Shown: piece after piece, positions 1 through 64,000 of the stretch | Position numbering within the stretch: position 1 is the stretch's first letter | How the letters are laid out: the number at the start of each line of letters is the position of its first letter | Source of the DNA: Ilumatobacteraceae bacterium | Lineage (GTDB): Bacteria > Actinomycetota > Acidimicrobiia > Acidimicrobiales > Ilumatobacteraceae | Assembly: GCA_040401975.1 (NCBI GenBank) | Contig: JBBANL010000009.1 | Span: 8,257-72,256 of the forward strand | Reading direction: 5' to 3' | Length of the DNA stretch: 64,000 bases | The notes under the pieces: model-generated | Seen by the model: only the letters and a program-made list of their open reading frames with translations | Database searches by the model: none | Told to the model about the DNA's origin: nothing | Made by a program: the position numbers and the translations under genes

Positions 1-397
1 CGATGTCGAACACCGCAAGGGCGCGCAGACGGTCATGAAGTTCAGGGCGTCCGTCGAGGAACGTGAAGTAGTGCTGCGACGGATCGTGGTCGATGAACAA
101 CTGCAGGGAGCCCTCGCCGAGCGGGCCCTCCCTCACGACCGTCGGCGGAATGATGTCGTACCCCAGCGCCTCGCTCAGGCGGTAGGCCGCCACTTCGCGC
201 TTGTAGAGACCGGGGTCGAAGTCCCACAGTGGCCGTTCGCCCGTGAGGGGCTTGTAGATGGCCTTCATCAACGAGTCATCGTCTCCATGTGGCCCGACGG
301 TGACGAGGAACGTGGCGTTCGACGAATTCGGCATGCGCCCGTCGATGTCGATCGGGCCGTGCGAGAGTCGTTCGAGAACCGACGGGTCGTGCTTCAT
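1..397 (-). CDS. SCO1664-family protein (kinase-like fold). N-terminal part only; the C-terminus lies beyond the window edge.
   Basis: Reverse-strand ATG at 395-397. Translation MKHDPSVLERLSHGPIDIDGRMPNSSNATFLVT... stays open to position 1, so it is absent from the ORF track (no stop in window). It lies 36 nt after the DUF3090 gene, as in the conserved actinobacterial three-gene cassette (family names recalled). Confidence 0.7.
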   Translation of the reverse strand, partial: MKHDPSVLERLSHGPIDIDGRMPNSSNATFLVTVGPHGDDDSLMKAIYKPLTGERPLWDFDPGLYKREVAAYRLSEALGYDIIPPTVVREGPLGEGSLQLFIDHDPSQHYFTFLDGRPELHDRLRALAVFDI

Positions 398-433
398 GCC
401 CAGTTGAACCTCATGCCCGGCAGAACTTCATGT

Positions 434-970
434 TCAGTTGAACTTGGGGCAGGCGTGTCCGGCGGGATCCATCGGCTGGCTGCACCACTTGCAGGTGGTT
501 CGACCTGCGGACACGAACAGATCGGCAGTGTCGCAGAATGCACGCACCTGTTCCGGCGTGAGAAGAACGCGCACGACAGTGGTGGGGGACTCGTCATCTT
601 CATCGTCGGACATGACCTCGAAGATGTCGTCTTCGTCGTCTTCGTCGATGAACACCATTTCCTCGAGTTGGACAACCATTCTCATGTTCGATCGGTCGAC
701 GCCGAGACCAATCGACCCGAGAACAAAATCCTGCTCGACCGGACTGACAAGAGATGCCGTCATCGGGTCGACGGTCGGTCCGGTGTCGGGCATGTCGGAC
801 AACATGTCGCGCAGATAACTGCTGAGTGCCTGCACCTGGGTCTTTTCGCACTTGACCGACACCGTGCGGTTGTCGGCCCGCACCTGCAGGTAGAACGTGC
901 GCGATCCGGGTTGACCGATGGCGCCCGTGGCGAATGCGTCGGCCTTTTCGAAATCGAAATACATGCTCAT
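434..970 (-). CDS. DUF3090 family protein
   Basis: Track ORF of 178 aa: MSMYFDFEKADAFATGAIGQPGSRTFYLQV..., an acidic central insert, and a C-terminal CKWCSQPMDPAGHACP cysteine knuckle. This is the typical DUF3090 layout. Confidence 0.8.
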   Translation of the reverse strand: MSMYFDFEKADAFATGAIGQPGSRTFYLQVRADNRTVSVKCEKTQVQALSSYLRDMLSDMPDTGPTVDPMTASLVSPVEQDFVLGSIGLGVDRSNMRMVVQLEEMVFIDEDDEDDIFEVMSDDEDDESPTTVVRVLLTPEQVRAFCDTADLFVSAGRTTCKWCSQPMDPAGHACPKFN

Positions 971-993
971 CGTGCCACCAGTGTGTCAGCCGT

Positions 994-1650
994 TCATGAC
1001 GGTCGCAGGTCGGCGAGCGATCCGCCCGTCGAGTTCACGGTGAGGACAACCGGACCATGGTGCGAGTACGCAATCGCACTCACCGAACACGTGCCGATCA
1101 CGATGCGCTGGAAAAGGTCGAGGTGGGTCCCCATTGCGTGCGCCACCGCCGCCTTGATGGGGTCGGCGTGCGACACGCACACCACGGTCCCACCCGGATG
1201 CGCACTGCGGATGCGGTCGAGAGCAGTGACCATGCGTGTCTGCATCTCGGTGAACGATTCGCCCCCCGGGAAGCGGAAAGTGCTCGGAGCCTTCTGCACG
1301 GTCGACCATTCGGGCTTCTTCATCAACTTGCCAAGTTCTGAGCCTGTCCAGTCGCCGAACTCGCATTCGAGAAGGCCCCTGTCGATCTTCACACGCTGTT
1401 TCAGTGCCTTTGCAATCGGCGCCGCGGTCTCGCGTGCACGCTCGAGAGGCGATGCATAGATGGCGTCGACGCGCGGAAGTTCGGCGATTCGTTCGGCAAC
1501 CCGATGTGCCTGCGATACGCCTGCCTCGGCCAGATGCAACCCCGCCGCACGACCGGGCAGGATCTTGCCGGTGGTCGGAGTCTGGCCGTGACGCACCAGA
1601 AGAATCAGTGTCGACGATGGGGGAGCCTGCTTCTTTTTTGCCTGAGCCAT
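994..1650 (-). CDS. Histidine phosphatase family protein (MSMEG_4193-type putative phosphomutase)
   Basis: 218 aa with the LVRHGQT (RHG) phosphohistidine motif and a later VCVSHADPIK segment. It is the first gene of the trio with DUF3090 and SCO1664. Confidence 0.8.
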   Translation of the reverse strand: MAQAKKKQAPPSSTLILLVRHGQTPTTGKILPGRAAGLHLAEAGVSQAHRVAERIAELPRVDAIYASPLERARETAAPIAKALKQRVKIDRGLLECEFGDWTGSELGKLMKKPEWSTVQKAPSTFRFPGGESFTEMQTRMVTALDRIRSAHPGGTVVCVSHADPIKAAVAHAMGTHLDLFQRIVIGTCSVSAIAYSHHGPVVLTVNSTGGSLADLRPS

Positions 1651-1667
1651 GCGGTTCCCAACCTACT

Positions 1668-2348
1668 GTGAGGGGAGTGGATTCCCTGAAGCGAGTGAGT
1701 GCCGACATCTGTGACTGTCGCACGTGCCCGCGCTTGGTGTCGTGGCGGGAACAGGTCGCACACGACAAGCGAGCGTCATTCCGAGACGACGATTACTGGG
1801 GACGAGGAGTTCCCGGTTTCGGTGATGCGAAAGCGACGGTGTGGGTGGTGGGGCTTGCACCCGCCGCACACGGCGCGAACAGAACCGGACGAATGTTCAC
1901 CGGTGACCGCAGCGGCGACTGGCTGTACCGCGCGATGCACAAAGCCGGACTCGCATCGCAGCCCGAGAGCATCAATGCGCGCGACGGTCTCTCACTCTCG
2001 AACGCATGGGTGTCGTCGGTGGTGCGCTGCGCACCGCCCGACAACAAGCCGTCGCCCGAGGAACGCGACGCGTGCATCGGGTTTCTGCGCAGAGAGCGCG
2101 CACTGCTGACGAACGTGAAGGCTGTGGTGTGCCTCGGCAACTTTGCCTACGAAGCCGTGTGCAGGGAGTGGGGCGTGAAGCCGCGTCCGAAATTCGGTCA
2201 CGGCGTCGAGGTGAAGGCTCCCGACGGCACGACGGTGATCTGTTCGTTCCACCCGAGCCAACAGAACACGTTCACCGGGAAGCTCACCGAGCCGATGCTC
2301 GACGCAGTGTTCGCGCGCGCGGCGCGAATTGCCGCAACTGCGAACTAG
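1668..2348 (+). CDS. Uracil-DNA glycosylase, family 5 (UdgB-like, Fe-S)
   Basis: In-frame GTG at 1668 (alternative 1677). CDCRTCPRL cysteines and a GLAPAAHGANRTGRMFTGDRSG motif. The upstream part of the 314-aa track ORF overlaps the divergent phosphatase gene and is discarded. Confidence 0.75.
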   Translation: MRGVDSLKRVSADICDCRTCPRLVSWREQVAHDKRASFRDDDYWGRGVPGFGDAKATVWVVGLAPAAHGANRTGRMFTGDRSGDWLYRAMHKAGLASQPESINARDGLSLSNAWVSSVVRCAPPDNKPSPEERDACIGFLRRERALLTNVKAVVCLGNFAYEAVCREWGVKPRPKFGHGVEVKAPDGTTVICSFHPSQQNTFTGKLTEPMLDAVFARAARIAATAN

Positions 2349-3253
2349 GCGTTCAGGGCCTTCGAGAGCATTGTCGCCGCCATGTCGTGGGCGGAGTTCG
2401 CATCATCCATCAGATGGTGCATGCCGAAGAAACTGTGGAACATGCCGTTGAACCGCACGATGCTGGCCGGAACCCCGTTGGCAATCAGTCTGCGTCCGTA
2501 TTCCTCGCCCTCGTCACGCAACGGGTCGAGCTCGGCCGTGATCACCAGAGCCGGCGGTGCGCCGACGAAAAGAGAGTCGGGCGAGAACAACGGTGAGGCG
2601 AGCGGATCCTTCATGTCGGCCGACGAGGGCATGTAATGACCGATGAACCACGCCATGGCCTGCTGCGTCAGCACCGGTCCTGCGGCATTTTCCTCGTGCG
2701 AACCGAATGACTGTGTCATGTCGGTGGCGGGGTAGATCAACAACTGGAACACGAGAGGGACCGGACGTTGCTGGGCAACGACTGCGGCGAGGTTTCCTCC
2801 CGCGCTGTCTCCGCCGACGGCGATGCGGTCGGGGTTCACGCCGAGTTCCGAAGCGTTCTCGTACGCCCACCGAAGCGCGCACAATGCGTCTTCGGCTGCT
2901 GCAGGGAACGGATGCTCGGGAGCGAGGCGGTAGTCAACCGACAGCACCGCATGCCCGGTGCGTGATGCAAGCGAACGGCACACTCCGTCGTGGGAATCGA
3001 GACCGCCGATGACCCAACCGCCACCGTGGTAATACACGAGCAAGCCACTGTCGGTGCGCGAGGTGGGGCGGTAGAGACGCGAGGGAACTCCTCCCGCGCT
3101 CACATCACGGATTTCGTGCATTTCCTCGGGTCCGGGCACAGAACGCGAGGCGTAATAGGCGCGGAACTCGGTCGGAGTCGACTCGTGGATCACGGGGCCG
3201 CCGAGAGCCGCCATCATCTCGAGAATTGCCGATGCCTGCGGATGTAACGCCAT
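2345..3253 (-). CDS. Alpha/beta hydrolase, hormone-sensitive-lipase-type esterase
   Basis: 302 aa with the HGGGW oxyanion motif, the GDSAGG nucleophile elbow and a C-terminal DPLRDEG...H segment. Confidence 0.8.
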   Translation of the reverse strand: MALHPQASAILEMMAALGGPVIHESTPTEFRAYYASRSVPGPEEMHEIRDVSAGGVPSRLYRPTSRTDSGLLVYYHGGGWVIGGLDSHDGVCRSLASRTGHAVLSVDYRLAPEHPFPAAAEDALCALRWAYENASELGVNPDRIAVGGDSAGGNLAAVVAQQRPVPLVFQLLIYPATDMTQSFGSHEENAAGPVLTQQAMAWFIGHYMPSSADMKDPLASPLFSPDSLFVGAPPALVITAELDPLRDEGEEYGRRLIANGVPASIVRFNGMFHSFFGMHHLMDDANSAHDMAATMLSKALNA

Positions 3254-3310
3254 GGTGTCCCCCTCGTGACTGGTGTGACCACACAGTAGTCGTGTGGCCC
3301 GACGCAGTCG

Positions 3311-4537
3311 TCAGGCGGGTGTTGCCGGTGGCGCGTCGGTTGTCGGTGCGTCGGGCGCCGGAGCATCCGCAGCCGGCGCCTTCTTCTTGAGTGCGGGAGT
3401 TCCGACCTTCACGGTCGTCTCGGCCCAGTCGGGCCAACGGCGACGGCTCACGATCGACAGTGTGCGCAACAACTTCATCGCGACTTCGTCTTCCTGCGCG
3501 GGACGCGACTCGATGACGCCGTCTTTCAGCATGCGTTCGATGACCTCGACACCCAGCTTGGTGCGCACGATGGTGAGGGTCCAGTCGTTGTCCTTGCCGA
3601 TGCCGCCGGTGGAGATGTCGGCGTGCTCGGCGGCAAAGTCGGGGCAGCTCTTGCAGCCTTCGCGGGTCCACTGGTGGCATTCTTTCAGATCGATCTCGTG
3701 GAACGAACCGTCTTTCATCCAGATCTGGAAGGCACCCTTGATATTCATCTTCACCATGTCTTCTTTCTTCAGGCCGTACTTTGGCTCGAAGAGTTCGGTG
3801 AAGATCGCGTCGTCGAATGTCTTGCTGCAGAGAAGACCGATGTTGAAGCGGAACGGCTTCGACACCTTGCCGGCCTTGCGGTCCCACATCACCGGCGGCG
3901 ACGACACCTGGCAACCCATTCCGACGAGAGCAAGATTCGAGAGCCCTTTCTCCTTCGCGTCACGCAATGCGAGCGGGTTCGCGCAGTACGTGTAGCGCGA
4001 CCCGGCGGTGGCGAGAACCTCGTCCTTGGTCTGCACGAGGACGGGCTTGGCCTTCCACCTGTCGTCGTCCTCGACGCCGCTCACCAGTGCACCCTCGATG
4101 TAGCCGTTGTCGAGCAACCACGTGAGCATCGCCGTGACGAAACCGCCGTCCTGGCCCTTCTCGTGCTGCGTCTTGTCGGTGGCGCGGGTCATCAACAACT
4201 GTTCCCAGATGCCGGCCATCTCGTCGTCTTCCCGGTCGCGACCGAAGAGGTGATTGTTGGCCGCGGATTCCCACGTGCGGAAACGCGGACACGCGCGGGT
4301 GCACGTCGTGCAGCCCTTCTCGCCGTGGATGCAGTTGTCGAGGCCGAGTTCTTCCTCGAGGTGGAACGGCTTGTACTTGCCCTCTTCGTGTTCGTAACCG
4401 ATCACGTCGTGGGGGCAGGTGACCACGCAGCCGGCACATCCCGTGCAGAGGCCTGTGTTGATGACCTCTTCGTAGAGTTCCTTCCACTGCGCTGTCCAGC
4501 GCTCGGCCTTGGCGGGGGCATCCGGTGTCATGGTCAT
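3311..4537 (-). CDS. FrhB/FdhB-family Fe-S flavoprotein (coenzyme F420 hydrogenase/dehydrogenase beta-subunit-like)
   Basis: The track ORF is trimmed to ATG 4537 (MTMTPDAPAK...) because its upstream part overlaps the PII gene. Two Cys clusters (CTGCAGCVVTCP and CIHGEKGCTTCTRACP) precede an FrhB-like body. The tail is Ala/Pro-rich. The start lies 17 nt after the PII stop. Confidence 0.65.
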   Translation of the reverse strand: MTMTPDAPAKAERWTAQWKELYEEVINTGLCTGCAGCVVTCPHDVIGYEHEEGKYKPFHLEEELGLDNCIHGEKGCTTCTRACPRFRTWESAANNHLFGRDREDDEMAGIWEQLLMTRATDKTQHEKGQDGGFVTAMLTWLLDNGYIEGALVSGVEDDDRWKAKPVLVQTKDEVLATAGSRYTYCANPLALRDAKEKGLSNLALVGMGCQVSSPPVMWDRKAGKVSKPFRFNIGLLCSKTFDDAIFTELFEPKYGLKKEDMVKMNIKGAFQIWMKDGSFHEIDLKECHQWTREGCKSCPDFAAEHADISTGGIGKDNDWTLTIVRTKLGVEVIERMLKDGVIESRPAQEDEVAMKLLRTLSIVSRRRWPDWAETTVKVGTPALKKKAPAADAPAPDAPTTDAPPATPA

Positions 4538-4554
4538 GACACCGAGACTAGGGC

Positions 4555-6178
<1,624 letters not shown>

Positions 6179-6230
6179 CTGAGTCTCCTGTGGTGAAAGG
6201 GGTAGGTGAGTGAGACGCTAGGAAGCCACT

Positions 6231-6258
6231 GTTTCGGAAGTGTTTCGGGCAGGTGAAT
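6231..6258 (-). promoter_or_regulatory. Candidate GlnR/OmpR-type site: three 11-bp-phased direct repeats upstream of amt (4928..6178)
   Basis: Plus strand carries GTTTCG (6231), GTTTCG (6242) and GTGAAT (6253). On the coding strand this reads ATTCAC-n6-GAAAC-n6-GAAAC, 53 nt upstream of the ATG. It resembles the recalled actinobacterial GlnR box gTnAC-n6-GaAAC. Confidence 0.45.
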
Positions 6259-6273
6259 GCACGCACAACGCAG

Positions 6274-6312
6274 AAAACCCGCGCCGGCCACGTCGTTGTG
6301 GCGGCGCGGGTC
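6274..6312 (-). terminator. Intrinsic terminator between the two amt genes
   Basis: Minus strand reads ACCCGCGCCGCCAC-AACGAC-GTGGCCGGCGCGGGT followed by TTTTCTG. That is about a 14-bp GC stem with one bulge, starting 16 nt after the stop of amt (6328..7599). Confidence 0.75.
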
Positions 6313-6327
6313 TCCCGAAGCCAGGTG

Positions 6328-8086
<1,759 letters not shown>

Positions 8087-10750
8087 TCAGTTCAACTGTT
8101 CGCTGACACGGTCAATCGCGGTCTGGGTGATCTTGCGACCGTGCCGTGTCGACACCTCAAACCGGTCGGACACCGCGCCGTCAAACGTGCTGATGCGTGC
8201 GTGGTGGACATTGATCCGTGCCCGTGCGAACGCTGCCGCGATGGCCTGGACGAGTCCGGGCTGGTCCGAACCCGTCACCGTCACCACGCTGTGCCAGGGG
8301 TGGGCATCGTTGTCGAGAGACAGGGAGAGAACCGCGCCCGTATCCCGCATCAATCGGCGCGAATCATCGATTTTTCGGCGCAGGCGCTTCTCCAACTCAA
8401 CGGCTAATTGCGGCGCCTGGGGGCTTTGTTCGCTGCGCACTCGGAACGTGTCGAGAACTGCACCGTCGCCCCATGTCGCGAGGTCGGCATCGACAATCTC
8501 GAAGCCGCGCTCTGCGAGCACTGCGCAGATGCGGGCCAGCAAGCCGCGCATGTCGCGGGTCGCGATGTCGATCTCCCATTCGTTCGAGACGTCGGTGGCT
8601 CGAACGTTCACGCGCACGGTGCGAGGGCGCGGCGCCGGTTCGACCAGGGTGGCGTGTCTCACGAGCACCTCGGGTTCGTGTGCAAGCAGGTACACAGGGG
8701 CGGCGTTGCGCAGGCGTTCGATCACGAGCGGGTCGGTTGTCAGCGCAATCGCGTCGCGTCGACGGACTTCGACCAGAGAATTCTCGGAACCTTCGATGAG
8801 TTCGGGATGCGCGAGAAGTGTCTGCACGTTGGTGGTGATGTCGACGAGCACGGAGAACTGCCAGTCCTGCAGATCGCCCCTTGCCTCAGTCAGCAGCCTG
8901 CACCGCTCGACCATCACGGGGGTCGCGAGGAATCCGGCGAGCTGGGCGAGAACGCGGTTGTCGGGTTCGTACGGTTCGGTGGTGCACGCAACATGCAACA
9001 GGCTCGATGCCGACATCAACGAGCGGGTCTCCTCGCGCGTGGCGTCATCGAGTGCCAGCCGGTCGAGCAGGGTCGACGCATCGGAGCCGTCGGAGAAGTC
9101 GGAGATGAACGCCGCGAGCAACAACGACTCATCGGCCGGAGAGAGTCTGTTGGACAGTTTCTTCAGCGCTTCGAGAACCGGTGTCTGTGCGAGGTGTGTG
9201 GGGTCCAGTTCGCTCGCGTCGCCACGCCGCGAACGTAGTGCGCGGGCAATCTCGGGCAATGCGCGCTCGAGAACGTTCGTCACGTCGAGAAAACGCCACG
9301 AGCGGGCGTTGCCCCGCATCAGCAGTTCGAGCAGCAGGTCGGTGGCACGAGAGTCCCACGTCAGCGGCGTGGCCCGTGTGGCGTGCATCCAATCGAGCAG
9401 CGCAGTATTGGGTTGCGAATGTGCGGCATGAAGTGACGCCTCGAGAGCCAACGGCAGCACGAGATCGGTGGGGGGGACCCCGTGCAACTGAACCTCGCCG
9501 TCGATGGCCCGGATCCAGCCGCCGACCGGTTCGTCGGTGGTGGCGGGTTCCGTTGTCGCGGCCGCGGCATCGTTCTTCGAGATTCTCCAGCGCAACAACG
9601 GCGGGGTGATGACAGTGGTGACGAGAACCATCAAAAGCACCACCGCGTAGAGGTCGTCTTTGAACACCCCGACAGACACCCCGATTGATGCAAAAATCAA
9701 CCCGACTTCTCCGCGCGGAACCATGCCGAATCCGATGACCAGTTTGTCGGTGTTCGTGCCGAGCGCACCGAGAGCGGCAAGCATCTTTCCTGCAATCGCA
9801 ATGACAGAGAGAATCGCGGCAACAATCAGGACATGGCCGTCAAAGAACTTCGTGACGTCGGTGTCGATGCCGATCTGCATGAAGAACACGGGAATGAAAA
9901 TGCTGCCGAGCACTGCGAAGTCACGGGCGATGCGATCGTGGTGCTCGGTACGTGCCAGAGCAACCCCGGCGACGAAGGCTCCGATGATCGGCGCCAGCTT
10001 CGCTCCGCTCGCCGCGGCGGAAAATCCGAACGTGACGCCCGCGGCGACGACCCCGACCGTGACCGGTGACGCGGCACGTGAAGAGATCCACTTGATGATG
10101 CGGGGCAACAGCACGAGCCCGATTGCGCCCGCCACCACAAGGAATCCGACGGCGAGCCCGATTGTGCTTGCGAGTCCCGCTGCATCGATCGACCCCTGTT
10201 CGACGACCCGCGTGACCACCGTGAGGATGATCAGGCCGAGAACGTCGTCGGCAACGGCCGCGCCGAGAACGATTCGCGCCTCGGTTGACGACAGAGCCTT
10301 GAGGTCGCCGAAGACACGGGCGGTGATCCCGACGCTCGTGGCCGCCAGTGCCGCCCCGAGGAACAGTGAGGCATTCATGCTCTCGCCGAGCAAACCGCCC
10401 GCGATGACGCCGCTCGACATCGGCAGTGTCACACCGAGAATGGCCACGATGAACGACGCGCGTCCGACGCGTCGCAATTCATTGAGGTCCATCTCGAGCC
10501 CCACCTCGGCGAGCAGCACGATCACGCCGACCTCGGCGAGGACACGCAATGCATCACTCGGCTCGACGAGACCGAGGGCAGAGGGACCAATCAGGATTCC
10601 GGCAACGATCTCACCTAGAACTGCGGGCACGCCCGCCCGTTCGCACAATTCAGACGCAATCTTGGCGACGATGAGCACGATTGCCAGGGTTGCGAAGATC
10701 TGACCGAAGTCGACGCCCTGTGCGGCAGCAGAAAAAACCACGGCGATCAC
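8087..10750 (-). CDS. CPA2-family cation/proton antiporter fused to a GlnD-like C-terminal regulatory region with two ACT domains
   Basis: N-terminal ~420 aa are Kef-like (GEIVAGILIGPSALGL, AVADDVLGLIILTVV). The C-terminus carries two ACT-like units (WEIDIATRDMRGLLARICAVLAERGFEIVDADL..., HSVVTVTGSDQPGLVQAIAAAFARARINVHHARIS...). The start is set at GTG 10750, 2 nt after the stop of the upstream gene. An alternative ATG at 10819 would overlap that gene. Confidence 0.7.
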   Translation of the reverse strand: MIAVVFSAAAQGVDFGQIFATLAIVLIVAKIASELCERAGVPAVLGEIVAGILIGPSALGLVEPSDALRVLAEVGVIVLLAEVGLEMDLNELRRVGRASFIVAILGVTLPMSSGVIAGGLLGESMNASLFLGAALAATSVGITARVFGDLKALSSTEARIVLGAAVADDVLGLIILTVVTRVVEQGSIDAAGLASTIGLAVGFLVVAGAIGLVLLPRIIKWISSRAASPVTVGVVAAGVTFGFSAAASGAKLAPIIGAFVAGVALARTEHHDRIARDFAVLGSIFIPVFFMQIGIDTDVTKFFDGHVLIVAAILSVIAIAGKMLAALGALGTNTDKLVIGFGMVPRGEVGLIFASIGVSVGVFKDDLYAVVLLMVLVTTVITPPLLRWRISKNDAAAATTEPATTDEPVGGWIRAIDGEVQLHGVPPTDLVLPLALEASLHAAHSQPNTALLDWMHATRATPLTWDSRATDLLLELLMRGNARSWRFLDVTNVLERALPEIARALRSRRGDASELDPTHLAQTPVLEALKKLSNRLSPADESLLLAAFISDFSDGSDASTLLDRLALDDATREETRSLMSASSLLHVACTTEPYEPDNRVLAQLAGFLATPVMVERCRLLTEARGDLQDWQFSVLVDITTNVQTLLAHPELIEGSENSLVEVRRRDAIALTTDPLVIERLRNAAPVYLLAHEPEVLVRHATLVEPAPRPRTVRVNVRATDVSNEWEIDIATRDMRGLLARICAVLAERGFEIVDADLATWGDGAVLDTFRVRSEQSPQAPQLAVELEKRLRRKIDDSRRLMRDTGAVLSLSLDNDAHPWHSVVTVTGSDQPGLVQAIAAAFARARINVHHARISTFDGAVSDRFEVSTRHGRKITQTAIDRVSEQLN

Positions 10751-10752
10751 GA

Positions 10753-11025
10753 CTAATTGTCTATCCGCTGGGCGAGGATTTTCTTCGCCGAATTGAGTCC
10801 GCGTTCCGTCAGGATCCATCCGCGTTGTCTCACGGTGTTGATTGCATCGGGCCCGAGCACGCGACGCAGGGCGACAAGACACACGTCGGCACGGCGCAGG
10901 CTCGCCGAATCAAGCCCGGCCAGGCGGGCCAGAGTCTCCCGGCTCGTCACGCGTCCTTCTTGTCGAACCAGCACGCGCAGCACGCTGATGTCGGCGTCGG
11001 TGAGGTCGTCGGAGCCGGGGTTCAT
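10753..11025 (-). CDS. Stand-alone OmpR/PhoB-type winged-helix DNA-binding protein (no receiver domain)
   Basis: 90 aa. LTDADISVLRVLVRQEGRVTSRETL...RRADVCLVALRRVLGPDAINTVRQRGWIL follows the OmpR C-terminal effector-domain pattern. Confidence 0.65.
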   Translation of the reverse strand: MNPGSDDLTDADISVLRVLVRQEGRVTSRETLARLAGLDSASLRRADVCLVALRRVLGPDAINTVRQRGWILTERGLNSAKKILAQRIDN

Positions 11026-11061
11026 TGCGACCTGACCCTAAGTGAGGAATTTTTCGGGGGT

Positions 11062-11091
11062 GTTCGGCTGTTGTGAACGGTGTGTGAATGG
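11062..11091. promoter_or_regulatory. Three 11-bp-phased repeats (GTTCGG, GTGAAC, GTGAAT) containing 20-nt motif copy B
   Basis: Repeat starts at 11062, 11073 and 11084. The 20-mer TGTGAACGGTGTGTGAATGG occupies 11072..11091. It lies in the divergent region between the wHTH gene (start 11025) and the acyl-CoA dehydrogenase gene (start 11145). Confidence 0.5.
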
Positions 11092-11144
11092 ACACACCGC
11101 CTCGATGCGCCGATTCGACCGGAAAGCCGACAGACTCAGAAGCC

Positions 11145-12380
11145 ATGGAACTCACCTACAGCCCCGAAGACGAAAAGTTCCGCGAAGAGATTCGCGCCTG
11201 GTTGAAGGAGAACCTGCCCCAGGGTTGGTTCGACAAGGACTTCGAGATGTCCGCCGATGAGCGCAAGAAGTTCAACGACGAATGGCCCGCCAAGTTGTTC
11301 GCCGGCGGATGGATCTGCGCGACGTGGCCGAAGGAATACGGCGGCAAGGGGCTCACCACGATGCAGGGTGTGGTGCTGTCGGAGGAGTTCGCGAACGCAA
11401 AGGCGCCGATGCGCGCCGATTTCTTCGGCGACACGCTCGTCGGCCCGACACTGCTCCAGTGGGGAACCGAGGAACAGAAGAAGGAATTCCTGCCGAAGAT
11501 CCTGAACGGGTCAATGCGCTGGTGCCAGGGCTTCTCCGAGCCGAACTCGGGTTCCGACCTCGCCAGCCTGAAGACCGCAGCTGTTCTCGACGGTGACGAG
11601 TGGGTCATCAACGGCCAGAAGGTGTGGACCACGCAGGGTCACCACGCCGACTACTGCTTCCTGCTCACCCGCACCGATCCTGAGGCGCCGAAGCACAAGG
11701 GCATCTCGTACATGCTCGTGCCGATGAAGCAGCCCGGAGTCGAGGTGCGCGGAATCGTGCAGCCTGACGGCACCGCCGAGTTCTGTGAGGTGTTCTTCAC
11801 CAATGCGCGTTGTCCGAAGGACAACGTCGTGGGCGGTGTGAACAACGGATGGGTCGTCACCAACTCGACACTCGCTTTCGAGCGCGGCATGAGTGCCACC
11901 ACCGGCTACCGCCGCTTCGAGTCGGAATACAAGGCGATGGTGCGCGGCGCGAAGGAGAACGGCAAAATCAACGACCCGAAGATCCGTCAGCGTCTCATGA
12001 ACTACTACACGAAGATCCAGATCCTGAAGATCAACGGTTTGCGTTCGTTGTCGACCACGCTCATGAACAAGAAGGATCCTGCAATGGCCGCGCTCGGTGC
12101 GACCAACAAGATGTTCTGGACCGAAATGCACAAAGAGGCAATGGAACTCGCTCTCGACATCGGCGGTGCGGATTCGATGCTCGTCGACTTTGCTCTCGGC
12201 GACGGCAACTGGCCGGGCACTGCGCGCGAGAAGCGTCGCGAGGGATATCCCGTCAGCAGCATGATGTCGGCATTCTTCTTCTCGCGTTCGGAGACCATCT
12301 GGGGCGGCACCAGTCAGATCCAGCGCAACATCGTCGGCGAGCGGGTTCTCGGTCTGCCGAAAGAGCCGAGCAGCAAGTAG
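11145..12380 (+). CDS. Acyl-CoA dehydrogenase (FadE-like)
   Basis: The track ORF is trimmed to ATG 11145 (MELTYSPEDEKFREEIRAWL). WCQGFSEPNSGSDLASL and the overall ACAD N/M/C layout support the call. Confidence 0.85.
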   Translation: MELTYSPEDEKFREEIRAWLKENLPQGWFDKDFEMSADERKKFNDEWPAKLFAGGWICATWPKEYGGKGLTTMQGVVLSEEFANAKAPMRADFFGDTLVGPTLLQWGTEEQKKEFLPKILNGSMRWCQGFSEPNSGSDLASLKTAAVLDGDEWVINGQKVWTTQGHHADYCFLLTRTDPEAPKHKGISYMLVPMKQPGVEVRGIVQPDGTAEFCEVFFTNARCPKDNVVGGVNNGWVVTNSTLAFERGMSATTGYRRFESEYKAMVRGAKENGKINDPKIRQRLMNYYTKIQILKINGLRSLSTTLMNKKDPAMAALGATNKMFWTEMHKEAMELALDIGGADSMLVDFALGDGNWPGTAREKRREGYPVSSMMSAFFFSRSETIWGGTSQIQRNIVGERVLGLPKEPSSK

Positions 12381-12388
12381 CCCGCCTC

Positions 12389-12904
12389 GTGTTCGCGCGG
12401 GCACGGGTCTCGGCTCCGTTCGGAGGCCTCACCGTCGTTGCATCAGACGCGGGCGTTCGTTACGTCACTTTCGACAACGACGCGCATCCGAAATCGTTCG
12501 ACGGCATGCACATCGTCGATGACGATTCACACCCCGTGGTCGCCCGTGCGGTGTCGCAGTTGTCGGAATATCTGGGCGGTCATCGCACCGACTTCGACGT
12601 ACCTCTCGATCTCGTCGGGACCGAATTCCAGGTGCAGGCGTGGCGGTCGCTCGCCAAGGTGCCCTTCGGCGCCACCGCGTCGTATGCACAACAGGCAGCA
12701 TCGATCGGTCGGCCCACTGCCACACGCGCAATCGGCGCCGCAAACGGGCGCAATCCCGTGGTGATCGTGTTGCCGTGCCACCGCATCGTCGGTGCCGACG
12801 GCTCGCTCACCGGATTCGGCGGCGGGCTGCCCGTGAAGAAGTGGTTGCTCGACCACGAGAACGAAGTGACGAGACGACGAGGGTCGTCGCTGCGCCGCGG
12901 TTGA
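12389..12904 (+). CDS. ogt: Methylated-DNA--protein-cysteine methyltransferase
   Basis: In-frame GTG at 12389. NPVVIVLPCHRIV active-site motif. About 171 aa, typical for Ogt. Confidence 0.85.
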   Translation: MFARARVSAPFGGLTVVASDAGVRYVTFDNDAHPKSFDGMHIVDDDSHPVVARAVSQLSEYLGGHRTDFDVPLDLVGTEFQVQAWRSLAKVPFGATASYAQQAASIGRPTATRAIGAANGRNPVVIVLPCHRIVGADGSLTGFGGGLPVKKWLLDHENEVTRRRGSSLRRG

Positions 12905-13780
12905 TCACTGGGCGGGTGCCTCGGTTCCCTCGATGGCCGCGCGGCACATGTTGCGTTGTGCCGGCCAGTAATCGTGAACCGCGTAGTGCTGCGTGCTGCG
13001 GTTGTCCCACATCGCAACTGTCCCGGGTCTCCACCGCAGGCGCACCTGATACTCCGGGATCTCGACCTGGTGCAGGAGGTAGTTCATCAGGTTGTTCGAC
13101 TCGAAGGTGTAATCGGCGCCGACGCGAATGCGGTCGAAGCGCGCGAAGTTCACGAAGTTCGTGGTGAAGCCCTGGTTCACGTACAGCACCTTCTCGCCGG
13201 TCTCGGGGTGGGTGACCACGACCGGATGACGGGCAGGCGGGTGCTCGTCGACGAGCTGTGCGCGCGCCTCGGGTGTCATGTTGCCGCCGAACGACTGCTC
13301 GATCGAGTGGATCGCCCACAGATCGTTGATTCGCTCCTTGATGCGATCGGGGAGTCTGTCGTACGCCATGGCCATGTTGGCCCACATGGTGTCTCCGCCG
13401 ACTTCGGGCACGACTTCGCTCTTCAGCACCGCGCCCTTCGGCGGGACCTGTCGCCATGTCGCATCGACATGCCACACGTTCTCGTACGTGGAGCGTTCCT
13501 TCTGGCGCTGGATCAGGACGATGCCCGGGTAGTCGGGGTGCGACGGTGCCACCGGGTGGTCCTCGAGCGAGCCGAAGCGGAGAGCAAAATCACGGTGCTG
13601 TCCGTGCGACAACTCCTGTTCGCGGAAGAACAGAACCTTGTGGGTCAACCACAACGAGTGAATGTGCGCGAACAGATCGTCGTTGGTGATCGCCTCGGAG
13701 ATCTGCACCCCGGTGATCTCCGCACCGAGAGCGGGCGTGCACTGTTCGACCTTCATCTTCGTGCCGGTTGTCGTCGTCAT
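12905..13780 (-). CDS. TauD/TfdA-family Fe(II)/2-oxoglutarate dioxygenase
   Basis: Trimmed to ATG 13780 (MTTTTGTKMKVEQC...). WHVDATW (HxD) and VGGDTMWAN motifs. The upstream part of the 440-aa track ORF overlaps the qor gene. Confidence 0.85.
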   Translation of the reverse strand: MTTTTGTKMKVEQCTPALGAEITGVQISEAITNDDLFAHIHSLWLTHKVLFFREQELSHGQHRDFALRFGSLEDHPVAPSHPDYPGIVLIQRQKERSTYENVWHVDATWRQVPPKGAVLKSEVVPEVGGDTMWANMAMAYDRLPDRIKERINDLWAIHSIEQSFGGNMTPEARAQLVDEHPPARHPVVVTHPETGEKVLYVNQGFTTNFVNFARFDRIRVGADYTFESNNLMNYLLHQVEIPEYQVRLRWRPGTVAMWDNRSTQHYAVHDYWPAQRNMCRAAIEGTEAPAQ

Positions 13781-13797
13781 GATGTGTGCTCCTTGTG

Positions 13798-14787
13798 TCA
13801 AGTGGTGAATTCGAAGATGCTCGATCCGGTGGTGGTGCCTGACTCGAGTGCGACGTGTGCGGCGACCGCTTCGCCGAGTTGCCACCGCTGGTTCACGGTG
13901 ATCCGGACCGCGCCGTTCGCGATGCGGGTGAAGAGGTGGTCGACGAGTGCCCGTTTCTCTGCGGGGTCGGCGATGTAATCGGCCATGGCCGGCCGCGTGA
14001 GAAAGATCGAGCCCTGACGCATGAGGCGCGGCGGTTCCACCGCGGGCACGGGGCCCGATGCGGTTCCGAGGCACACCAACAATCCGCGACGTGCGACCGA
14101 CGCAACCGATGACTCGAACGTGCTCGCCCCGACTCCGTCGACGACCATCCGCGCGCCCTTGCCGCCGGTGATCTCGCGCACGCGCTCCGCAATGTTGTCG
14201 GTTCTCGTGTTCAGCACCTCTGAACATCCGGCATCGAGGGCGAGAGGTTTCTTTGCATCGTTGCTCACGGTTCCGATCACCGTGAGCCCCATCTCGGCGG
14301 CCATCTGGCAGAAGATGAGACCGACCCCGCCCGCCGCCGCGTGCATCAGCACTGTGTCACCCGCACGAAGATCCCAGATGCTCGTGAGAAGGTACGACGC
14401 AGTGAGGCCCCGCATCGTCGACGCGGCGGCGATGTCGAAGGCAATCGAATCGGGCAGCGGTATCAACGAGTCGGTCGGCATCGTGCGAATGTCGCTGTAC
14501 GCGCCGAGCGGGCTGCCCGTGTAGGTCACGCGATCACCGACCGAGAATGCGGTCACGTCTGCACCGGTGGCCACGATCACGCCGGCCCCCTCGACACCGA
14601 GCCCGTGCGGGGTTCGACCGGGGTAAAGACCCGAACGGAAATAGGTGTCGGCGATGTTGATGCCCACGGCATGATGGCGAACCGTCACTTCGTTCGGCCC
14701 GGGCGCCACGAGAGACGAGGACTCGAGAGTCATCACTTCGGGTCCTCCGTGTTCGGGCACCACGACACGCGTCGAGGTCAGTGTCAC
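13798..14787 (-). CDS. NADPH:quinone oxidoreductase / zinc-type alcohol dehydrogenase-like (MDR superfamily)
   Basis: 329 aa with AAAGGVG nucleotide-binding glycines and a Qor-like layout. Confidence 0.8.
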   Translation of the reverse strand: MTLTSTRVVVPEHGGPEVMTLESSSLVAPGPNEVTVRHHAVGINIADTYFRSGLYPGRTPHGLGVEGAGVIVATGADVTAFSVGDRVTYTGSPLGAYSDIRTMPTDSLIPLPDSIAFDIAAASTMRGLTASYLLTSIWDLRAGDTVLMHAAAGGVGLIFCQMAAEMGLTVIGTVSNDAKKPLALDAGCSEVLNTRTDNIAERVREITGGKGARMVVDGVGASTFESSVASVARRGLLVCLGTASGPVPAVEPPRLMRQGSIFLTRPAMADYIADPAEKRALVDHLFTRIANGAVRITVNQRWQLGEAVAAHVALESGTTTGSSIFEFTT

Positions 14788-15434
14788 TTCCGTGTCACCT
14801 CGTGGGTGAGGATTGCCGAGAGCATCGCGGCGACCGACTCCACCGATTCGTCGTCGTCGGCCGCGTAGTCGACGTTCAACGAGTGAACTGCGAACGACGA
14901 GATCGACAATGCCACCGCGAGTTCGATTGATCGCGGCGCATCACCTTTGCCGCCGGCCTTGGTCCATGCCGCCTGCGCGATCGACCGGGTGAGCACCTGT
15001 CGCATTTCGCGACGGTGCTTGTTGACCCGGGCGATGGGGTCCGACAGTTCGTTGTCGTCGCTTGCGGCGAGTTGCCACAGGGCGACACCTGCTCGTCGCT
15101 GTGAGCCGTGCAGCTGCGTCACGACATCCACCAACCACTGGTCGAGATCGGAAGACTCACTGAGTGCGTCGTCCACCTGTGCGTGAAACCGACTCAGAGA
15201 GTCGGAGAGCGCCCGTGCGATCAGGTCGTCGCGGGTGGCGAAGTAACGAAAGACGGTGCGCCGGCCGAGTTCGGCCTCGACAGCGATTGCGTCAATCGAC
15301 ACCCCCAGACTCTCGCGGGCAAGAAGCCGACGGGTGGCGCGCAGAATGCGGAACTCGGTGCCGGACTTCGGATCCTTGAGGAGATTCTCCAGTTCGTCTG
15401 CGGTCAGGTCGTTGGACTGTCGCGTTGGCGTCAT
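14784..15434 (-). CDS. TetR family transcriptional regulator
   Basis: 216 aa. N-terminal HTH IDAIAVEAELGRRTVFRYFATRDDL. Overlaps the qor start by 4 nt. Confidence 0.85.
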   Translation of the reverse strand: MTPTRQSNDLTADELENLLKDPKSGTEFRILRATRRLLARESLGVSIDAIAVEAELGRRTVFRYFATRDDLIARALSDSLSRFHAQVDDALSESSDLDQWLVDVVTQLHGSQRRAGVALWQLAASDDNELSDPIARVNKHRREMRQVLTRSIAQAAWTKAGGKGDAPRSIELAVALSISSFAVHSLNVDYAADDDESVESVAAMLSAILTHEVTRK

Positions 15435-15458
15435 GATGGCACTTTACACTGTCAGCGT

Positions 15459-15474
15459 GGCACTGTATAGTGCC
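15459..15474. promoter_or_regulatory. Near-perfect 16-bp palindrome GGCACTGTATAGTGCC (candidate TetR operator)
   Basis: 7 of 8 positions are symmetric. A second TGGCACT half-site lies 21 nt upstream (15437). The element sits in the 75-nt divergent region between tetR (15434) and the second TauD gene (15510). Confidence 0.5.
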
Positions 15475-15509
15475 AACAGGAAATCATCACGATTCGTCAG
15501 GGGGCTCTC

Positions 15510-16334
15510 ATGGCAACTGCAACCACCTTCAAGACCACGGGCATCACGCGCCACGTGGGAACAGAGATCGAGGGAATCAAGCTGCGCGATCTGAGTGACG
15601 CGGCAGTGCAGGAACTTCTGGTTCTGCTCGCCGACCGCGGGGTCGTCGTCGTGCGCAACCAGCAGATGACGATTCCCGAGCAGATCGAGTTCGGTGCGCG
15701 TCTCGGAGAGCTGCACGTGCATCCGGCATACGCACAGAGCCAGTATCCGGAGGCACTGCACATCTACGGCGACGAAAACTCGAAGATGGTTCCGGGCGAG
15801 GGTTGGCATTCCGACGTGAGTTGCGACGAACGGCCGCCGGGTGTGTCGATGCTGCGCATCGAGACCACGCCGAGCGTCGGGGGCGACACTGCATTCTCGC
15901 ACCAGGCGGCGCTGTACGAATCGTTCTCCGACACGATGAAGAACTTCCTCCGCACGTTGAAGGCCCGGCACTCGGGCGATTTGCCCTGGCGCAATCAGTA
16001 CAAGAGCGTCGACCCGAAGCAATACCCGAGGAACCTGCACCCGGTCGTGCGCACGCACCCTCTCACCGGTCGCGACGCGTTGTACGTCAACAGCGGTTTC
16101 ACCGACCGAATCTGGGACATGGACGAATGGGAGAGCAACCTGCTGTTGAAGGGGCTGTTCGACAAGATCGCCTATGCGGTCGAGTTCCAGTGCCGGGTGC
16201 GGTGGGAACCGAACACCGTCACGTTCTGGGACAACCGCACGGTTCAGCATCATGCGTGTTGGGACTACTTCCCGGAGAAGCGCGAGGGCTGGCGCGTCAC
16301 CACCACCGGCGAACGTCCGTACCTCGCACACTGA
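15510..16334 (+). CDS. TauD/TfdA-family Fe(II)/2-oxoglutarate dioxygenase, second copy
   Basis: 274 aa with WHSDVSCDERPP (HxD) and VGGDTAFSH motifs. Confidence 0.85.
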   Translation: MATATTFKTTGITRHVGTEIEGIKLRDLSDAAVQELLVLLADRGVVVVRNQQMTIPEQIEFGARLGELHVHPAYAQSQYPEALHIYGDENSKMVPGEGWHSDVSCDERPPGVSMLRIETTPSVGGDTAFSHQAALYESFSDTMKNFLRTLKARHSGDLPWRNQYKSVDPKQYPRNLHPVVRTHPLTGRDALYVNSGFTDRIWDMDEWESNLLLKGLFDKIAYAVEFQCRVRWEPNTVTFWDNRTVQHHACWDYFPEKREGWRVTTTGERPYLAH

Positions 16335-16361
16335 CCGCGCACCTCTCATTAGGGTGGTGAT

Positions 16362-16712
16362 ATGACGTTCGTGTCGCACCTCCTCGCAATCGTCCTCATC
16401 GTCCTGTGTTCGTTGTCGGCACTGATGGACTTCGTGAAACCGCCCCAGATCGTCGAGGTCATGAGCCGGCTGAAGGTGCCCGTCAAGGCGTTGCCGGTGC
16501 TCGGTGCGATCAAACTGATTGCGTGCATCGGACTCGCCGTCGGGTTCAGCAGAATCCGGATCGGTGAACTGGCCGGTCTCGGCCTGTGCGTCTATTTTGC
16601 CGTCGCAACGACCACCCACACGCGTGTGAAGGATTCATTCAAGGACACTCTGCCTGCGTTCACGCACCTGGTGCTGTCGATGCTCTACGTGCTGGTCACC
16701 TTCGCCCGGTGA
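16362..16712 (+). CDS. DoxX-like small membrane protein
   Basis: 116 aa with about four hydrophobic helices and a DoxX-like pattern. Confidence 0.55.
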   Translation: MTFVSHLLAIVLIVLCSLSALMDFVKPPQIVEVMSRLKVPVKALPVLGAIKLIACIGLAVGFSRIRIGELAGLGLCVYFAVATTTHTRVKDSFKDTLPAFTHLVLSMLYVLVTFAR

Positions 16713-16719
16713 CGCGGAC

Positions 16720-17391
16720 TCAATCGTTGAACTTGTCCCACTCGGTGTCGTTCAGTCCGAGTTTCTTGTAGCGCTTCGAGATCCACAGCGGCACTTCCAT
16801 CGGCTCGCCGTTCTCGATGCCCCGCACCATGTCGCCGTTCTCGTCCCACATGTGACAGGTGTTCAGGTTCATGGCGTAGGAACGACGCCGCATCTCGGGG
16901 GTGAGGTTCTCGCGCGAGATCGGCTTCATCCCGCCCGACGATGCCGCACGCATCGACCACATGCTCTGGATCGCCACGGGCGCCATCGCCGAGAGAAGGG
17001 CGCCGATGTGGGTGCATCCACGGGGGCCGCCGAACAGTTCCTTCACTTTCGCGTTGAATCCCCGGGCGATCGAGAGGCCGACCAGGTTCTGATAGTGCGG
17101 TTCGATGTCGGTGCAATGGGTGTGCGGCCGTTCGTGGAACGTGACCGCCGCCTTTTCGATGAGCAACTCGGGGAACTTCAGTTCGAGGTCGACGGTCATG
17201 TGGTGCACCCACAACACGTCGGGGTCGTCCGACACGTAGAGACCTGCGGGCTTTTCGTCGATGACCACGCCCCGCAGCATGAATCGGTCGTCGTTCAGCT
17301 TGTACGAGCGAACTTCGTAACGTCGGGTGTGAAGGAGCGTGCTGCCTTCGGGCGCGGGGGGAAAGAAATCGTTGGTCGACACGGAAAACAT
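16720..17391 (-). CDS. DUF2889 domain protein
   Basis: Trimmed to ATG 17391 (MFSVSTNDFFPPAPEG...). GGPRGCTHIGALLSAMAPVAIQ segment typical of DUF2889 (recalled). Confidence 0.6.
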   Translation of the reverse strand: MFSVSTNDFFPPAPEGSTLLHTRRYEVRSYKLNDDRFMLRGVVIDEKPAGLYVSDDPDVLWVHHMTVDLELKFPELLIEKAAVTFHERPHTHCTDIEPHYQNLVGLSIARGFNAKVKELFGGPRGCTHIGALLSAMAPVAIQSMWSMRAASSGGMKPISRENLTPEMRRRSYAMNLNTCHMWDENGDMVRGIENGEPMEVPLWISKRYKKLGLNDTEWDKFND

Positions 17392-17470
17392 GGTGACACC
17401 TTCTCGATGTGCAGGGCGAACCGGGTGGCCCGAAGGCGGTTTTGAAAGTCGCATCGGGCAGAATTGTCGG

Positions 17471-17932
17471 GTGAGCACCCTGAAGAACACTCTGCAGAAC
17501 GATCTGAACGCCGCGATGAAATCGCGGGACAAATTGGTCACGTCGACGTTGCGCATGGCGCTCACTGCAATCTCGAACGCCGAGGTTGCGGGGGACCGTG
17601 CGGTGGAGTTGAGCGATGACCAGGTGGTCAAGGTTCTGCAGGCCGAAGCCAAGAAACGTGCCGAGTCGGCCGACCTGTACGACCATGCGGGCCGCACCGA
17701 CGCGGCGGCCAACGAACGCGCAGAAGCCGAGATTCTCGCGAGGTATCTCCCGGCCGCGATGTCCGACGACGAACTCGCCGGGGTCGTCGCCGACGAGATC
17801 GCGAAGGCCGCCGCCAACGGTGCGACAGGCATGAAGGCGATGGGTTCGGTGGTGAAGGCAGTGCGCGAGCGAGTGGGGTCGGGCGCCGACGGATCAAAGA
17901 TCGCCGACATGGTGAAGGCCGCACTCGCCTGA
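17471..17932 (+). CDS. GatB/YqeY domain protein
   Basis: GTG 17471 (VSTLKNTLQNDLNAAMKSRDKL...). YqeY-like helical protein of about 153 aa. Confidence 0.75.
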   Translation: MSTLKNTLQNDLNAAMKSRDKLVTSTLRMALTAISNAEVAGDRAVELSDDQVVKVLQAEAKKRAESADLYDHAGRTDAAANERAEAEILARYLPAAMSDDELAGVVADEIAKAAANGATGMKAMGSVVKAVRERVGSGADGSKIADMVKAALA

Positions 17933-18558
17933 TGTCGGAACCCGGTCCCGCTCTGGCGCCGTTGTCGCCGCAGATGAAACGCATGAGTGATGCGCTGCGC
18001 CGTGCGATGAAGGCGATCTATCACGTGCACCCGGCCCACGAGAGCGAATCGATTGCGACGTTGGCCGAATCGCTCGCTGACGAACTCGAAGAGGCGGGCA
18101 CGTTGCCGCTCGGTCAGGAATCGGCGGTTCGCCACACACGCAGCCCCCTGTCGGGGGACATGAACCCGATTGCTCCCCCCGTCACATACGAGTACGGCGA
18201 CAAGAGCATCACGGCGCGCGTTCGGTTTCACGAGGGCTACCAGGGGCCGCCGGCATGCGTCCACGGCGGGATCGTGGCGGCACTGCTGGACGATGCGCTC
18301 GGGCGCACCCGCCATCTCACGGGTCGCAACTGTGTCACCGGCAGTCTCGACATCTCGTACAAGAGGCCGACACCTTTGAACGCCGACCTCGTCGTTCAGG
18401 CTCGCATCGACGAGATTCTCGAACGCAAGTTCCTCGTGACCGGCGAGATTCTCCATGAGGGCGAGGTCACTGCCTCGGCACGGGCAGTGTTTGTGTTCCT
18501 CGGGGACGAAAAATTCAATGCACTCGTTTCGGGTGCGCGTGACGCCTCACGGAAGTAG
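17932..18558 (+). CDS. PaaI/hotdog-fold thioesterase family protein
   Basis: 208 aa with CVHGGIVAALLDDALG, a motif typical of the PaaI-type hotdog fold. Confidence 0.65.
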   Translation: MSEPGPALAPLSPQMKRMSDALRRAMKAIYHVHPAHESESIATLAESLADELEEAGTLPLGQESAVRHTRSPLSGDMNPIAPPVTYEYGDKSITARVRFHEGYQGPPACVHGGIVAALLDDALGRTRHLTGRNCVTGSLDISYKRPTPLNADLVVQARIDEILERKFLVTGEILHEGEVTASARAVFVFLGDEKFNALVSGARDASRK

Positions 18559-18600
18559 CACACTAAGGTCACTCTTCATCACGGCAGACCGGGGGACACC

Positions 18601-19170
18601 ATGTCGAACGAACTCATTCTTGACTCACTGCGCCGGCGCATGCGCGCGTTGTTCTCGCTCTATGAAGAGGCGACGGCGACCATGACCCTCGAGCAGGTGA
18701 ACCACCGCGAGAAGGCGCGCGTCATGCCCATCGCATTTTCGCTGTTCCATTACGTGAACATGATCGACGCTTCGCTGATGATGCTGAACGGCAAGCCTTT
18801 CCTGTGCAACGAAGAGATTCTCGATGCCATCAGCCCCGAGGTGCGCGACCACGGCAAGCACCGCACGGTCGACGAGATGGACGTGCAGCAGATCGGCAAC
18901 TACGAGGCGTTTCTCGACTACATGAACGCCGTGTTCGCGCGCATCGAGTCGTGGCTCGCCGAACTTCAGCCCGATGAACTCACGCGTCTCGTGGTGCCGC
19001 GACCGTTCGGACCCCAGGTGGCGAGCACCTTCTCTGCCCGCGTCGCCGGCGAAGAAGGCATCACGGTTCTCGACGGCGTCGAATGCTGGATCTACCAACA
19101 CGGTCTTCGGCACATGGGAGAGATCGAACTGGCGAGGTCGTTCGTCGGTCTGCAGGGAATGACCAGCTGA
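18601..19170 (+). CDS. DinB-like (DinB_2) four-helix-bundle metal-binding protein
   Basis: 189 aa with His motifs FSLFHYV and YQHGLRHMGEIE. Confidence 0.5.
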   Translation: MSNELILDSLRRRMRALFSLYEEATATMTLEQVNHREKARVMPIAFSLFHYVNMIDASLMMLNGKPFLCNEEILDAISPEVRDHGKHRTVDEMDVQQIGNYEAFLDYMNAVFARIESWLAELQPDELTRLVVPRPFGPQVASTFSARVAGEEGITVLDGVECWIYQHGLRHMGEIELARSFVGLQGMTS

Positions 19171-19203
19171 CGTCGGCTTGACCGGCGCCCGTCGGCAGAG
19201 CAC

Positions 19204-19279
19204 TGGCGCCCACGGCAGGAATTGAACCTGCGACCCCTTGCTCCGGAGGCAAGTGCTCTATCCGCTGAGCTACGTGAGC
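19204..19279 (-). tRNA. tRNA-Arg (anticodon CCG)
   Basis: Hand-folded cloverleaf: GCTCACG TA GCTC AGCGGATA GAGC A CTTGC CTCCGGA GCAAG GGGTC GCAGG TTCAATT CCTGC CGTGGGC G CCA. 76 nt with encoded CCA. Confidence 0.9.
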
Positions 19280-19369
19280 GTGTCGTGAATCGTCACGCGC
19301 GTCGTCAGTCTAGGGCCCGACCAATTGGAACGCCGTCGGCAGCGCGGTTCGGGGCAGAATGGAGGCTTC

Positions 19370-21103
19370 ATGGCCGACCCGATTGTTTCCGCAGCAGAGC
19401 GTCTCGCACCTGCATTCGCCGCGGTGGCAGGCACTGCATGTGATCCGGTGGTCAGGCCCAGCGACCGTGCCGACGCACAGGCAAACGGGGCTCTTTCCCT
19501 CGCGAAGTCGCTCGGGGCGACGCCCCGTGACATCGCCCAGCGAGCCCTCGACGCGGCGGGCGACCTGTCGGACATGCTCGCGACAACCGAAATCGCCGGC
19601 CCGGGGTTCATCAATCTCGTGTTCTCGGACGGTTTCATCACGAGCGAACTCGTGGCGGCGATGAACGATCGGCACCTCGGCGTGCGGCGGGCACCCGACG
19701 CCCACACGGTCACCGTCGACTACTCGGCGCCGAACGTCGCCAAGGAGATGCACGTCGGACACCTGCGTTCGACGGTCATCGGCGATGCGCTCGTTCGTGC
19801 GCTCGGTTTCGTCGGGCACACGGTGGTGCGCGAGAACCACATCGGCGACTGGGGCACGCCGTTCGGCATGCTCATCGAGCACCTCGTCGACCTCGGCGAG
19901 GAGGAGGCCGCACACGAACTCGGTGTCGGCGATCTTGACGGTTTCTACAAGGACGCCCGTCGCAAGTTCGAATCCGACGACGACTTCAAGGTTCGTGCCC
20001 GCAACAGGGTGGTGATGCTGCAGGGCGGTGACGCCGACACGCTGCGGCTGTGGACCACGCTCGTGAAGGAGAGCACCAGGTACTTCAACAAGGTGTACTC
20101 ACAACTCGATGTCCTCCTGACAGACGACGACCTGATGGGCGAGAGCGCCTACAACGATCTCCTTGTCGAGGTCGTCGACAGGCTGAAGTCATCGGGCCTG
20201 CTCGTGGAGAGCGAGGGTGCCGAAGTGGTCTTCCCCGACGGTTTCACCAACCGGGAGAACGAGCCGTTGCCGTTGATCATCCGCAAGGGAGACGGCGGAT
20301 ACAACTACGCCACCACCGACCTCGCCTGCGTCATCGACCGGGTCGAACGCATCGGTGCGCGCACCATGCTGTACGTGGTGGGGGCGCCACAGGCACAACA
20401 CCTGCAGATGGTCGAGAGCGTGTCCCGCGCGGCGGGTTGGCTCGACGACCGGCACGTCATGAACCACGTGTCGTTCGGAAGCGTGCTCGGTTCCGACCGC
20501 AAGATGCTGAAGAGTCGGTCGGGTGACACCGTGAAGCTCGCGGCACTGCTCGACGAAGCAGTCGAGCGCGCATCACAGGCTGTCGCCGAGAAGAACCCCG
20601 ACATGGGCGAGGCCGAACGTGCCCGGGTGGCCCACATGATCGGCATCGGGGCCGTGAAGTATTCGGACCTCAGCACCGATCGCGTGAAGGACTACATCTT
20701 CGACTGGGAACGCATGCTGTCGTTCGACGGCAACACGGCGCCTTATCTGCAGTACGCGCATGCGCGCATCTGCAGCATCTTCCGTCGTGCAGGAATCGAG
20801 CGCGAGTCGGTGTGCGGCGTGACGCCCGTGTTGCACGATGCACGCGAACGGGCGTTGGCGATGCGCATCCTGAGGTTCGACTCGGCGGTGTGGGAGATGA
20901 TCGACACATTGAGCCCGCACAAGCTGTGCACGTATCTGTACGAACTCGCATCGGACTTCACCGCGTTCTACGAGCACTGCCCCGTGTTGAAAGCCGACGA
21001 CGATGCGACCCGCGATTCACGGTTGATGCTGTGCGACGCGACGGCACGCACGATGGAAAAAGGCCTCGATCTGCTCGGCATCCGCGCCCCGGAGCAGATG
21101 TGA
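19370..21103 (+). CDS. argS: Arginine--tRNA ligase
   Basis: Trimmed to ATG 19370 (MADPIVSAAERL...). HVGHLRS (HIGH-type) motif and a class-I ArgS layout. Confidence 0.95.
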   Translation: MADPIVSAAERLAPAFAAVAGTACDPVVRPSDRADAQANGALSLAKSLGATPRDIAQRALDAAGDLSDMLATTEIAGPGFINLVFSDGFITSELVAAMNDRHLGVRRAPDAHTVTVDYSAPNVAKEMHVGHLRSTVIGDALVRALGFVGHTVVRENHIGDWGTPFGMLIEHLVDLGEEEAAHELGVGDLDGFYKDARRKFESDDDFKVRARNRVVMLQGGDADTLRLWTTLVKESTRYFNKVYSQLDVLLTDDDLMGESAYNDLLVEVVDRLKSSGLLVESEGAEVVFPDGFTNRENEPLPLIIRKGDGGYNYATTDLACVIDRVERIGARTMLYVVGAPQAQHLQMVESVSRAAGWLDDRHVMNHVSFGSVLGSDRKMLKSRSGDTVKLAALLDEAVERASQAVAEKNPDMGEAERARVAHMIGIGAVKYSDLSTDRVKDYIFDWERMLSFDGNTAPYLQYAHARICSIFRRAGIERESVCGVTPVLHDARERALAMRILRFDSAVWEMIDTLSPHKLCTYLYELASDFTAFYEHCPVLKADDDATRDSRLMLCDATARTMEKGLDLLGIRAPEQM

Positions 21104-22371
21104 CCGCCATCGACATGCGCTTGTTGCCGCGCACATCTGCGGTGTCTGCAGACGGGGTGCTGTCGGTCGGTGGCGTGTCGGTTGCCGATCTCGCACGCCG
21201 GTTCGGAACCCCGTTGTTCGTGTACGACGAACAGCACCTCCGTGACACCTGCCGCGAGGCCGTCACCGCGTTCGGCGGCGACAACGTGATCTATGCAACC
21301 AAGGCTTTTCTCTGCACCGCGATGGCACGGCTCGCGCACGAAGAGGGATTGCTGCTCGACGTGGCGACCGGTGGAGAACTGTTCGTGGCCCTCAACGCAG
21401 GTGTCCCCGCGGATCGCTGCGTCGTTCACGGCAACAACAAGTCGTCTGACGAACTGCGCACCGCCATGGCCGCGGGCGTGCGTCACATCGTTGTCGACAG
21501 TTTCGACGAACTCGACCGAATCGAACAGCTCGTGGAATCGGGGGTGCAGGCGCCGCGCGTGCAACTGCGCGTCACTCCGGGTGTGCACGTGGAGACCCAC
21601 GAATACGTCTCGACGGGTCAGGACGACAGCAAATTCGGGTTCAACCTGAACAACGGAGATGCGCATCGCGCTCTCGAACGCGCGCGCACTTCCGCTGCGA
21701 TGGTTCTCGTCGGTGTTCACTGCCACATCGGATCGAACGTCGTGGCGGTGGAGAACTTCGCCGACGCGTGGCGGGTGATGATCGAGATGTTCGTTCCGTT
21801 GGGTCTTCCCGAGATCACATTGGGAGGCGGGCTCGGGGTGGCCTACACGTCGGCAGACACCGCGCCGACCATGTCTGCGTGGGCCGACGTGCTTCGTGCC
21901 GCAACGCGAACTCTCCCGACCGGCACGCACGTGTTCGTCGAACCGGGCCGCAGCATCGTGGCGACGTCGGCGGTGACGGTGTATTCGGTCGGCACGGTGA
22001 AGAACATCGACGGCATCCGCACCTATGTCGCGGTCGACGGCGGCATGAGCGACAATCCGCGACCGATGATGTACGGCAGCGAGTACGAAGTGTTCGACCC
22101 GGCCCGTTGTGGTGCGTCGCGCACGGCTCGGGCGCGCATCGTGGGCAAGCACTGCGAGAGCGGCGACATCCTCGTGAACGACGCGGCGGTGCCCGAGGAC
22201 GTGGCGCCCGGTGACCTCATGGTCATGCCCGTCACCGGCGCGTACGGATACTCGATGTCGAGCAACTACAACAAGGTGCCGCGGCCGGCGGTGGTGTTCG
22301 TGCGCGACGGTGAGGCCAGGCTCGTGGTGCGCCGCGAGACTCCCGAGGATCTGGTACGTCTCGACCTGTGA
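21100..22371 (+). CDS. lysA: Diaminopimelate decarboxylase
   Basis: GTG 21100 overlaps the argS stop (ATGTGA); an alternative ATG lies at 21115. FGTPLFVYDE and YAYGYSMSSNYN-like motifs. Confidence 0.9.
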   Translation: MTAIDMRLLPRTSAVSADGVLSVGGVSVADLARRFGTPLFVYDEQHLRDTCREAVTAFGGDNVIYATKAFLCTAMARLAHEEGLLLDVATGGELFVALNAGVPADRCVVHGNNKSSDELRTAMAAGVRHIVVDSFDELDRIEQLVESGVQAPRVQLRVTPGVHVETHEYVSTGQDDSKFGFNLNNGDAHRALERARTSAAMVLVGVHCHIGSNVVAVENFADAWRVMIEMFVPLGLPEITLGGGLGVAYTSADTAPTMSAWADVLRAATRTLPTGTHVFVEPGRSIVATSAVTVYSVGTVKNIDGIRTYVAVDGGMSDNPRPMMYGSEYEVFDPARCGASRTARARIVGKHCESGDILVNDAAVPEDVAPGDLMVMPVTGAYGYSMSSNYNKVPRPAVVFVRDGEARLVVRRETPEDLVRLDL

Positions 22372-22425
22372 TTCGCCACACCCCTGTCGTACCTTCAACG
22401 GTGAAAGACAGGAGCAGTGATCCAG

Positions 22426-22611
22426 ATGAACGAATGTCCGGAATGTGGCGGCCCATTGGTCGGAAGCGGCGACGACCTCCGGTGCGTCGAGTGCGGGCTG
22501 ACGCGCGACGAGTTCTCCGAGGTCGTCGACGAGGAAGAGTTCTCCGACGGCGACATCGATGACGATTTCGACGACCTCGACGAAGAGGGTTTCGACTCCG
22601 CCGACTGGTAG
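22426..22611 (+). CDS. Mini-protein: four-Cys zinc ribbon plus hyper-acidic tail
   Basis: CPEC-x12-CVEC, then 36 residues of which 19 are Asp/Glu, ending in DW. AGGAG lies 11 nt before ATG 22426 (the track start is GTG 22417). Confidence 0.5.
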   Translation: MNECPECGGPLVGSGDDLRCVECGLTRDEFSEVVDEEEFSDGDIDDDFDDLDEEGFDSADW

Positions 22612-22723
22612 GTCGCGCGCACGAAGGTGCCCGTGGCCGAGAGTTGGTGGGCCGGAACCGTTGTCGCGTCCCTGCTGGGAAAGAAAACCCTTTCCTTATC
22701 CACAGGCCCACCCGTAGGCTGAA

Positions 22724-24034
22724 ATGCCTATGGCACCCGCCCCCCACTCATCATCTGTCGTGCGCATCGGAGTTCTCGGATGCGGCAACGTCGGCGCAGC
22801 CCTCGTTCAACTGATCGAACGGCAGGCAGAGGTGATCACCCAGCGCACGGGGGTCACCCTGCAGGTGGCGAAGGTGGCGGTGCGCAACATCAGTCGCGAT
22901 CGCGAGGTGACCCTTGCAGATGGTGTGTTGACACGCGACGCCTTCTCTGTGGTGAACGACCCCACCATCGACGTGGTCGTCGAGGTCATCGGTGGCATCG
23001 AGCCGGCTCGTGAACTGATCTCGACGGCACTCGAGAACGGAAAGCCCGTGATCACCGCGAACAAGGAACTCCTCGCGAACGTCGGGCACGACCTGTGGGC
23101 GAAGTCAGACGAACTCGGTGTCGACCTGCTCTTCGAGGCTGCGGTGGCCGGTGGCATTCCTCTCATCCGCGCCCTGCGCGAGTCGTTGCGCGGCGAACCC
23201 GTCACGCGCGTGATGGGCATCGTGAACGGCACCACCAACTTCATTCTCACGAAGATGACCGACGAAGGGGCCGAGTATTCGGCGGCGCTCAGCGAGGCGC
23301 AACGTCTCGGTTTCGCCGAGCGCGATCCCACGGCAGACGTCGAGGGATTCGATGCAGGAGCAAAGGCCGCGATCATCGCGAGCATCGCCTTCGGCGCACG
23401 CGTGGTTGCCGGCGACGTGTACCACGAGGGAATCAGTGGGGTCACGGCTTCCGACATCGCCATTGCGCGCCGTCTCGGGTACGTGGTGAAGTTGCTCGCC
23501 ATCGCCGAACAATCGGGTGATTCGCCGACGGTTGCCGTGCGTGTGCACCCTGCGATGGTGCCGGTCGCACATCCGTTGGCAAGCGTTCGCGATTCGTTCA
23601 ATGCGGTGTTTGTCGAGGGTGACGCGGTGGGTTCGCTCATGTTCTACGGACGCGGTGCGGGTGGCTTTCCCACCGCCTCTGCCGTGCTGGGCGACGTGAT
23701 CGACGCCGCAGTCAACCTGCGCAAGGGAACCCACGGAACCATCGGTGCGTTCGCGCGCGTGCCCGTGATGCCGATCGACGAGACCTCGTCGCAGTACCTC
23801 ATCGGCCTCGACGTCGAGGACAAGCCCGGCGTGTTGCACGCAATCACCGGGGTGTTTGCGAACCACGGCGTCAGCATCCGTGCCGCGGAACAAGAGGGAA
23901 TCGGAGCCGATGCACGACTCGTGTTCATCACCCACATGGCGCGTGAATCCGACGTGCAGGCATGCCTCACCGAGTTCAAGAAGTCGCCCGTCGTGAAGCG
24001 TTCATCGGGTCTGTTGCGCGTCATCGGCGAGTAG
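22724..24034 (+). CDS. hom: Homoserine dehydrogenase
   Basis: 436 aa. VLGCGNVGAA Rossmann motif and a C-terminal ACT-like region. Confidence 0.95.
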   Translation: MPMAPAPHSSSVVRIGVLGCGNVGAALVQLIERQAEVITQRTGVTLQVAKVAVRNISRDREVTLADGVLTRDAFSVVNDPTIDVVVEVIGGIEPARELISTALENGKPVITANKELLANVGHDLWAKSDELGVDLLFEAAVAGGIPLIRALRESLRGEPVTRVMGIVNGTTNFILTKMTDEGAEYSAALSEAQRLGFAERDPTADVEGFDAGAKAAIIASIAFGARVVAGDVYHEGISGVTASDIAIARRLGYVVKLLAIAEQSGDSPTVAVRVHPAMVPVAHPLASVRDSFNAVFVEGDAVGSLMFYGRGAGGFPTASAVLGDVIDAAVNLRKGTHGTIGAFARVPVMPIDETSSQYLIGLDVEDKPGVLHAITGVFANHGVSIRAAEQEGIGADARLVFITHMARESDVQACLTEFKKSPVVKRSSGLLRVIGE

Positions 24035-24037
24035 GGC

Positions 24038-25402
24038 ATGCAGTACGTCTCGACGCGCGGAGCGGCGCCCGTGCTCGGTTTTTCCGATGTGGTGCTGGCG
24101 GGCCTGGCAACCGACGGCGGTCTCTATGTTCCCGAGGCATGGCCCCCGGCCCGCGCATCGACCGGCGGCTCGTACGCATCGCTGGCCGCATCGGTGTTCG
24201 AGCCATATCTCGACTCGACCGTCACGCCGGGTGTCATGGCGCGACTGTGCGACGAGGCGTATTCGACGTTCCGGCATCCCGACGTGGTGCCGATGGTCGA
24301 TCTCGAACCGGGGCACCAGCTCATGGAGCTCTTTCACGGGCCGACCCTTGCGTTCAAGGATGTCGCCCTGCAGCTGCTCGGTCGGTTGTTCGATCACATT
24401 CTCACCGAGCGGAACGAAAAGGTCACGATCGTGGGGGCGACGAGCGGCGACACCGGCAGTGCGGCCATCGACGGGGTGAAGAACTGCGCCAGTGTCGACA
24501 TCGTGATTCTGTATCCCAAAGGTCGCGTGAGCGACGTGCAACGTCGCCAGATGACAACCGTCGATTCGCCGAACGTGCGCACCGTGGCAATCGACGGCAC
24601 GTTCGACGACTGCCAGGATCTCGTGAAGGCGATGTTCAACGACGCACCGTTCCGCGAGCGCAACAACCTCTCTGCGGTCAACAGCATCAACTGGGCGCGT
24701 GTGATGGCCCAGGTGGTGTACTACTTCGAGATTGCGCGGCGGGTCGACGGTCCCTTCGATGTCACGGTGCCGACCGGCAACTTCGGAAACGTGCTCAGCG
24801 GGTGGATCGCACAGCAGATGGGCGCGCCGGTGCGCCATCTCGTGGTGGCCTCGAACGAGAACGACATTCTGACGAGGTTCTTCGAGTCGCTCGCCATGAA
24901 CGTGACGGGTGTGCATCCCACGTTGAGCCCCAGCATGGACATCCAGGTGTCGTCGAACTTCGAACGATTGCTGTTCGAGATGAACGGTCGCGACGGAGGG
25001 CTCACGGCGGAGCAACTGAGCGTCTTTCGCGACAAGGGTGTCCTGTCGGTGGAGGCAGACCAGTACCAGCAATGGATCGCCCCGACCTTCCGTGCATCAC
25101 GGGCCACCGACCATGACACGTTGGCGACCATTCGCTCGGTGCACGAGTCGACGGGAATGTTGATCGACCCGCACACGGCTGTCGGTGTCAAGGCGGCCCG
25201 GGAGCATCTCGAACCCGGAGTTCCGATGATCACACTGGCCACGGCGCATCCGGCGAAGTTCCCCGACGCCGTGGAACGTGCCACGGGGGTGAGGCCGTCG
25301 CTGCCGGAGCACCTGGCGGACCTGTTCGACCGCGCCGAGCGGACCACGGACCTGCCGAACGACCTCGCCGCAGTCGAGGCTTTCGTCGAATCACGCCGCT
25401 AG
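24038..25402 (+). CDS. thrC: Threonine synthase
   Basis: 454 aa. The PTLAFKD PLP-lysine motif is present. Confidence 0.95.
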   Translation: MQYVSTRGAAPVLGFSDVVLAGLATDGGLYVPEAWPPARASTGGSYASLAASVFEPYLDSTVTPGVMARLCDEAYSTFRHPDVVPMVDLEPGHQLMELFHGPTLAFKDVALQLLGRLFDHILTERNEKVTIVGATSGDTGSAAIDGVKNCASVDIVILYPKGRVSDVQRRQMTTVDSPNVRTVAIDGTFDDCQDLVKAMFNDAPFRERNNLSAVNSINWARVMAQVVYYFEIARRVDGPFDVTVPTGNFGNVLSGWIAQQMGAPVRHLVVASNENDILTRFFESLAMNVTGVHPTLSPSMDIQVSSNFERLLFEMNGRDGGLTAEQLSVFRDKGVLSVEADQYQQWIAPTFRASRATDHDTLATIRSVHESTGMLIDPHTAVGVKAAREHLEPGVPMITLATAHPAKFPDAVERATGVRPSLPEHLADLFDRAERTTDLPNDLAAVEAFVESRR

Positions 25403-25432
25403 GCAGCCTGACGGGTCAATCAACTGTCGGTC

Positions 25433-25603
25433 TCACTCTGACGAGTCGTCATCGGTGGTCGTCGTCGGTGCCGGTCTGAAACCCCGGAGAAGTTGCGTGA
25501 CGAATTCACGCTTCTCGTCGTCGGACATCGTCCAGTAGGACTTCTCGATCGCGACAACCTTGATTGGCTCGTTGGAGTCTTTGTGTTCGGTGGAATCAGA
25601 CAT
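25433..25603 (-). CDS. 56-aa acidic mini-ORF (below the ORF-track size cut-off)
   Basis: Hand translation: MSDSTEHKDSNEPIKVVAIEKSYWTMSDDEKREFVTQLLRGFRPAPTTTTDDDSSE. Its ATG directly follows the TGA of the upstream phosphatase gene (TGAATG). Confidence 0.4.
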   Translation of the reverse strand: MSDSTEHKDSNEPIKVVAIEKSYWTMSDDEKREFVTQLLRGFRPAPTTTTDDDSSE

Positions 25604-26242
25604 TCAGCGACCGTTGATCGAGCTGATGACCCAGTATGCGTCGAGTGGGTTGCGTGCGAACCACCGCACAACCTCGTCGACCGCCTCACTCATCTCGTCG
25701 TAATTGCCGCCGTTGCGCGCCACCCACCATGCAGCGGCATCGGGCGCATACACGGTCGCCGCGATCGGGCGGGCCTGACGGATCGCGCGAAGCGCCGGAA
25801 GGGAATCCCACCCGCGGGTTCGCAGAATCGCGTAGGTCGCGGATGGTCCGCGGTTGCATCCGACCCAACATGTGACCATGAGGACTGCCCCCGGGGTCTC
25901 TTCGATCTCGCGTGCCTTTTCCGCGATGGCATCGAACCAGCGCGGGTCGCGACGGCCGAGATCGTCGTTGACGCCGATGTGATGAACTCGGATGTTCGAG
26001 TTGGCCTCGATGAATTCCTTCTCGCGGAATTCGAGATGCACCGGCATGTAGTCGGTGATGCCTTCAGCTTCCCAGCGGGCGAGTTGTTCACGTGCGATGT
26101 CGTGCTGTGGCGAGATTCCGCCGCTCATCGCGAGAGTGGGAGTCACGAAGCAGACCTCGCGCCACCAGAACATGGGGTCGAGGGGTCGCTGCGGAAGGTC
26201 GAGGGAATGAAGGGGAATGTCATTTATTGTCATGTTGACCAT
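25604..26242 (-). CDS. Dual-specificity/PTP-like phosphatase (CX5R P-loop)
   Basis: Trimmed to ATG 26242 (MVNMTINDIPL; alternative 26233). VLMVTCWVGCNRGPS contains C-x5-R, with an upstream GVNDDLGR candidate acid loop. Confidence 0.55.
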   Translation of the reverse strand: MVNMTINDIPLHSLDLPQRPLDPMFWWREVCFVTPTLAMSGGISPQHDIAREQLARWEAEGITDYMPVHLEFREKEFIEANSNIRVHHIGVNDDLGRRDPRWFDAIAEKAREIEETPGAVLMVTCWVGCNRGPSATYAILRTRGWDSLPALRAIRQARPIAATVYAPDAAAWWVARNGGNYDEMSEAVDEVVRWFARNPLDAYWVISSINGR

Positions 26243-26280
26243 TATGCCAAGGGGGTGTGTCGGGATTCCCGGAGCAGGCG

Positions 26281-26775
26281 TCAGCGGCACCACGGCGGTG
26301 ACGCCACCACGAAATCGAGAGTTGCAGAACAGGGGCGCAGCCCGCGGGTTTGCAATTCGGCCCAGATGTCGGCCAGTTCGCCGAGTCGAAGCGCGTCGCA
26401 GATGCGCGCGGCCTCGCCGAACAGGGTGATCGACGACCGGAACTTTCTCGCGTCGATGCCGCCGAGCACCTTCTTCAGTTCGTCGTACGCCGGCTCGTTC
26501 TGTGGCAGGTGCGAGAGAACGAGGCGACAGCACTCGACGTAGCGGTCGCGGAGGGTGGGATGTGTCAGATAATCGACCACTTCACTCATCGACCTGACTC
26601 CGAACTCGATTGCCATCTCGGAACTGCCGAGCCCCGAGATTTGAGGGAAGACGTACCACATCCAATGAGTCCGTTTGCGACCGACACGAAGCTCTGCAAG
26701 CGCATCGGGAAAGGTGTCACGCTGGTGCGTCGGGTGATTGCCCTGCTGGGTCAGAAGAAATCGTTCAACGGTCAT
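26281..26775 (-). CDS. DUF1810 family protein
   Basis: Trimmed to ATG 26775 (MTVERFLLTQ...), overlapping the upstream stop by 4 nt. GRKRTHWMWYVFPQISGLG and KFRSSITLF segments match the DUF1810 pattern as recalled. Confidence 0.65.
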   Translation of the reverse strand: MTVERFLLTQQGNHPTHQRDTFPDALAELRVGRKRTHWMWYVFPQISGLGSSEMAIEFGVRSMSEVVDYLTHPTLRDRYVECCRLVLSHLPQNEPAYDELKKVLGGIDARKFRSSITLFGEAARICDALRLGELADIWAELQTRGLRPCSATLDFVVASPPWCR

Positions 26776-27443
26776 TGTCCCTCCTCCGGAAACATCTCGT
26801 TGACGGCCTTTTCGAAACGTTCGAAGAGATCGCGGGTGCCGGGTGGGTACCCCTTCTTGTCGAACGCGGCGAGAAGTCCGCGGTACCACATGCGTTGGTG
26901 GTCGTATCCGACGTTGAACTTGGCCCACACGGTGTGTTCTTCTCCCGGCGATTTGCGCAGATCTGCCACCGTGTTTTCTGCGTTGTAGGTCTTGTCCGCC
27001 AGGGAGACCAACAGCGATTCGTCAGTAGCGGGCTTCGACGCAATCTTGTCGATGTAGGGCTTCTTCCGCGCTTCCCACCAGTGCTCGGCTTTCTGCTCAG
27101 CGGTCCAGTTCTCCTCGCGGGCCTGTTCCTTGTATTCCTGCTTTTTGGCGAACGTCGTGTCGGTGCAGCCCCACACGATGTCTGTGATGGCCGGGCCGAC
27201 TCGGAACTTGAGGATGTTGCGTTTGGTGGGAGTGTCCTCCAACAAGTCGTGCAAGAGTGCGCCGATGGTTTGTCTCTTGGATCCGCCTGCCTCGATCACG
27301 AGCGACGCGACTCCGAGAAGGTGGCCGAGATAGGGGATGTTGCTGCCTTTGCGAACCTCGTTTTCGTGACCTTTACCGGCGATGCGAATCGCTCGATAGA
27401 AGTTCTCGGTTGGTTTCCACAGGGGTTCTGTGTTGTGTGTCAT
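26772..27443 (-). CDS. HD-domain protein of the RelA/SpoT-hydrolase type (small-alarmone-hydrolase-like)
   Basis: 223 aa. YLGHLLGVASLV...ALLHDLLEDT and SLADKTYNAENT resemble the SpoT hydrolase HD motifs. Strong AAGGAG Shine-Dalgarno before ATG 27443. Confidence 0.65.
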   Translation of the reverse strand: MTHNTEPLWKPTENFYRAIRIAGKGHENEVRKGSNIPYLGHLLGVASLVIEAGGSKRQTIGALLHDLLEDTPTKRNILKFRVGPAITDIVWGCTDTTFAKKQEYKEQAREENWTAEQKAEHWWEARKKPYIDKIASKPATDESLLVSLADKTYNAENTVADLRKSPGEEHTVWAKFNVGYDHQRMWYRGLLAAFDKKGYPPGTRDLFERFEKAVNEMFPEEGQ

Positions 27444-27497
27444 GTGTGGCTCCTTTCTGAAGAGATCCGAAGAAAGAGTCGTGCCACGCAGCGAAGG

Positions 27498-27662
27498 TCA
27501 CGCGCCGCCACTCCCGGCGGCGCCGAGCACCGCCGCGATGATGATGACCCATCCGATGATCACGATCGGGAACACGATGGTGAGTGCGGCCAGAGCGAAG
27601 CACCAGAACGTGATCGCAAAAGTCCAGCCGATGCATCCGCCGCCGAATCGACTCGGTGTCAT
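27498..27662 (-). CDS. 54-aa predicted two-helix membrane mini-ORF (not in track)
   Basis: Hand translation: MTPSRFGGGCIGWTFAITFWCFALAALTIVFPIVIIGWVIIIAAVLGAAGSGGA. The Shine-Dalgarno is weak. Confidence 0.3.
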   Translation of the reverse strand: MTPSRFGGGCIGWTFAITFWCFALAALTIVFPIVIIGWVIIIAAVLGAAGSGGA

Positions 27663-27716
27663 GCGGGGAATCTCTTCATGTCTTTCACACTTTCAGCGTA
27701 CGGAACGGGTGTGTCG

Positions 27717-28151
27717 TCACGTGGTGGGGCAATTGTCGCTCACGAAGTTGTTGAAACGGGTTGATGCATCTACGACACCTTCTCGTTGGTTGATTGCGTC
27801 GAATTCCCTTCGGAGTTCCTCGTTCTTTGCAATTTCCACGAGGTCATAGTCGTGTGCGTCGAACAGGGCGTTTGTGTCGATCACGGATGAGACCAGAAGC
27901 GCCACATCGTCCTTGATCTCGTCGGGGCTCGTATCGCGCAGCTGCCGGGCATACGTTGCCGCCTTTGTCCACGTGTCTCGCATGATGTCCGGATCCGTGA
28001 TGGCAGCCGGATCCTCTCCGTGGGGCCCTGCAGCCGCGGATTCCATGCTTGCGGCAACGGAGCAGAATTCGGTGTAGTCGGCCGACGGAGCACCGGACGA
28101 GCAGGCAACCAGAGCCGGCACCAGCGCAATGAGAACGGCGAGCCGTCTCAC
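27717..28151 (-). CDS. Putative lipoprotein
   Basis: VRRLAVLIALVPALVAC lipobox. The start is set at GTG 28151, which overlaps the TGA of the upstream mini-ORF (GTGA). The track start is 28175. Confidence 0.6.
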   Translation of the reverse strand: MRRLAVLIALVPALVACSSGAPSADYTEFCSVAASMESAAAGPHGEDPAAITDPDIMRDTWTKAATYARQLRDTSPDEIKDDVALLVSSVIDTNALFDAHDYDLVEIAKNEELRREFDAINQREGVVDASTRFNNFVSDNCPTT

Positions 28152-28294
28152 TTCATGCCCAGGATTTTTCCCCACTTCTGTCGCCGTCCGGCCCGGGTGA
28201 GGGGAATGCCGGTCTTGCGCGAGATCTTGCGCTTGGCGGCGGTGATGCCGAGTGCGCGCTTCCAGGAGAATGTGAGTCCGGGTCCGAGTTTCAT
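28148..28294 (-). CDS. 48-aa highly basic mini-ORF (not in track)
   Basis: Hand translation: MKLGPGLTFSWKRALGITAAKRKISRKTGIPLTRAGRRQKWGKILGMK. Its stop is coupled to the lipoprotein GTG. Confidence 0.35.
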   Translation of the reverse strand: MKLGPGLTFSWKRALGITAAKRKISRKTGIPLTRAGRRQKWGKILGMK

Positions 28295-28350
28295 GGCCTG
28301 ACCGTATCAGTCGGTGCTTCGGTCGGTGCGGTGTCTGCGCCTGCGGCGGG

Positions 28351-28378
28351 TTCTGATCAGAAGCGATAATGGTAGAGT
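28351..28378. promoter_or_regulatory. Perfect 12-bp palindrome TTCTGATCAGAA overlapping a candidate promoter (TTCTGA-16 nt-TAGAGT)
   Basis: Read directly. It lies in the divergent region between the mini-ORFs at 28294 (minus) and 28412 (plus). GATAAT is also present at 28365. Confidence 0.35.
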
Positions 28379-28411
28379 GTACCCTAAACAGATGCGAGAA
28401 GGTGAACTCAC

Positions 28412-28621
28412 GTGGGAATTCTGAAGTGGTACGTCGTGTACCGGGTGGCGACCCGGGGGCGCAGGAGACGAAAGGCCGAAGCGCGGGCCAGGGAGACCCT
28501 CCAGACGGTCTTCGAGATCGCCGAGGACGACTCTGACGAGGCGCTCTTTGAGTTCTGTGACGAGTGCGGCGAGATTCTCGGCGACCATCTCATCGATGGA
28601 GAAGAGCTGGTGTGTCCCTGA
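28412..28621 (+). CDS. 69-aa ORF with a basic N-terminus, acidic centre and three C-terminal Cys
   Basis: GTG start preceded by GAAGGTGA. VGILKWYVVYRVATRGRRRRKAEARA...FCDECGEILGDHLIDGEELVCP. Coding status is uncertain. Confidence 0.35.
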   Translation: MGILKWYVVYRVATRGRRRRKAEARARETLQTVFEIAEDDSDEALFEFCDECGEILGDHLIDGEELVCP

Positions 28622-28629
28622 AACCCCTT

Positions 28630-28691
28630 GCAGTCAACAAGTTGTTTCACGCAATTGACTGCGAATCGCAGAAAATTGAAATTTTTATAAT
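28630..28691. promoter_or_regulatory. Nested palindromes plus a consensus TATAAT in an AT-rich spacer
   Basis: GCAGTCAA (28630)/TTGACTGC (28655), CAACAAGTTG (28635) and CTGCGAATCGCAG (28659), with TATAAT at 28686. A hand count of 28621..28720 gives about 43% GC. Confidence 0.4.
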
Positions 28692-28722
28692 GCCGCGAAG
28701 TACCCAACCAAAGGAGTCCCGA

Positions 28723-29385
28723 ATGACCCGAAATCTGCCCGAATACGTGATGAACGACAGGTGGGCGCGCCTCAGAGCCCTCTCGTTCGAGATCGACTTC
28801 CACTCCGAAATCGACCAACGACTGAATCGCGCCCGGAGCCCGATCGACAGTTTGATGTTTCCTTTCCACATGGCGATCGGTGCGGCCGGACTCGTGCGGC
28901 CATTCGACTGGACCACATGGGAAGCGCCGATGTTGACCATCGAGATGGTGCCGAACCTGAACGACGAGATGGCACGCAAGCACATGACCCGCATCGTGCG
29001 CGCCGACCGTTTCAACGAGGGGGTCTTCGATTCGTATGCACGCTCCGGGGTTCTGACCGCGCTCGCACGTCATCTTTACGAATTGCGACAGACGGAGAAC
29101 GGGTGGCCGACCGACTTTGCGGTGAACCCGGACGGTTCGGTGGAATCCGGCATCGCATTGGTGGCAGGTCGCGGTGTGATTCGTGGGCTCACCAACGGCC
29201 GTCGTTATCGGTGTCCCGAGTGCAGAGGCGGCTGGAGTCTCGAGTGCGAATTGCGGGGCGGTCATGTCGTGAGGGTGTGCTCGCGGGATTGGCATTTTCT
29301 CGCCGACCGCCGGGAGGTTCGCGTGTTGAATCCGAGTCCGCTGCAGCAGGTGTTCAGGAAGCCGCGGCCCAGCGTGCGATCGTGA
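28723..29385 (+). CDS. DUF6508-like domain protein with a C-terminal Cys-cluster (zinc-ribbon-like) extension
   Basis: ATG 28723 lies 7 nt after AAAGGAG. FDWTTWEAP...KHMTRIVRADRFNEGVFDSYARSGVLTALARHLYEL matches the recalled DUF6508 pattern. The C-terminus is RYRCPECRGGWSLECELRGGHVVRVC. Confidence 0.5.
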   Translation: MTRNLPEYVMNDRWARLRALSFEIDFHSEIDQRLNRARSPIDSLMFPFHMAIGAAGLVRPFDWTTWEAPMLTIEMVPNLNDEMARKHMTRIVRADRFNEGVFDSYARSGVLTALARHLYELRQTENGWPTDFAVNPDGSVESGIALVAGRGVIRGLTNGRRYRCPECRGGWSLECELRGGHVVRVCSRDWHFLADRREVRVLNPSPLQQVFRKPRPSVRS

Positions 29386-30253
29386 GGCGGTGCCACGCGA
29401 CGACATCGTCGATTGTGTAGCGACCCCAGGTGTAGCCGCCCGCGAGACCGAAAATCGCCGGGGTGTCACCGATGAAGGTGCGGACCAGACGTTCGCGGAT
29501 CCGCAGGTCGCTCTCTGAGACTCCGCTGTTGCGGACATCGACACCCGCGTTGTAGGCGATGAAGTCGAACTTCTCCAGCGTCGATGCGTAGTCGAGCGCC
29601 TTCTCCACCGCCTTGCGGTAGCCGTCGGGGGACACTATGTCGAGTCGGCTGTCGCCTTCGGGTTGCCATGTGTCGAATGCCGACACCGTGACGTCGACCT
29701 GCACGACGTCGCTGTCGAACTTGCGGCTGATGATGTCCCATGTTCCGCCTCCCGCGTGTGCGTCGAGGTCGAGGCAGAGAATCCGACCGGCTCCGAGTTG
29801 TCGTGCCGCATGGATCGCAGCGGCAAGACCGTTGAACGTGCAGTACCCGGCACCGCGATCGTGTGCTGCATGGTGCATGCCCGAACTGAGGCTGCCCGAG
29901 CAGCGGTTGTTGGTGAGCGCATCGTGGGTCGCCGCAATCATTCCCGCGACGTGAGCACGTGCCATGACGTAGATGCCGGGGTCCCACGAGAACGAGCTCG
30001 TCTGCGCGAGCTGTCGCGGCTTTCCTGTTCTGACAGCCGTCACGTATTTCTCGGAATGAATCCATGCAATGACCTCCTCGGCCAGTTCGTAGAGAACAGA
30101 CGGATCGGAGATCGCGACGGGGGAGATGGGGTCATCAATGAGCGACTGTGCGATGTCGATCGCCTTGCGCGTGGTGTCGAATTCGTAGTTGCTGGCGCCG
30201 TAATCGGCATTGTGGAAGATGCGAAGTATGGAACGGACAAGTTGGTTCTGCAT
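29354..30253 (-). CDS. Small histone-deacetylase-family (arginase/deacetylase fold) amidohydrolase
   Basis: Trimmed to ATG 30253 (MQNQLVRSIL...) behind GAAGGAGA. SGMHHA...GYCTFNG, DLDAHAGGGT, YNAGVD and GGY motifs correspond to the HDAC metal and catalytic residues. Confidence 0.7.
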   Translation of the reverse strand: MQNQLVRSILRIFHNADYGASNYEFDTTRKAIDIAQSLIDDPISPVAISDPSVLYELAEEVIAWIHSEKYVTAVRTGKPRQLAQTSSFSWDPGIYVMARAHVAGMIAATHDALTNNRCSGSLSSGMHHAAHDRGAGYCTFNGLAAAIHAARQLGAGRILCLDLDAHAGGGTWDIISRKFDSDVVQVDVTVSAFDTWQPEGDSRLDIVSPDGYRKAVEKALDYASTLEKFDFIAYNAGVDVRNSGVSESDLRIRERLVRTFIGDTPAIFGLAGGYTWGRYTIDDVVAWHRLTIARWAAAS

Positions 30254-30358
30254 GGGTCTCCTTCTGGTTGGGGGGAAGCAAGTGTGACAAGTCCCTGTGT
30301 CAATATTTGTAGAAGCGACACTAAATAGGGTCGGCACTGAGACGTCCGAAGTGGCGCT

Positions 30359-30384
30359 CGTGGACGGCGGGAGATTCGTCCACG
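30359..30384 (+). promoter_or_regulatory. Hairpin in the rho 5' leader (CGTGGACG-10 nt-CGTCCACG)
   Basis: Perfect 8-bp inverted repeat read directly, about 170 nt upstream of the rho ATG. Confidence 0.35.
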
Positions 30385-30552
30385 GTCGTTGCCAAATCGG
30401 GCGATCGGGGCTAAGGTGAGGGTCGCTCGGTTGTCCGAGTTCTCCCCGCCCTCGTTGAGGGGGGTCGAGATTCCCCAATGCGTTCAGCGCTCCGGTGCAT
30501 GGCGCACAGCCCCTCATTCGGTCACGAAAAGACCGCAGGAAAGCAGGAAATC

Positions 30553-32277
30553 ATGGCTGCAGAAGCCCTTGAGAAGTCCGCACTCGAGTCCAAGGACAAG
30601 GACCAGTTGATGGCAATCGCCGATGCACTCGGCGTGAAGGCCCCCGCACGCGCCACGAAAGCGGTGCTGGTCGAGAAGATTCTCGAAAAGACCGGAGTCG
30701 GTGCGGCACCGGCGAAGGCAAAGCCCGCAAAGCGCGACGAGAACGTCGACGCCGAAAAGGCCGACGACGCCGGCGCCGATGAGTCTTCCCAGAAGAAGTC
30801 GAGCGAGCCGATCGTGTACCTCGGCGACGACGGTGAGCCGCTCGCGGAGTGGGAGATCGAACTCGCACAGCACGAGGGTCGACTCGACAAGTTGAAGACG
30901 GCCGGCGGCGGTCAGCGCAACGATCGCGGCGACCGCGGACCACGCCAACAGGGCCAGGGTCAGAACCAGCAGCGCCAGCAGGGTCAGCGCCAGCAAGGTC
31001 AGCAAGGTCAGCAAGGTGGCGACTGGGACGAAGGCGGACGCAACAGCCGTCGCCGTCGCCGTCGCGGACGCAACGGTCGCGACGAAGGTCCGCAGGGCGA
31101 CGATCGCTACGACAGCGGCGACCAGAGCGAGCCGGTCAACATGGATCCCGTCAAGGTCGAGGGCTATCTCGACCTTCGCGATGAGGGATACGGCTTCCTT
31201 CGCGTCGGCGGGTACCAGCCGACTCGCAACGACGCCTACATCCCCGTGAAACTCACGCGTCAGTTCGGTCTGCGCAAGGGTGACCACGTCACCGGAATGT
31301 CGCGACCTGCCGGTCGCAACGAGAAGAACCCGGCGATGCTCGAGATCCACACGGTGAACGGCCAGGACCCGGAGAAGTCGAAGAACCGCCCGCGTTTCGA
31401 GGATCTCACGCCGCTGTTCCCCGACCACAAGTTGCGCATGGAAGACCCGCGCGACCCCACCAACATGACCGCGCGCATCATCGACCTGATCGCGCCCATC
31501 GGCAAGGGTCAGCGCGGTCTCATCGTGTCGCCGCCGAAGGCGGGCAAGACCACCGTGATGAAGACCATCGCGTCGTCGATCGAGAAGAACAATCCCGAGG
31601 TGAAGTTGATCGTGTTGTTGATCGACGAACGCCCCGAGGAAGTCACCGACATGCGTCGCACGGTTCGCGGCGAGGTCATTGCGTCGACGTTCGATCGTCC
31701 GTCCGATGAGCACACGCACATCGCCGAGATGACCATCGAGAAAGCCAAGCGCATGGTCGAGATGGGCGAGGACGTCGTCATCATCCTCGACGGAATCACG
31801 CGACTGTCACGCGCCTACAACCTCGCTGCTCCCGCGAGCGGCCGCATCATGTCGGGTGGTATCGACGCCGGTGCGCTGTACCCGCCGAAGAAATTCTTCG
31901 GTGCGGCGCGCAACGTGGAAGAAGGCGGGTCGCTCACGATTCTTGCGACCGCTCTCGTCGAGACCAACAGCCGCATGGACGAGGCCATCTTCGAAGAGTT
32001 CAAGGGAACAGGCAACATGGAACTGCGCCTCGACCGACGCATTGCCGAGCGCCGCGTGTTCCCGGCCATCGACGTCGATGCCTCGAGCACGCGCCACGAG
32101 GAACTGCTCTTCGAGCGCAAGCAACTGCAACTGGTGTGGAAGCTGCGCCGGGTGCTGAGCGGGCTTGCCCAGGACGGCAACCCCGCTCCGGGCCTGGAAA
32201 TGCTGATGGACCGCCTGAAGACCTTCGGCACCAACGACGAGTTCCTGGCCGAGATCGCAAAGACGCCGGGCGCCTAG
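30553..32277 (+). CDS. rho: Transcription termination factor Rho with an actinobacterial-type N-terminal insertion
   Basis: Trimmed to ATG 30553 ([28 protein letters not shown]). [12 protein letters not shown] Walker A motif. Q/G/R-rich insert. Confidence 0.95.
30991..31017 (+). repeat. Three perfect tandem copies of CAGCAAGGT inside rho
   Basis: Read directly. It encodes part of [23 protein letters not shown]. Confidence 0.9.
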
Positions 32278-32320
32278 TCCCGATACACTTCAGCGTCCGT
32301 TTCGAGGAGATGCCAGACAG

Positions 32321-32548
32321 ATGAAGACCGACACACATCCCGAGTACACCGAAGTCAGCGTGAAGTGCTCATGCGGAAACTCGTTCACGACCCGCAGCAG
32401 CAAGGGCCAGCCGATTCTTCTCGAACTGTGCAACGAGTGCCACCCGTTCTACACGGGCAAGCAGAAGCTCGTTGACACCGGCGGCCGGGTCGAGCGCTTC
32501 AACAAGCGTTACGGCACCCGCAAGAACGCTCCCGCAAAGAAGGACTGA
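32321..32548 (+). CDS. rpmE: 50S ribosomal protein L31 (Cys-containing type)
   Basis: 75 aa: MKTDTHPEY...CSCG...[13 protein letters not shown]. Confidence 0.95.
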
Positions 32549-33538
32549 TTGTCCGCCGACGCCGAGCGTCGGTCTCGACTTCTGTCGCTCAAGTTGCGCG
32601 CACTCGTGCGCGGGCACCTGGGTCTCGAGTCAGAACCCGAGGGAACTCCCGAGGTTTTCGCCCTCGGTGCCGCATTCGTCACGAATCACGATGTCTGGAT
32701 CTTGATCGACGGAGACGCGTCACGTTCGCTCGGGCCGTCTCTTGCGTGGTCGTCGAGATTCGACCGACCCGTTCATCTCCTCGTCGAACGCGATTCGGGA
32801 ATCGTCGCCCGTCGTGCGTCGTTGTTCTCGTTGTCGGTGAACGTGTGGCACGTGAACGAAACTTCGTTGTTGCCCGCGGTTGCAGAACCACATCTTCCGT
32901 TCGTCGACGCTCCCGATTCGCACGCGGCACTGATGCCCGTCATCGCCGCCGCCGGAGCCGATGCGGTTGTCGAGCACGGCGTTGTCGTCGGAGAGGTGAG
33001 GGGCCTCGAGATGTGCAGGGTTGTCGACGACGCGACAACCGGCGCCGCACGTCTCGAAGTGGGCATGGGTGCGAACGATCGCGAGGCGTTTGCGATGGTG
33101 CACGGCGACACTCCGACCGAAGAGGCGATGCGCACGGTCATCGAAGCAGTCGCACGGCACCGCGAGCCGGGTGCGATGGTGCACCCGTTCAATCAGTTCG
33201 GTGCAGAACGTCTCCATCGTTGGAACGCGCTGCAGAATCCGTCGAGTGTCGGGTTCGTCTCGCTCGCGCCCGCCGACCCGCCAGTGAAACGCACGAACCT
33301 CAAGGATGCGGTTCCGTGCGTCGCCACGGGAACAACCGTCGGCGGTGACAGGGCTGTCGCGGTGTTCGTCAACGGAATCGATCTCGAAGTGGTTGCATTC
33401 GCGGCCGACGCGGCGGACATGCACGGTTGCGGTCACGTCGTGATCGTCGCGCGACCGCGCGACATCACCGTTTCCCTGCGGAATCTGGCCGCCGCGTGCG
33501 TGATTCCGACGGCCTTCGTCGACATCGACGCGACGTAG
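32549..33538 (+). CDS. Hypothetical protein, 329 aa
   Basis: Track ORF with a TTG start immediately after the rpmE stop. I recognise no family. Confidence 0.5.
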   Translation: MSADAERRSRLLSLKLRALVRGHLGLESEPEGTPEVFALGAAFVTNHDVWILIDGDASRSLGPSLAWSSRFDRPVHLLVERDSGIVARRASLFSLSVNVWHVNETSLLPAVAEPHLPFVDAPDSHAALMPVIAAAGADAVVEHGVVVGEVRGLEMCRVVDDATTGAARLEVGMGANDREAFAMVHGDTPTEEAMRTVIEAVARHREPGAMVHPFNQFGAERLHRWNALQNPSSVGFVSLAPADPPVKRTNLKDAVPCVATGTTVGGDRAVAVFVNGIDLEVVAFAADAADMHGCGHVVIVARPRDITVSLRNLAAACVIPTAFVDIDAT

Positions 33539-33580
33539 TTCCCCCACGCACGACGTCACGTGCCGTACTTTTGTGGTCGC

Positions 33581-34225
33581 ATGTCGCGGTTGACCCCTCT
33601 CGTGTGCGCCGTCGCAATCGGTGTCACCGCCTGTTCGGCACGGAACGATGCAGCACCGACCACCACGTCGACCGAGGCGCCCGCAGTGTCGACCACGGTT
33701 CCCTGGGCCACCGGGGCGGCGGTGAAGGCGTGGCGCACGCACGTGAAGTCGTTCGTGACGAAAGACGTGAGCGCCGTGTCGAAGGGCGACTGCGGTGTGT
33801 TCGCCATGTTGATCACCGAGGGGAGTGCAACGTTCTATTGGTGGGACGGTCTCAGGTGGAACGACGATTCGCGACTGCTGAGAGGCGGCAGGGGGCAGAT
33901 GCCCGAAAAGGTGTACTCGCACGACTTCACGAACGACGGTGTGATCGACTTTTTCGTCACCTACTCGGACAACGATGACAACGGCGGGCCGTTGTACGGC
34001 GCGTTCTTTGCCCACAAGTGGAGCGGTGAGAACATGTGCGACTGGGACTGGGTCGACGTCGACAACGGTCGTGACCTCACGAAGATCGTCGAGTCTCCCG
34101 AGGTCGACCAACGCAAGGGGCTCGTGTACGGCACCGGATTCGCGAAGAGTCGCTGGAAGTCGTTCGGTCTCGTCGACTACCTGCCGTCGAGTGGGTCGTT
34201 CGTCTTCCAACCGGTGACGAAATAG
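33581..34225 (+). CDS. Putative lipoprotein
   Basis: Trimmed to ATG 33581 (MSRLTPLVCAVAIGVTAC lipobox). Confidence 0.6.
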   Translation: MSRLTPLVCAVAIGVTACSARNDAAPTTTSTEAPAVSTTVPWATGAAVKAWRTHVKSFVTKDVSAVSKGDCGVFAMLITEGSATFYWWDGLRWNDDSRLLRGGRGQMPEKVYSHDFTNDGVIDFFVTYSDNDDNGGPLYGAFFAHKWSGENMCDWDWVDVDNGRDLTKIVESPEVDQRKGLVYGTGFAKSRWKSFGLVDYLPSSGSFVFQPVTK

Positions 34226-34254
34226 GGAATCAACCCGCCGTAGCCTGAGAAACC

Positions 34255-35319
34255 ATGAACGACCGGCTTGCGTCAATCGAACGCGATTACACCGAACTCG
34301 AGGTGAGTCTCGGCAGCCCGGAGGTTCTCGGCGACCAGAACAGACTGCGTGAGGCTTCGCGCAGGTACAAACAACTGACGCCGTTGATCCAGTGCATACG
34401 CGATTTGCGGCAGGCCAGGGGCGATGCCGACGCGGCAAAGGAACTCATGGCGGAGACGTCCGGCGACGAACGAGACTCTTTCCGCGCCGAGGCCGCCGCC
34501 GCCGAGGCGCGCGTCGGCGAACTCGAGGAGCTGCTGAAGATCCTGCTGTTGCCACCCGACCCGAACGACGGCAAGAACGTGATCATGGAGATCCGCGGGG
34601 CCGAAGGCGGGGAAGAGGCGAACCTGTTTGCCCGCGACCTGATGGAGATGTATCTCTCGTATGCCGCCAAGCGCGGTTGGCAGGTCGAGACGATCCAGGT
34701 CGACGATTCAGAAATGGGCGGTGTCAACCAGGCCACGCTGCTGTTCAAGGGTGACGACGCGTGGAGCCGGCTGCGGTTCGAGGGTGGTCCGCACAGGGTG
34801 CAGCGGGTTCCCGCGACCGAGGCTCAGGGCCGCATCCACACGTCGTCGGCCACCGTCGCTGTGATGCCCGAGGCCGAGGAAGTCGATGTCGAGATCGACA
34901 TGAACGATCTGCAGATCGACGTGTACCGCGCATCGGGTGCCGGTGGTCAGCACGTGAACACCACCGACTCGGCAGTGCGCATCACGCACAAGCCGACCGG
35001 GGTGGTCGTCGCGATGCAGGACGAACGAAGCCAGTTGCAGAACCGTGCGCGCGCCATGACCGTGCTGCGATCGCGTCTGTTGAAACTGCGTCAAGAAGAG
35101 CAAGAGGCGGCGGCATCGGCGGAACGGCGGGCCCAGATCGGCGGCGGCGGACGCGGCGAGAAGATCCGCACGTACAACTACAAGGAAAACCGCATCACGG
35201 ATCACCGCATCGGCTTCACGCTGTATCAACTCCAGGCCGCACTCGGTGGCGAACTCGACCCGGTGATCGACGCGCTCTCGGAAGACCTGCGCGCGCGCCA
35301 GCTCGCCGAACATGGCTGA
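34255..35319 (+). CDS. prfA: Peptide chain release factor 1
   Basis: 354 aa with the PAT tripeptide region and GGQHVN (GGQ) motif. Confidence 0.95.
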   Translation: MNDRLASIERDYTELEVSLGSPEVLGDQNRLREASRRYKQLTPLIQCIRDLRQARGDADAAKELMAETSGDERDSFRAEAAAAEARVGELEELLKILLLPPDPNDGKNVIMEIRGAEGGEEANLFARDLMEMYLSYAAKRGWQVETIQVDDSEMGGVNQATLLFKGDDAWSRLRFEGGPHRVQRVPATEAQGRIHTSSATVAVMPEAEEVDVEIDMNDLQIDVYRASGAGGQHVNTTDSAVRITHKPTGVVVAMQDERSQLQNRARAMTVLRSRLLKLRQEEQEAAASAERRAQIGGGGRGEKIRTYNYKENRITDHRIGFTLYQLQAALGGELDPVIDALSEDLRARQLAEHG

Positions 35320-36172
35320 CCACGTCACGTGGCGTGACGCTTTGTCCGCCACCGCGGACGCGCTCGGGGACAGATCTCTCGCGCGGTGGTTGTGCGAAAC
35401 CGCAAGCGGATGCGACGCGACGGAGTTCGACGCGGAGCTCGACGGGCTGGTGAGTGCGCGCAGTGCCTCGCACCTCGATCAGATGGTGCGCCGTGTTCTT
35501 GCCGGGGAGCCCGCGCAGTACGTGATGGGTCGGTGGGCGTTCAGGCACCTCGACCTGATGGTGGATGAGCGCGTGTTGATCCCGCGTCCGGAGACCGAGT
35601 TGCTGGTCGAGCACGTTCTTCGATTCGTGTCGACGCGCCCCGCCCCGCATCTCATCGCAGATCTCGGGACCGGCTCTGGTGCAATCGGTCTGTCGCTCCT
35701 CCACGAACTGCCACTCGAGTCTGCAGAGGTCTGGCTCACCGATGTGTCCGCCGATGCCCTGCACGTGGCGCGCGCGAATGCCGCCGGCATCGGACGTCCC
35801 GCAGTGGGTGCCCGGTTCGCAGAGGGTTCGTGGTGCGACGCACTGCCGGTCGACCTGAAGGGAAGATTCGCGGTGCTCGCGAGCAACCCCCCGTACATCT
35901 CACCCGACGACGTCGAGGTGCAGGACTCCGTTCGCGCGCACGAACCGCACGTCGCACTTTTCTCCGGCGACGACGGTCTCCGCGACATCGGCACGATCGT
36001 GTCGCAGGCGCCGCTGTGGCTCGAGCCGGGTGGAATGCTGATCGTCGAAATGGGTCATTCGCAAGCCGATGTCGTTCATGCCCTCTTCGCCGACGCCGGG
36101 TTGCACGACATCACGACCCACACCGACCTCGCGGGGAAACCGCGGTTCACATCGGGAACATCGCGCGACTGA
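35312..36172 (+). CDS. prmC: Release-factor glutamine N5-methyltransferase
   Basis: 286 aa with DLGTGSGAIG (SAM-binding) and NPPY motifs. Overlaps prfA by 8 nt. Confidence 0.9.
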   Translation: MADHVTWRDALSATADALGDRSLARWLCETASGCDATEFDAELDGLVSARSASHLDQMVRRVLAGEPAQYVMGRWAFRHLDLMVDERVLIPRPETELLVEHVLRFVSTRPAPHLIADLGTGSGAIGLSLLHELPLESAEVWLTDVSADALHVARANAAGIGRPAVGARFAEGSWCDALPVDLKGRFAVLASNPPYISPDDVEVQDSVRAHEPHVALFSGDDGLRDIGTIVSQAPLWLEPGGMLIVEMGHSQADVVHALFADAGLHDITTHTDLAGKPRFTSGTSRD

Positions 36173-36193
36173 ACAGACAGAATTGCCCGGCAC

Positions 36194-38254
36194 CTACGCG
36201 AGTGTGCGCCGCAGGAATTCGAGTTGGTGCAGCAGCAGGTTCTCTGCCACCACTTCCTGAGGGGTCATGTGCGTGACCCCCGACAGCGGGAGCACCTCAT
36301 GTGGCTTTCCCGCCGCCAGCAACGCAGACGACAGTTGCAACGTGTGGGCCGCCACCACGTTGTCGTCGGCGAGTCCGTGGATGATGAGCAAGGGGCGTTC
36401 GAGTCTGTGCGCATCCTCGATCAGGGAAGTCGACCTGTAGTGGGTGTCGTCGACACTCGGGTTGCCCACGTACCGTTCGGTGTAGTGGGTGTCGTACAGA
36501 CGCCAATCGGTCACCGGGGCGCCGGCCACCGCGGAATGGAAGACGTCGCCGCGACGCAGCACCGCCAGTGCAGCGAGGTATCCGCCGAAGCTCCAGCCGC
36601 GGATCCCGACCCGCGTCGTGTCGGCGCGCGGTTCGAGGTCGGGCAGGTCGCGAACGATCTCCACCTGGTCGTCGAGCACCACCTGTGCCAGGTCGTTCAG
36701 CACTGCTCGTTCCCACTCGCTGCCTTTGCCGGGGGTGCCGACACCGTCGGCGATCACCACGATGAAGCCCTGATCGGCGAACCATTGCGACGAGAGATAC
36801 GCGGTGCGCGACGCAACGACGCGTTGGCCGTGCGGGCCACCGTACGGGTCGAACAGAACCGGGAGTGAATGAGTGGCGCCGTCGCGGGGGGTCACGATTG
36901 CGACGGGAATGCTGCGTGGGCCGACCGCCATGATGCGCACGTTCGGGTCGACCAACGCGTCCTCGGTGAACGACCTGATGGTGGTGTCGGTTCCGTGCAA
37001 CACGAACTCGGCGCGGGGTGTGGTCATGGTCGAGATCCGCAACACGAGATTGTCTGCGGTGCCCGATGCCGACACGACGCCGTCGACATGAGTGATCTGT
37101 TCGGTGGTGCCCGAGGTGGTGTCATGCGCCCACACGTTGTGAATCCACGGCGTGGTCAGGTCGTTGCCGACGAAGAGAACCGTGTTGCCGACCGACACGA
37201 CGTTGCGCAGCTGCACCGACGGCGCGGTGACGGGAACTCCGTCGACGATGAGGCGTCGTGCGCCGTCACGGTCGGCGGCCGTAACAATCGAGCCGTTCGG
37301 GAGTGTCGAGGGGACTCCCTGCACCAGTTCGACCCACGCGTCGTCAGTGTCGGTGAATGCGACGGTCGACTTGCCGGTTGCGGGGTCGATGCGATGAATG
37401 TCAATCCGCTTCTGGTCGCGTGTCTGGGTTTGGGCAATCAGACCACCCGTGTTCCACGACACCGAGTTCAGGTACTCCCAGTCGCCACCGAGGTCGACAT
37501 TGACTGTCTCGCCGCTGTCGCACGAGATCACGTGCAACGACACCAGAGCATTGTCGGTGCCGGCCGCGGGGTAGCGGTGCTCGACGGCTGGCCGTTCCGG
37601 ATGTGCGGGGTCGGCGATGTGCCACACATCCACCGGCGAGACGTCGACACGGCATGCGGCCAACGACCGCGAATCGGGCGACCACCAGTAGCCACGCATG
37701 CGTCCCATCTCTTCCGCGGCGATGAACTCGGCACTGCCCCACGAAACCGTCGGGTCGGCGTCGTGTGCCAGCACTCGTTCGTTGCCGGCAAGGTCGCTGA
37801 CACACAGGTTGCGTCCGCGCACGTACGAGAGAGTGCTGCCGTCCGGTGACAGACGCACATCGAAGACCCCGGGCGCGACCGTCGGCATCGACACGTCGTG
37901 GGACTCCAGGTCGACAAGCACGATTTCGCCGCCGAGAACCGTCACTGCGCGCGCGACGGCGTCGTCGGTCGCGTAGGTGACGATGCCGCCGGCTCCCTCG
38001 CGGGCACGCTCGCGTCGTCTCAGTTCCTCCTCGGTGAGGTTCTGCAGGTTCGTTCCCAGGGTTCGCGGATCGAGAATTTCTCTTTCGGTTCCCGTTGCGG
38101 TGTCGAGAACCCACAGACAATTCACCGCGTCGGACCCGGACCGCGACCTGACGAAGATGACACGCGAACCGTCGGGCGACACCACGAAGTTGCGCGGCTC
38201 ACCGAGGCTGAGTCGCTGCGTGCGTGCGTACTGACGGGGAAAGGTGTCGCTCAC
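36194..38254 (-). CDS. S9-family serine peptidase (dipeptidyl-peptidase IV/prolyl oligopeptidase-like)
   Basis: Start at GTG 38254 overlaps the upstream TGA (GTGA). Beta-propeller N-terminus and a GWSFGGYLA nucleophile elbow. The rest of the 1138-aa track ORF is read-through over the thiolase gene. Confidence 0.8.
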   Translation of the reverse strand: MSDTFPRQYARTQRLSLGEPRNFVVSPDGSRVIFVRSRSGSDAVNCLWVLDTATGTEREILDPRTLGTNLQNLTEEELRRRERAREGAGGIVTYATDDAVARAVTVLGGEIVLVDLESHDVSMPTVAPGVFDVRLSPDGSTLSYVRGRNLCVSDLAGNERVLAHDADPTVSWGSAEFIAAEEMGRMRGYWWSPDSRSLAACRVDVSPVDVWHIADPAHPERPAVEHRYPAAGTDNALVSLHVISCDSGETVNVDLGGDWEYLNSVSWNTGGLIAQTQTRDQKRIDIHRIDPATGKSTVAFTDTDDAWVELVQGVPSTLPNGSIVTAADRDGARRLIVDGVPVTAPSVQLRNVVSVGNTVLFVGNDLTTPWIHNVWAHDTTSGTTEQITHVDGVVSASGTADNLVLRISTMTTPRAEFVLHGTDTTIRSFTEDALVDPNVRIMAVGPRSIPVAIVTPRDGATHSLPVLFDPYGGPHGQRVVASRTAYLSSQWFADQGFIVVIADGVGTPGKGSEWERAVLNDLAQVVLDDQVEIVRDLPDLEPRADTTRVGIRGWSFGGYLAALAVLRRGDVFHSAVAGAPVTDWRLYDTHYTERYVGNPSVDDTHYRSTSLIEDAHRLERPLLIIHGLADDNVVAAHTLQLSSALLAAGKPHEVLPLSGVTHMTPQEVVAENLLLHQLEFLRRTLA

Positions 38255-39729
38255 GCGAGAAGAGTACCCGAGGCGTCGAGACGCACGGTCCTGCCGACCC
38301 ATTCGTTTTCGCACATGTCGCGACCGACATCTGCATCGGTGGTGTCTGCCCACGCGCGTCGGCCGTCGGTCAGCAGACACGACACGATGCTGCGTTCGGG
38401 CTGCCCATCGCGGTCGTGCATCACCGAGTACGCCTCGACCGTTGCGTCGCCGGCGGCATCGGCAGGCGAAGCGAGTGCACGACTGGGGAGCGCATCGATC
38501 TGTGCCTGCGGGTAGTCGTATGCGAAGTCGCGTGTCGGCGGCCGGGACGAATACACACCGAATGCATGTTTCGTCGTGTACCCGCCGTTTGCCCAGACGA
38601 GTCCGGTGACACCGACGCCGTCGCGCAGTTCGCGGGCAACGGTCGCAATCGCATGCATCACGTAGTTGTTCCACGGCCCGCCGGCGAACGGCAGGCCCCC
38701 GGTTCGCGTCAACTGCGACATGATGTCGAGCCCGAGCGACTTCGCACCGAGTTGCACCGCCGACGGGAAACATGAGTACAAGTCGACGATGTCGATGTCG
38801 TCGATGGTGAGTCCCGCGAGTTCCAGCACGCGGCGCCCCGCAAGTTCGATGGCGGGAGTGTCGTAGAAGTGCTGGCGGTGAGAGACGTACGCATGCTCGT
38901 GTGCGTCGCTGCCCGAATGGGGAAAGATCCATCGGCCCCGCGGCACTCCCATCAGTTCGGCTTTTTCCGCCGAACAGAGCAGCAATGCCGCCGCCATGTC
39001 GACATCGTTGTTCGAGTTCATGTACTTCGTGTACGGGAAACCGACCATGCGGTTCAGAGGCGTCGGTGTGCGGATCTCCTCGGGTGAGCGTTCTTCGCGC
39101 GACCACGCATACGGGTTCCGGGCCGCAACCTGACTGAAACGCGACCACAGCTCGCTGATGTGCCTCTGGTGTTCGTCGATGCCTCGACCTGCGTGTGCCC
39201 GCAGTGCCGTCTCGAACATCGGATAGATCTGAATCGGCATCACGATCTTGCGGTCGATCTCTTCCTGCATGTTCATTCGCAGGTCTTCCGACACCAACAC
39301 CGGCACCGAGTCGGTGGTGCGCCAATCCGGTTCGATCCCCGCCTTTCGGTACCGCGCCCGGGTTCTGGTGGTTTCCCCTCCGGTGAGCATCACGAAGTCG
39401 ATGTCGCCCGACTGGATCTGTCTGCAGGCGGAATTCACGAGCGTCTGCGGCGTGTTGCCACCCATCGCCGAGTATCCGGTCTCGCGCGGGGAAACGCCGA
39501 GGTCGTTCGCGATGAGTTCGGCCGGATTGCCGTACTTCCACGAGAGCAGACTGACCACTCTTATTGCGTCGGGGTGGTGGGTCGCCACGGGAATGCCTGC
39601 GTCGTCGCACGCCAGTTGGATCGCCTCGACCATCAGGGCCACGGGGTCACGGGCATCGTCGAGTCCCCGGGCGCGCTGAACGACCTGCCCGGTGCCGATG
39701 AGGACAGGGGTACGTGGGTCAAGTGTCAT
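38251..39729 (-). CDS. Thiolase-like protein (acetyl-CoA acetyltransferase / lipid-transfer type)
   Basis: 492 aa. [23 protein letters not shown] contains the thiolase-type Cys. There is an extra C-terminal domain. Confidence 0.7.
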
Positions 39730-39778
39730 GTGTCAGACGCTAGGTCGTGTGTGCCGTGCCCCTACTACTCTGAAAGGA

Positions 39779-40234
39779 ATGTCACGCATCGCAATCGGCG
39801 CCGATCATGCCGGATACGTCCTGAAGCAGCATCTGATCGAGGTGCTCACGAACCAGGGACACGATGTCGACGACATCGGCACGCACTCGACGGAGAGTTG
39901 CGACTATCCGCCGATCTGTGCGGCGGTCGGTCGTCGCGTGCGCGACGGACAGGCCGACCTCGGCATCGTTCTCGGGGGAAGCGGGCAGGGGGAGCAACTC
40001 GCCGCGAACAAGGTGCACGGGGTCCGTGCCGCCCTGTGCAACGACCTGTACACCGCGCGCATGGCCCGTGCGCACAACAACGCGAACGTGCTGTCGATGG
40101 GCGCGAGGGTCGTCGGCGAAGGGCTCGCCGAGGAGATTCTCGCCACGTTCCTGTCGACGCCCTTCGAAGCCGGGCGCCACGAACGTCGGGTCGCGCAGTT
40201 GGCCGAGATCGAGCAACAAGAAGCGAGCAACTGA
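39779..40234 (+). CDS. rpiB: Ribose-5-phosphate isomerase B
   Basis: ATG 39779 ([13 protein letters not shown]...). [17 protein letters not shown] segment. Confidence 0.9.
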
Positions 40235-41490
40235 TGCCTTTCCCCTCAGACACGAACCCCGACTCGGAAGTTTTTGCGCTTCTCGAGAAGGAACGAATCC
40301 GTCAGACAACCGGACTGCAGCTCATTGCGAGCGAGAACTTCACGTCGCCGGCGGTGATGAAGGCCACCGGATCGATTCTCACCAACAAGTACAGCGAGGG
40401 CTACCCGGGAAAGCGCTACTACGGGGGCAACGTCAACGTCGACGAGATCGAGGCGCTCGCCATCTCGCGGGTGAAGGAACTGTTCGGTGCCGACCATGCG
40501 AACGTGCAGCCACACTCGGGTGCGAGCGCCAACATGTCGGTGTATCTCGGACTTCTGAAGCCGGGTGACACGATTCTCGGTCTGAGCCTCGATCATGGCG
40601 GGCATCTCACCCACGGATCTCCCGTGAACGCGAGCGGAATTCTGTACGACTTCAAGTCGTACGGAGTCACACCCGGTGACGAGCGCATCGATTTCGACAA
40701 CGTGCGCGAACTCGCCCTGAAGCACCGACCGAAGATGATCGTCGCCGGCACCACGAGTTACCCGCGCCGTCTCGACCCCGAACCGTTCAAGGCGATCGCC
40801 GACGAAGTGGGTGCACTCTTGATGTTCGACATCGCCCATCTGGCGGGTCTCGTTGCCGGTGGTGCGCATCCCAACCCGGTGCCGTACGCAGACGTGGTCA
40901 CGTTCACCACGCACAAGACTCTGCGTGGGCCACGAGGTGGCTGCATTCTGTCGAAGGCCGTGCACGCACAGGCAATCGACAAGGCCGTCTTCCCGGGAAG
41001 TCAGGGCGGGCCGCTCGAGCACGTGGTCGCGGCGAAGGCTGTTGCCTTCCGCGAGGCACTCGACCCCTCGTTCAAGGCGTATGCGCAGCAGATCGTGAAG
41101 AACGCGTCGGCACTTGCGTCGGCGCTCGCGAACGAGGGGTTCCGTCTCGTCAGCGGCGGCACCGACAACCACCTCATGGTGGTCGACCTTCGGCCGTTCG
41201 ATGCCGAGTGCACGGGCAAGGTTGCACAACTCGTGCTCGACGAAGCGGGCATCACCCTGAACAAGAACACGGTGCCCGACGACCCGCGCAGCCCGTTCGT
41301 GACCTCCGGTGTGCGCATCGGAACACCGAGCGTGACGACCCAGGGAATGACCGAGGCAGAGATGCCGGTGATTGCATCGTTGATTGCCGAAGCGCTGCGG
41401 CACCGCGAGGACACGGCCGCGATTGCGTCGGTTCGCGCAAAAGTCGCCGATCTGTGCATGCGTTTCCCTGTGTACCCGGAGCCCTTCTAG
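40234..41490 (+). CDS. glyA: Serine hydroxymethyltransferase
   Basis: ATG 40234 overlaps the rpiB stop (TGATG). [13 protein letters not shown] and [12 protein letters not shown] motifs. Confidence 0.95.
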
Positions 41491-41524
41491 GTCGGTCAGC
41501 CCGGTCTCCTAGGCTGACTCCGTA

Positions 41525-42664
41525 ATGGGGGACACCACCGGCTATCTCATCATCGGCGCGTGCGCCATGTTGGTGACTTTTGCGACCACGCCCCTCGTGA
41601 GGGCATTCGCACGCGCCAAGAACTGGGTGGCGATGCCGGGTGAGCGCAAGGTGCACACCGTTCCGACGCCCGATGTCGGTGGAATCGCGATGTTTGCCGG
41701 TGTCGTGGTTGCGCTCGCGCTTGCGTGGCAGATGGACCGGTTCAACGGACTGTTCGACGGCAACAGCGAATCTGTCGGGGTGCTGATGGGTGCGGCCCTC
41801 ATTCTTGTGGTGGGTGTCATCGACGACGTGCGCGACATCTCGGCGCCTGCACGCGTGGTGGCGGTGATCGCAACGGGAATGGTGCTCGTCTGGTTCGGCG
41901 TGACCATGTTCTACTTCCGCATTCCGTTTCTCGGCGTGCTGCAGTTGTCGAACGACTGGGTGCCGATCGTGACGGTGGTGTGGTTGTTGGCGATGACCCA
42001 GGCAGTGAACCTGATCGACGGGCTCGACGGGCTCGCCGCCGGAATCGTCGCCATCGGTTCGCTGGCGTTCTTCGTGTACTCGCGGCACCTGTCGGGTCTG
42101 GGGTTGTTGTCGGAGCCGAACATCGGGCCTCTGATCGCAATCATCACGGTGGGGGTGTGCCTCGGGTTTCTTCCGTTCAACTTCAACGGCGCGAGCATTT
42201 TCATGGGCGACGGAGGTGCATACCTGCTCGGTTTCCTCGTTGCGGTGTCGACGAGTGTCGTGGGTGGCCGTGCCGATCCGACGACCCAGGCGTTCAGCGG
42301 CCAGACGTACTTCTTTCTCGCGCCGATAGCGATTCCGTTGATCATTCTCGGTGTGCCGGTGTTCGACGTGTTGTTCGCGATAGTCCGTCGTGTCACGAAA
42401 CGCCAGGGTTTCGCAACGGCTGACAAGGGCCATTTGCATCATCGGTTGATTGCGTTGGGTCATGGTCCGCGCCGCGCAGTGGCGATTCTGTGGTTGTGGA
42501 CTGCGTTGTTGTCGGCATTCGTTCTGTACCCGGCGTTCAATCGCACCACGACGAACTACGCACCGTTCGGATTGCTCGGGCTCGTGTTGTTTCTGTACAC
42601 GGTTCTTCATCCTGATTTGCAGAAAACTAAAAAGGATGAAAGTCACCCACAAAAGTCCGTGTAA
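41525..42664 (+). CDS. wecA: Undecaprenyl-phosphate GlcNAc-1-phosphate transferase (MraY/WecA family)
   Basis: 379 aa, polytopic, with NLIDGLDGLAAG and FMGDGGAY motifs. Confidence 0.85.
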   Translation: MGDTTGYLIIGACAMLVTFATTPLVRAFARAKNWVAMPGERKVHTVPTPDVGGIAMFAGVVVALALAWQMDRFNGLFDGNSESVGVLMGAALILVVGVIDDVRDISAPARVVAVIATGMVLVWFGVTMFYFRIPFLGVLQLSNDWVPIVTVVWLLAMTQAVNLIDGLDGLAAGIVAIGSLAFFVYSRHLSGLGLLSEPNIGPLIAIITVGVCLGFLPFNFNGASIFMGDGGAYLLGFLVAVSTSVVGGRADPTTQAFSGQTYFFLAPIAIPLIILGVPVFDVLFAIVRRVTKRQGFATADKGHLHHRLIALGHGPRRAVAILWLWTALLSAFVLYPAFNRTTTNYAPFGLLGLVLFLYTVLHPDLQKTKKDESHPQKSV

Positions 42665-42702
42665 GTACAAACGTTTCGTGACATCTTCGTTACGTTCGTT
42701 TC

Positions 42703-43773
42703 ATGAGCAGTCAAGTCCAGTCAGACAAGGCACTGCACGGAATCTCGTCCGACCAACTCGCTGCTCTCCTGCGCGATCTCGACGAACAAGTTTCGATCTG
42801 TGAACCGATCTTCGACGAGTTCGGGTCGATCGTCGATGCCCAGCTTGTGTGGTGGAACCATGCATACGCGAAGACACGACGCGACGAGGTCACGGAAGGG
42901 CAACGACTGAGTGACATCTGCGTGTACCCCGATTCGGCGATTTCTCATCTGGTGGTTGCGTGGGATCACGGCCAGTCGTTCCAGACGATTTCGATCACTT
43001 CGACGATGAACAAGCGCTACAAGGAGATCGATTCGCTCATCGACGAGGACATCTGGTGCCGCTGGCAGCGCATCGGCGATGCGGTGATCACGATCAGTCC
43101 GGACCTCACCGGGTACCGCGAACTTCAGACCCTGCAGAGCAGCCATCAATCGCAACTCGCGATTGCCGGGAAAAAGCGTGCCATGGCCGTCGAGCGCGAG
43201 AGAATCGCGCGAAGCCTGCACGACACGGTCATTCAGAATCTGTACGCAACGTCTCTCGCGTTGTCGATGTCGTTGCGCAAGGCGACACACGAACACGCCC
43301 GGGCCATCACAACCGCGATCGACTCGATTGCAGATGTGATCGCCGAGATCAGGAACGAGATTTTCGACATCGAATCGAAGAGATCCTCACCGATCAGACT
43401 GCAGATCGAGGATTCCTTGATGCCGGTGCTCGTGCCCACGCACACGGACCTGGCGTTGACGATCAGCATTCCCGACCCGTCGGCCGAAATCGCCCGGCAT
43501 CTGCGGGCAGTGTGCACCGAGGCGGCGTCGAACGCGGTCAGGCACGGCAACGCGAAGGTGGTGTCGATCGACATCGCCTGCGATTCGGGGAACCTTGTCG
43601 TCAAGATTCACGACGACGGGCACGGAATCTCGCAGCATGCAGTGCTGCACAACGGTCTCAACAACATGCGCGATCGCGCCGAGTCACTTGGAGGAAACAT
43701 GACAATCACATCATCAGACAGCGAGGGAACCACGGTGACGTGGAGCGTTCCGGGTGCGGGGTGCAGCGCATGA
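42703..43773 (+). CDS. Cytoplasmic sensor histidine kinase (PAS-like N-terminus, HisKA_3, HATPase)
   Basis: 356 aa with no hydrophobic segments. H-box ERERIARSLHDTVIQ and an N-box EAASNAVRHGNA. Confidence 0.85.
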   Translation: MSSQVQSDKALHGISSDQLAALLRDLDEQVSICEPIFDEFGSIVDAQLVWWNHAYAKTRRDEVTEGQRLSDICVYPDSAISHLVVAWDHGQSFQTISITSTMNKRYKEIDSLIDEDIWCRWQRIGDAVITISPDLTGYRELQTLQSSHQSQLAIAGKKRAMAVERERIARSLHDTVIQNLYATSLALSMSLRKATHEHARAITTAIDSIADVIAEIRNEIFDIESKRSSPIRLQIEDSLMPVLVPTHTDLALTISIPDPSAEIARHLRAVCTEAASNAVRHGNAKVVSIDIACDSGNLVVKIHDDGHGISQHAVLHNGLNNMRDRAESLGGNMTITSSDSEGTTVTWSVPGAGCSA

Positions 43774-44408
43774 TCCGGGTGGCCATTTGCGACGACCACG
43801 TGATGGTGCGCGAGGCACTCGCAGACGTGATCAATCACGAAGTCGACGTGACGGTGATCGGCATCTCCGATTCGATGTCGTCGACGAAACGTCTAGTTGA
43901 CATCGAGGCCCCTGAGGTCCTGGTGATGGATGTTCGGTTGCAGAACGAATCGGGCCTGGATGTCGCCCGTTCGGTGGTGGTCGACCACCCGGAGACAAAG
44001 GTGATCATGCTGACCTCGTTCGATTCAGACGAGGCGCTGGTGTCGGCGTACGAACTCGGCGCGAGTGCGTTCATGTTGAAGTCCGGAACGGCGGACGGTC
44101 TCGTGCGAACGATTCGCGACGTTGCATCAGGTGTGCGTCTGATCAACCCTGCCGAGGTGCGCAATGCGGCGGAGTCGCTCGAGAAGCGGGGTCTCGGCGC
44201 CCTGAGAAAGCTCGACGCAAACGACAGACACATCGCCCGGCTCATCTCGCTCGGGTATTCCGACAAGCAGATCGCCGAGACCGTGTATCTCGGCCTCCAG
44301 ACGGTGAGAAACCGTGTGTCCCGCATGCTCTCGCGATTCGGCAAGGAGAACCGCACGCAACTGGCGTTGTTTTTCTCCGAGTATCAATCTGAAATCTCCG
44401 ACATGTGA
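43770..44408 (+). CDS. NarL/LuxR-family response regulator
   Basis: ATG 43770 overlaps the kinase stop (ATGA). MIRVAICDDH...VLVMDVRL receiver and a C-terminal LuxR HTH (SDKQIAETVYLGLQTVRNRV). Confidence 0.9.
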   Translation: MIRVAICDDHVMVREALADVINHEVDVTVIGISDSMSSTKRLVDIEAPEVLVMDVRLQNESGLDVARSVVVDHPETKVIMLTSFDSDEALVSAYELGASAFMLKSGTADGLVRTIRDVASGVRLINPAEVRNAAESLEKRGLGALRKLDANDRHIARLISLGYSDKQIAETVYLGLQTVRNRVSRMLSRFGKENRTQLALFFSEYQSEISDM

Positions 44409-44451
44409 TCGACGGGGCGGGGCCCTGTGACAAGAGTTCGCAGTCGTCGGT

Positions 44452-44480
44452 TTGACCGATTTCCGGTGTGCGCCTAGATT
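44452..44480 (+). promoter_or_regulatory. Candidate housekeeping promoter of the atp operon (TTGACC-17 nt-TAGATT)
   Basis: Read directly. The -10 element ends 54 nt upstream of the first atp-operon start at 44535. Confidence 0.5.
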
Positions 44481-44534
44481 GTGGATAGTTTCACAAAGTC
44501 CTGGAAGACCCAGGCTGTCTGAAGGTGCCCCCGT

Positions 44535-44795
44535 TTGAAGTTCTTGCCGAAGCCGAAGCCGATTGCGCTCGACTCGGGTGTGTCGCAGGGCGCAGAACTC
44601 GCCGGCGGGATCGTGGTGTTCTTCCTCATCGGCTTCGGTCTCGACATCGCGCTCGACACAACTCCGGTCTTCATGATCGTTCTCACGGTGTTCGCTGTGG
44701 TCGGTCAATTCGTGAAGATGTACTACTCCTACTCGAGTGCCATGCGTCACCTCGAGGAAGAGCGGGCAGCGTCTGCGCGTGGGGAGAGTCGATGA
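44535..44795 (+). CDS. AtpZ/AtpI-family small membrane protein
   Basis: 86 aa. TTG start behind GAAGGTG. Two hydrophobic helices. It is the first gene of the atp operon. Confidence 0.65.
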   Translation: MKFLPKPKPIALDSGVSQGAELAGGIVVFFLIGFGLDIALDTTPVFMIVLTVFAVVGQFVKMYYSYSSAMRHLEEERAASARGESR

Positions 44796-45277
44796 ACTCG
44801 ACACCGTCGCCCCTCGCAATGGCCGCTCAGGGTCTCGCCCCGGAGGTCACGGTGTCACGCGACATCATCAAGCGCGGTCTCATGGTGGCCCCTGCGGTGA
44901 TGGTCATCGGGGGCATCATCTGGGGTGTCAACGGTGCCTGGTCGTCCGGGCTCGGATTGGCGATTGTCCTTGTGAACTTTGGGCTTGCGGCAGCGCTCAT
45001 CTCGTGGGCCGCCCCCATTTCGCTCGCGCTGATGATGGGTGTCAGCCTCTTCGGCTACCTCATCCGGCTCGGTCTCATTGCGCTGGCGGTGTTCCTCGTG
45101 CGTGACGTGACGTGGGTGTCTCTCCCGGCCCTCGGGATCACCCTCATCGTCTCCCATCTCGGGCTCCTGTTCTGGGAGATGAAGTTCATCGCCGCCTCAC
45201 TTGCATTTCCGGGACTGCGTCCCAATAAGACAGAATGGGTGCCGTCCGGCGCCGCTGAGAAACCCCTGAAGGACTGA
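44792..45277 (+). CDS. atpI: ATP synthase protein I-like membrane protein
   Basis: ATG 44792 overlaps the upstream stop (ATGA). About four hydrophobic helices. It precedes atpB. Confidence 0.6.
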   Translation: MNSTPSPLAMAAQGLAPEVTVSRDIIKRGLMVAPAVMVIGGIIWGVNGAWSSGLGLAIVLVNFGLAAALISWAAPISLALMMGVSLFGYLIRLGLIALAVFLVRDVTWVSLPALGITLIVSHLGLLFWEMKFIAASLAFPGLRPNKTEWVPSGAAEKPLKD

Positions 45278-45280
45278 ATC

Positions 45281-46039
45281 GTGATTGCCCTCGAGTTCCC
45301 AGAAATCAACTCAATCCTCCGATGGAAAGACATCTTTCCCGGGTTCAACAAGATCGCGCTCATCGCAGTGCTGGCTGTCGTCATCAGCACGGTCATCTTC
45401 CTTCTTGCTGTTCGTCAGGACCACAAGGAAGCACCGCGCGGCATCCGCAACTTCGCCGAGACAATCGTCGAGTTCATCGAGAACGGGGTCGTGATGCAGA
45501 CCATGGGCAAGGACGGTCTCGCGTGGACTCCTTTCCTTCTCACCATGTTCCTCTTCATCTACCTGTGCAACGTTCCCGGCATCATCCCGTTCTTCCAGAT
45601 GCCGGCAACCGCGCGCATGGCGGTGCCGTTGTTCCTCGCATTGATGGTGTGGGTCATCTACAACGTGACCGGCATCAAGCACCAGGGGGTCGGCGGCTAT
45701 TTCAAGAGCACGCTGTTCCCGCCGGGAGTGCCGAAGGCTCTCTACATTCTCGTGACGCCGATCGAGTTCATCTCGGCGATCATCGTGCGCCCGTTCTCGC
45801 TGGCCGTTCGTCTCTTTGCGAACATGATGGCCGGTCACATTCTTCTCGTCACGTTCGCGCTTCTCTCCGAAGCGTTGTTCCAGGCGAAAGACAAAGTGCT
45901 GATTCCGGTCGGAATCCTGCCTTTCTTCATGCTCATCTTCCTCACCTCGTTCGAGGTGCTGGTGGCATTCCTGCAGGCATACATCTTCGCGATGCTCACC
46001 GCCGTGTACATCGGTGGCGCAACGCACCCAGAGCACTGA
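45281..46039 (+). CDS. atpB: F0F1 ATP synthase subunit a
   Basis: 252 aa. LAVRLFANMMAGH contains the conserved Arg. Confidence 0.95.
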   Translation: MIALEFPEINSILRWKDIFPGFNKIALIAVLAVVISTVIFLLAVRQDHKEAPRGIRNFAETIVEFIENGVVMQTMGKDGLAWTPFLLTMFLFIYLCNVPGIIPFFQMPATARMAVPLFLALMVWVIYNVTGIKHQGVGGYFKSTLFPPGVPKALYILVTPIEFISAIIVRPFSLAVRLFANMMAGHILLVTFALLSEALFQAKDKVLIPVGILPFFMLIFLTSFEVLVAFLQAYIFAMLTAVYIGGATHPEH

Positions 46040-46357
<318 letters not shown>

Positions 46358-46416
46358 TCCGCGACTGAGTCCACGTTCACAATCGATCTCCGTTTTTGCG
46401 GAGTCCAGGAGCTGAA

Positions 46417-47007
46417 ATGCCGACTGCGATAGTCAACCAATCGAACGGACACCTTGTCCGGGTTCAACTCGTCTCCGCCGAGGGGGGCGAGTCAACGACC
46501 GAGGTCAAGACCGCGCCGAACCCGATTGCACCGGAAACAAAGGAACTGGCATGGGCCGGCGGATCATTCATTGTTCTGTTCGTCATCCTTCGCTACTTCC
46601 TGTTCCCCAAGCTGAAGAAGGGGATGGACGCCCGATACGCCGACATTCGCGGAAACATCGAGGGGGCCGACCAGGTGAAGATGGCCGCTCAGTCAGATGT
46701 CGCCGAATACGAAAAGGCTCTCGCGGCGGCACGTGCCGAGGCGGCAGCCCGCATCGATGCGGCGCGTCAGACCGTCGACAGCGAGCGCACCGCGCAGTTG
46801 GCACAGGTCAACTCGCGCATCGCCGCGGCACGGGCAGAGGCCGACCAGCAGACATCAGCGGCACGCGAGGCGGCCAAGGGTGAAGTCGCCGCGGCAGTTG
46901 CACAAGTTGCGTCGAAGGCCGCCGAGTTGGCGTCCGGTCGCACTCCTGATGCATCAGTTGTCCAGGCAGCAGTTGCTGCCGCCATGCAAAGCGCAGGTTC
47001 ACGATGA
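46417..47007 (+). CDS. atpF: F0F1 ATP synthase subunit b-type (first of two; b-prime-like)
   Basis: ATG 46417 lies 6 nt after AGGAG (track start 46396). One TM helix, then an Ala/Glu/Arg-rich coiled coil. Confidence 0.75.
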   Translation: MPTAIVNQSNGHLVRVQLVSAEGGESTTEVKTAPNPIAPETKELAWAGGSFIVLFVILRYFLFPKLKKGMDARYADIRGNIEGADQVKMAAQSDVAEYEKALAAARAEAAARIDAARQTVDSERTAQLAQVNSRIAAARAEADQQTSAAREAAKGEVAAAVAQVASKAAELASGRTPDASVVQAAVAAAMQSAGSR

Positions 47008-47555
47008 ACTCCTTCCTTGCAGTTGTCATCGCCGCCGGCGGCGAGTTGACCTACGAGACGCACCACTGGTTGCTTCCCGAGACCGCAGAGATCATCTACG
47101 GCGGTCTCGCATCGGTGCTCGTCATTGCAGCGCTCGTGAAGTTCGCCGGACCGATGATCAAGAAGTCGCTCGGCGACCGCACCGCGCGCATCCAGGCAGA
47201 CATCGACAGCGCCAAGGCAACCCGCGACGCTGCAGAGGTCGAAGCCGGCAGAATCCGCACCGCACTCGGCGACATCACGTCGGAGCGCGCGCGTCTTCTC
47301 GCCGAGGCAGATTCTCAGGCAGCCGCGGTCATCGCAGACGGTCGTGCCCGCATCGCCGCCGAGATGGCCGACATCGAAGCAAAGGCAATGGCAGACATCG
47401 CCAACGCCGCCGGTCGCGTACGCGAGGAACTCGAGTCCGACATCAAGCGTCTCTCGCGCATCGCCGTCGAGCAGGTCGTTGCAAACGCGGTGAACGACAC
47501 CGTGCGTCAGGACCTCATCGAGAACTTCATCACGAACGTGGGGGCCGCACGATGA
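47004..47555 (+). CDS. atpF: F0F1 ATP synthase subunit b
   Basis: 183 aa. N-terminal TM helix plus a coiled coil. Overlaps the neighbouring genes by 4 nt. Confidence 0.85.
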   Translation: MNSFLAVVIAAGGELTYETHHWLLPETAEIIYGGLASVLVIAALVKFAGPMIKKSLGDRTARIQADIDSAKATRDAAEVEAGRIRTALGDITSERARLLAEADSQAAAVIADGRARIAAEMADIEAKAMADIANAAGRVREELESDIKRLSRIAVEQVVANAVNDTVRQDLIENFITNVGAAR

Positions 47556-48079
47556 GCACCGCAACAATCGACGCATTCGTCGAATCAATCGTCAACATCG
47601 CAGAGGCAGAGGGCGTTCTCGCTCAGGTCGAGTCCGAGTTCTCCAGCGTTGTCCGCACCATCGATTCAAGCGACGACCTGCGCAGCAAGCTGAACGACGA
47701 ACTTCTCCCCGCAGACGTTCGTCGCCAGATCGTCGAGAACCTCCTCGAAGGCAAGGCGCACCGCCTCACGACCCAATTGATCGCTCTCGTGATCGGCTCG
47801 GGTCATTCGCGCAATCTTCGGGCCATCGCCGAGCGCGTCAGCAGCAAGGTCGCCCAGGGTTCCGGCCGCCAGGTCGCAGAAGTGCGCAGTGCGGTGGCAT
47901 TGTCCGACGACCAGCAGCGCCGCCTCGCCGACGCCCTGAAGAAGGCCACGGGTTCGGAAGTGAACCTGAAGGTCATCGTCGACCCATCGGTGGTCGGCGG
48001 TCTCGTCGCCACCGTCGGCGACAAGGTGATCGACGGATCAGTACGTAACCGACTCGACCAGCTGAAGAGCCGGTTGTAA
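47552..48079 (+). CDS. atpH: F0F1 ATP synthase subunit delta
   Basis: ATG 47552 overlaps the b stop (ATGA). OSCP/delta pattern ...VDPSVVGGLVATVGDKVIDGSVRNRL. Confidence 0.9.
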   Translation: MSTATIDAFVESIVNIAEAEGVLAQVESEFSSVVRTIDSSDDLRSKLNDELLPADVRRQIVENLLEGKAHRLTTQLIALVIGSGHSRNLRAIAERVSSKVAQGSGRQVAEVRSAVALSDDQQRRLADALKKATGSEVNLKVIVDPSVVGGLVATVGDKVIDGSVRNRLDQLKSRL

Positions 48080-48103
48080 AGAATTTCGCGAAAGAAGGAA
48101 GAC

Positions 48104-49705
48104 ATGGCAGACATCACACTTTCCGCCGGTGACATCGCATCGGCGATCACCGGCGGCCTTGCCGGTTACTCGCAGTCGCTCGAGGCACGCACCGTCGGTC
48201 GCGTTGCCGAGGTGGGCGACGGCATTGCGCGCGTCACCGGCCTGCCCGACTGTGCAGTGAACGAGTTGCTCGAGTTCGAGGACGGCACGGTGGGCATCGC
48301 GCTGAACCTCGACGAGTCACAGATCGGCGCCGTCGTTCTCGGCGATGCAGACGCAATCGAAGAGGGCCAGCCCGTGAAGGCGACAGGACGAATCCTGTCG
48401 GTTCCCGTCGGCGACGCACTGCTCGGTCGCGTTGTCAACGCACTCGGCCAGCCGATCGACGGCAAGGGCGACATCGTCGGCGGCATCGACCGTCGCGTGG
48501 AGATCCAGGCACCCGGAATCATGGGTCGCAAGCCCGTGCACGAGCCGTTGCAGACCGGCATCAAGTCGATCGACGCAATGACCCCGATCGGTCGCGGACA
48601 GCGCGAACTCATCATCGGTGACCGCAAGACTGGCAAGACCACCGTCGCAATCGACACCATCATCAACCAGCGCGGCCTCGGTGTGAAGTGCATCTACGTC
48701 GCCATCGGTCAGAAGGGTTCGACGGTCGCACAGACCGTGGAGACGCTGCGTCAGTACGGTGCCCTCGAGTACACCGTCGTGGTGGCCGCACCGGCATCGG
48801 AGCCCGCACCGTTCAAGTACCTCGCGCCCTATTCGGGTTGCGCAATCGGTCAGCACTGGATGGAAAACGGTGAGCATGCGCTCATCGTGTACGACGACCT
48901 GTCGAAGCAGGCCGAGGCCTACCGTCAGATGTCGCTGTTGCTGCGTCGCCCCCCGGGCCGCGAGGCATACCCCGGCGACGTGTTCTATCTGCACAGCCGC
49001 CTTCTCGAGCGCGCCGCAAAGTTGAGCGACGAAAAGGGTGCAGGTTCACTCACCGCTCTTCCCGTCATCGAGACGAAGGCCGGCGACGTGTCGGCGTACA
49101 TCCCGACCAACGTGATCTCGATCACCGACGGCCAGGTGTACCTGCAGGACAACCTCTTCAAGTCGGGTGTCCGCCCGGCGGTCGACGTGGGTGTGTCGGT
49201 GTCACGCGTGGGTGGTGCTGCACAGACCAAGGCGATGAAGAGCGTGTCGGGAACACTGAAGCTCGACCTCGCACAGTTCCGCGAGCTCGAGGCGTTCGCG
49301 ACGTTCGGTTCCGAACTCGACGCGGTCTCGAAGGCGCAGCTCGAGCGTGGTTACCGCCTCGTCGAACTGTTGAAGCAGGGACTCAACTCGCCGATGCCAG
49401 TGGAGGAACAGGTCGTCTCGATCTTCGCCGGCACCAAGGGCTACCTCGACGACATTCCGGTCGGCGACGTGCGTCGTTTCGAAACCGAACTCCTGGAATA
49501 CGTGCGGGCACGTCATGGTGCGATGCTCGCCGAGCTGCGCACCAACGGCAAGGCCGACGTTCCCTCCGACCTCGGAGACATCGTGTCGGCGTTCAAGGCG
49601 CAGTTCAAGGTCACCGGACCCAAGGGCGGATCAGTCGACCCGACAGCAACCGATGCAGAAGCACTCGGTGAAGCGGCAAGCAACAAGACCCTCGCAACGG
49701 AGTAA
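48104..49705 (+). CDS. atpA: F0F1 ATP synthase subunit alpha
   Basis: 533 aa with a GDRKTGKT Walker A motif. Confidence 0.97.
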
Positions 49706-52059
<2,354 letters not shown>

Positions 52060-52060
<1 letters not shown>

Positions 52061-52482
52061 TGGCTGAGTCCAACGGCGCGATGCGCGTGGAAGTGGTGTC
52101 ACCCGAGCGGGTGCTTTTCTCCGGAGAAGCAACGCAGGTGATCACGCGCACCCTGGAAGGCGGCGAAGTTGCCTTTCTTCCGGGTCATGCGGCGTTTCTC
52201 GGTGCTCTCACCGAGAACCACACGCGCATCTACCTTGCCGACGGCAGCATCCAGAACCTCGCGGTTCACCTCGGATTCGTCGAGGTCGGAGCCGACCATG
52301 TGACGATTCTGTCCGACTCTGCCGAACTCGAGCAGGACATCGACGTCACCCGGGCGCAGGCAGCCAAGACACGTGCCGAGGAACAGATGCGTGGTGAGCA
52401 CTCAGCCGAGGTCGAGGCTGACCTGCGTCGCGCCCATGCGCGTCTGTCGGCCGCCGGCGGGCTCGGCACCGCAGCGCACTGA
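52060..52482 (+). CDS. atpC: F0F1 ATP synthase subunit epsilon
   Basis: 140 aa. Its start overlaps the atpD stop (TAATG). Confidence 0.9.
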
Positions 52483-52613
52483 TCACGCCGATCCCGTAGA
52501 CAACCGGCGGCGCCCGGGGTCGATGGACCCGTCGGATTCGTGACACACCCTTTCGTGATAATGGTCGTGTCGACACTAATCCCGGTGACGACATTGACAC
52601 CGAAGGAATTCCC

Positions 52614-53291
52614 ATGTCTGCAGCCCTTGTCCACCTCTACATCCTCCTCGACCGCTCAGGGTCGATGGCATCCATCGCCCGCGACGTGATCGGCGGGTAC
52701 AACACCTTCATCCGCGAACAACGCAGGGCCGGGTCCGATGTGCGCGTCACCCTGGTGCAGTTCGACTCGGCCGACCGTCAGGACATCATCGCTGCCGGCG
52801 TGCCCATCGACGAACTGGTCGAGCTCACAGAGGAGACGTTCATCCCGCGTGGAGGAACACCGCTTCTCGACGCCACGGGACTGCTCATCGCCCGTGCCCG
52901 CACCAAGCAGGAGATGCGCGTCCGGAACTCGCTTCCGGCCGAGGACATCGTCTTCGTCACCATCACCGACGGAGCCGAGAACGAGAGCACCGAGTACACC
53001 CTTCAACAGGTCAGGCAGTTGATCGAAGAGTGCGAGGCGCAGGGTTGGACCTTCGTGTTCCTCTCTGCGGCACTCGACGCCTACGGCGATGCAACCCGCA
53101 TGGGCATGAAGAGCGGCAACATCCAGGCCTTCTCCGCAAGCGGTCACGGCGCCAATCTGGCGTTCGGCAGCCTGTCGATGAGCGTGGAGAAGATGCGCGC
53201 GATGAAGCGCTCCGGCGCATGGAAGCGCGACATTGACTTCTTCGAGGAGAAGACCGCAGAAGCGGAGCGTCGCAAGAACGACAATCCGTGA
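52614..53291 (+). CDS. Stand-alone von Willebrand factor A domain protein
   Basis: 225 aa. LLDRSGSM (DxSxS MIDAS) and ITDGAEN motifs. No signal peptide is evident. Confidence 0.7.
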   Translation: MSAALVHLYILLDRSGSMASIARDVIGGYNTFIREQRRAGSDVRVTLVQFDSADRQDIIAAGVPIDELVELTEETFIPRGGTPLLDATGLLIARARTKQEMRVRNSLPAEDIVFVTITDGAENESTEYTLQQVRQLIEECEAQGWTFVFLSAALDAYGDATRMGMKSGNIQAFSASGHGANLAFGSLSMSVEKMRAMKRSGAWKRDIDFFEEKTAEAERRKNDNP

Positions 53292-53306
53292 GATCGGGGT
53301 CCGGCG

Positions 53307-54296
53307 TCAGCTGTAGTCGATCGCCGAGAACGCGCCCAGTTTGTCGAGGCGGTGCTGTGCGTCGATGAGTCGCACGGTTCCGCTGCGCGAACGCATCACG
53401 AGGCTCTGCGTGCGAACGATGCCGGGCGCGTAGCGAACGCCGAGCAGCAGTTCTCCGTCGGTCACACCCGTGGCGGCGAAGAAGCAGTTGTCGCCCTTCA
53501 CCAGATCGTTGGTGGTGAGCACCTGGTCGAGGTTGTAGCCCTGGGCGATGGCGTCGGCGCGTTCGGTGTCGTTGCGCGGCCACAGTCGCCCCTGGATTTC
53601 GCCACCCATGCACTTCAGGGCGGCTGCGGCCACCACGCCCTCGGGCGTGCCGCCGATTCCGAACATCACGTCGACGCCGGCGTTCGGCCATGCGGTGGCG
53701 ATGGCGGAGAAGATGTCGCCGTCGGAGATCAACTTGATGCGGGCCCCCGACTTGCGAACTTCGTCGATCAGTTCCTCGTGACGTGGGCGGTCGAGGATCA
53801 TCGCGGTGAGGTCCCGCACGGATTCACCCTTGGCCTTTGCGATCCATTTCAGGTTCTGCGTGGGCGAGGCAGTGATGTCGATCGAACCGACGGCGTCGGG
53901 ACCCACCGCGATCTTCTCCATGTAGAAGCACGGGCCCGGGTCGTACATGGTTCCGCGCTCCGACACGGCAATCACCGAAATCGCGTTGCCCCGACCCGAT
54001 GCGGTCAGTGAGGTGCCGTCAATCGGGTCGACCGCAACGTCGGTGAAAGGGGCAGAGCCGTCGCCGACTTCCTCCCCGTTGAACAACATCGGTGCATCGT
54101 CTTTTTCGCCCTCGCCGATGACGACCACGCCGGCCATCGGCACCGTCGAGAGGACTGTTCGCATCGCATCGACTGCTGCTCCGTCTGCTCCGATCTTGTC
54201 CCCGCGACCCACCCAACGCGACGCGGCCATCGCGGCGGCCTCCGTGGTGCGGACGAGTTCGAGTGCGAGATTTCGGTGCGGACGCTCTGTTGGCAT
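53307..54296 (-). CDS. glpX: Class II fructose-1,6-bisphosphatase
   Basis: 329 aa. [23 protein letters not shown] and [15 protein letters not shown] motifs. Confidence 0.92.
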
Positions 54297-54330
54297 GTCT
54301 CCACCGTAGTTCGCTCACTAGCCTTCGCTC

Positions 54331-56115
54331 GTGCCCCCGATTCCGCGCGAACTGTGCTTACCGTCGCGTGAGTACTCCGATACGCAGGTACGCCCGGGTG
54401 GCGAATGGGTCTCGGCCGTCGTGGCCGAGCCGACCGACGAAGGTACGCAGTCGCGTCTCGTGATGTGGATGACGCAGAACCCGGAGCACACGGTGGTGGT
54501 GCTGCGCGACACCGGGGTCGGCAGGGGGTTGTCGGGGGGCGTTCATGTGTGGTCTCCCGACGGCGAGCACGTGTACGTCGTCACCCGCGATCAGGGCATC
54601 GTCGACGTGACGGTGAAAGGCGACCAGCTCGTGTCGGTGCGCAGTCTCGGATTCGATGCAACCCGTTCGTGGTCGACACCTTCGGTGAACGCCGGGGGCG
54701 ACACGGTCGTGGCAGTTGCAGACTGGCGCGAAGTGTGGGTGTGCGACCTCGCGACAGGTGCGGCGCGGTGCGAACACGTTGCCGAGGCTTTCGCAATCGA
54801 TTGCGCCGTCGGTGACGAGATCCGATTCCACACATGGGACCGCCCCCACATGCCGTGGACCCAGAGCCGCATTCATCCCGCCGGCGATGTTGCCGGGCGA
54901 GCAGTGCAACAACCGCGCTTTTCCGCCGACGGGCGGGGTTTCGGGTTCATCGACGACTCGAGGGGCCTGAACAACGTGCGACTCGTTGCAGACGACATCG
55001 TGAACGACGACACCATGATCGACGACGACTGCGAACACGGTGGCCCGACGTGGGGCCCCGGACAGCGCACGTGGTGTTTCAACACCGATGCAACGAAGGT
55101 CGCCTACACGCGCAACGAGGACGGATTCGGTTCGTTGTGGGTCTACGACCGCATCACGAAGGAACGCCACCGGATCGGCAGGGCAGTGCACGGGTGTCTG
55201 TCGTGGCACGGCAACACTCTCGCCGCGCTGCGCAGCGGAGCACGCACGCCGCAACAGGTCGTTGCCTACGACGTGTCCGACCCGTCGTCTCCGCAACGGA
55301 CAGTGATCGCACAGGGCGGACACGAGGAGTGGTCGTCGCCCGAGATCGCAGACGAACTTGTCGAGCCGACCTTGCACGTCTGCACCAACTCGCCCAGATA
55401 CGTGCCGTTCAGGATGTATCAACCGCGCACGCGAACCGACAAGTTGATTCTGTGGGTGCACGGCGGACCCGTCGACCAGTGGCAGGTCACGTTCCGCCCG
55501 CGCATCGCGTTCTGGAACTCGCGCGGCTGGGCGGTGGCGGTTGTCGACCATGTCGGTTCCTCGGGGCACGGCCGCGAGTTCGTCACGTTCCTGCACCGAC
55601 AATGGGGCTCGATGGACACCACCACCACGTGGGCGGTTCTGCAGGACCTGCAGGTCGACGGACCGTTCGATCCTGCGCGGACCGTGCTGATGGGCGGGAG
55701 CGCGGGCGGTCTCACCGCGGCGAACGTGGCGGGGAGCAACGACGACATGGTGGCGCGAGTGGTGTTGCAGTACCCCGTGGTCGACCTGGCGGATCTGTTG
55801 TCGGGTGACGACCCGTTCGAGACGCACTACATGCCGACGTTGCTCGGCGAGACAGACCCGGAGTCCGAGGTGTTGGCGCGTCGGTCACCGGTGCGGTGGG
55901 CGGAACAACTCGCGACAATTCCCATTCTGATCTTCCACGGAAATCTCGACACCAGTGTTCCGTTGCGGCATTCGCAGAAACTGCGCGACGCAGTGGTTGC
56001 CGCGGGCGGCGACGTGCACATCGAGGTGATGGCCGGGGAGGGTCACGGATTCCGCGACCCGGCGAACATTCTCCGCGAACTCGAGATCACCGAGTCATTC
56101 CTCTCCGGGCTCTGA
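54331..56115 (+). CDS. S9-family serine peptidase (propeller plus alpha/beta hydrolase)
   Basis: 594 aa. GGSAGG nucleophile elbow and a C-terminal GEGHGF segment. Confidence 0.75.
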   Translation: MPPIPRELCLPSREYSDTQVRPGGEWVSAVVAEPTDEGTQSRLVMWMTQNPEHTVVVLRDTGVGRGLSGGVHVWSPDGEHVYVVTRDQGIVDVTVKGDQLVSVRSLGFDATRSWSTPSVNAGGDTVVAVADWREVWVCDLATGAARCEHVAEAFAIDCAVGDEIRFHTWDRPHMPWTQSRIHPAGDVAGRAVQQPRFSADGRGFGFIDDSRGLNNVRLVADDIVNDDTMIDDDCEHGGPTWGPGQRTWCFNTDATKVAYTRNEDGFGSLWVYDRITKERHRIGRAVHGCLSWHGNTLAALRSGARTPQQVVAYDVSDPSSPQRTVIAQGGHEEWSSPEIADELVEPTLHVCTNSPRYVPFRMYQPRTRTDKLILWVHGGPVDQWQVTFRPRIAFWNSRGWAVAVVDHVGSSGHGREFVTFLHRQWGSMDTTTTWAVLQDLQVDGPFDPARTVLMGGSAGGLTAANVAGSNDDMVARVVLQYPVVDLADLLSGDDPFETHYMPTLLGETDPESEVLARRSPVRWAEQLATIPILIFHGNLDTSVPLRHSQKLRDAVVAAGGDVHIEVMAGEGHGFRDPANILRELEITESFLSGL

Positions 56116-56442
56116 CTCGTCGTGGGACACCGGTGAGTCGTCCCACTGCACGTAGAAGCTCGACTCGGAGTTGAAATAGATGGTGTGCAGACGGTCCTTG
56201 CAGCGGCCACCGGGCGTCGACGTGCCTTCCCGCGTGAGGATTCCCGCAGCCTTGAAGATGCGCATGAAGATGTCGAGTGAGTACCCGGGGTAGTTCTTGG
56301 AAAAGAATTTCTTCGTGTAGCCGTGAAGGTTCGGGTACACGTGGGTGTATCGCAGCACCATCGCAACGTCGTTGCGGGTGAGTGCAAAGTTGTAGCGGTA
56401 CGGATCGTCGGGTGGCGTGGTGCCGAATCGTTGAGTGGACAT
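56095..56442 (-). CDS. Hypothetical 115-aa protein (possible winged-helix)
   Basis: Trimmed to ATG 56442 behind a strong AAGGAGA Shine-Dalgarno. MSTQRFGTTPPDDPYRYNFALTRND.... Its 3' end overlaps the peptidase gene by 21 nt. Confidence 0.5.
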   Translation of the reverse strand: MSTQRFGTTPPDDPYRYNFALTRNDVAMVLRYTHVYPNLHGYTKKFFSKNYPGYSLDIFMRIFKAAGILTREGTSTPGGRCKDRLHTIYFNSESSFYVQWDDSPVSHDESEPGEE

Positions 56443-56717
56443 GTCGGTTCTCCTTGGTGTGAAGTGACCGACCTGGCGCGTGATGCACCTGTGCTTGTGC
56501 GCCGCCGGACCAGCCGGTGGCGCCGCATCCGCCTCGTGGGTGGGTAGAAAGGAAAACACCCCACCCCCGAGGCGCAAGCACCGTGGCCGGTCAGGCTCGG
56601 TTGCTGGTCGCGCGAACGCGACACTCGTGATGCAGTTGCCATGATGTCAGGGGGGTGTGGCACAGAAAACACCCCCGCCTCGCATGCCACAAAACCCTTG
56701 TGGGTAGCGTCTGAGCC

Positions 56718-57416
56718 ATGTTGCTGGCCGAGCTCGAGATTTTCCACTCTCGGCCCATCGCCCCCACGCGTCGGTTGTCGCTCGGGCACCTGTACCTGCC
56801 GGTCGACCCTGCGCCGGGTTTCGGGGGCATCCTTCTCGGTGCCGTTCTTGCGGTGCACGTGAAGGACGTCGACGAGGACCTGCAGGTCGACCTGCAGCGT
56901 CTGCTGTCCGAAATCGACCGCGGAACACGCGTCGTGCAGCCGCGTCTTCGTCACCGGTTCCAGGTCGACCGCCACGGTCTCACCTACAGCACGCACCGAA
57001 TGATGGGTGCGGGTGACTCGATCGAGTTCGAGATGAACAGCAACGGAACTCCGTTGCAGCAGGTGCTCGGTTCGTTGTACGCGCTCGAGAGACTCGACCC
57101 CGCCGTGCGCCAGTCGTTGATTCCCGTGATGCGGCGCGCATTCACGTGGCGCGGCCCGATCGGCCCGTCGTTCATCTCGTATCTCGCAGGTTCGAAGTCG
57201 TCGTCGGTGTCCGCGCTGGCCGATCCCCGCGCGTGGGCACTCGACGTGCTCGGTTTCCCCGGCGGAACAGTGAAGCCATCGAAGAGGGAGATCACCTCCC
57301 GCTACCGCGAACGTCTTCGGTCGGTGCATCCCGACCACGGCGGCAACGAATCGACCGCCGGCAAGTCGATCATGGATGTCACTGAGGCGCGACGCATTCT
57401 TCTCGAGGCTCTGTGA
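56718..57416 (+). CDS. J-domain-containing protein
   Basis: 232 aa. C-terminal REITSRYRERLRSVHPDHGG (HPD motif). The N-terminal domain is unknown. Confidence 0.65.
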   Translation: MLLAELEIFHSRPIAPTRRLSLGHLYLPVDPAPGFGGILLGAVLAVHVKDVDEDLQVDLQRLLSEIDRGTRVVQPRLRHRFQVDRHGLTYSTHRMMGAGDSIEFEMNSNGTPLQQVLGSLYALERLDPAVRQSLIPVMRRAFTWRGPIGPSFISYLAGSKSSSVSALADPRAWALDVLGFPGGTVKPSKREITSRYRERLRSVHPDHGGNESTAGKSIMDVTEARRILLEAL

Positions 57417-58003
57417 CCGGAATCAGGGGAGTGGTGCTGTTCCCGGGCGCGGGTTCGTCGGCAGCGCACGCGTCACTGGTCGCAATCGAGAACGAATTGT
57501 CGCCGGTTCCGGTTGCGCGCGTCGACTTCCCCTATCGCCGGGCCGGTCGGGCGTTTCCCGACAGGGCACCGGTGTTGGTGAAGTGCGTCCGCGACGAGGT
57601 GCGTGCATTCGCCGATCGTCTCGGCGTCGACACAACCGCACTCGTGATCGGCGGCAGGTCGATGGGCGGTCGCATGTGTTCCATGGCGGTTGCCGACACC
57701 GATGACCCGTTGCGCGTCGGCGGTCTCGCTCTCGTGTCGTATCCGTTGCACCCGCCCAAGAAACCGGACGCGCTGCGAACCGAGCACCTGCCGCGGATCA
57801 ACGTGCCCACGCTCTGCGTCAGCGGAACACTCGACACGTTCGGCACCCCGGAAGAACTGCAACAGGCCTTTCGCGTTGCGAAGAGCACGGTCACCTGGAG
57901 GTGGATCGACAAGGGACGTCACGAACTCGCCCGCAAGGACACAGAAGTGGCGGGGCATGTGTGCGAGTGGATTGCCGGACTCAACCGGGAGTCAGATCGC
58001 TGA
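57413..58003 (+). CDS. Alpha/beta hydrolase family protein (dienelactone-hydrolase/KANL3-like)
   Basis: 196 aa with a GGRSMGGRM nucleophile elbow. The GTG start overlaps the J-protein stop (GTGA). Confidence 0.65.
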   Translation: MTGIRGVVLFPGAGSSAAHASLVAIENELSPVPVARVDFPYRRAGRAFPDRAPVLVKCVRDEVRAFADRLGVDTTALVIGGRSMGGRMCSMAVADTDDPLRVGGLALVSYPLHPPKKPDALRTEHLPRINVPTLCVSGTLDTFGTPEELQQAFRVAKSTVTWRWIDKGRHELARKDTEVAGHVCEWIAGLNRESDR

Positions 58004-59246
58004 TCTCCTCGAGTTCCTTGTGTGCGGTCTCGGGGTAACGGAACCACACGATCAGTGAGGCGAGTGCGGGGCCGAGCACCAGCCACAGCATCACCGTGCC
58101 GTAGTCGACCCCCGAGTCGAGAACGCGTCCGCCGCCGATCAGGCCGAAGCTGCCGCCGATGAGCGCAGAGGTCATGATGATGCCGCCGGCGACGCTGCGC
58201 ACCTGGGTGGGGAACAACTCGCCGCGGTACACGGCCATCGCCGGGTACGAGATGCCGAAGGCGAGTCCGCCCGCGATCGCGACGCACCACATGGTCGCCC
58301 CCGACGTGTTGAACGACAACGCGAGCAACAGCGCACCGATCGGCACCATGGTGGCTCCGAGTATCCGTCGACCGCGCTCGTCGGCGATGCGGCCGCCCAC
58401 CACCAACCCGATGGAAGCGGGTGCGCTCGTTGCGATGGTGAAGAGTGCAACGAGTGCCGCCGAGTACCCGCGGTCATCCTTCAGGTATCGGTTCTGGAAG
58501 ATGGATGCGGTGGCCACATAGAGGTTGGTGAGGAACACGACGGTGCAGATGCGCATGATGTTGCGGCGAAGCACCGATCGGGCCTGTTCGATTGCACCAA
58601 CCGGCTCCGTCGAGCGTTTCGTGAACCGCTCGGATTCGGGAAGCCATCTCATGAGCACCACGGCCACCACGAGCCACACGAGCGTCACGAGATAGACGTA
58701 GCGCCACCCGGACCCGCCGAGATCTGCGAGAGGCAACGAGGCAACGGCGACTCCCGCGCCGACGCCGCTCAGTACGGCGAGCAATCCGGTGGCGTACGCA
58801 CGCGAGTTCCGCGGCATCTCTTCCACCGCAACGACGGCAATCAGGATGTCGAGCGTCAGACCCAGCGGGCGTCCGATTGTCTGCGTGGCGACGAGAAAAG
58901 GGAACGACGGTGCGACTGCACCGAGTGCCGTGACGACGGGCGCGGCCCACGCGGTTGCGATCATCATCGGGCGTCGACCATGACGGTCGGCGAGCGCCAC
59001 AATCGGCAGACAGATGATGATTCCCCAGCGCACGACCGCCGCGCCGACTCCCTGACCCGAATTGCCGATGTCGAACTCGTCGGCTGCGTACGCAACCGTC
59101 TGGGTGAAGATTGTGTTGACGAACGCCGACGACATCGACGCGAGCGCCATGAGGAGAAGAATCCGTCGCTGTCGCGGAGTGAACGAATCACTCGACGAGG
59201 CCCACGCGGGCAGGTGAAAACGGGAAGAACTCCCACGAGAGGGCAC
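57981..59246 (-). CDS. MFS transporter
   Basis: Polytopic. LADRHGRRP MFS loop motif. Start provisionally set at GTG 59246; the rest of the 671-aa track ORF is antisense to murA. Confidence 0.75.
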   Translation of the reverse strand: MPSRGSSSRFHLPAWASSSDSFTPRQRRILLLMALASMSSAFVNTIFTQTVAYAADEFDIGNSGQGVGAAVVRWGIIICLPIVALADRHGRRPMMIATAWAAPVVTALGAVAPSFPFLVATQTIGRPLGLTLDILIAVVAVEEMPRNSRAYATGLLAVLSGVGAGVAVASLPLADLGGSGWRYVYLVTLVWLVVAVVLMRWLPESERFTKRSTEPVGAIEQARSVLRRNIMRICTVVFLTNLYVATASIFQNRYLKDDRGYSAALVALFTIATSAPASIGLVVGGRIADERGRRILGATMVPIGALLLALSFNTSGATMWCVAIAGGLAFGISYPAMAVYRGELFPTQVRSVAGGIIMTSALIGGSFGLIGGGRVLDSGVDYGTVMLWLVLGPALASLIVWFRYPETAHKELEEISDLTPG

Positions 59247-59267
59247 GGCGGGAGCATACTGATACCC

Positions 59268-60572
59268 ATGTCTGATGAGTCGAGCAACGCGAACGACGTC
59301 ATCGTGGCAGCCCAGAGCGGGCCACTTTTCGGAGAAGTCATCGTTCCCGGCGCGAAGAATTCGGTACTGAAGTTGATGGCCGCCGCTCTGCTCGCCGACG
59401 GACAGTACGTTCTCACGAACGCTCCCGTGATCGACGACGTGGTGATCATGGCCGACCTGCTGTCGGCTCTCGGTCTGCAGATCGAACGCGAGCCCGCCCC
59501 GGCGGGCGAGGTGGGCCAGCACGTGGTGATCCGCAACTCCGGGGCAATCGTCCCGGTTGCGCCGTTCGAACTCGCCGACCGGATCCGTGCATCGGTGAAC
59601 GTCGTCGGACCCCTGCTCGGTCGCTTCGGCGAGATCGACATTGCATTGCCGGGTGGTGACGACTTCGGCGGACGCCCGATCGACATGCACCTGCGCGGTC
59701 TCGAGGCCATGGGTGCGGTGTTCGACGTGACCATCGACGGCATCAAGGGTCGTTGCTCGCGCCTGCAGGGGGCCGACATCGAGTTCGAGTTCCCGAGCGT
59801 CGGCGCCACCGAGAACATTCTCATGGCGGCCGTGCTGGCGGAGGGAACAACGACCATCCGCAACGCCGCGCGCGAGCCCGAGATCGTCGACCTGTGCTCG
59901 ATGCTGAAAAAGATGGGTGCGCGCATCGACGGTGCCGGCACGTCGACCATCGTGGTGACGGGTGTGGAACCGTCGTCGTTGCAGGCGGTGGCCCACGAGG
60001 TGGTCACCGACCGCGTGCAGTCGGCCACCTACATCGCCGCAGTTGCGATGTGCGGGGGAACAGTTCGCGTGTCAAGAGCGAACGCAGAGCACATGGGCAT
60101 GATGCTGTCGCGGTTCACCGACATGGGTCTGATGTTCGACATCGACACCGAGGGCATCACCGCGACGGCGCCGGTCAAATTGCACTCGATCGACGTGGCA
60201 ACGCTGCCGTATCCCGGTGTGGCCACCGACTACAAACCATTGGTCGTTGCGATGCTCTCGGTGGCAGACGGAGTGGGGATCGTGACCGAGAACCTGTACC
60301 CGGGGCGGTTCCGTTACGTCGAGGAACTGCGCAAGCTCGGCGCCGACATCACGATTGACGGTCATCACGCGATCGTTCGCGGGGTGGCGCATCTGCACGG
60401 CGCGAACGTGGTCGCCCCCGACATCCGCGCCGGCGCCGCGTTGGTGGTGGCGGGTCTGGCCGCGCCGGGCATCACCGAGATCGGCGACGTGTTCCACATC
60501 GACCGTGGCTACGACGACATCGTCGGTCGACTCGCCTCGTTGGGGGCGTCGATCAGTCGGATTCGTCAGTAG
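59268..60572 (+). CDS. murA: UDP-N-acetylglucosamine 1-carboxyvinyltransferase
   Basis: ATG 59268 (MSDESSNANDVIVAAQSGPLFGEVIVPGAKNSVLK...). The layout is that of the EPSP/MurA family. Confidence 0.95.
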   Translation: MSDESSNANDVIVAAQSGPLFGEVIVPGAKNSVLKLMAAALLADGQYVLTNAPVIDDVVIMADLLSALGLQIEREPAPAGEVGQHVVIRNSGAIVPVAPFELADRIRASVNVVGPLLGRFGEIDIALPGGDDFGGRPIDMHLRGLEAMGAVFDVTIDGIKGRCSRLQGADIEFEFPSVGATENILMAAVLAEGTTTIRNAAREPEIVDLCSMLKKMGARIDGAGTSTIVVTGVEPSSLQAVAHEVVTDRVQSATYIAAVAMCGGTVRVSRANAEHMGMMLSRFTDMGLMFDIDTEGITATAPVKLHSIDVATLPYPGVATDYKPLVVAMLSVADGVGIVTENLYPGRFRYVEELRKLGADITIDGHHAIVRGVAHLHGANVVAPDIRAGAALVVAGLAAPGITEIGDVFHIDRGYDDIVGRLASLGASISRIRQ

Positions 60573-60702
60573 TCGACTCGTTCGCGACCTCTGCCGATTG
60601 CTTGCGTGCCCGGGTGGTGGCGAGACGAAGCAGGCCCACGATGAGAGCAATGGGAACCGCGGCGTAGAGGAACTCGTCCCAGCCACCTTGGTGAGCGAAC
60701 AT
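60553..60702 (-). CDS. 49-aa single-helix membrane mini-protein
   Basis: Trimmed to MFAHQGGWDEFLYAAVPIALIVGLLRLATTRARK.... Its 3' end overlaps the murA end by 20 nt. Confidence 0.3.
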   Translation of the reverse strand: MFAHQGGWDEFLYAAVPIALIVGLLRLATTRARKQSAEVANESTTDESD

Positions 60703-60766
60703 GTTCACGAGCGTAGGCGAGCAGGGCATCCCGGTGGGTATCGTTCTAGGTGAATTGGAGGACTGC

Positions 60767-61000
60767 ATGTCGATGCGTCAGCAGGTCGAAGAGACAATCG
60801 AGGTCATCAGGCCGGCGCTGCAGGCCGACGGTGGAGACATCATTCTGCGCGAGGTCGACGAGTCGACAGGTGTGGTCACGGTGACTCTCACCGGTGCGTG
60901 CACGACGTGCCCCGCATCCGACCAGACCCTCAAGGCCGGAATCGAACGCATCATGCGCGACCGCATCGACGGCGTCACCGAGGTCGTGCAGGTCGCGTAA
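60767..61000 (+). CDS. NifU C-terminal-domain (Nfu-type) Fe-S cluster protein
   Basis: ATG 60767 lies 5 nt after GGAGGA. IRPALQADGGDIIL and the GACTTCPAS CxxC motif. Confidence 0.85.
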   Translation: MSMRQQVEETIEVIRPALQADGGDIILREVDESTGVVTVTLTGACTTCPASDQTLKAGIERIMRDRIDGVTEVVQVA

Positions 61001-61963
61001 GTGAGTCGCCGCAACCAGAACCCACACGAGTTGTTCGACGCTGCCTGCGCCGGCGACCGTGCTGCTCTGGCGCGTGTCCTGTCGTTGCTCGAACGCGGCG
61101 ACGCGGTCGCCCGAGAGGTCGGTCGTCTGGCCTACCAGCGCGGCGGTCACGGATACACCGTCGGCATCACGGGCGCGCCGGGCGCCGGCAAGAGCACGTT
61201 GACGAGTGCGGTCATCAAGCACCTCCGGTCGATGCAGATGGAGATCGCGGTTCTCGCGATCGACCCTTCGTCGCCGTTCACCGGCGGCGCAATCCTCGGC
61301 GACCGCGTTCGCATGCAGGATCATGCAACCGACCCGGGCGTGTTCATCCGCTCGATGGCCACCCGCGGTCACCTCGGCGGGTTGTCACTGTCGACACCCG
61401 AGGCAATCCGCATGCTCGATGCCGTCGGACGCGAGTGGATCCTCGTCGAGACGGTCGGTGTCGGTCAGGTCGAAGTCGAGATTGCCGGCAAAGCCGACAC
61501 AACGGTGGTGGTGTTGAACCCGGGCTGGGGCGACTCGGTGCAGGCGAACAAGGCGGGCCTCATGGAGATCGCCGACATCTTCGTCATCAACAAGGCCGAC
61601 CGGAAGGGCGTCGAAGAAACCCGGCGCGACATCGAACAGATGCTCGAGTTGAGCGATCTTCCCCACGAGGCCTGGCGACCGCCGATCATCGCCACCGTCG
61701 GCAACACCGGCGACGGAGTGCCCGCGTTGTGGGACTCCATCTGCGAACACCGCGCGGCGATCGAGTCGTCGGGCGAACTTGTGAAGCGCCGCGAGTTCAG
61801 ACTGCGCGAGGAACTGCGCGAGATCGTGGCGCGTCGTCTCGAACAGCGCGCCCGCGACATCTGCACGGGTGAACGGTGGGACGCGCTCCAGAACGGTGTG
61901 CTCGCCCGCACCATCGACCCCTGGTCGGCGGCCGACGAAATGTTGAAAGGTGTGGGGGCATGA
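61001..61963 (+). CDS. meaB: Methylmalonyl-CoA-mutase-associated G3E GTPase (MeaB/ArgK)
   Basis: 320 aa with GAPGAGKST P-loop and INKADR motifs. Confidence 0.9.
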   Translation: MSRRNQNPHELFDAACAGDRAALARVLSLLERGDAVAREVGRLAYQRGGHGYTVGITGAPGAGKSTLTSAVIKHLRSMQMEIAVLAIDPSSPFTGGAILGDRVRMQDHATDPGVFIRSMATRGHLGGLSLSTPEAIRMLDAVGREWILVETVGVGQVEVEIAGKADTTVVVLNPGWGDSVQANKAGLMEIADIFVINKADRKGVEETRRDIEQMLELSDLPHEAWRPPIIATVGNTGDGVPALWDSICEHRAAIESSGELVKRREFRLREELREIVARRLEQRARDICTGERWDALQNGVLARTIDPWSAADEMLKGVGA

Positions 61964-62745
61964 ACTCCGATCATGACTTGGTTCTCCTGGAGCGGACGCC
62001 GTCGAGTGTCTTCGTTCTCACGCTCAACTCGCCGAAGGTCAACGCGTTGTCGACGGCGATGCTCGACAGACTGCACCACCTCATGACCGACCTCACGCTT
62101 GTCGGGAGCGAGAAGCCCGTCATCATCACGGGTGGCGACAGACTTTTCGCGGCCGGTGCCGAGATCTCCGAGTTCGGCGGGCCCGACGAAGCAGCGCGCA
62201 TCGGCGCAGCATTCCACCGCACTCTCAACGCCGTGGCGGCGTACCCGGGCTTCGTGATCGCGGCTGTCAGTGGGTACGCACTCGGTGGCGGGTGCGAACT
62301 CGCGATGGCTTGCGACTACCGCATCGCATCCACCAAGGCGGTGTTCGGTCAGCCCGAGATTCTGCTCGGCATCATTCCCGGCGGCGGGGGAACGCAGCGA
62401 CTCCCGCGACTCGTCGGACCGGGTCGCGCGAAAGAATTGATGATCACCGGTCGCCAGGTGAAGGCCGACGAGGCCCTTCGCATCGGTCTTGCCGACGAAG
62501 TCGTCGAACCCGACCAACTGATGACACGGGCACGCGACCTCGCCGAGAGCATCGCCGCAGGTGCCACTCGTGCGTCGAGCATCATCAAGCGCGTGGTCGA
62601 TGCAGGCATGAACACCACCATCGAAGAAGGCCTGCGCGGGGAGCTCGAGGGATTCGTCGAGGTGTTCGGCACGAACGACAGCCAGACCGGCGTGAAGAGT
62701 TTCCTCGAGAACGGCCCGGGCAAGGCAACATTCAGAGGGAACTAG
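61960..62745 (+). CDS. Enoyl-CoA hydratase/isomerase family protein
   Basis: ATG 61960 overlaps the meaB stop. GYALGGGCELAMACD crotonase motif. Confidence 0.9.
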   Translation: MNSDHDLVLLERTPSSVFVLTLNSPKVNALSTAMLDRLHHLMTDLTLVGSEKPVIITGGDRLFAAGAEISEFGGPDEAARIGAAFHRTLNAVAAYPGFVIAAVSGYALGGGCELAMACDYRIASTKAVFGQPEILLGIIPGGGGTQRLPRLVGPGRAKELMITGRQVKADEALRIGLADEVVEPDQLMTRARDLAESIAAGATRASSIIKRVVDAGMNTTIEEGLRGELEGFVEVFGTNDSQTGVKSFLENGPGKATFRGN

Positions 62746-62746
62746 G

Positions 62747-63451
62747 GTGAACCACTTCCGGGCGGCGGACGCACGCCGTTTCGTGAACGCCGCATTCGTG
62801 ATCGGTGTCGCTTTCGTGATCTTCGGCATGTCGTTCGGCGTGCTCGCGGTGTCGGCGGGGGCGTCGGTGTGGCAGTCGTGCGCGATGTCGCTGCTCGTGT
62901 TCACCGGGGCATCGCAGATGTCTGCGGTCAGTGTTCTCGCCTCGGGCGGAACCGCCGCCAGCGCTTTCGGCGGTGCAGTTCTGCTGGCGGGGCGCAACGC
63001 CGTCTACGGACTCGCGTTGTCGCCCGTGCTGAAGAAGAGTTCTCTGCCCGCACGGTTGGTCGGTGCGCAGTGGGTCATCGACGAAACGACCGCGCTCGTC
63101 TCCGCCGAACCGGACGACGAGGTGCGACGCACCGCATTCTGGGTGTCGGCACCGATTCTCTATGCGAGCTGGAACCTCGGCACGTTGCTCGGTGCGGTGA
63201 TCGGGTCGAACATCGATCCGAGCGATTTCGGTCTCGACGCTGCATTCCCCGTGATGTTCGTTGCCATGCTCGCTCCGCACCTGCGCACCACTGCGGGAAA
63301 ACGCGCCGCGGTGTTCGGTGCCGTGGTTGCGGTCGCGCTGGCACCGTTCATGCCGATCGGTCTGCCGATTCTCGTGTCGGCGGCGGGGATGTTGTTCGGG
63401 ATTGCACCCGCCGGCACTGCGCGTGTCGCCAACACGGACGGCGCGCCGTGA
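62747..63451 (+). CDS. azlC: AzlC-family branched-chain amino acid exporter subunit
   Basis: 234 aa, polytopic. FTGASQMS motif typical of AzlC. Confidence 0.8.
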   Translation: MNHFRAADARRFVNAAFVIGVAFVIFGMSFGVLAVSAGASVWQSCAMSLLVFTGASQMSAVSVLASGGTAASAFGGAVLLAGRNAVYGLALSPVLKKSSLPARLVGAQWVIDETTALVSAEPDDEVRRTAFWVSAPILYASWNLGTLLGAVIGSNIDPSDFGLDAAFPVMFVAMLAPHLRTTAGKRAAVFGAVVAVALAPFMPIGLPILVSAAGMLFGIAPAGTARVANTDGAP

Positions 63452-63750
63452 CCTGGGCGTTGGTGTTTGCGTTGTCGGCCGCCGCGTACGGTCTGAAACT
63501 TCTCGGCGCAGTCATCGTCGGCCAGAGAACGATGCCTCCCGTGGTCGAGCGGTGCCTGTTGTTGATCCCGGCCGCGCTTCTCGCCGGGCTGATCGCAAAG
63601 GACACCTTCACGATCGGTCAGTCGATCGGTGTCGATGCACGTGCGGCGGGCCTTGCGGTGGCGACGGTGGCCACGTGGAAGAAGATGCCGTTCGCGGTGA
63701 TCATCGTGCTGGGCGTTGGCACGACCGCCCTGATACGACTGTTCGCCTAG
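63448..63750 (+). CDS. azlD: AzlD-family small membrane protein
   Basis: GTG 63448 overlaps the azlC stop (GTGA). About 100 aa with three to four helices. Confidence 0.7.
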   Translation: MTWALVFALSAAAYGLKLLGAVIVGQRTMPPVVERCLLLIPAALLAGLIAKDTFTIGQSIGVDARAAGLAVATVATWKKMPFAVIIVLGVGTTALIRLFA

Positions 63751-64000
63751 GCGGCTTCGACGAGTTTCTTCAACTCGCGCAGATTGCGTCGCCAGATTGC
63801 CTTCATCACGATCTGGCCGCCGACGAATGCTCCGATCGGACCGCCGAGCCACCAAGGAAACACGAGTGACTCGGTCCAGGTGAAACGGGTTCCGGTCTCA
63901 CCGATCGGCTCGAGGGTGAATTCGCCCGTTCCCGTGACGACTCCTGTGTGGGTGACGCCCATGACCTTCTCGGGTTCCCATGCGGTGATGGTCATGACAT
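63747..64000 (-). CDS. SRPBCC (polyketide cyclase/START-like) protein. C-terminal part only; the N-terminus lies beyond the window.
   Basis: The frame stays open to the window edge. ...GTGEFTLEPIGETGTRFTWTESLVFPWWLGGPIGAF... is typical of the SRPBCC family. Confidence 0.6.
   Translation of the reverse strand, partial: VMTITAWEPEKVMGVTHTGVVTGTGEFTLEPIGETGTRFTWTESLVFPWWLGGPIGAFVGGQIVMKAIWRRNLRELKKLVEAA

Follow-up and report, generated by a model that had tools for sequence, protein, structure and literature searches.

Which role can be assigned to a protein that joins a membrane transporter of the CPA2 family to a long soluble tail, and that is encoded next to genes for ammonium transporters and PII proteins? 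The question is raised by an 887-aa open reading frame in the window (the whole 64-kb stretch of DNA that was analysed), whose translation exactly matches a public gene call that already existed (P0001). The reading that we favor, at a probability of about 0.5, is a NapA-type cation/proton antiporter that would be gated by nitrogen status via a GlnD-derived pseudoenzyme tail, within a GlnR-box-controlled nitrogen regulon. The gene and the parts of its product are the following:

8087..10750, minus strand: fusion gene, 887 aa, NapA-like CPA2 antiporter followed by a pseudo-HD helical domain, ACT1 and ACT2 (the GlnD-derived tail)
9566..10750, minus strand: membrane domain (residues 1-395), CPA2 Na_H_Exchanger, NapA-like (PF00999, E 5.8e-61)
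8648..9463, minus strand: all-helical domain (residues 430-701), homologue of that part of GlnD which holds the HD (uridylyl-removing) domain
8435..8614, minus strand: ACT1 (residues approximately 713-772), matched by Pfam ACT, strand-helix-strand-strand in the AF2 model, aligned to GlnD ACT1
8090..8326, minus strand: ACT2 and C-terminal helix (residues approximately 809-887), matched by Pfam ACT at 822-866, seen in the AF2 model, aligned to GlnD ACT2

The fusion is encoded in one continuous frame and is not confined to this contig: full-length relatives (approximately 880-890 aa, 57-100% identity) made up over 120 clusters when grouped at 90% identity, the same arrangement was present in an independent Logan assembly, and the length was constant (approximately 885 aa) across hundreds of independent assemblies. 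Relatives of the tail are encoded by at least 145 species-level Acidimicrobiia genomes, in which the CPA2 half lies directly upstream of the tail wherever the contig reaches; in a search with a tail profile, all of the 150 best representatives were the fusion or a fragment thereof. These full-length relatives argue against a frameshift or an assembly join. The commonest residue per alignment column had a mean frequency of 0.65-0.73 in the tail versus 0.80 in the membrane part; the tail, too, is under selection. That two genes had been merged by a frameshift or a chimeric assembly, or that the gene is a decaying pseudogene, was rejected on the grounds of the full-length relatives, the Logan assembly, the constant length and the conservation of both halves; no evidence in favor of such an artefact was found, and its probability is practically negligible. 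The initial annotation, which had treated the fusion as one protein of an undescribed architecture, is borne out in both respects, as no description of a CPA2 antiporter with a GlnD-derived tail was found in the literature searched. The fusion family is common in freshwater Acidimicrobiia (acIV/Ilumatobacteraceae group), and certain single fusion clusters contain over 100-300 metagenomic sequences.

Pfam placed Na_H_Exchanger at residues 26-386 (206.9 bits versus a cut-off of 26.2), together with two ACT stretches (E 2.6e-13 for the whole protein). The membrane domain had at first been described as Kef-type, and a KTN domain had been said to be normally expected behind it; neither statement held. 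In the PDB search, NapA, the CPA2 Na+/H+ antiporter of Thermus thermophilus, was matched with E 4.3e-65 (4bwz; fusion residues 24-393), but KefC with E 8.5e-16 only (8bxg), a gap of approximately 50 orders of magnitude in E-value. In the alignment, the membrane half covers the solved NapA chains (4bwz, 5bz2, 5bz3; 385-394 aa) over nearly their full length; NapA, the nearest match, thus has no large C-terminal domain, whereas the fusion protein adds about 490 cytoplasmic residues. The putative ion-site motifs, namely TSVGITARV (138-146), the TM5 Asp pair D168-D169, K322 and PRGEVG (345-350), with the unwound-helix motifs among them, all find their counterparts in the NapA alignment, and the columns that hold them show a conservation of at least 90% among 62 diverse members, down to a tail identity of 27%. 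Judged from the NapA match and the intact motifs, the transporter half looks active, and by homology Na+(Li+)/H+ is more likely the default substrate than K+/NH4+.

The K+/NH4+ substrate belongs to the function first proposed for this gene, a Kef- or AmhT-like efflux valve that would open when nitrogen is in excess and release ammonium or potassium. CPA2 does include transporters of K+ and of K+/NH4+ (KefC and AmhT, for example), the gene adjoins two Amt genes, and ion specificity is not readable from sequence alone. KefC, in which glutathione adducts act via the C-terminal KTN domain to gate K+ efflux, and KefB have a layout in common with the fusion protein: a ligand-sensing domain at the cytoplasmic C-terminus of a CPA2 transporter gates transport (in the fusion protein, a proposed function). 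However, KTN/RCK, which textbooks give as the regulatory domain of CPA2 transporters, as in KefC, is absent from the fusion protein, and no KTN-type ancillary gene was found next to it in the window or in related loci. The membrane-domain similarity to KefC is weak, and the NCBIfam equivalog scores for KefB, KefC and YbaL (73-83 bits versus cut-offs of 700-800; KefB 76.9 versus 804, KefC 73.2 versus 752) are about tenfold under their cut-offs; even the TIGR00932 (2a37) model, though aligned over positions 2-274 of 275, reached 170.4 bits, below its cut-off of 238.3. We therefore consider such a valve unlikely and retain the NapA-type exchanger as the transporter half.

Lying behind the last transmembrane helix, the tail would be cytoplasmic as in NapA and KefC, in the structures of which the C-terminus lies in the cytoplasm; it would thus share a compartment with glutamine and PII. 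Pfam gave no match to RCK, TrkA, CBS, NTP_transf_2, GlnD_UR_UTase or HD in the 887-aa protein (TrkA/RCK up to E 0.1), so that an ordinary RCK/TrkA/CBS tail, named beforehand as an outcome that would speak against the GlnD assignment, was not found. The NCBIfam matches point to GlnD instead: all strong matches of the soluble part were GlnD equivalogs, each far under the GlnD cut-off (TIGR01693: residues 629-886 versus model positions 569-845 of 850, E 4e-24, 84.8 bits, equivalog cut-off 519.4). Profile alignment by hhalign assigned the tail to GlnD with a probability of 97.6-97.7%, and the helical part alone, compared with 10 GlnDs, with 94% (E 1.4e-7; tail positions 6-277 versus GlnD 333-628). 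As judged from these alignments, the tail shares homology with residues of approximately 333-780 of GlnD (start at about 333-360) and runs colinear with it from shortly ahead of the HD domain up to the C-terminal end; its GlnD ancestry, proposed initially from the appearance of the C-terminal part, is thereby upheld.

What the tail has lost relative to GlnD is the catalytic equipment. NTP_transf_2 and GlnD_UR_UTase, detected by Pfam in the control GlnDs (L068 and E. coli), are absent from the fusion protein, which has no G-x-G-[RK] motif in its 887 aa and contains its sole HD dipeptide at residue 271, inside the membrane part, in agreement with the initial report of neither signature in the soluble portion. 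In the helical domain, the HD of GlnD is replaced by S550-D551, the GDH loop is deleted and the final Asp is changed to R624; indeed, five positions invariant in the 10 GlnDs (DxH His, HD His, GDH loop, helix His and final Asp) are lost across 61 members of the family, whereas the Asp of HD is retained in 53 of 61 diverse members. Two of the first descriptions are consequently to be amended: the helical stretch likened to the central region of GlnD is homologous to GlnD as supposed, but is a degenerate homologue of the HD-domain region, more than a linker; and the transferase half (NTase and GlnD_UR_UTase) and the HD residues are missing as stated, but the HD segment itself is kept as a pseudo-domain. 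The AF2 model of the tail (pLDDT 93, pTM 0.86) shows 19 helices in this domain and two ACT-type folds; since a Foldseek search with the helical domain gave no significant structural match, the designation of this domain as pseudo-HD is based on sequence profiles. The tail is no nearer to acidimicrobial than to E. coli GlnD, which indicates an old divergence. The fusion protein accordingly resembles GlnD in its colinearity from the pre-HD region through ACT1 and ACT2 and in a similar amt and glnK neighborhood (actinobacterial glnD typically lies beside amt and glnK), but differs by its missing catalytic parts and by being membrane-anchored via a transporter.

The presence of two tandem GlnD-type ACT units, as originally noticed, was confirmed by Pfam, by the AF2 folds and by the alignment to GlnD ACT1 and ACT2. 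Both units have as invariant residues the loop Asp/Gly/Leu and the Phe that ACT domains of the GlnD and ACR types have in common: in ACT1 the D-x-x-G-L loop (D733..L737) and F769, in ACT2 D829, P831, G832 and F864. Many amino acids are bound by ACT domains, and we know of no structural definition of the glutamine site of GlnD. The likeliest input of the tail would be glutamine at the ACT pair. A precedent is offered by Chlamydomonas AMA2, which is reported to be activated by glutamine via its ACT domain (PMC11190351, PMC3173338). AMA2 and the plant ACR proteins likewise comprise GlnD-type ACT repeats without GlnD catalysis that regulate another activity; in contrast to the fusion protein, they are soluble proteins of plants and algae, none of which is fused to an ion transporter or has an HD-like domain.

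The genomic surroundings link this tail to nitrogen metabolism. The genes and the terminator-like element downstream of the fusion gene, and the gene preceding it, are:

10753..11025, minus strand: wHTH gene, 90 aa, stand-alone OmpR/PhoB-type winged helix (Trans_reg_C, E 3.7e-7)
7589..7927, minus strand: glnK1 (PII), 112 aa, T-loop Tyr in YRGSEY (Pfam P-II, E 6.6e-34)
6328..7599, minus strand: amt1, 423 aa (Pfam Ammonium_transp, E 2.6e-122)
6272..6317, minus strand: strong terminator-like hairpin behind amt1, with a trailing UUUUCU (-38.1 kcal/mol in the fold, z-score -6.2)
4928..6178, minus strand: amt2, 416 aa (Pfam Ammonium_transp, E 8.2e-125)
4555..4893, minus strand: glnK2 (second PII), 112 aa, directly after amt2 (open reading frame and translation)

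The glnK1 gene starts 159 nt downstream of the fusion gene, with no terminator-like hairpin found in between, and overlaps the start of amt1 by 11 nt; the hairpin behind amt1 was matched by none of 200 shuffles in RNA folding. The vicinity to amt and PII genes had been recognized from the beginning (glnK2 was absent from that list), and the order wHTH, fusion, glnK, amt proved to be conserved among related loci, with the amt2-PII pair syntenic as well.

The 90-aa protein was correctly described at the outset as an OmpR-type protein lacking a receiver: Trans_reg_C is matched with 30.6 bits versus a cut-off of 26.2, the winged helix spans residues 7-71, no receiver domain was detected by Pfam, and its stop precedes the antiporter start by the stated 2 nt (junction TAG-tc-GTG). 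All homologues measure 89-94 aa. Its best NCBIfam match is the C-terminal winged helix of PRK07239 (HemD-wHTH, NnaR type; E 2.5e-8); it thus resembles the actinobacterial OmpR-type orphan nitrogen regulators NnaR and GlnR, with the difference that neither a receiver nor a HemD domain is present. This small protein would be co-transcribed with the fusion gene. It was encoded in 45 of 48 loci with PII/Amt downstream, versus none of the 13 loci without.

A second similarity to the GlnR/NnaR systems is a direct repeat upstream of the wHTH gene that fits published GlnR boxes:

11072..11088, minus strand: GlnR-box-like repeat TTCACACACCGTTCACA (TTCAC-n6-TTCAC), 47 nt upstream of the wHTH start
8066..8082, minus strand: second exact copy of the 17-mer TTCACACACCGTTCACA, 4 nt past the fusion stop and about 140 nt upstream of glnK1
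6231..6257, minus strand: TTCAC-n6-GAAAC-n6-GAAAC element upstream of amt2, an a-n6-b GlnR box type read by eye

All three agree with the GlnR consensus GTnAC-n6-GTnAC or gTnAc-n6-GaAAc, with 5-nt half-sites and A at position 4 (PMC10704036). In the first, a -35-like hexamer belonging to a promoter-like match coincides in part with the second half-site. The chance expectation of the duplicated 17-mer is 0.17, even with three mismatches allowed; a GlnR-type box is kept within the 600 nt preceding the CPA2 gene in 39 of the 61 loci that were scored, including distant clades, and glnK is preceded by a related TT(T/C)ACA..CGTTCAC in 14 related loci. An identical putative GlnR-type 17-mer common to both fits an assignment of the fusion operon and the adjoining glnK-amt units to the same GlnR-box-controlled nitrogen regulon. 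The nitrogen link of the fusion is drawn from this common box and the conserved glnK/amt synteny.

The 13 related loci in which the fusion occurs without nearby glnK/amt, wHTH or GlnR-type box imply that the protein can function outside a nitrogen cluster. They bear on the view that the ACT pair senses another amino acid or metabolite, the position in the nitrogen cluster being historical and the tail perhaps captured from a neighboring glnD, with no present part in nitrogen signalling. ACT domains are treated as generic amino-acid sensors in PMC3173338, and the old divergence of the tail would agree with this view as well. Against it speak the GlnR-type box ahead of the operon, which is conserved in distant clades, the tight operon linkage to a wHTH gene that co-occurs with glnK/amt, and the fact that the best matches of the ACT domains are specifically GlnD models; another ligand is therefore regarded as very unlikely.

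More weight is given to an input via PII itself, although it too is rather unlikely: the tail may be a docking site of GlnK instead of a glutamine sensor, the pseudo-HD domain, whose GlnD ancestor works on modified PII, binding the PII T-loop without deadenylylation or deuridylylation, so that GlnK would switch the antiporter in much the way in which it plugs AmtB. The terminator-free gap to glnK1 would be consistent with such a partnership, as would the HD-homologous domain, which is conserved and confidently folded without its catalytic residues; its conservation, including the Asp of HD, could reflect a partner-binding role rather than that of a passive linker. Membrane transporters are commonly PII-regulated, according to PMC4285133 and 10.1101/2023.08.10.552651, and clade C loci contain both the fusion and a canonical glnD that could modify GlnK. 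On the other hand, the same 13 loci have no adjoining glnK, and the ligand-loop motifs kept in both ACT domains argue for a small-molecule input. PII docking and small-molecule input are not mutually exclusive.

Whether the fusion stands in for GlnD, as had been hinted, may depend on the lineage considered. The statement that no canonical glnD is present in the window was verified by tblastn of the 64 kb with GlnD N-terminal and HD segments. In 11 distant relatives, however, the fusion has a canonical glnD at a distance of no more than 8 kb, and in the clade C loci this glnD follows the equivalent amt-glnK pair; the fusion is consequently not always a replacement for glnD, and the hint does not hold in general. 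In the Ilumatobacteraceae clade of the window, which is abundant in freshwater, glnD is missing after amt2-glnK2. For this clade it may tentatively be speculated, with considerable doubt, that the GlnD-to-PII cascade has been replaced by a membrane-embedded pseudo-GlnD that reads glutamine and/or GlnK and converts nitrogen status into cation/proton flux, coupling ammonium uptake by two Amt proteins to pH/charge homeostasis, while the receiver-less GlnR/NnaR-like wHTH protein would tune the same regulon.

In the favored reading, a functional, electrogenic NapA-type (CPA2) cation/proton antiporter would have as its cytoplasmic C-terminus a GlnD-derived pseudoenzyme, consisting of degenerate HD-type helices and two ACT domains, that acts as a nitrogen-status sensor and gates or tunes transport, in analogy to the KTN domain of KefC. 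Glutamine binding by the tail, the gating, the transported ion and the direction of regulation are what we infer from these comparisons; the reason why Na+/H+ exchange should track nitrogen status is not obvious. If the reading is correct, the tail would represent a new gating module for CPA2 transporters and, to our knowledge, the first direct link between glutamine/PII nitrogen sensing and a cation/proton antiporter. The tail is also a clear example of domain repurposing, in which the transferase half and the hydrolase residues of a bifunctional signalling enzyme were lost and its sensor was retained, and this compact module may become a tool to locate the glutamine site of GlnD-type ACT pairs. 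The conserved antiporter-pseudo-GlnD fusion points to a hitherto undescribed connection of nitrogen status with ion/pH transport, which probably matters for ammonium handling in abundant lake bacteria.

The fusion gene lies on the minus strand and ends at 8087; its frame is open as far as 10882, and translation from the GTG at 10750 gives an 887-aa protein that is identical to the public gene call P0001, in agreement with the initial annotation, which had read 8087..10750 as one protein. The Pfam scan returned Na_H_Exchanger (residues 26-386, E 5.8e-61) and two ACT stretches, and no match to RCK/TrkA, CBS, NTP_transf_2, GlnD_UR_UTase or HD. A G-x-G-[RK] motif was not found in the protein and its sole HD dipeptide (residue 271) is located in the membrane part, which bears out the earlier statement that the soluble part contains neither a nucleotidyltransferase signature nor an HD dipeptide. 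An origin by frameshift or chimeric assembly, considered at the outset as a possible artefact, is ruled out by the full-length fusion (880-890 aa, both domains, 57-100% identity) present in over 120 clusters (90% identity level), by an independent Logan assembly with the same five-gene arrangement, and by a survey with a single genome for each species, in which 145 genomes encoded a relative of the tail; wherever the contig extended far enough, the CPA2 half preceded the tail directly and in the same frame (80 loci examined). The tail-only profile, compared with 1.84 billion representatives, gave 219 matches at E <= 1e-30; the best 150 of these were the fusion or its fragments as judged by length and match position, with no other N-terminal partner seen among them, and ten atypical matches checked with Pfam were likewise fusions or fragments. 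The tail is under selection. According to the record titles, almost all carriers are Ilumatobacteraceae, Acidimicrobiaceae or unclassified Actinomycetota MAGs, and most isolate names indicate a freshwater source such as a lake or river. The MAG records of the related loci L003, L016, L021, L029, L034, L042, L043, L069 and L074 bear the title "uncultured Bifidobacterium sp." or "Acidobacteria bacterium"; for loci of the Acidimicrobiia type, these are probably wrong taxonomic labels of the source records.

The closest solved relative of the membrane half is the Na+/H+ antiporter NapA of Thermus thermophilus (E 4.3e-65, residues 24-393), whereas KefC reached only 8.5e-16 in the PDB sequence comparison and the scores of the KefB, KefC and YbaL equivalogs (NCBIfam) were approximately tenfold under their respective cut-offs. 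The NapA motifs TSVGITARV (residues 138-146 of the fusion), AA(V/I)DDVLG (D168-D169), the Lys of I(L/A)GK (K322) and PRGEVGLI (residues 345-352) were matched in the alignment, and their columns are conserved to at least 90% across 62 diverse family members. Based on these data, the membrane half appears to be a working CPA2 antiporter of the NapA type, and a Kef identity is rejected; the former "Kef-type" label was imprecise, and on a NapA-like protein no KTN domain would be expected. By homology, the transported ion would most likely be Na+ or Li+ in exchange for H+, with K+ or NH4+, as initially proposed, being less likely.

The strong NCBIfam matches to the soluble part were GlnD equivalogs without exception (best model TIGR01693: residues 629-886 versus model positions 569-845 of 850, E 4e-24), with scores all far under the GlnD cut-offs; generic ACT proteins reached 1e-5 or worse. 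An RCK, TrkA_C or CBS identity of the tail is ruled out by the Pfam scan, and the GlnD-like tail with two ACT units that had been recognised by eye was recovered in profile comparisons:

Tail profile versus E. coli GlnD: tail 159-456, GlnD 556-874, probability 97.7%
Tail profile versus the acidimicrobial GlnD of related locus L068: tail 39-461, GlnD 360-780 of 786, probability 97.6%
Helical part alone versus an alignment of ten GlnDs: tail 6-277, GlnD 333-628, probability 94% (E 1.4e-7)

The GlnD of L068 (786 aa, encoded at 11608-13968 on the minus strand of that locus) is canonical, with NTase (NTP_transf_2), GlnD_UR_UTase, HD and ACT domains, and its region aligned to the tail covers the HD domain. 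The joint alignment is visibly colinear: LPE(I/W) is aligned in both, the tail segment LLLAAFISDFSDG sits under LLvGALmHDlGKG of GlnD, and LTEARG sits under LTEADSkATGP. When the HD columns of 61 diverse family members were counted against those of the 10 GlnDs, the GlnD-invariant His of DxH, His of HD, GDH loop, helix His and final Asp were found to be variable or deleted in the family, the Asp of HD being the sole GlnD-invariant residue of this domain that is kept (53/61 members); the Asp/Gly/Leu positions of the ACT loop and the Phe positions are invariant in the fusion family. From the profile matches, the colinear alignment and the lost HD columns, the tail is read as a GlnD without the transferase half, comprising a degenerate HD domain and an intact ACT pair. 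The earlier view of a GlnD fragment lacking both catalytic domains thus holds for the transferase half, but an HD-homologous segment has been kept in degenerate form. The fusion descends from GlnD, yet fails four of the five tested features of GlnD membership. PF26956 has precomputed matches in part of the family and in part of the GlnDs, and the helical part gave no Pfam match to an HD domain even at E up to 10.

The AlphaFold2 model of the tail, based on a 62-sequence family alignment, was confident (pLDDT 93.3, pTM 0.86), with 19 helices ahead of two ACT-type units. Foldseek comparison of the whole model with the PDB yielded only weak tandem-ACT matches (7jsr best, 2.7e-3, then 2nyi and SerB2) and none described as GlnD; a PDB sequence search with the tail gave a marginal ACT match only. 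The helical domain alone retrieved nothing at E <= 0.001: its best matches were the helical parts of class II CCA/A-adding enzymes (TM approximately 0.5, E 0.07-0.5), with PDE5A at rank 27, and neither was counted as confirmation of an HD fold. In consequence, it is sequence profiles and not structure that support the assignment of the helical domain as pseudo-HD.

The genes surrounding the fusion are as follows:

11088-12380, plus strand: acyl-CoA dehydrogenase ORF, divergent
10753..11025, minus strand: wHTH, a 90-aa Trans_reg_C protein scoring over the Pfam cut-off
7589..7927, minus strand: glnK1, PII gene downstream of the fusion
6328..7599, minus strand: amt1, downstream of the fusion
4928..6178, minus strand: amt2, downstream of the fusion
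4555..4893, minus strand: glnK2, second PII gene after amt2, missing from the initial gene list
3311-4621, minus strand: FrhB/FdhB-like gene (F420 hydrogenase/dehydrogenase beta-subunit-like, 4Fe-4S dicluster)

The junction between wHTH and fusion is TAG-tc-GTG; the stand-alone winged helix ending 2 nt before the fusion start was therefore correctly described, as were the amt/PII neighbours. The two Amt/PII pairs stand in opposite order, glnK1-amt1 (11-nt overlap) and then amt2-glnK2, and the T-loop Tyr (YRGSEY) is kept in both PII proteins. The FrhB-like gene, whose true start is probably near 4537, directly follows the nitrogen cluster and serves in almost every related locus as the conserved synteny anchor on the downstream side; it may take part in nitrogen metabolism, e.g. 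in F420-dependent reduction. The acyl-CoA dehydrogenase probably starts at its second Met (approximately 11145): distant loci are conserved only from about residue 15-22 onwards, and the GlnR-like box overlaps the annotated ATG.

Across the loci examined, the genes run from a divergent acyl-CoA dehydrogenase through wHTH, fusion, glnK, amt and, optionally, a further amt and glnK to the FrhB-like gene. Configuration A, the clade of the window (tail identity at least 45%), has the full cluster; configuration B (thirteen scored loci) has dehydrogenase, fusion and FrhB only; configuration C, found in distant loci, has wHTH, fusion, amt and glnK plus a convergent amt-glnK-glnD operon. As stated initially, canonical glnD was not found within the 64-kb window. 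The evidence on whether carriers of the fusion lack full-length glnD is divided: the FrhB-like gene of clade A directly follows amt2-glnK2, in the slot of glnD in clade C, but eleven distant clade C loci (L065, L066, L068, L070, L072-L074, L077, L078, L081 and L082) hold a canonical glnD within 8 kb of the fusion. Because of these eleven loci, the fusion is a paralogue able to coexist with glnD and not a universal replacement. The search with the GlnD N-terminus gave only 132 clusters, mostly single-sequence, versus up to 328 sequences in fusion clusters, and two contexts examined were unrelated loci; this scarcity is only suggestive of a lineage without glnD.

The following putative regulatory elements were located:

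11072-11088, minus strand: first copy of the 17-mer TTCACACACCGTTCACA, 47 nt upstream of the wHTH start, overlapping a -35-like hexamer
8066-8082, minus strand: second copy, starting 4 nt past the fusion stop and approximately 140 nt upstream of glnK1
6272-6317, minus strand: strong terminator hairpin after amt1 (-38 kcal/mol, z-score -6.2)
6231-6257, minus strand: TTCAC-n6-GAAAC-n6-GAAAC element upstream of amt2

The window contains two exact copies of the 17-mer, each on the strand of the genes, against a chance expectation of 0.17 matches even with three mismatches allowed. Its pattern, TTCAC-n6-TTCAC, fits the published actinobacterial GlnR boxes (GTnAC-n6-GTnAC, gTnAc-n6-GaAAc, with a critical A at position 4; PMC10704036) and may be termed GlnR-box-like. 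The motif upstream of the wHTH/fusion operon is kept in most related loci, clade C included, and is found upstream of glnK in 14 loci; upstream of the fusion it is absent in 13/13 scored clade B loci, those without glnK/amt. The terminator hairpin after amt1, followed by a GlnR-type element before amt2, suggests that amt2-glnK2 is a separate GlnR-type-regulated unit; no terminator was found between the fusion gene and glnK1. Immediately before the ribosome-binding region of glnK1 stands a perfect 16-bp palindrome, GTCATCACGTGATGAC (7952-7967); none of the related loci conserves it, and it was dropped as a functional element, being probably not significant.

The wHTH gene is present in 45/48 scored loci with glnK/amt downstream and in 0/13 without (Fisher's exact p = 8.5e-11, loci counted without phylogenetic correction). 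Among the curated models (NCBIfam) it matches PRK07239 best, in the C-terminal DNA-binding domain; the HemD-wHTH architecture of this model is that of the nitrogen co-regulator NnaR (PMC6277429). The orthologues are all 89-94 aa long; the protein search returned close orthologues only, and no GlnR/NnaR link beyond the NCBIfam match. Candidate binders of the GlnR-like boxes would be a full-length GlnR encoded elsewhere or the small wHTH protein.

One conserved polypeptide unites an apparently active NapA-type antiporter with a GlnD fragment that is catalytically dead but retains the sensor, and it is placed under a GlnR-type box within the glnK/amt cluster. Its working plan would be that of KefC, in which a C-terminal ligand sensor gates a CPA2 transporter, although the fusion is not a Kef. 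Automatic database names include "cation:proton antiporter", "ACT domain-containing protein", "NhaS3" and "KefB/ACT"; full-text literature searches yielded nothing on CPA2 with an ACT domain, nor on a GlnD/ACT domain with an antiporter, consistent with the initial impression of an undescribed architecture. The tail would inform the transporter of nitrogen status. As input, glutamine acting at the ACT pair would be the most parsimonious choice, since GlnD needs its ACT domains to respond to glutamine (Zhang et al. 2010, as cited in PMC11190351) and GlnD-type ACT domains are reused as glutamine-responsive modules, e.g. in AMA2 (PMC11190351). As the main alternative, GlnK would dock on the pseudo-HD domain, whose GlnD ancestor acts on modified PII; glutamine binding at the ACT pair and GlnK docking may both operate. 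As a matter of speculation, the physiological logic of such an antiporter could be charge/pH compensation for electrogenic ammonium uptake, or the energising of Na+-coupled nitrogen uptake.

Follow-up and report, generated by a model that had tools for sequence, protein, structure and literature searches.

The interval between thrC and rho in the genome studied here, a ~2 Mb metagenome-assembled genome (MAG) of a freshwater member of the Acidimicrobiia, is probably a permissive hotspot of gene turnover between two independently transcribed housekeeping units, neither a mobile element nor the cause of the absence of thrB from this position, and it carries an enzyme operon that may act in erasing molecular marks. 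The genes in it appear to form an old, genus-specific accessory operon of putative 'mark-removing' enzymes together with a core lipoprotein pair.

The window, i.e. the whole stretch of DNA that was analysed, is 64,000 nucleotides long. An initial annotation had assigned the flanks to lysA, hom, thrC, rho, rpmE and prfA, all of which were confirmed by Pfam, and had placed ten ORFs between thrC and rho. A GC3 frame plot, an ORF list and a Pfam scan recovered all ten (Table 1). Nine are supported by purifying selection or by family membership, the exception being the 56-aa acidic ORF, which stays a candidate. Compared with the closest species, dN/dS was 0.012-0.26 for all island genes tested, including the ORFs of 48, 54 and 69 aa.

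Table 1 Features of the thrC-rho interval (positions in the window)
Feature	Position	Strand	Basis or remark
thrC (threonine synthase)	24038-25402	+	Pfam Thr_synth_N, PALP, THR4_C; left anchor
mini56, 56-aa acidic candidate ORF	25433-25603	-	GC3 frame only
CX5R phosphatase	25604-26233	-	weak Pfam DSPc match
DUF1810 (Rv1873 family)	26281-26775	-	Pfam PF08837, E 2.5e-34
HD_4 protein	26772-27443	-	Pfam HD_4 2e-13; TIGR00691 N-terminal part
mem54, 54-aa membrane mini-protein	27498-27662	-	hydrophobic translation
Lipoprotein	27717-28151	-	lipobox in sequence, signal peptide MRRLAVLIALVPALVAC
mini48, 48-aa basic mini-protein	28148-28294	-	codon-periodic conservation, 5-species DNA alignment
orf69, 69 aa	28412-28621	+	basic N-terminus, acidic Cys-containing C-terminus
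AT-rich spacer before DUF6508 start	28622-28722	+	TATAAT and AAAGGAG present
DUF6508 protein	28723-29385	+	Pfam PF20118, 3e-10
HDAC-family deacylase, 299 aa	29354-30253	-	Pfam Hist_deacetyl 7e-21
rho leader / divergent promoter region	30254-30552	+	
rho	30553-32277	+	Pfam Rho_RNA_bind, ATP-synt_ab; right anchor

The initial annotation had reported that the window contains no homoserine kinase, and this was borne out: threonine synthesis in this organism uses a GHMP-type ThrB, whose gene, the only thrB of the genome, lies directly after trpD on a separate contig (C6). Its picture of an island in the normal thrB slot, with thrB missing, did not hold, as the order taken for reference was of the Mycobacterium type and thrB is encoded remotely. 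That reference is the hom-thrC-thrB-rho cluster of the Actinomycetia, which we take to be represented by M. tuberculosis Rv1294-Rv1297. The focal genome has the same lysA-hom-thrC ... rho-rpmE-prfA order but, unlike that cluster, the focal genus, its sister genus and family G028 have a thrC-rho interval without thrB and carry GHMP thrB at a remote site, and other families of the order hold a non-homologous kinase in this position. In the sister genus the slot is empty, the gap between thrC and rho being 144 bp, and thrB is 450 kb away.

The non-homologous kinase is an ApgM-like ThrB2, non-orthologous to thrB, and was present in the hom-thrC-X-rho region of seven sampled other families: between thrC and rho in three (G021, G030 and G110), directly after thrC in two (G023 and G026) and downstream of thrC in two (G079 and G115). 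A screen of four of these seven (G021, G023, G026 and G030) found no GHMP thrB, and across 12 outgroup families the two kinases were perfectly complementary. ThrB2 is known as a non-orthologous homoserine kinase,(PMC9026213) and its adjacency to thrC and exclusion of GHMP thrB in the outgroup Acidimicrobiia match what is seen for TIGR02535 proteins in gut Bacteroidetes (B. thetaiotaomicron BT2402; PMC9026213), at match scores of 417-431 bits that are slightly below the TIGR02535 cut-off of 446. No ThrB2 was found in the focal genome. Because thrB is remote in the focal and sister genera and in G028, and seven families carry ThrB2, the island is unrelated to the position of thrB.

Each minus-strand enzyme has a predicted family identity. 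The phosphatase was modelled by AlphaFold with a pLDDT of 93.8, and Foldseek gave Tk-PTP, DUSP18, DUSP22, VHR and PTPMT1 as the best matches (E ~1e-7). On this model it is a putative Cys-based phosphatase whose fold is that of the atypical dual-specificity (VH1/DUSP) enzymes, with additional helices at the C-terminus. Its P-loop reads C-x-x-G-x-N-R-G-P-S, and 77 homologues have C122, G125, N127, R128 and D90 without exception. The fold, the C-x5-R P-loop and the upstream Asp are common to the atypical DSPs (VH1, VHR, DUSP18/22/23, PTPMT1 and archaeal Tk-PTP), from which the island protein differs in its ~15-20% identity and in the ~50 aa of the extension. Thus far, the family has been observed only in Acidimicrobiia-type MAGs.

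The HD_4 protein is predicted to be a hydrolase-only RelA/SpoT homologue of the small alarmone hydrolase type. Its PDB matches were the small alarmone hydrolases 7qoe (1.6e-20) and 7qoc, and also Mesh1; its translation contains the HDxxED motif and its gene has the ribosome-binding site AAAGGAG. Like 7qoe, 7qoc and metazoan Mesh1 it has one HD_4 domain in ~200 aa, with HDxxED and no synthetase domain; unlike them, it is an operon partner of a phosphatase, a deacylase and a DUF1810 protein. Read directly in the sequence, its stop overlaps the start of the DUF1810 gene in ATGA, and the DUF1810 protein matched PDB 2jek (Rv1873) with E 7e-20.

The deacylase has the complete set of catalytic motifs (HH, D-x-H, D and GGY), and its best PDB match was 9gkv (VcHdaH, cluster 5b; 8e-15), with the motifs visible in the alignment. 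It is predicted to be an HDAC-family Zn-deacylase that comes closest to cluster 5 (VcHdaH / HDAC11-like), for which PMC11532494 gives the family context. With VcHdaH and human HDAC11 it shares a length of ~300 aa, S-G-x-HH in place of RPP, GGY and conserved Zn ligands, but the sequence match is no better than 8e-15 and the second His of D-x-H-H is replaced by Ala. It also pairs consistently with the DSP-fold phosphatase, a pairing not described in those parts of PMC11532494 that were consulted. The deacylase and DUF6508 genes converge, their 3' ends overlapping by 32 bp.

The remaining minus-strand genes are small ORFs and the lipoprotein gene. The lipoprotein (dN/dS 0.16; no match in Pfam, NCBIfam or PADLOC) is the one slot gene common to nearly every species of the genus: practically every congener whose interval is intact, even the otherwise 'empty' G001, G006, G042, G003 and G051, has it between thrC and rho. 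Its partner in the core pair, mini48, shows the highest conservation in the slot (75-98% identity across the genus, dN/dS 0.012), and a GTGA overlap, read directly, suggests that it is translationally coupled to the lipoprotein. Among 80 other families, three have homologues of mini48; in one case the homologue lies 630 bp downstream of a homologue of the phosphatase. The membrane mini-protein mem54 is 55-88% conserved in at least seven congeners (dN/dS 0.10). The candidate mini56 starts where the phosphatase gene stops, TGA being followed at once by ATG in the same frame; a search of 40 congeners for a counterpart in DNA and protein found none, so that it is unique to the source genome. In G052 and G002, just ~15 bp separate the stop codons of the phosphatase gene and thrC.

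The plus-strand orf69 and DUF6508 genes are a cassette that splits an older minus-strand operon. In L069, L070 and G044 this operon is contiguous on one strand and the cassette is missing. In many species the genes divergent from rho run deacylase, mini48, lipoprotein, (mem54), HD, (DUF1810), phosphatase, an arrangement that suggests co-transcription. In the clade of the source genome the cassette entered between the deacylase gene and mini48, which produced the ten-ORF layout. orf69 always accompanies the DUF6508 gene and is 38-83% conserved in G052, G002, G009, G011, G033, G032 and L074 (dN/dS 0.13). Since a scan of the spacer between the two genes found no full sigma-70 consensus, the spacer is a putative promoter only. 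The DUF6508 protein combines a helical N-terminal DUF6508 domain with a Cys-rich C-terminal beta domain (AlphaFold pLDDT 91), and its model had no significant match among PDB folds.

Both edges of the slot are conserved throughout the genus, thrC with 75-91% identity and, on the other side, the rho leader from 30384 on (query 6347-6680), which most congeners keep at 73-86% DNA identity whatever lies upstream. An Rfam search of the rho leader gave no family match. Many metagenome assemblies end inside the thrC-rho region.

The initial annotation had proposed a comparison of synteny. This showed the interval to be a variable insertion zone which, beyond the short gap of the sister genus, holds from the lipoprotein alone (about 0.5 kb) to the full set (>6.5 kb) in congeners. 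There are at least 12 slot architectures, several of them derived from fragmented MAGs, and the minimum numbers of changes were 5 for the phosphatase, 5 for the deacylase, 9 for HD, 2 for DUF6508, 4 for mini48 and 4 for a HEC-07-like gene, with at least 29 gains or losses in all, on a tree of hom and thrC only, both of which flank the slot, so that the counts are biased if slot and flanks recombine as one unit. Additions to the slot include the HEC-07-like gene and genes for an acidic protein of ~170 aa and for a sigma-like regulator. Slot genes have repeatedly been lost, moved elsewhere or gained. This turnover probably proceeds by homologous recombination in the conserved flanking regions and not by site-specific integration. 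Flexible genomic and metagenomic islands likewise have fixed core flanks, content that varies between close relatives and, in some, a defence candidate. The thrC-rho slot differs in being very small (0.15-7 kb), in lacking tRNA genes, integrases and repeats, and in its cargo, which is mostly one recurrent, eroding and relocating enzyme operon and not unrelated cassettes.

That the island is a recent horizontal insertion at the thrB position, which displaced thrB, is largely refuted and highly improbable. Its GC content of 60.1% is 2.6 points under the genome mean (62.7 +/- 2.1%; 7th percentile of genome windows), and most families, like the sister genus, do not have its genes. However, the island stands at the 86th percentile for tetranucleotide distance, inside the genome range, and the composition is only mildly atypical. 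Domain scans of every island ORF found no integrase or transposase and a search for flanking repeats found none that was meaningful, in agreement with the initial annotation, whose further statement that there is no clear GC shift must be corrected: the shift is small but real. Compared with the closest species, dS is 0.7-1.3 for island genes and 0.6-0.9 for the flanks. Because dS equals that of the flanks and two separated clades of the genus have the complete architecture, the island is not foreign DNA of recent origin. Displacement of thrB was rejected, thrB being remote also in the sister genus and G028, neither of which has the island. The initial annotation had also envisaged a simple lineage rearrangement, with the same genes here and thrB nearby in close relatives; the closest relatives do share the genes at this place, but thrB is not nearby and congeners further away differ.

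The slot could instead be a tolerant intergenic site that gathers lineage-specific genes, co-localisation reflecting shared ancestry and not joint function. Architectures do vary widely, with single-gene losses, and in many species mini48 and the lipoprotein persist without the enzymes. The island genes are, however, found together elsewhere too, a point the initial annotation had wanted checked, and the phosphatase, the HDAC11-like deacylase, HD, DUF1810 and DUF6508 are a rare set whose members co-localise in the order. Of the phosphatase loci, 46 have 1.5 kb or more on each side, and 28 of these include the deacylase; it is within 300 bp of the phosphatase at 22 of all 80 loci. The neighbourhoods are not fully independent because most of the loci come from related freshwater Acidimicrobiia. 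The adjacency survives relocation, the pair being tightly adjacent at a second locus in G008, G041, G046, G045 and G039, and the pair takes several orientations and extends to distant lineages, including IMCC26207, at 32-39% identity. The phosphatase occurred in three of 80 sampled families of the order and this deacylase subfamily in two, and both deacylase-bearing genomes had the phosphatase 3-6 kb away. DUF1810 is directly upstream of the phosphatase at five loci; HD, DUF6508 and mini48 also recur near it, and each of these four is found beside it outside the genus, as in the distant MAG L120, where a DUF6508 gene comes immediately after a homologue of the phosphatase gene. A collection of unrelated genes thus seems unlikely.

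It is also quite unlikely that the phosphatase, deacylase, alarmone hydrolase, DUF1810 and DUF6508 proteins are an undescribed counter-modification or immunity system in a defence-type hotspot, where they would undo (p)ppApp/ppGpp, protein acylation and protein phosphorylation imposed by toxins or phage. Small alarmone hydrolases are antitoxins of toxic alarmone synthetases, the slot turns over rapidly, the genes are patchy and rare in the order, and the operon of some species includes small acidic immunity-like proteins. In four congeners (G009, G033, G044 and G046) a ~525-aa candidate defence protein is inserted upstream of rho, matching the PADLOC HEC-07/NsnC models (E 8e-12) over partial length only; it is absent from the focal genome. 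The genome's second HDAC-like paralogue lies in a 51% GC island beside a Schlafen-type helicase and DUF6308, and in the isolate IMCC26207 the phosphatase-deacylase pair adjoins a NERD-helicase gene, but such defence-like neighbours are anecdotal. The island proteins of the source genome gave no matches to PADLOC models, the island has no alarmone synthetase, acyltransferase or kinase as a toxin-like partner, and its genes evolve under purifying selection of the usual kind and have diverged along with the flanks.

We therefore favour the accessory operon in a turnover hotspot. By family-level analogy and from the gene neighbourhood, we infer that its enzymes may act jointly as a cytoplasmic 'eraser' module, in which the HD protein would strip (p)ppGpp-type alarmones, the HDAC11-like enzyme would take off acyl-lysine marks and the DSP-fold enzyme would clear phospho-protein marks. 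The lipoprotein and the membrane mini-protein among cytoplasmic enzymes are left unexplained by this idea. If correct, an eraser module would suit the resetting of cell state following starvation or stress.

The thrC–rho interval is a compact, integrase-free hotspot that holds an old accessory operon. Frame plots of GC3, ORF lists and Pfam searches agreed with the initial annotation in that ten ORFs fill the 5.15 kb from the thrC stop (25402) to the rho start (30553). The genes lysA, hom and thrC precede this stretch, and rho, rpmE and prfA follow it. Translational coupling is indicated at three junctions (GTGA, ATGA, and TGA followed directly by ATG).

Every island gene with a counterpart in the closest species (G052) gave a dN/dS of 0.012–0.26, the 48-, 54- and 69-aa ORFs included, and these genes are therefore real. 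The 48-aa basic ORF (mini48) is more highly conserved than thrC or rho, with 98% identity to the G052 copy and a dN/dS of 0.012; it had no family match in Pfam, NCBIfam or PADLOC. A conserved 160-bp block was considered as an RNA and ruled out, as alignment showed it to be the coding 48-aa ORF and an Rfam scan of 25000–31000 at E ≤ 1 returned no RNA family. The 56-aa acidic ORF is an unconfirmed candidate gene, its counterpart being absent from all 40 congeners searched. A promoter scan found no sigma-70 consensus site, and the terminator-like matches were set aside because they all fall within genes.

Two further elements were seen next to the interval. A stretch of about 330 bp, made up of the rho leader plus the first codons of rho, has 73–86% DNA identity in most congeners; it is kept whatever the upstream gene is and has no Rfam match. 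After rpmE there is an unrecognised 329-aa ORF, and two outgroup families have Pfam-less ORFs of the same size at the matching place downstream of rho. Size and position suggest that it is a candidate order-wide conserved gene.

Coordinates of the island ORFs, of neighbouring elements and of related genes in other loci (window positions unless a contig or locus is named)
Feature	Coordinates	Strand	Remark
56-aa acidic ORF	25603-25433	minus	
CX5R phosphatase	26233-25604	minus	
DUF1810 protein	26775-26281	minus	
HD_4 protein (HD)	27443-26772	minus	
54-aa membrane ORF	27662-27498	minus	
Lipoprotein	28151-27717	minus	
48-aa basic ORF (mini48)	28294-28148	minus	
69-aa ORF (orf69)	28412-28621	plus	
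DUF6508 protein	28723-29385	plus	
299-aa HDAC-family enzyme	30253-29354	minus	convergent with DUF6508, divergent from rho
rho-leader block	30384-30717		
329-aa ORF	32549-33538		after rpmE
Same-sized outgroup ORFs	L042:10254-11249; L044:10363-11361		downstream of rho
GHMP ThrB, 274 aa	C6:103081-103902		directly downstream of trpD
~525-aa HEC-07-like protein	L046:1808-3382; L048:2058-3629; L049:1907-3490; L047:3719-5293		
Acidic ~170-aa family	L055:5520-6092; L056:700-1233; L050:69-599; L054:264-767; L053:88-675		

Judged from its sequence, the HD protein is a RelA/SpoT homologue of the hydrolase-only type, with matches to HD_4, to Mesh1 and to two small alarmone hydrolases of solved structure, 7qoe and 7qoc. 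Its translation contains HDxxED, H41, H64-D65, E68-D69 and ADK, and no synthetase domain is present. Hydrolysis of (p)ppGpp or (p)ppApp is predicted from the family. The phosphatase has a C-x5-R P-loop on a DSP fold (model pLDDT 93.8) that superposes on atypical dual-specificity phosphatases, and 77 homologues all share the P-loop residues C, G, N and R as well as an Asp upstream. The HDAC-like protein keeps the catalytic HH pair, the D-x-H and D zinc ligands and the GGY tyrosine when aligned to 9gkv, the structure of its closest solved relative, Vibrio cholerae VcHdaH, and GLAGGY is present in its translation. This best PDB match (5b) and an SGxHH motif place it tentatively in cluster 5. The published account of VcHdaH describes that enzyme as a monomeric cluster 5b enzyme, grouped with human HDAC11, that acts on longer acyl chains (PMC11532494). 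Within C15:27500-34200 (L059) of the focal genome, a 51% GC outlier, there is a further HDAC-like gene, a paralogue that shares 38% identity with the one in the island, together with a Schlafen-group-3-type helicase (PF09848) and a DUF6308 protein. The gene upstream of this paralogue was considered as a divergent phosphatase and rejected, being a molybdopterin oxidoreductase.

The DUF1810 protein belongs to the Rv1873 family (PF08837, 118.5 bits against a cut-off of 25; PDB 2jek), on which a literature search gave no more than two passing mentions. The DUF6508 protein matches PF20118 (40.4 bits, cut-off 23.6); it gave a confident model, yet no solved structural relative was found among PDB folds, and a word-indexed homologue search returned only close relatives, none of them with names. 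PADLOC and NCBIfam named no island protein save for the RelA/SpoT N-terminal match of the HD protein.

The absence of a homoserine kinase from the window, remarked on in the initial annotation, is real: the sole copy in the focal genome (2.02 Mb, 34 contigs) is the GHMP ThrB on contig C6, and no GHMP kinase was found between thrC and rho, where the Mycobacterium-type cluster has it. The idea that the island occupies the slot of thrB is largely an artefact of that reference frame. The sister genus is represented by a complete genome (G053), in which only 144 bp separate thrC from rho, none of the island genes was found, and thrB is 450 kb off; in G028 thrC is followed after ~0.8 kb by rho and thrB is 1 Mb away. 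Within the genus itself, 335 kb separates thrB from thrC on a single contig of G002. In four other families (G021, G023, G026 and G030) thrC is followed by an ApgM-like protein, ThrB2, that scores 417–431 bits against the 'proposed homoserine kinase' model TIGR02535 (cut-off 446 bits); one of the two such proteins scanned against NF003242 passed its cut-off. Of 12 outgroup families compared, these are exactly the ones without a GHMP thrB. Three more (G079, G110 and G115) have the order thrC-ThrB2(-rho). As thrB is remote in G053 and G028 and ThrB2 is found in other families, the island did not displace thrB, and for this lineage the Mycobacterium-type order is the wrong baseline. Non-orthologous displacement by ThrB2 has already been published, and the outgroup pattern agrees with it (PMC9026213). 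Acidimicrobiia use two mutually exclusive homoserine kinases, with the ApgM-like ThrB2 at the classical position in several families. Next to ThrB2, thrC is seemingly split into two or three frames in G026 (L023, L028, L029) and in G110 (G110:C1:1323598-1325145), which could be due to sequencing frameshifts or pseudogenes.

No integrase, transposase or recombinase domain was found in the island ORFs with Pfam, NCBIfam or PADLOC, and only short, chance-level repeats were present, with no att-like repeats and no tRNA, so that the initial annotation was right on both counts. It had also seen no clear GC shift, and this stands in part: the shift is mild, yet the GC content of 60.1%, against 62.7 ± 2.1% for the genome, lies at the 7th percentile. 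The tetranucleotide distance of the island is at the 86th percentile of the genome. Both are mild beside true outliers at C3:85–100 kb and C15:27–33 kb, which have ~50% GC; C3:85000-100000 (49–51% GC vs 62.7%) departs furthest from the rest of the genome in both tetranucleotides and GC. Synonymous divergence from G052 is equal for island and flanks, and the full architecture is found in two clades, namely the 11-member clade of the focal genome and the basal L074/G048 clade. Taken with the mild composition and the lack of mobility features, this means that the set is old within the genus and eroding, and is not a recent acquisition. In a sample of 80 other families, each represented by a single genome, the phosphatase was found in 3, the deacylase subfamily in 2 and mini48 in 3, so that at this depth the genes are accessory and patchy. 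As the module is this rare, and absent from the sister genus, its gain probably dates to the base of the genus.

The interval was compared in 41 genomes of the genus, most of them fragmented MAGs, by DNA and concatenated-protein searches followed by tblastn on the fetched loci. This synteny comparison, which the initial annotation had recommended, showed that the island varies within the genus, with at least 12 slot architectures; the sister genus does not have it. The lipoprotein is in the slot of essentially all species with an intact interval, and mini48 in most. Some species have the lipoprotein only (G001, G006, G042, G003, G051) or mini48 and the lipoprotein only (G008, G041, G016, G005, G050, G043), and one has these two with the deacylase (G017). 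In L069, L070 and G044 the genes for deacylase, mini48, lipoprotein, HD, (DUF1810) and phosphatase form an uninterrupted operon on one strand; the full ten-gene-type layout is seen in the focal genome (G000), G052, G002 and L074, and the full layout without HD and DUF1810 in G011 and L065. Other species carry further cargo: a ~525-aa protein without a Pfam match, matching HEC-07/NsnC in PADLOC, encoded on the same strand as rho and inserted directly before its leader in four species of three clades (G009, G033, G044, G046); a Pfam-less acidic ~170-aa family, between HD and DUF1810 or adjoining thrC, in G052, G034, G039, G037 and G049 and absent from the focal genome; a sigma-like 360-aa protein; and a TPR protein.

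On a maximum-likelihood tree built from hom and thrC alone, the two genes that flank the slot, at least 29 parsimony changes were counted over six traits (phosphatase 5, deacylase 5, HD 9, DUF6508 2, mini48 4 and HEC-07-like 4). Cargo differs among G003, G041 and G046 despite flank divergence of <1%. The slot therefore shows what defines a hotspot: conserved flanks, differing cargo in close relatives and multiple independent events. Frequent contig breaks inside it are only suggestive of population heterogeneity, because the number observed does not exceed what contig counts would roughly predict by a wide enough margin. The ancestral cargo may have been one minus-strand operon, driven from a region shared with the rho leader, that the orf69–DUF6508 cassette would later have split, and turnover would proceed through homologous recombination via thrC and rho. 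This structural and evolutionary account of the slot is very likely to be correct.

The phosphatase alignment was used to fetch 80 of 181 loci from a species-representative genome collection, and neighbours were identified by iterative HMM searches on stop-to-stop ORFs. The co-occurrence elsewhere on which the initial annotation had made its reading depend was found: the HDAC-like gene is present in 28 of the 46 phosphatase loci that extend 1.5 kb or more to each side, and lies ≤300 bp from the phosphatase in 22 of the 80, most commonly immediately downstream on the same strand. One of these is the cultured isolate IMCC26207 (L093), where a NERD-domain UvrD-like helicase and a GGDEF-EAL protein flank the pair (4244-10105). 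Where the slot lacks both genes (G008, G041, G046, G045, G039), they are found elsewhere in the genome as a pair whose stop and start abut. The two deacylase-bearing genomes of the 80-family sample each have the phosphatase at a distance of 3–6 kb; with one or two such deacylase genes in a genome of this size, the chance of one within 6 kb of a given gene is ~1%. Other partners recur as well: 5 loci, among them the distant L128 and L129, have DUF1810 immediately upstream of the phosphatase, the order deacylase-HD-phosphatase is found in L109, L115 and L127, the next gene after the phosphatase in L120 (a 71% GC MAG) is a DUF6508 gene, and a mini48 homologue is 630 bp downstream of the phosphatase in G060. 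Phosphatase, deacylase, alarmone hydrolase, DUF1810, DUF6508 and mini48 thus co-localise reproducibly, and the first two are a tight and so far undescribed gene pair.

By analogy, the enzymes might cooperate to remove regulatory marks, namely alarmones, acyl-lysine and phospho-residues, an idea that is put forward tentatively. A role of the island in conflict or defence is a live alternative of low probability; there are hints of it in the neighbourhoods, but PADLOC found no known defence system in the focal island and the HEC-07-like gene only in four other species. The mark-removal idea may be carried further, in a form that we consider improbable: the DSP-fold phosphatase and HDAC11-like deacylase would be the core of an undescribed 'mark-erasing' system of freshwater Acidimicrobiia, joined in varying combinations by the small alarmone hydrolase, DUF1810, DUF6508 and the 48-aa basic protein. 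Such a system would be mobile over evolutionary time, with the thrC–rho slot as its preferred landing site in the genus, and would serve either in conflict, providing immunity or counter-defence against phage or modifying toxins, or as a dedicated switch for leaving dormancy.

For DUF1810/Rv1873 and DUF6508 the co-localisation provides a first functional context that can be tested, and IMCC26207 offers an experimental entry point for the enzyme set. The slot itself is a compact, integrase-free hotspot whose turnover can be traced across dozens of species. For Acidimicrobiia without thrB beside thrC, the arrangement is no sign of gene loss or of displacement by an island; this matters for metabolic reconstruction, in which abundant uncultured lake bacteria could otherwise be mis-scored as threonine auxotrophs.

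Follow-up and report, generated by a model that had tools for sequence, protein, structure and literature searches.

A mosaic gene string between thrC and rho in a freshwater Ilumatobacteraceae genome combines a predicted small alarmone hydrolase with a Cys-phosphatase family

The gene string described here, from the genome of a freshwater member of the Ilumatobacteraceae (acIV Acidimicrobiia), is a lineage-specific mosaic and not a conserved four-gene unit. It sits in a variable island bounded by thrC and rho, within the 64-kb stretch of DNA that was analyzed (64,000 nucleotides, "the window"), and was compared with about 180 related loci (cited by L numbers). With moderate confidence, we interpret the string as a mosaic of a resident alarmone-hydrolase module and a recruited phosphatase module, most likely "eraser" hydrolases for nucleotide-derived groups. 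The locus varies on a type of system known from computational predictions. Together with its relatives, it provides a compact set of intact enzymes and, in the abundant freshwater acIV Actinobacteria, a natural series of loci that have gained or lost genes. The genes of the island are listed below.

25433-25603, minus strand: 56-aa acidic small ORF (ORF list and sequence)
25604-26242, minus strand: Cys-phosphatase with the rhodanese-phosphatase/DSP fold and a C125-x5-R131 P-loop (Pfam, alignment, AlphaFold/Foldseek)
26281-26775, minus strand: DUF1810 protein of an Acidimicrobiia-specific subfamily, 164 aa (Pfam E 2e-34)
26772-27443, minus strand: predicted HD_4 small alarmone hydrolase (RelH/Mesh1-type), 223 aa (Pfam, motifs, PDB matches)
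27498-27662, minus strand: TM54, a hydrophobic and probably membrane peptide of 54 aa (ORF list and conservation)
27717-28175, minus strand: putative lipoprotein of 152 aa, signal sequence with Cys lipobox (conservation)
28148-28294, minus strand: basic48, a very basic small ORF of 48 aa (conservation; no Pfam match)
28412-28621, plus strand: Znr69, 69-aa ORF (conserved in relatives)
ending at 29385, plus strand: DUF6508 protein, start uncertain; the pair with Znr69 spans 28412-29385 (Pfam DUF6508 E 3e-10)
29354-30253, minus strand: short HDAC-like metal-dependent deacylase, 299 aa (Pfam PF00850 E 2e-20)

The initial annotation described four tightly packed minus-strand genes, for the HD, DUF1810, CX5R and 56-aa proteins, and the ORF list, the sequence and Pfam confirm these genes with their junctions, motifs and domains. 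The HD stop codon and the DUF1810 ATG share ATGA, an overlap of 4 nt. The junction between the phosphatase and the 56-aa ORF reads TGAATG, with the ATG of the mini-ORF abutting the phosphatase TGA. From the annotated phosphatase start, a 38-nt gap follows the DUF1810 stop. The ATG at 26233 is probably the true start (209 aa, 47-nt gap), because 34 homologs are 209 aa long and begin with MT. These four genes form the distal end of a longer series of co-directional genes that runs from basic48, probably its first gene, through the lipoprotein and TM54 to HD, and the whole string may be co-transcribed. Long plus-strand ORFs overlapping the region are shadow ORFs without homology support. Genes of the phosphatase region were defined by homology clustering; GC3-based gene calling failed there.

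The upstream part of the string recurs among relatives. TM54 is kept in L001, L002, L004, L013, L015, L090 and L101, and the lipoprotein lies upstream of HD in all HD-carrying thrC-rho loci, including those without the phosphatase. The Znr69-DUF6508 pair is conserved in L001, L002, L004, L013, L015, L101 and L111; DUF6508 also occurs near phosphatase homologs in L021 and L025. A repeat search revealed no direct or inverted repeats at the flanks of the kind expected for a mobile element, Rfam returned nothing in 24500-31500, and a promoter/terminator scan of the locus was uninformative.

The HD protein contains HD domains only, with no synthetase domain. It matches PF13328 (HD_4) with an E value of 2e-13 (50.7 bits against a cutoff of 27.2), and residues H26, R31, K32, H41, H65-D66, E69-D70 and D150-K151-x-x-N154 are invariant in 14 homologs. 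In the PDB, the protein is closest to RelH from Leptospira levettii (7QOE) and from Corynebacterium glutamicum (7QOC/7QOD), and the best matches (E 1.6e-20 and 3.5e-16) also cover the C-terminal helical part. The gene is preceded by a strong Shine-Dalgarno sequence, GAAAGGAG. As judged from its sequence, the protein is an intact, hydrolase-only small alarmone hydrolase of the RelA/SpoT and RelH type, in line with the initial assignment. A search of PHROGs gave generic phosphohydrolase matches only. In every locus among the relatives that carries it, an acidic protein of 167-192 aa (here "x") is encoded after HD.

As the initial annotation noted, no RelA/SpoT synthetase is encoded beside the HD gene (all neighbors were annotated with Pfam). 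The same holds for the HD genes of L086-L096, and a crude motif scan covering every frame of the 64-kb window detected nothing resembling the EVQIRT synthetase motif. These results argue against HD being an antitoxin or immunity hydrolase that opposes a small alarmone synthetase toxin (toxSAS or an effector that makes (p)ppApp), with its neighbors as accessories. We consider such a role highly improbable, although small alarmone hydrolases are reported to be toxSAS antitoxins (PMC7229694; bioRxiv 10.1101/2021.04.30.441581) and the x protein of the relatives is small and acidic. The wider suggestion of an antitoxin or anti-defense module also found no backing: none of the nine island proteins matched a defense-system model in PADLOC-DB 2.0, and the phosphatase family has no members in IMG/VR or on plasmids.

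The phosphatase has an intact P-loop, C125-W-V-G-C-N-R131, as initially reported, and C125, G128, N130, R131 and D93 are invariant in 24 homologs; D93 is, by its position, a candidate general acid. The protein falls below the Pfam DSPc gathering score (19.2 bits against a cutoff of 33.5), which some of its relatives do pass. With its AlphaFold model (pLDDT 92), the top Foldseek matches in the PDB are dual-specificity phosphatases (probability 1.0). We conclude that the protein founds its own family of the dual-specificity phosphatase fold. This family numbers 1048 members at E<=1e-3 among 1.84 billion cluster representatives, some of them fused to NUDIX, EVE and HU domains. Close relatives were found in 136 of 185,579 species genomes, all MAGs and nearly all labelled Acidimicrobiia or Actinomycetota, some evidently mislabelled. 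The CX5R protein does not fall among ordinary protein phosphatases with unrelated neighbors, an outcome that the initial annotation had said would count against its reading. Many distant homologs (32-38% identity) are solitary and occur in unrelated contexts, which we count against our main reading.

The DUF1810 protein matches PF08837 with an E value of 2e-34 (118.7 bits). An alignment shows that its subfamily has a His-containing insert at the N-terminus and a C...SPPWC tail at the C-terminus. Wherever a gene of this subfamily was found, even in the distant L067 and L068, it lies just upstream of the phosphatase gene, and this strict pairing predicts a physical or functional partnership of the two proteins. 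The DUF1810 model matched a single fold, 2JEK (Rv1873; TM 0.72/0.83), and thus the fold gave no functional lead. Literature searches on DUF1810, DUF6508 and the Pfam accessions returned nothing relevant. We know of no function assigned to DUF1810, for which a structure is available (Rv1873 of M. tuberculosis).

The 56-aa ORF has a GC3 of 0.72 in its frame, compared with 0.45-0.50 in the other two frames of the same strand, and one antisense frame over it scores the same (0.73). There is no room for this ORF in the closest relatives, and nothing closely related to it turned up in a scan of metagenomes. Two distant homologs of 55 aa were identified with phmmer, in L031 (5284-5117, E 2.5e-5) and L037 (4271-4104, E 4.5e-3), both positioned between ARPP-1 and the phosphatase homolog. 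The ORF was also considered as a remnant of the acidic x protein; this was ruled out, as the two have no similarity.

The phosphatase family has its steady partner in a short HDAC-like deacylase. In the window, its gene lies 3 kb upstream of the phosphatase, at the other end of the island; the gene set of the initial annotation did not include it. The protein matches PF00850 with 74 bits (cutoff 27.9), its catalytic residues H127, H128, D164, H166, D239 and Y274 are invariant, and the gene has a Shine-Dalgarno sequence, GAAGGAG. Of 24 informative loci in which phosphatase identity is at least 42%, 23 have the HDAC-like gene within 5 kb of the phosphatase, often immediately downstream, and the linkage spans many unrelated genomic sites. 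Most metagenome HDAC-like loci lack all of the marker genes used in this analysis, which also counts against our main reading. For a pairing of phosphatase and deacetylase, the mycothiol steps MshA2/MshB offer an analogy; a metabolic pair acting on phospho- or acetyl-sugars was set aside, as the conserved neighbors point elsewhere.

Comparison of the thrC-rho sites shows how the string was assembled. The resident core (basic peptide, lipoprotein, HD and acidic x) occurs at this site without phosphatase, DUF1810 or HDAC in L091-L096, and the core together with HDAC, DUF1810 and phosphatase in L001, L009, L013, L086, L088, L101 and L111. The x gene was lost in the window, L015 and L005; L015 shows the same ATGA junction, and the overlap of the HD stop with the DUF1810 start results from this loss. 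Two close relatives, L002 and L004, have the phosphatase but lack HD, x and DUF1810 altogether. Sequence identities to the closest relative, L001, reveal cassette turnover: thrC is 91%, rho 90%, basic48 98% (74-83% in more distant loci) and the phosphatase 88% identical, whereas HD is only 55% and DUF1810 64% identical. Across species-level loci, 73 of 80 have the phosphatase without HD. A second, independent HD_4 association was found in L031, where HD_4 is beside ARPP-1, phosphatase, vWA, TY-Chap, HDAC and NrtR.

These patterns bear on the proposal that the four genes form one dedicated pathway for the stepwise degradation of an alarmone-like nucleotide, in which HD would remove a 3'-pyrophosphate and the Cys-phosphatase further phosphates, assisted by DUF1810 and the small protein. 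The tight packing with its 4-nt overlap and the intact active sites of both enzymes are consistent with it. So is the co-occurrence of HD, DUF1810 and phosphatase, which the initial annotation had suggested checking and which we detected in nine loci at the thrC-rho site (L001, L005, L009, L013, L015, L086, L088, L101 and L111). However, this co-occurrence is confined to one synteny block of one sublineage, and each enzyme is found without the other, HD in L091-L096 and the phosphatase in most species-level loci. Moreover, the sisters L002 and L004 dropped HD and DUF1810 and kept the phosphatase, and HD in the relatives is followed by x and not by DUF1810. We judge a single pathway to be very unlikely, and the earlier view of two phosphohydrolases bracketing a DUF as one conserved pathway is not upheld.

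The same comparison could be read as a flexible insertion hot spot shared by genes with no common function, their adjacency and overlap having arisen from deletions in a compact genome. Island content does differ among close relatives, the HD-DUF1810 overlap came from loss of a gene, and GC content dips to 0.57-0.58 over 26500-28000, compared with 0.63-0.65 outside. Several associations speak against this: DUF1810 is immediately upstream of the phosphatase even in L067 and L068, HDAC and phosphatase are linked in many unrelated places, HD_4 appears again in the distant L031 system and homologs of the 56-aa ORF adjoin phosphatase homologs. A mere hot spot is an explanation that we regard as quite unlikely.

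In the two-module reading that we prefer, the resident module would comprise the basic peptide, lipoprotein, membrane peptide and RelH-type small alarmone hydrolase, with the x gene since lost. The recruited module would comprise the DSP-fold Cys-phosphatase, the DUF1810 accessory, the 56-aa protein and the HDAC-like deacylase. The phosphatase may take the terminal phosphate off a ribose or a nucleic-acid end, for example of an ADP-ribose breakdown product, the HDAC-like enzyme may take off an acyl group, and the HD enzyme may cut the 3'-pyrophosphate of nucleotides such as (p)ppGpp or (p)ppApp. The phosphatase could have DUF1810 and the 56-aa protein as its binding or specificity subunits. 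We infer these substrates, and the genes may likewise take part in conflicts with phages or toxins. The link made in the initial annotation to substrates derived from nucleotides, as opposed to ordinary proteins, is plausible, given the phosphatase homologs near ADP-ribosylglycohydrolase, NrtR-type Nudix and ARPP-1 and the NUDIX, EVE and HU fusions, but the single stepwise pathway attached to it is not supported.

Ordinary physiology could also account for these enzymes, with HD as a housekeeping orphan alarmone hydrolase and the phosphatase and HDAC as erasers of phosphate on the cell's own proteins and of acetyl groups on their lysines. Housekeeping or promiscuous functions are known for some orphan small alarmone hydrolases (PMC9765508), most structures matched by the phosphatase are protein phosphatases, lysine deacylation is the classical activity of the HDAC fold, and the genes are chromosomal, with neither PADLOC matches nor occurrence in plasmids. 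Such roles fit poorly with the recurrence of the phosphatase-HDAC pair alongside NrtR-Nudix, ADP-ribosylglycohydrolase, ARPP-1, NERD helicase and vWA, or with the domain fusions of the phosphatase family, and the presence/absence pattern and identity discordance among close relatives would be odd for core regulators. We see ordinary physiology as rather unlikely. HD by itself may be a mere housekeeping hydrolase that shares a flexible site, which is counted against our main reading.

A more specific version of the eraser reading is tentative, and we think it rather unlikely in its full form. Here, the DUF1810 subunit and the 56-aa adaptor would guide the phosphatase, which together with the HDAC-fold and HD enzymes would reverse ADP-ribosyl, pyrophosphoryl and acyl marks placed by phages or toxins on host proteins or RNA. 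If such a multi-eraser module exists, DUF1810 would have a first function, and an HDAC-fold enzyme would join the systems that reverse ADP-ribosylation. The eraser reading, if true, would also broaden the chemistry by which hosts counter modifying enzymes from phages and toxins. Should it prove wrong, the locus would still illustrate clearly how cassettes turn over at a chromosomal site that stays fixed.

Like RelH (C. glutamicum, L. levettii) and Mesh1, the HD protein has a single HD_4 domain of ~200-225 aa with all hydrolase motifs conserved, but it is embedded in a string of lipoprotein and small-peptide genes within a variable island, and its relatives are followed by the uncharacterized acidic x. 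The phosphatase shares its fold with VH1/VHR, DUSP14/18, PTPMT1, Tk-PTP and the capping-enzyme RNA triphosphatase (Foldseek probability 1.0, target TM 0.6-0.77), including the CX5R P-loop and an Asp ~32 residues before the Cys. It differs from dual-specificity phosphatases in its low identity (13-20%), a signature particular to its family (G-[VC]-N-R-G-P-S ... R-A-I-R-x-A-R-P-I-A) and an additional helical region at the C-terminus (residues 166-210). The DUF1810 protein has the all-helical fold of Rv1873/2JEK (TM 0.72-0.83), to which it is 33% identical, and retains the residues that are invariant in the family; its subfamily adds the N-terminal His insert and a two-Cys tail at the C-terminus, and some relatives carry an N-terminal four-Cys zinc ribbon, unlike Rv1873. 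Whereas generic DUF1810 genes are solitary, those of this subfamily are always coupled to the phosphatase. The HDAC-like protein shares PF00850 and the catalytic HH, D-x-H, D and GGY with short bacterial HDAC-like deacylases (PDB 9GKV/9GKY, 9RJE, 9GZ5), from which its type differs in a length of ~300 aa and in genomic pairing with Cys-phosphatases of two different families.

As a system, the closest kin are the ARG-centered ADP-ribose-processing systems, all of which are computational predictions, with none tested experimentally to our knowledge. They were predicted to counter viral ADP-ribosylation by Iyer, Burroughs, Anand, de Souza and Aravind (Iyer et al. 2022, Viruses 14:1977, section 3.8; PMC9503650). 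Their components are a glycohydrolase fused to a rhodanese-phosphatase, Nudix-wHTH (NrtR), vWA, TY-Chap1, ARPP-1 and a helicase/nuclease, with an alarmone-type HD phosphatase listed as an alternative or extra phosphatase, and variable accreted modules and rapid divergence are their hallmarks (PMC9503650). In other genomes, among them those of other Acidimicrobiia, the phosphatase and deacylase have neighbors of this kind in NrtR-regulated surroundings: NrtR-type Nudix, an ARG+DSPc+Tc-R-P fusion, AAA+, vWA, TY-Chap1, ARPP-1 and NERD helicase. ADP-ribosylglycohydrolase is beside phosphatase homologs in L012, L081-L085 and L061, and a Nudix/WYL-type regulator occurs in L011, L012, L027, L031, L033, L034, L037, L081 and L084. 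The recurrent pairing of Cys-phosphatase and short HDAC-like deacylase is not in the text of the original prediction, where "HDAC" and "DUF1810" appear nowhere (PMC9503650).

The window locus differs from these systems in having no glycohydrolase, regulator, ARPP-1 or chaperone, their defining parts. No tblastn match to ADP-ribosylglycohydrolase was obtained anywhere in the window, from which ARPP-1, TY-Chap and helicase are also missing, and the locus has neither a Nudix/WYL sensor transcription factor nor a vWA/TY-Chap/SseB chaperone or ARPP. The NrtR of L081 gave as its sole window match a marginal 46-aa fragment far from the locus (44867-45004, E 0.019), and the only vWA homolog in the window is solitary and 25 kb away (52614-53291). 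The phosphatase belongs to a family separate from the glycohydrolase-fused one; a shared family was rejected, as hhalign gave a probability of 7% with similarity in the P-loop only. Like the ARG-centered systems, however, the locus shows variable accreted modules and rapid divergence, and it carries the coupled phosphatases of such systems, with both an R-P-fold phosphatase and an alarmone-type HD protein present.

The four genes close a longer co-directional string between thrC (end at 25402) and rho (start at ~30478), a stretch in which the GC content drops to 0.57-0.58 against 0.63-0.65 outside it. Judging from related loci, the window derives from freshwater Acidimicrobiia (family Ilumatobacteraceae, acIV). 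The string runs from a 48-aa basic ORF through a lipoprotein and a membrane peptide to the HD hydrolase, with an HDAC-like deacylase gene farther upstream:

28148-28294, minus strand: very basic 48-aa ORF (basic48; MKLGPGLTFSWKRALGITAAKRKISRKTGIPLTRAGRRQKWGKILGMK), no Pfam match
27717-28175, minus strand: lipoprotein
27498-27662, minus strand: 54-aa membrane peptide, between lipoprotein and HD
26772-27443, minus strand: RelH-type small alarmone hydrolase, 223 aa (HD)
26281-26775, minus strand: DUF1810 protein, 164 aa
25604-26242, minus strand: CX5R phosphatase
25433-25603, minus strand: acidic 56-aa ORF
29354-30253, minus strand: HDAC-like gene, 299 aa (HDAC)
28412-29385, plus strand: DUF6508 pair, a 69-aa ORF (labelled Znr69) and a DUF6508 protein, between string and HDAC

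The ORF list and the sequence bear out the four minus-strand ORFs of the initial annotation, the 4-nt overlap of the HD stop with the DUF1810 start (ATGA) and the phosphatase TGA directly abutting the ATG of the 56-aa ORF. The 38-nt gap described between DUF1810 and the phosphatase holds only to the first ATG; because thirty-four homologues are 209 aa long, the second ATG, at 26233, is suggested as the real start. The DUF6508 and HDAC stops overlap convergently, and at unrelated sites DUF6508 was found again close to phosphatase homologues (L021, L025; L handles denote related loci). Between lysA and hom, the window also encodes a zinc-ribbon protein of 64 aa whose tail is very acidic (22417-22611, plus strand); it keeps this position in related loci.

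Comparison of the window proteins covered 80 species-level genome loci, another 16 contigs and 80 loci from metagenomes; at the thrC-rho site we found four kinds of arrangement. The bare core (L091-L096) consists only of rho, a basic peptide, the lipoprotein, HD, an acidic protein of 167-192 aa (x) and thrC; phosphatase, DUF1810 and HDAC are all absent from these loci. In L008, L009, L086 and L088 the core carries HDAC at the rho end and the phosphatase, with or without DUF1810, at the thrC end. Where x has been lost, in the window, L015 and L005, HD consequently abuts DUF1810, and the junction of L015 is identical to the window's. L002 and L004 keep the phosphatase and lack HD, x and DUF1810, while L090 keeps DUF1810 and phosphatase without HD. 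The string is thus a mosaic and no conserved four-gene unit: HD occurs without the phosphatase in the bare core, and the phosphatase without HD in L002, L004 and L090. That the genes form a single stepwise alarmone-breakdown pathway, as first read, is quite unlikely. In the L086/L088 variant, a 528-aa protein without Pfam match (L088 1330-2916) is inserted between rho and HDAC.

Relative to L001, the closest relative, identity is high for thrC (91%), rho (90%), basic48 (98%) and the phosphatase (88%), and low for HD (55%) and DUF1810 (64%). From these discordant values we infer that the inner cassette is undergoing replacement or fast evolution within a stable frame. Basic48, always directly upstream of the lipoprotein, is conserved far above its neighbours (74-83% identity even in distant loci).

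HD was assigned to HD_4 by Pfam (E 2e-13) and, in agreement with the initial annotation, keeps every residue of the RelA/SpoT hydrolase motifs (H26, R31, K32, H41, H65-D66, E69-D70, D150-K151-x-x-N154). Among solved structures, its closest relatives are two small alarmone hydrolases, L. levettii RelH (7QOE) and C. glutamicum RelH (7QOC/D). Such a hydrolase might be the antitoxin of a toxSAS pair, which is highly improbable here, as no synthetase motif was found anywhere in the window. An HD_4 gene is independently present beside an ARG-type system in L031. In every HD-carrying relative except L015 and L005, HD is followed by x, an uncharacterised, strongly acidic family without Pfam match; in the window x is absent and DUF1810 takes its place. 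Examples of x after HD are:

L086 2796-3371
L088 5397-5975
L091 3087-3620
L093 7692-8225
L095 1564-2067

DUF1810 was likewise assigned by Pfam (E 2e-34), and its model (pLDDT 96) has Rv1873/2JEK as sole structural match. It belongs to a subfamily of 164-170 aa with a His-containing N-terminal insert and a C-terminal C...SPPWC tail. Some members (L015 7254-7922; P0146, L090 401-1009) have an N-terminal four-Cys zinc-ribbon extension; the window protein lacks the ribbon but retains both C-terminal Cys and the His insert. Every subfamily member found has a phosphatase homologue directly downstream, even in the distant L067 and L068, whereas the generic DUF1810 genes of Blastococcus and Massilia are solitary. 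That the genes of the string are coincidental neighbours is rather improbable.

The 56-aa ORF is probably a real small protein accompanying the phosphatase, judging from three sequences. Its GC3 is 0.72 in frame versus 0.45-0.50 in the other two same-strand frames; one antisense frame scores equally, as expected where third positions coincide. Using phmmer we identified 55-aa homologues in L031 (E 2.5e-5) and L037 (E 4.5e-3), both between ARPP-1 (PF20208) and a phosphatase homologue; the 55-aa ORFs share the motif K-V-x-x-I-x-x-S-Y-W ... E-E-K-x-E-F-V ... L-R; the substitution pattern between these two copies is only mildly codon-like. The closest relatives have no counterpart, their phosphatase-thrC gap being too short, and a metagenome pattern scan found no close relatives.

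The phosphatase matches Pfam DSPc only below threshold (19.2 bits versus 33.5). The P-loop noted initially is intact, with C125-x5-R131 and D93 invariant in the homologue alignment, and the model (pLDDT 92) matches dual-specificity phosphatases in Foldseek (probability 1.0, 13-20% identity). Of 1.84 billion representatives, 1048 fall into the wider family at E<=1e-3, some of them as fusions to NUDIX, EVE and HU domains. The phosphatase was absent from IMG/VR and plasmids, and PADLOC defence models gave no match to the locus. That these enzymes are housekeeping erasers is unlikely. A truncated 168-aa member (L181 5959-6465) occurs in an uncultured 595-kb phage (LR756511.1), with the signature G-V-N-R-G-P-S ... 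A-R-P-I-A-G-I. Its gene is placed between an ATP-dependent DNA/RNA ligase and an AAA_33 P-loop kinase, with a ParB-like protein and a zinc ribbon also among the neighbours; the layout recalls the healing and sealing of nucleic-acid ends.

HDAC, whose catalytic residues are all invariant, lies within 5 kb of the phosphatase, often immediately downstream, in 23 of the 24 loci where phosphatase identity reaches 42% or more and flanking sequence suffices. Elsewhere the pair is accompanied by a NUDIX-NrtR regulator, an ADP-ribosylglycohydrolase fused to DSPc/Tc-R-P domains, an AAA+ ATPase, a vWA protein, a TY-Chap1/YbjN protein, ARPP-1 and a NERD-UvrD helicase. In the reverse search, roughly one in five of the 80 HDAC-like loci from metagenomes had a Cys-phosphatase next door, of the window's family or of a different 160-aa HCxxGxxRS family; others had ARPP-1, glycohydrolase, vWA or helicase, and many lacked any marker. 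Since an HCxxGxxRS phosphatase of ~160 aa lies immediately upstream of a short HDAC-like gene (L110 373-855; similar in L106-L108 and L132), the deacylase is paired with Cys-phosphatases of two families. These contexts point to, but do not prove, ribose, nucleotide or nucleic-acid-end substrates. Where HDAC is directly downstream of the phosphatase, a conserved 331-338-aa protein without Pfam family (c18) lies directly upstream (similar in L018-L028):

L016 6914-7930
L084 2904-3899

We give roughly even credence to the best-supported reading, in which a fast-turning island holds a mosaic of hydrolytic "eraser" enzymes. One functional group would comprise the phosphatase, DUF1810, the 56-aa protein and the HDAC-like enzyme, all taken from a predicted ADP-ribose/nucleotide-processing conflict network; HD would be resident and might or might not act together with this group. 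The value of the finding lies in the testable DUF1810-phosphatase and phosphatase-HDAC pairings rather than in a demonstrated new mechanism.

ARG-centred systems were predicted by Iyer et al. to remove virus-imposed ADP-ribosylation; an alarmone-type HD phosphatase is listed there too, either in place of another phosphatase or in addition to it (PMC9503650, section 3.8). Their component list corresponds to the genes around the phosphatase-HDAC pair at other genomic sites. Homology search of the window found no glycohydrolase, ARPP-1, TY-Chap or helicase, and the only thing that a Nudix regulator query matched was a marginal fragment of 46 aa (E 0.019), at a distance from the locus. The one vWA homologue (52614-53291, plus strand), 52-61% identical to the vWA accompanying the pair in other genomes, is solitary and lies 25 kb away from the island, beside glpX and the ATP synthase genes. 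The glycohydrolase-fused phosphatase also belongs to another family than the window's. Thus, by their defining features, the locus falls outside the ARG-centred systems, which are themselves of a computationally predicted kind; it is a reduced or re-assorted set of parts of the ARG network that has been joined to a resident alarmone-hydrolase operon.

Follow-up and report, generated by a model that had tools for sequence, protein, structure and literature searches.

The gap between thrC and rho in the 64,000-nucleotide stretch of Ilumatobacteraceae DNA analysed here (the window) holds a variable gene island, in which a gene for a 299-aa HDAC-fold enzyme converges on a gene for a 220-aa DUF6508 protein. 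Both genes may be accessory components of a conflict system of the ADP-ribose type, a reading to which we give about even chances. Sequence and predicted fold place the enzyme among the class IV / cluster 5 deacylases (Vibrio HdaH, HDAC11-like). Its dependable partner across loci is a CX5R phosphatase and not DUF6508. The systems to which the island is compared, the ADP-ribosylglycohydrolase (ARG)-centric ADP-ribose-processing systems, are computational predictions without experimental proof (Iyer, Burroughs, Anantharaman and Aravind 2022; PMC9503650, section 3.8). They occur in actinobacteria, and the components listed in that section include ARG, DSP-type phosphatase, Nudix-NrtR, vWA and ARPP, the types that recur with the HDAC or DUF6508 genes.

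Content and conservation of the thrC–rho island

Small-genome freshwater Ilumatobacteraceae (Acidimicrobiia) of one genus carry the island, which fills their thrC–rho gap, and no flanking direct or inverted repeats marking an integration site were found at its boundaries. The features are collected in Table 1. The HD_4 gene is conserved in the island and the DUF1810 gene is present in some orthologous islands, not all; more generally, content varies among genomes of the same genus through the presence or absence of DUF1810, DUF6508, a 530-aa gene, SIR2_2 and DSP. In other species, a SIR2_2 gene or the 530-aa gene is found beside HDAC. Searches of the island proteins against PADLOC and NCBIfam returned no matches except the partial RelA/SpoT match of the HD protein. 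The window's phosphatase matches DSPc weakly (E 0.0011), and a homologue with 46% identity to it passes Pfam DSPc (E 2.3e-10).

Table 1. Features of the island and their positions in the window
Feature	Position	Strand	Basis and remarks
CX5R (CWVGCNR) DSP / rhodanese-phosphatase-type phosphatase	25604..26242	-	DSPc weak; recurrent partner of HDAC elsewhere
DUF1810 protein	26281..26928 (ORF limits; true start probably further in)	-	PF08837 E 4.4e-34
HD_4 small HD phosphohydrolase (RelA/SpoT-hydrolase-like)	26772..27443	-	PF13328 E 2.2e-13; TIGR00691 partial match
Lipoprotein-like protein, 152 aa	27717..28175	-	signal peptide and Cys in sequence; conserved in island; no family match
p69, small protein with basic N-terminus	28412..28621	+	invariant C49, C52, H59, C68
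p69–DUF6508 spacer	28622..28722	+	ends in Shine-Dalgarno AAAGGAG; shorter in relatives
DUF6508 protein, 220 aa, two domains	28723..29385	+	PF20118 match; all-alpha DUF6508 domain and small beta C-terminal domain
DUF6508 core (residues 48-123)	28864..29091	+	Pfam match; motif T89-x3-R93-x2-R96-F97-x2-G100
C-terminal beta domain (residues about 124-205)	29092..29337	+	C164, C167, C186, W190-H191
Convergent 3' overlap of DUF6508 and HDAC genes, 32 nt	29354..29385	.	stop-codon coordinates
Putative class IV / cluster 5-type Zn-dependent deacylase (HDAC fold), 299 aa	29354..30253	-	PF00850 E 7.3e-21; predicted fold; catalytic residues intact

The small protein p69 was recovered from seven other loci at 52–78% identity with its CCHC set invariant, and in every locus its gene lies directly upstream of the DUF6508 gene. 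A consensus scan of the spacer between the two genes found no sigma-70-like promoter.

The first-pass annotation, made from the sequence alone, had treated HDAC and DUF6508 as a linked pair. This linkage extends to other genomes, with the pair keeping its synteny across about 10 MAGs of freshwater Ilumatobacteraceae, but it is confined to one lineage of the family, in which the whole thrC–rho island is syntenic, and within the same genus either gene is found without the other (L032–L036, L061 and L062 versus L087 and L031). Since the adjacency is limited to one lineage that inherits the island as a whole, it is inseparable from vertical descent.

The deacylase, its partner genes and its viral relatives

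The ATG of the 299-aa ORF is preceded by GGAGA and this start is backed by the alignment of homologues. The metal ligands and the HH and GGY motifs that had been read from the sequence were borne out, both by the Pfam match and by conservation. The catalytic residues comprise H127/H128 (SSGMHHA), D162/D164/H166 (DLDAH), D239 (NAGVD) and Y274 (AGGY), and H127/H128, D164, H166, D239 and Y274 are at least 90% conserved in an alignment of 26 HDAC homologues. On these residues, the enzyme looks catalytically competent.

The best PDB sequence matches were VcHdaH (9gkv) and HDAC11-like chains (9rje/9gz5), with a profile search giving E 1.1e-33 for 9gkv against about 1e-11 for class I. The AF2 model (pLDDT 91.5) aligned in Foldseek with TM-scores of 0.84 to 9gky (Vibrio cholerae HdaH) and 0.81 to 9gz5 (Leptospira HDAC11), and the best 50 of its 450 PDB matches at E ≤ 0.001 were all HDAC-family chains. 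For all this closeness of fold, identity to VcHdaH and Leptospira HDAC11 is only about 21–23%. Like VcHdaH (cluster 5b; 9GKV/9GKY) and class IV deacylases, the window's enzyme has about 300 aa, the full catalytic set and AGGY. It also resembles the VcHdaH / HDAC11 class in having no class I/II RPP motif, with an SSG-x-HH loop (SSGMHH) instead; the corresponding loops described in known cluster 5 enzymes are SGGYHH and GGGFHH, where x-G-G-x-HH replaces RPP (PMC11532494; for cluster 5 / HDAC11 placement see also PMC13325672). The enzyme had been described as minimal and shorter than typical bacterial relatives, a view we abandon: its shorter length is explained by its class, as class IV / cluster 5 deacylases run to about 300–320 aa, and it is of normal size among them.

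With AcuC deacetylases and acetylpolyamine amidohydrolases (clusters 2c and 4), the window's enzyme would have the HDAC fold and zinc-based chemistry in common, but both are longer and match it more weakly (the class I E-value above, and a TM-score of about 0.74 for the acetylpolyamine amidohydrolases). An assignment as AcuC (cluster 2c, class I-like) was rejected on the weaker class I matches and on a neighbourhood that holds no acu genes. The enzyme, closer to VcHdaH than to class I, thus stands apart from the acetoin-utilisation enzymes, as the first-pass annotation had supposed. To our knowledge, hardly any physiological role is established for bacterial class IV deacylases.

The HDAC gene is patchily distributed, being present in 25 of 201 genomes of the family and 5 of 401 genomes of the phylum, the window's own genome included. 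A CX5R (DSP) phosphatase gene lies within 2.5 kb of it in 14 of the 37 host loci, spread over several genera and abutting HDAC in some. ARPP-1 (PF20208, E 2.8e-69) is found near HDAC in 5/37 host loci and any component of the ARG-centric type in 26/37, while about a quarter are without such neighbours. One genome of the same genus carries ARG-DSP, NrtR, DSP and HDAC contiguously (L077), and at a further locus the gene order is NrtR, vWA, HDAC (L067). No phosphatase was detected within 1.5 kb of the HDAC loci outside the family (four genomes). Biosynthetic genes (glycosyltransferase, ligase, polyamine enzymes) were absent beside the phosphatase–HDAC pair in the loci examined. VcHdaH and HDAC11 are long-chain lysine deacylases; unlike them, HDACs of the window's kind have phosphatase, ARPP and NrtR genes as neighbours and are carried by phages, a genomic context not described for VcHdaH/HDAC11 in the passages of PMC11532494 consulted.

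An alignment-based scan of viral contigs was needed to detect the phage copies, a single-sequence scan having found none. It recovered the same HDAC in 32 IMG/VR loci, and the enzyme is also encoded by Rhodococcus phage E3 (gp202). In 12 viral loci, the gene for a phosphatase with the motif HCHAGMSRS abuts HDAC. In the tree, HDACs of hosts and viruses are intermingled, with the window's clade placed inside a clade supported at 95/95 that includes viral cassettes. The product of gp202, annotated as a ‘putative histone deacetylase protein’, falls in the same HDAC subfamily (42% identity, 95% of the protein covered); unlike in the phosphatase–HDAC cassettes, no gene for a CX5R phosphatase was found next to it. 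Phage E3 is a cultured actinophage, in which gp202 precedes virion structural genes. A literature search on phage HDACs found nothing useful.

The DUF6508 protein

The 220-aa protein had been assigned to DUF6508 from its motifs, and Pfam agrees, with a match to PF20118 (E 2.2e-10, 40.9 bits, cut-off 23.6) that extends over residues 48–123 and covers profile positions 50–128 of 129 only. Its ORF starts with ATG and has the Shine-Dalgarno sequence AAAGGAG 7 nt upstream. Orthologues with 35–78% identity were found in Ilumatobacteraceae MAGs; T89, R93, R96, F97 and G100 are invariant in their alignment, and in 32 diverse DUF6508 proteins conservation of these columns is 90% or more. An AF2 model (pLDDT 89.4, pTM 0.87) has helices up to residue 123 followed by a beta domain. 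Foldseek gave no significant match for this model against PDB or BFVD (best E 0.17 and 0.046), hence the protein does not resemble the TY-chaperones of the ARG-centric systems (PMC9503650), and a chaperone of that type was set aside as unlikely by fold. Weak Foldseek matches of the beta domain included the reaction-centre H subunit (PRC barrel). The viral contigs, scanned with a DUF6508 alignment, yielded no DUF6508. In our literature search, the term “DUF6508” was not found and “DUF1810” appeared in incidental mentions only.

A C-terminal cysteine cluster had been proposed for this protein and stands in part. C164, C167 and C186 are kept in close homologues, together with W190-H191, but C175, the remaining cysteine, is not, and two more distant orthologues lack the C-terminal cysteines. 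The CxxC...C...H set is accordingly subfamily-specific, and the candidate metal ligands C164, C167, C186 and H191 are all four conserved only within the close subfamily. The beta domain, which has no Pfam family, is also found alone in other proteins; across this wider family, conservation is limited to the C164 and C186 equivalents and an EGRTTG-like motif. Neighbours of the stand-alone beta domain were uninformative (dapB and, in one case, GmrSD).

The ADP-ribose link of DUF6508 had been drawn from an association with macrodomains. No Macro fusion was present among about 40 DUF6508 proteins scanned, a sample biased towards relatives of the query, but the link itself is upheld by other partners. 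Fusions in this sample were to ARG (n = 3), DSP phosphatase (n = 2), DUF1643 (n = 1) and HNH (n = 1), with DUF6508 joined to ARG and/or DSP phosphatase in L045, P0216, P0273 and P0277. Furthermore, a DUF6508 gene adjoins ARG at one locus (L051) and at another (L031) shares an operon with Nudix-NrtR next to a fused ARG-DSP gene. HDAC was found within 8 kb of none of nine DUF6508 loci in other actinobacteria.

Relation to ADP-ribose systems and competing explanations

Several properties of these loci agree with ARG-centric systems. Rhodanese/DSP-type phosphatases, alarmone-type HD phosphatases, Nudix-NrtR, vWA and ARPP recur across them, and the window's own island has the CX5R phosphatase and the HD_4 protein. 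A conserved core with variable accessory genes, and hence strong variability between close genomes, is likewise shared, as are the fusions of DUF6508 to ARG and phosphatase in other genomes. The window's island differs however, in being without ARG, a Nudix/WYL regulator or a chaperone, and in having an HDAC-fold enzyme in the enzymatic slot. The same genome does encode an ARG-DSP fusion with NrtR, on another contig (C1), and an ARPP-1 gene, on contig C2. In PMC9503650, ARPP is paired with a deacetylase of another fold (PF01522), and its main text has no occurrence of HDAC.

If HDAC and DUF6508 belong to an ADP-ribose-based conflict system as accessory components, the island would be built from ARG-centric parts: the CX5R phosphatase, the alarmone-type HD phosphohydrolase, and DUF6508 with p69 as its putative zinc-knuckle partner. 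HDAC, often next to ARPP-1, Nudix-NrtR or vWA, would take the place usually held by the ADP-ribosylglycohydrolase. Deacylase and phosphatase could form an eraser pair that takes off an acyl group and a terminal phosphate; the substrate would be either a sugar adduct or signal of the ADP-ribose type, with O-acetyl-ADP-ribose and ADP-ribose phosphate as examples, or a modified protein. The DUF6508 domain, presumed non-catalytic and with invariant Arg and aromatic residues, may bind the nucleotide ligand or the target as an adaptor or sensor. More tentatively, and as a possibility that we hold with considerable doubt, the CX5R phosphatase and class IV HDAC may be an eraser cassette common to freshwater actinobacteria and their phages, which replaces or supplements the ADP-ribosylglycohydrolase and acts on an acylated, phosphorylated ribose adduct or signal, with DUF6508 (through its beta domain) and p69 as the recognition unit.

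Other explanations account for part of these observations. HDAC could be a housekeeping HDAC11/HdaH-type lysine deacylase and DUF6508 unrelated to it, both having landed in a thrC–rho recombination hotspot and been inherited vertically since. We consider this unlikely. The enzyme's closest relatives with solved structures act as de-fatty-acylases on lysine and not as sugar deacetylases (PMC11532494), and this, the restriction of the pair to one lineage with whole-island synteny, the occurrence of each gene alone and the species-specific content of the island all favour it. It leaves unexplained why HDAC is paired time and again with a CX5R phosphatase, often with abutting genes, across several genera as well as on phage contigs, and why it is paired with ARPP-1, NrtR and vWA, while the patchiness of HDAC and its exchange with viruses are a poor fit to a housekeeping role. 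That phosphatase and deacetylase make up a small-molecule module unrelated to ADP-ribose, which might remove phosphate and an N-acetyl group from a sugar or polyamine intermediate and be carried by phages as an auxiliary metabolic gene pair, appears distinctly improbable to us. Mycothiol synthesis, for example, has phosphatase and deacetylase steps; its deacetylase is of another fold than HDAC, which weakens the analogy. This explanation would fit a conserved core that is a phosphatase–deacylase gene pair, a fold that includes the acetylpolyamine amidohydrolases, and clade A HDAC11 homologues, for which an absence of peptide activity is described in PMC13325672 and suggests non-peptide substrates. 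The pair has no biosynthetic genes beside it however, and its recurrent neighbours are instead ARPP-1, Nudix-NrtR, vWA and ARG-DSP.

The convergent 3' overlap of 32 nt, which the first-pass annotation had placed correctly, had also been taken as a means of coupling the expression of both genes by transcriptional interference, or equally by antisense RNA. We found no specific support for such coupling and rate it very improbable. The convergent overlapping or abutting layout is kept in all orthologous loci, and read-through into the partner gene is likely as there is no terminator between them. The length of the overlap is not conserved however, varying from about 4 to 32 nt, and HDAC keeps its position next to rho in genomes without a DUF6508 gene. 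Crude gene calls for the window's genome place 131 of 357 convergent pairs in overlap (37%), 45 of them by at least 30 nt (13% of all pairs), which makes an overlap of 32 nt ordinary. No signal resembling a promoter or a terminator was found in the overlap region, and its RNA folds no better than shuffled sequences (z -0.10). We read the overlap as a product of genome compaction rather than as a regulatory device in its own right.

Were the enzyme shown to act simply on acylated lysine, no more than an ordinary accessory island would be left of the finding. As it stands, the locus ties class IV deacylases to ARG-centric systems, and the phosphatase–HDAC pair is exchanged with phages. If the reading as an eraser cassette is true, the HDAC fold would gain a substrate other than lysine, a nucleotide sugar, and would take part in phage–host conflict. 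Confirmation would give DUF6508 and the unnamed beta domain a testable role, and would add a new enzymatic arm to ADP-ribose-based conflict between phages and their hosts.

The convergent gene pair and its overlap

Pfam profiles and coordinates confirmed both family assignments of the first-pass annotation for this MAG (2.0 Mb, 62% GC), DUF6508 with a match exceeding the Pfam curated cut-off, together with the 32-nt convergent overlap, which is set by both stop codons. The proposal that this overlap couples expression of the two genes found no specific support. A whole-genome count on crude GC3-based gene calls gave 357 convergent pairs, of which 131 overlap, 45 of these by at least 30 nt, and the length of the DUF6508–HDAC overlap ranges from ~4 to 32 nt across orthologous loci. 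No terminator-like site was found within the 32 nt and RNA folding of the overlap was no better than that of shuffled sequence, hence no feature examined marks it out as regulatory.

Coordinates of features in the window and at related loci (L, locus; G, genome, G000 being the window's own)
Feature	Position	Strand	Details
thrC–rho gap	window 25403-30552		thrB absent from the gap
48-aa ORF	window 28150-28295	-	very basic (MKLGPGLTFSWKRALGITAAKRKISRKTGIPL...); just upstream of lipoprotein gene; no Pfam match
p69 mini-protein	window 28412-28621		directly upstream of DUF6508 gene in every locus; homologues 67-74 aa
DUF6508 protein	window 28723..29385	+	220 aa; good Shine-Dalgarno; Pfam DUF6508 E 2.2e-10, residues 48-123
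HDAC-fold enzyme	window 29354..30253	-	299 aa; PF00850 E 7.3e-21
HDAC-family paralogue	G000 contig C15 33220-34143 (L039 7220-8143)		outside the window; 36-38% identical
~530-560-aa conserved protein	L025 1947-3632; L027 3701-5296; L032 1904-3490; L036 417-2063		beside HDAC; absent from the window
SIR2_2 protein	L029 6643-7824 (G011 contig C6, same genus)		PF13289; after rho-adjoining HDAC
DUF6508 gene overlapping S-subunit gene end	L049 1480-3317 (G457 contig C20, another actinobacterium)		DUF6508 157 aa; type I restriction S-subunit, Methylase_S E 3e-12

The DUF6508 protein and its linkage to the HDAC

The AF2 model of the DUF6508 protein (pLDDT 89.4) has an all-alpha domain to residue 123 followed by a small beta domain, with no significant structural match in PDB or BFVD. 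Its DUF6508 core carries T89-x3-R93-x2-R96-F97-x2-G100, and this motif is the only nearly invariant feature across 32 diverse DUF6508 members. The C-terminal cysteine cluster reported at first pass is present (C164, C167, C175, C186) but not family-wide. The beta domain, also found stand-alone in many unannotated proteins by exhaustive profile search, conserves only the C164 and C186 equivalents and an EGRTTG-like motif in its wider family; the CxxC...C...H arrangement is confined to the close subfamily of the window's protein, and two orthologues are without it. As judged from these residues, a zinc site is possible in this protein, and is not a feature of the beta-domain family. The adjacent p69 has invariant C49, C52, H59 and C68 (C-x2-C-x6-H-x8-C) and a strongly basic N-terminus (RGRRRRK).

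DUF6508 had also been linked to macrodomains and ADP-ribose. No Macro domain was detected in the ~40 DUF6508 proteins or loci scanned, but the ADP-ribose theme is upheld by fusions to ADP-ribosylglycohydrolase (ARG; proteins P0216 and P0273, and a DSP phosphatase-ARG-DUF6508 protein at L045) and to a DSP phosphatase (P0277), by an adjoining ARG gene in L051, and by L031 from the same genus, where an ARG-DSP fusion gene is oriented divergently to an operon that combines a Nudix-NrtR regulator with a full-length homologue of the window's DUF6508 protein. Other fusions in the same sample involved DUF1643 and HNH.

Among 185,579 species genomes, full-length relatives of the DUF6508 protein were all from MAGs of the Ilumatobacteraceae, which are freshwater Acidimicrobiia; some of these MAGs are labelled “uncultured Bifidobacterium”, and the HDAC lay convergently downstream in all eight with enough flank. 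One further genome has the same arrangement with a short 134-aa DUF6508 protein, an HDAC of 51% identity and a 17-nt overlap. As the entire thrC–rho island (DSP, with or without DUF1810, HD, lipoprotein, p69, DUF6508, HDAC) is syntenic in all these genomes, the adjacency is inseparable from common descent. The linkage of the pair is a lineage-restricted synteny. Each gene also occurs without the other in the same genus: the HDAC adjoins rho with no DUF6508 gene in seven genomes (L032-L036, L061, L062), p69-DUF6508 lies beside rho without HDAC in G036 (L087), and DUF6508 has no HDAC next to it in G016 (L031). No HDAC was found within 8 kb of DUF6508 at nine loci from other actinobacterial lineages. 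The “uncultured Bifidobacterium sp.” titles of L131 (CAYRUT010000053.1), L132 (CAZENK010000037.1), L135 (CAZCZM010000083.1) and L138 (CAZRHK010000099.1) are probably a labelling error; these contigs carry an Ilumatobacteraceae-type hom-thrC-island-rho block, with flanking core genes at 87-97% protein identity.

Class, neighbours and phage carriage of the HDAC

The first-pass reading of retained metal ligands and catalytic motifs was correct: the catalytic His pair H127/H128, zinc ligands D164, H166 and D239, and the catalytic Tyr Y274 are all present, and are conserved across 26 homologues. The nearest PDB sequence relatives are Vibrio cholerae HdaH (9GKV/9GKY, 318 aa) and the HDAC11-like 9RJE and 9GZ5, with class I and II enzymes much weaker (family-profile E-values of 1.1e-33 for HdaH vs ~1e-11). 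It does not group with AcuC. In fold comparison, its AF2 model (pLDDT 91.5) came closest to VcHdaH (TM-score 0.84), Leptospira HDAC11 (0.81) and 5ZMP, a 305-aa lysine deacylase (0.78). Graf et al. (PMC11532494) group such enzymes together with human HDAC11 as “cluster 5”, and describe a Gly/Ser-rich loop before the His pair in place of the RPP motif as well as long-chain deacylase activity. Since these are its nearest relatives by sequence and fold, the 299-aa length is normal for the group and not “minimal”. One HDAC11 clade is inactive on peptides, with non-peptide substrates possible, according to a 2026 study (PMC13325672). The C15 paralogue is probably a pseudoenzyme, because its catalytic set is lost (HH to NR, DxDxH to DCDRD, GGY to GGT); the stretch around it is lower in GC, with a Schlafen-group-3 helicase (PF09848, E 9e-98) and an EEP-family gene nearby.

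A CX5R DSP/rhodanese-type phosphatase lies within 2.5 kb of the HDAC in 14 of 37 host loci, often abutting it or overlapping it by a few bases, and ARPP-1 (PF20208, E 2.8e-69) is beside it in five. At least one of DSP, ARPP, Nudix-NrtR, vWA, ARG, HD or DUF6508 is nearby in 26 of the 37. Gene orders include ARG-DSP fusion, Nudix-NrtR, DSP, HDAC (L077, same genus) and Nudix-NrtR, vWA, HDAC (L067); in the window's own genome, contig C1 carries ARG-DSP together with NrtR, and C2 carries ARPP-1. A ~340-390-aa protein recurring next to the DSP-HDAC pair (L034-L038, L040-L042, L061, L062, L074, L091) has weak HTH-like matches only (IclR HTH E 7e-4; sigma-70 r2/r4 E 0.018) and may be its regulator. 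The ~530-560-aa protein matched no Pfam family and sits between HDAC and rho in L025, L027 and L032.

HDACs of this subfamily are also encoded on 32 IMG/VR contigs (up to 52% identity over full length), on a phage-like metagenome contig of 133 kb and in Rhodococcus phage E3 (gp202, 42% identity), where the gene just precedes the virion structural genes. In 12 viral loci the HDAC is abutted upstream by a ~160-aa protein with DSPc matches below the Pfam cut-off and a canonical CX5R loop (HCHAGMSRS); phages thus carry the phosphatase-HDAC pair. Host and viral HDACs are interleaved in a maximum-likelihood tree, and the clade that holds the window's HDAC (8 rows, 99/98 support) is nested in a 28-row clade (95/95) that includes viral phosphatase-HDAC cassettes. 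No DUF6508 was found on viral contigs. A large 390-970-aa protein follows the phage pairs on viral contigs L098, L101, L103, L106, L110 and L055, sharing the N-terminal-proximal motif GDGDGF-x-TGP-x-G-x-DN-x-P and matching no Pfam family.

Possible roles

In many actinobacteria thrB lies between thrC and rho. The SIR2_2 protein after the HDAC in L029 is of a type common in NAD-depleting defence systems, so the thrC–rho gap resembles a hotspot for genes of defence type. The main rival to a role in conflict is that an ordinary lysine deacylase lies by chance in such a hotspot. Against it stand the recurrence of phosphatase, ARPP, NrtR and vWA around the HDAC and the patchy spread of the subfamily, present in 25 of 201 genomes of the family and 5 of 401 of the phylum, the window's own counted. 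A metabolic phosphatase-deacetylase module would also account for the phosphatase pairing, and is less likely, as is antisense coupling of two genes whose overlap is real but unexceptional.

Iyer et al. (PMC9503650, section 3.8) predict ARG-centric systems directed against viral ADP-ribosylation, and list R-P phosphatase, alarmone-type HD phosphatase, Nudix or WYL regulator, vWA and ARPP, the same component types as the recurrent neighbours of the HDAC. The main text of that paper never names an HDAC, but pairs ARPP with another deacetylase fold, PF01522, parallel to the ARPP-HDAC pairs here. In the literature covered we found no prior description of an HDAC-fold component or of its pairing, shared with phages, with a CX5R phosphatase. 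We infer that the DUF6508 and HDAC genes may be accessory members of a conflict network of the ADP-ribose type. In it, the deacylase would team with the phosphatase as an eraser pair for modified proteins or for a sugar adduct that carries acyl and phosphate groups, and DUF6508 would serve as an adaptor that binds a ligand or target.
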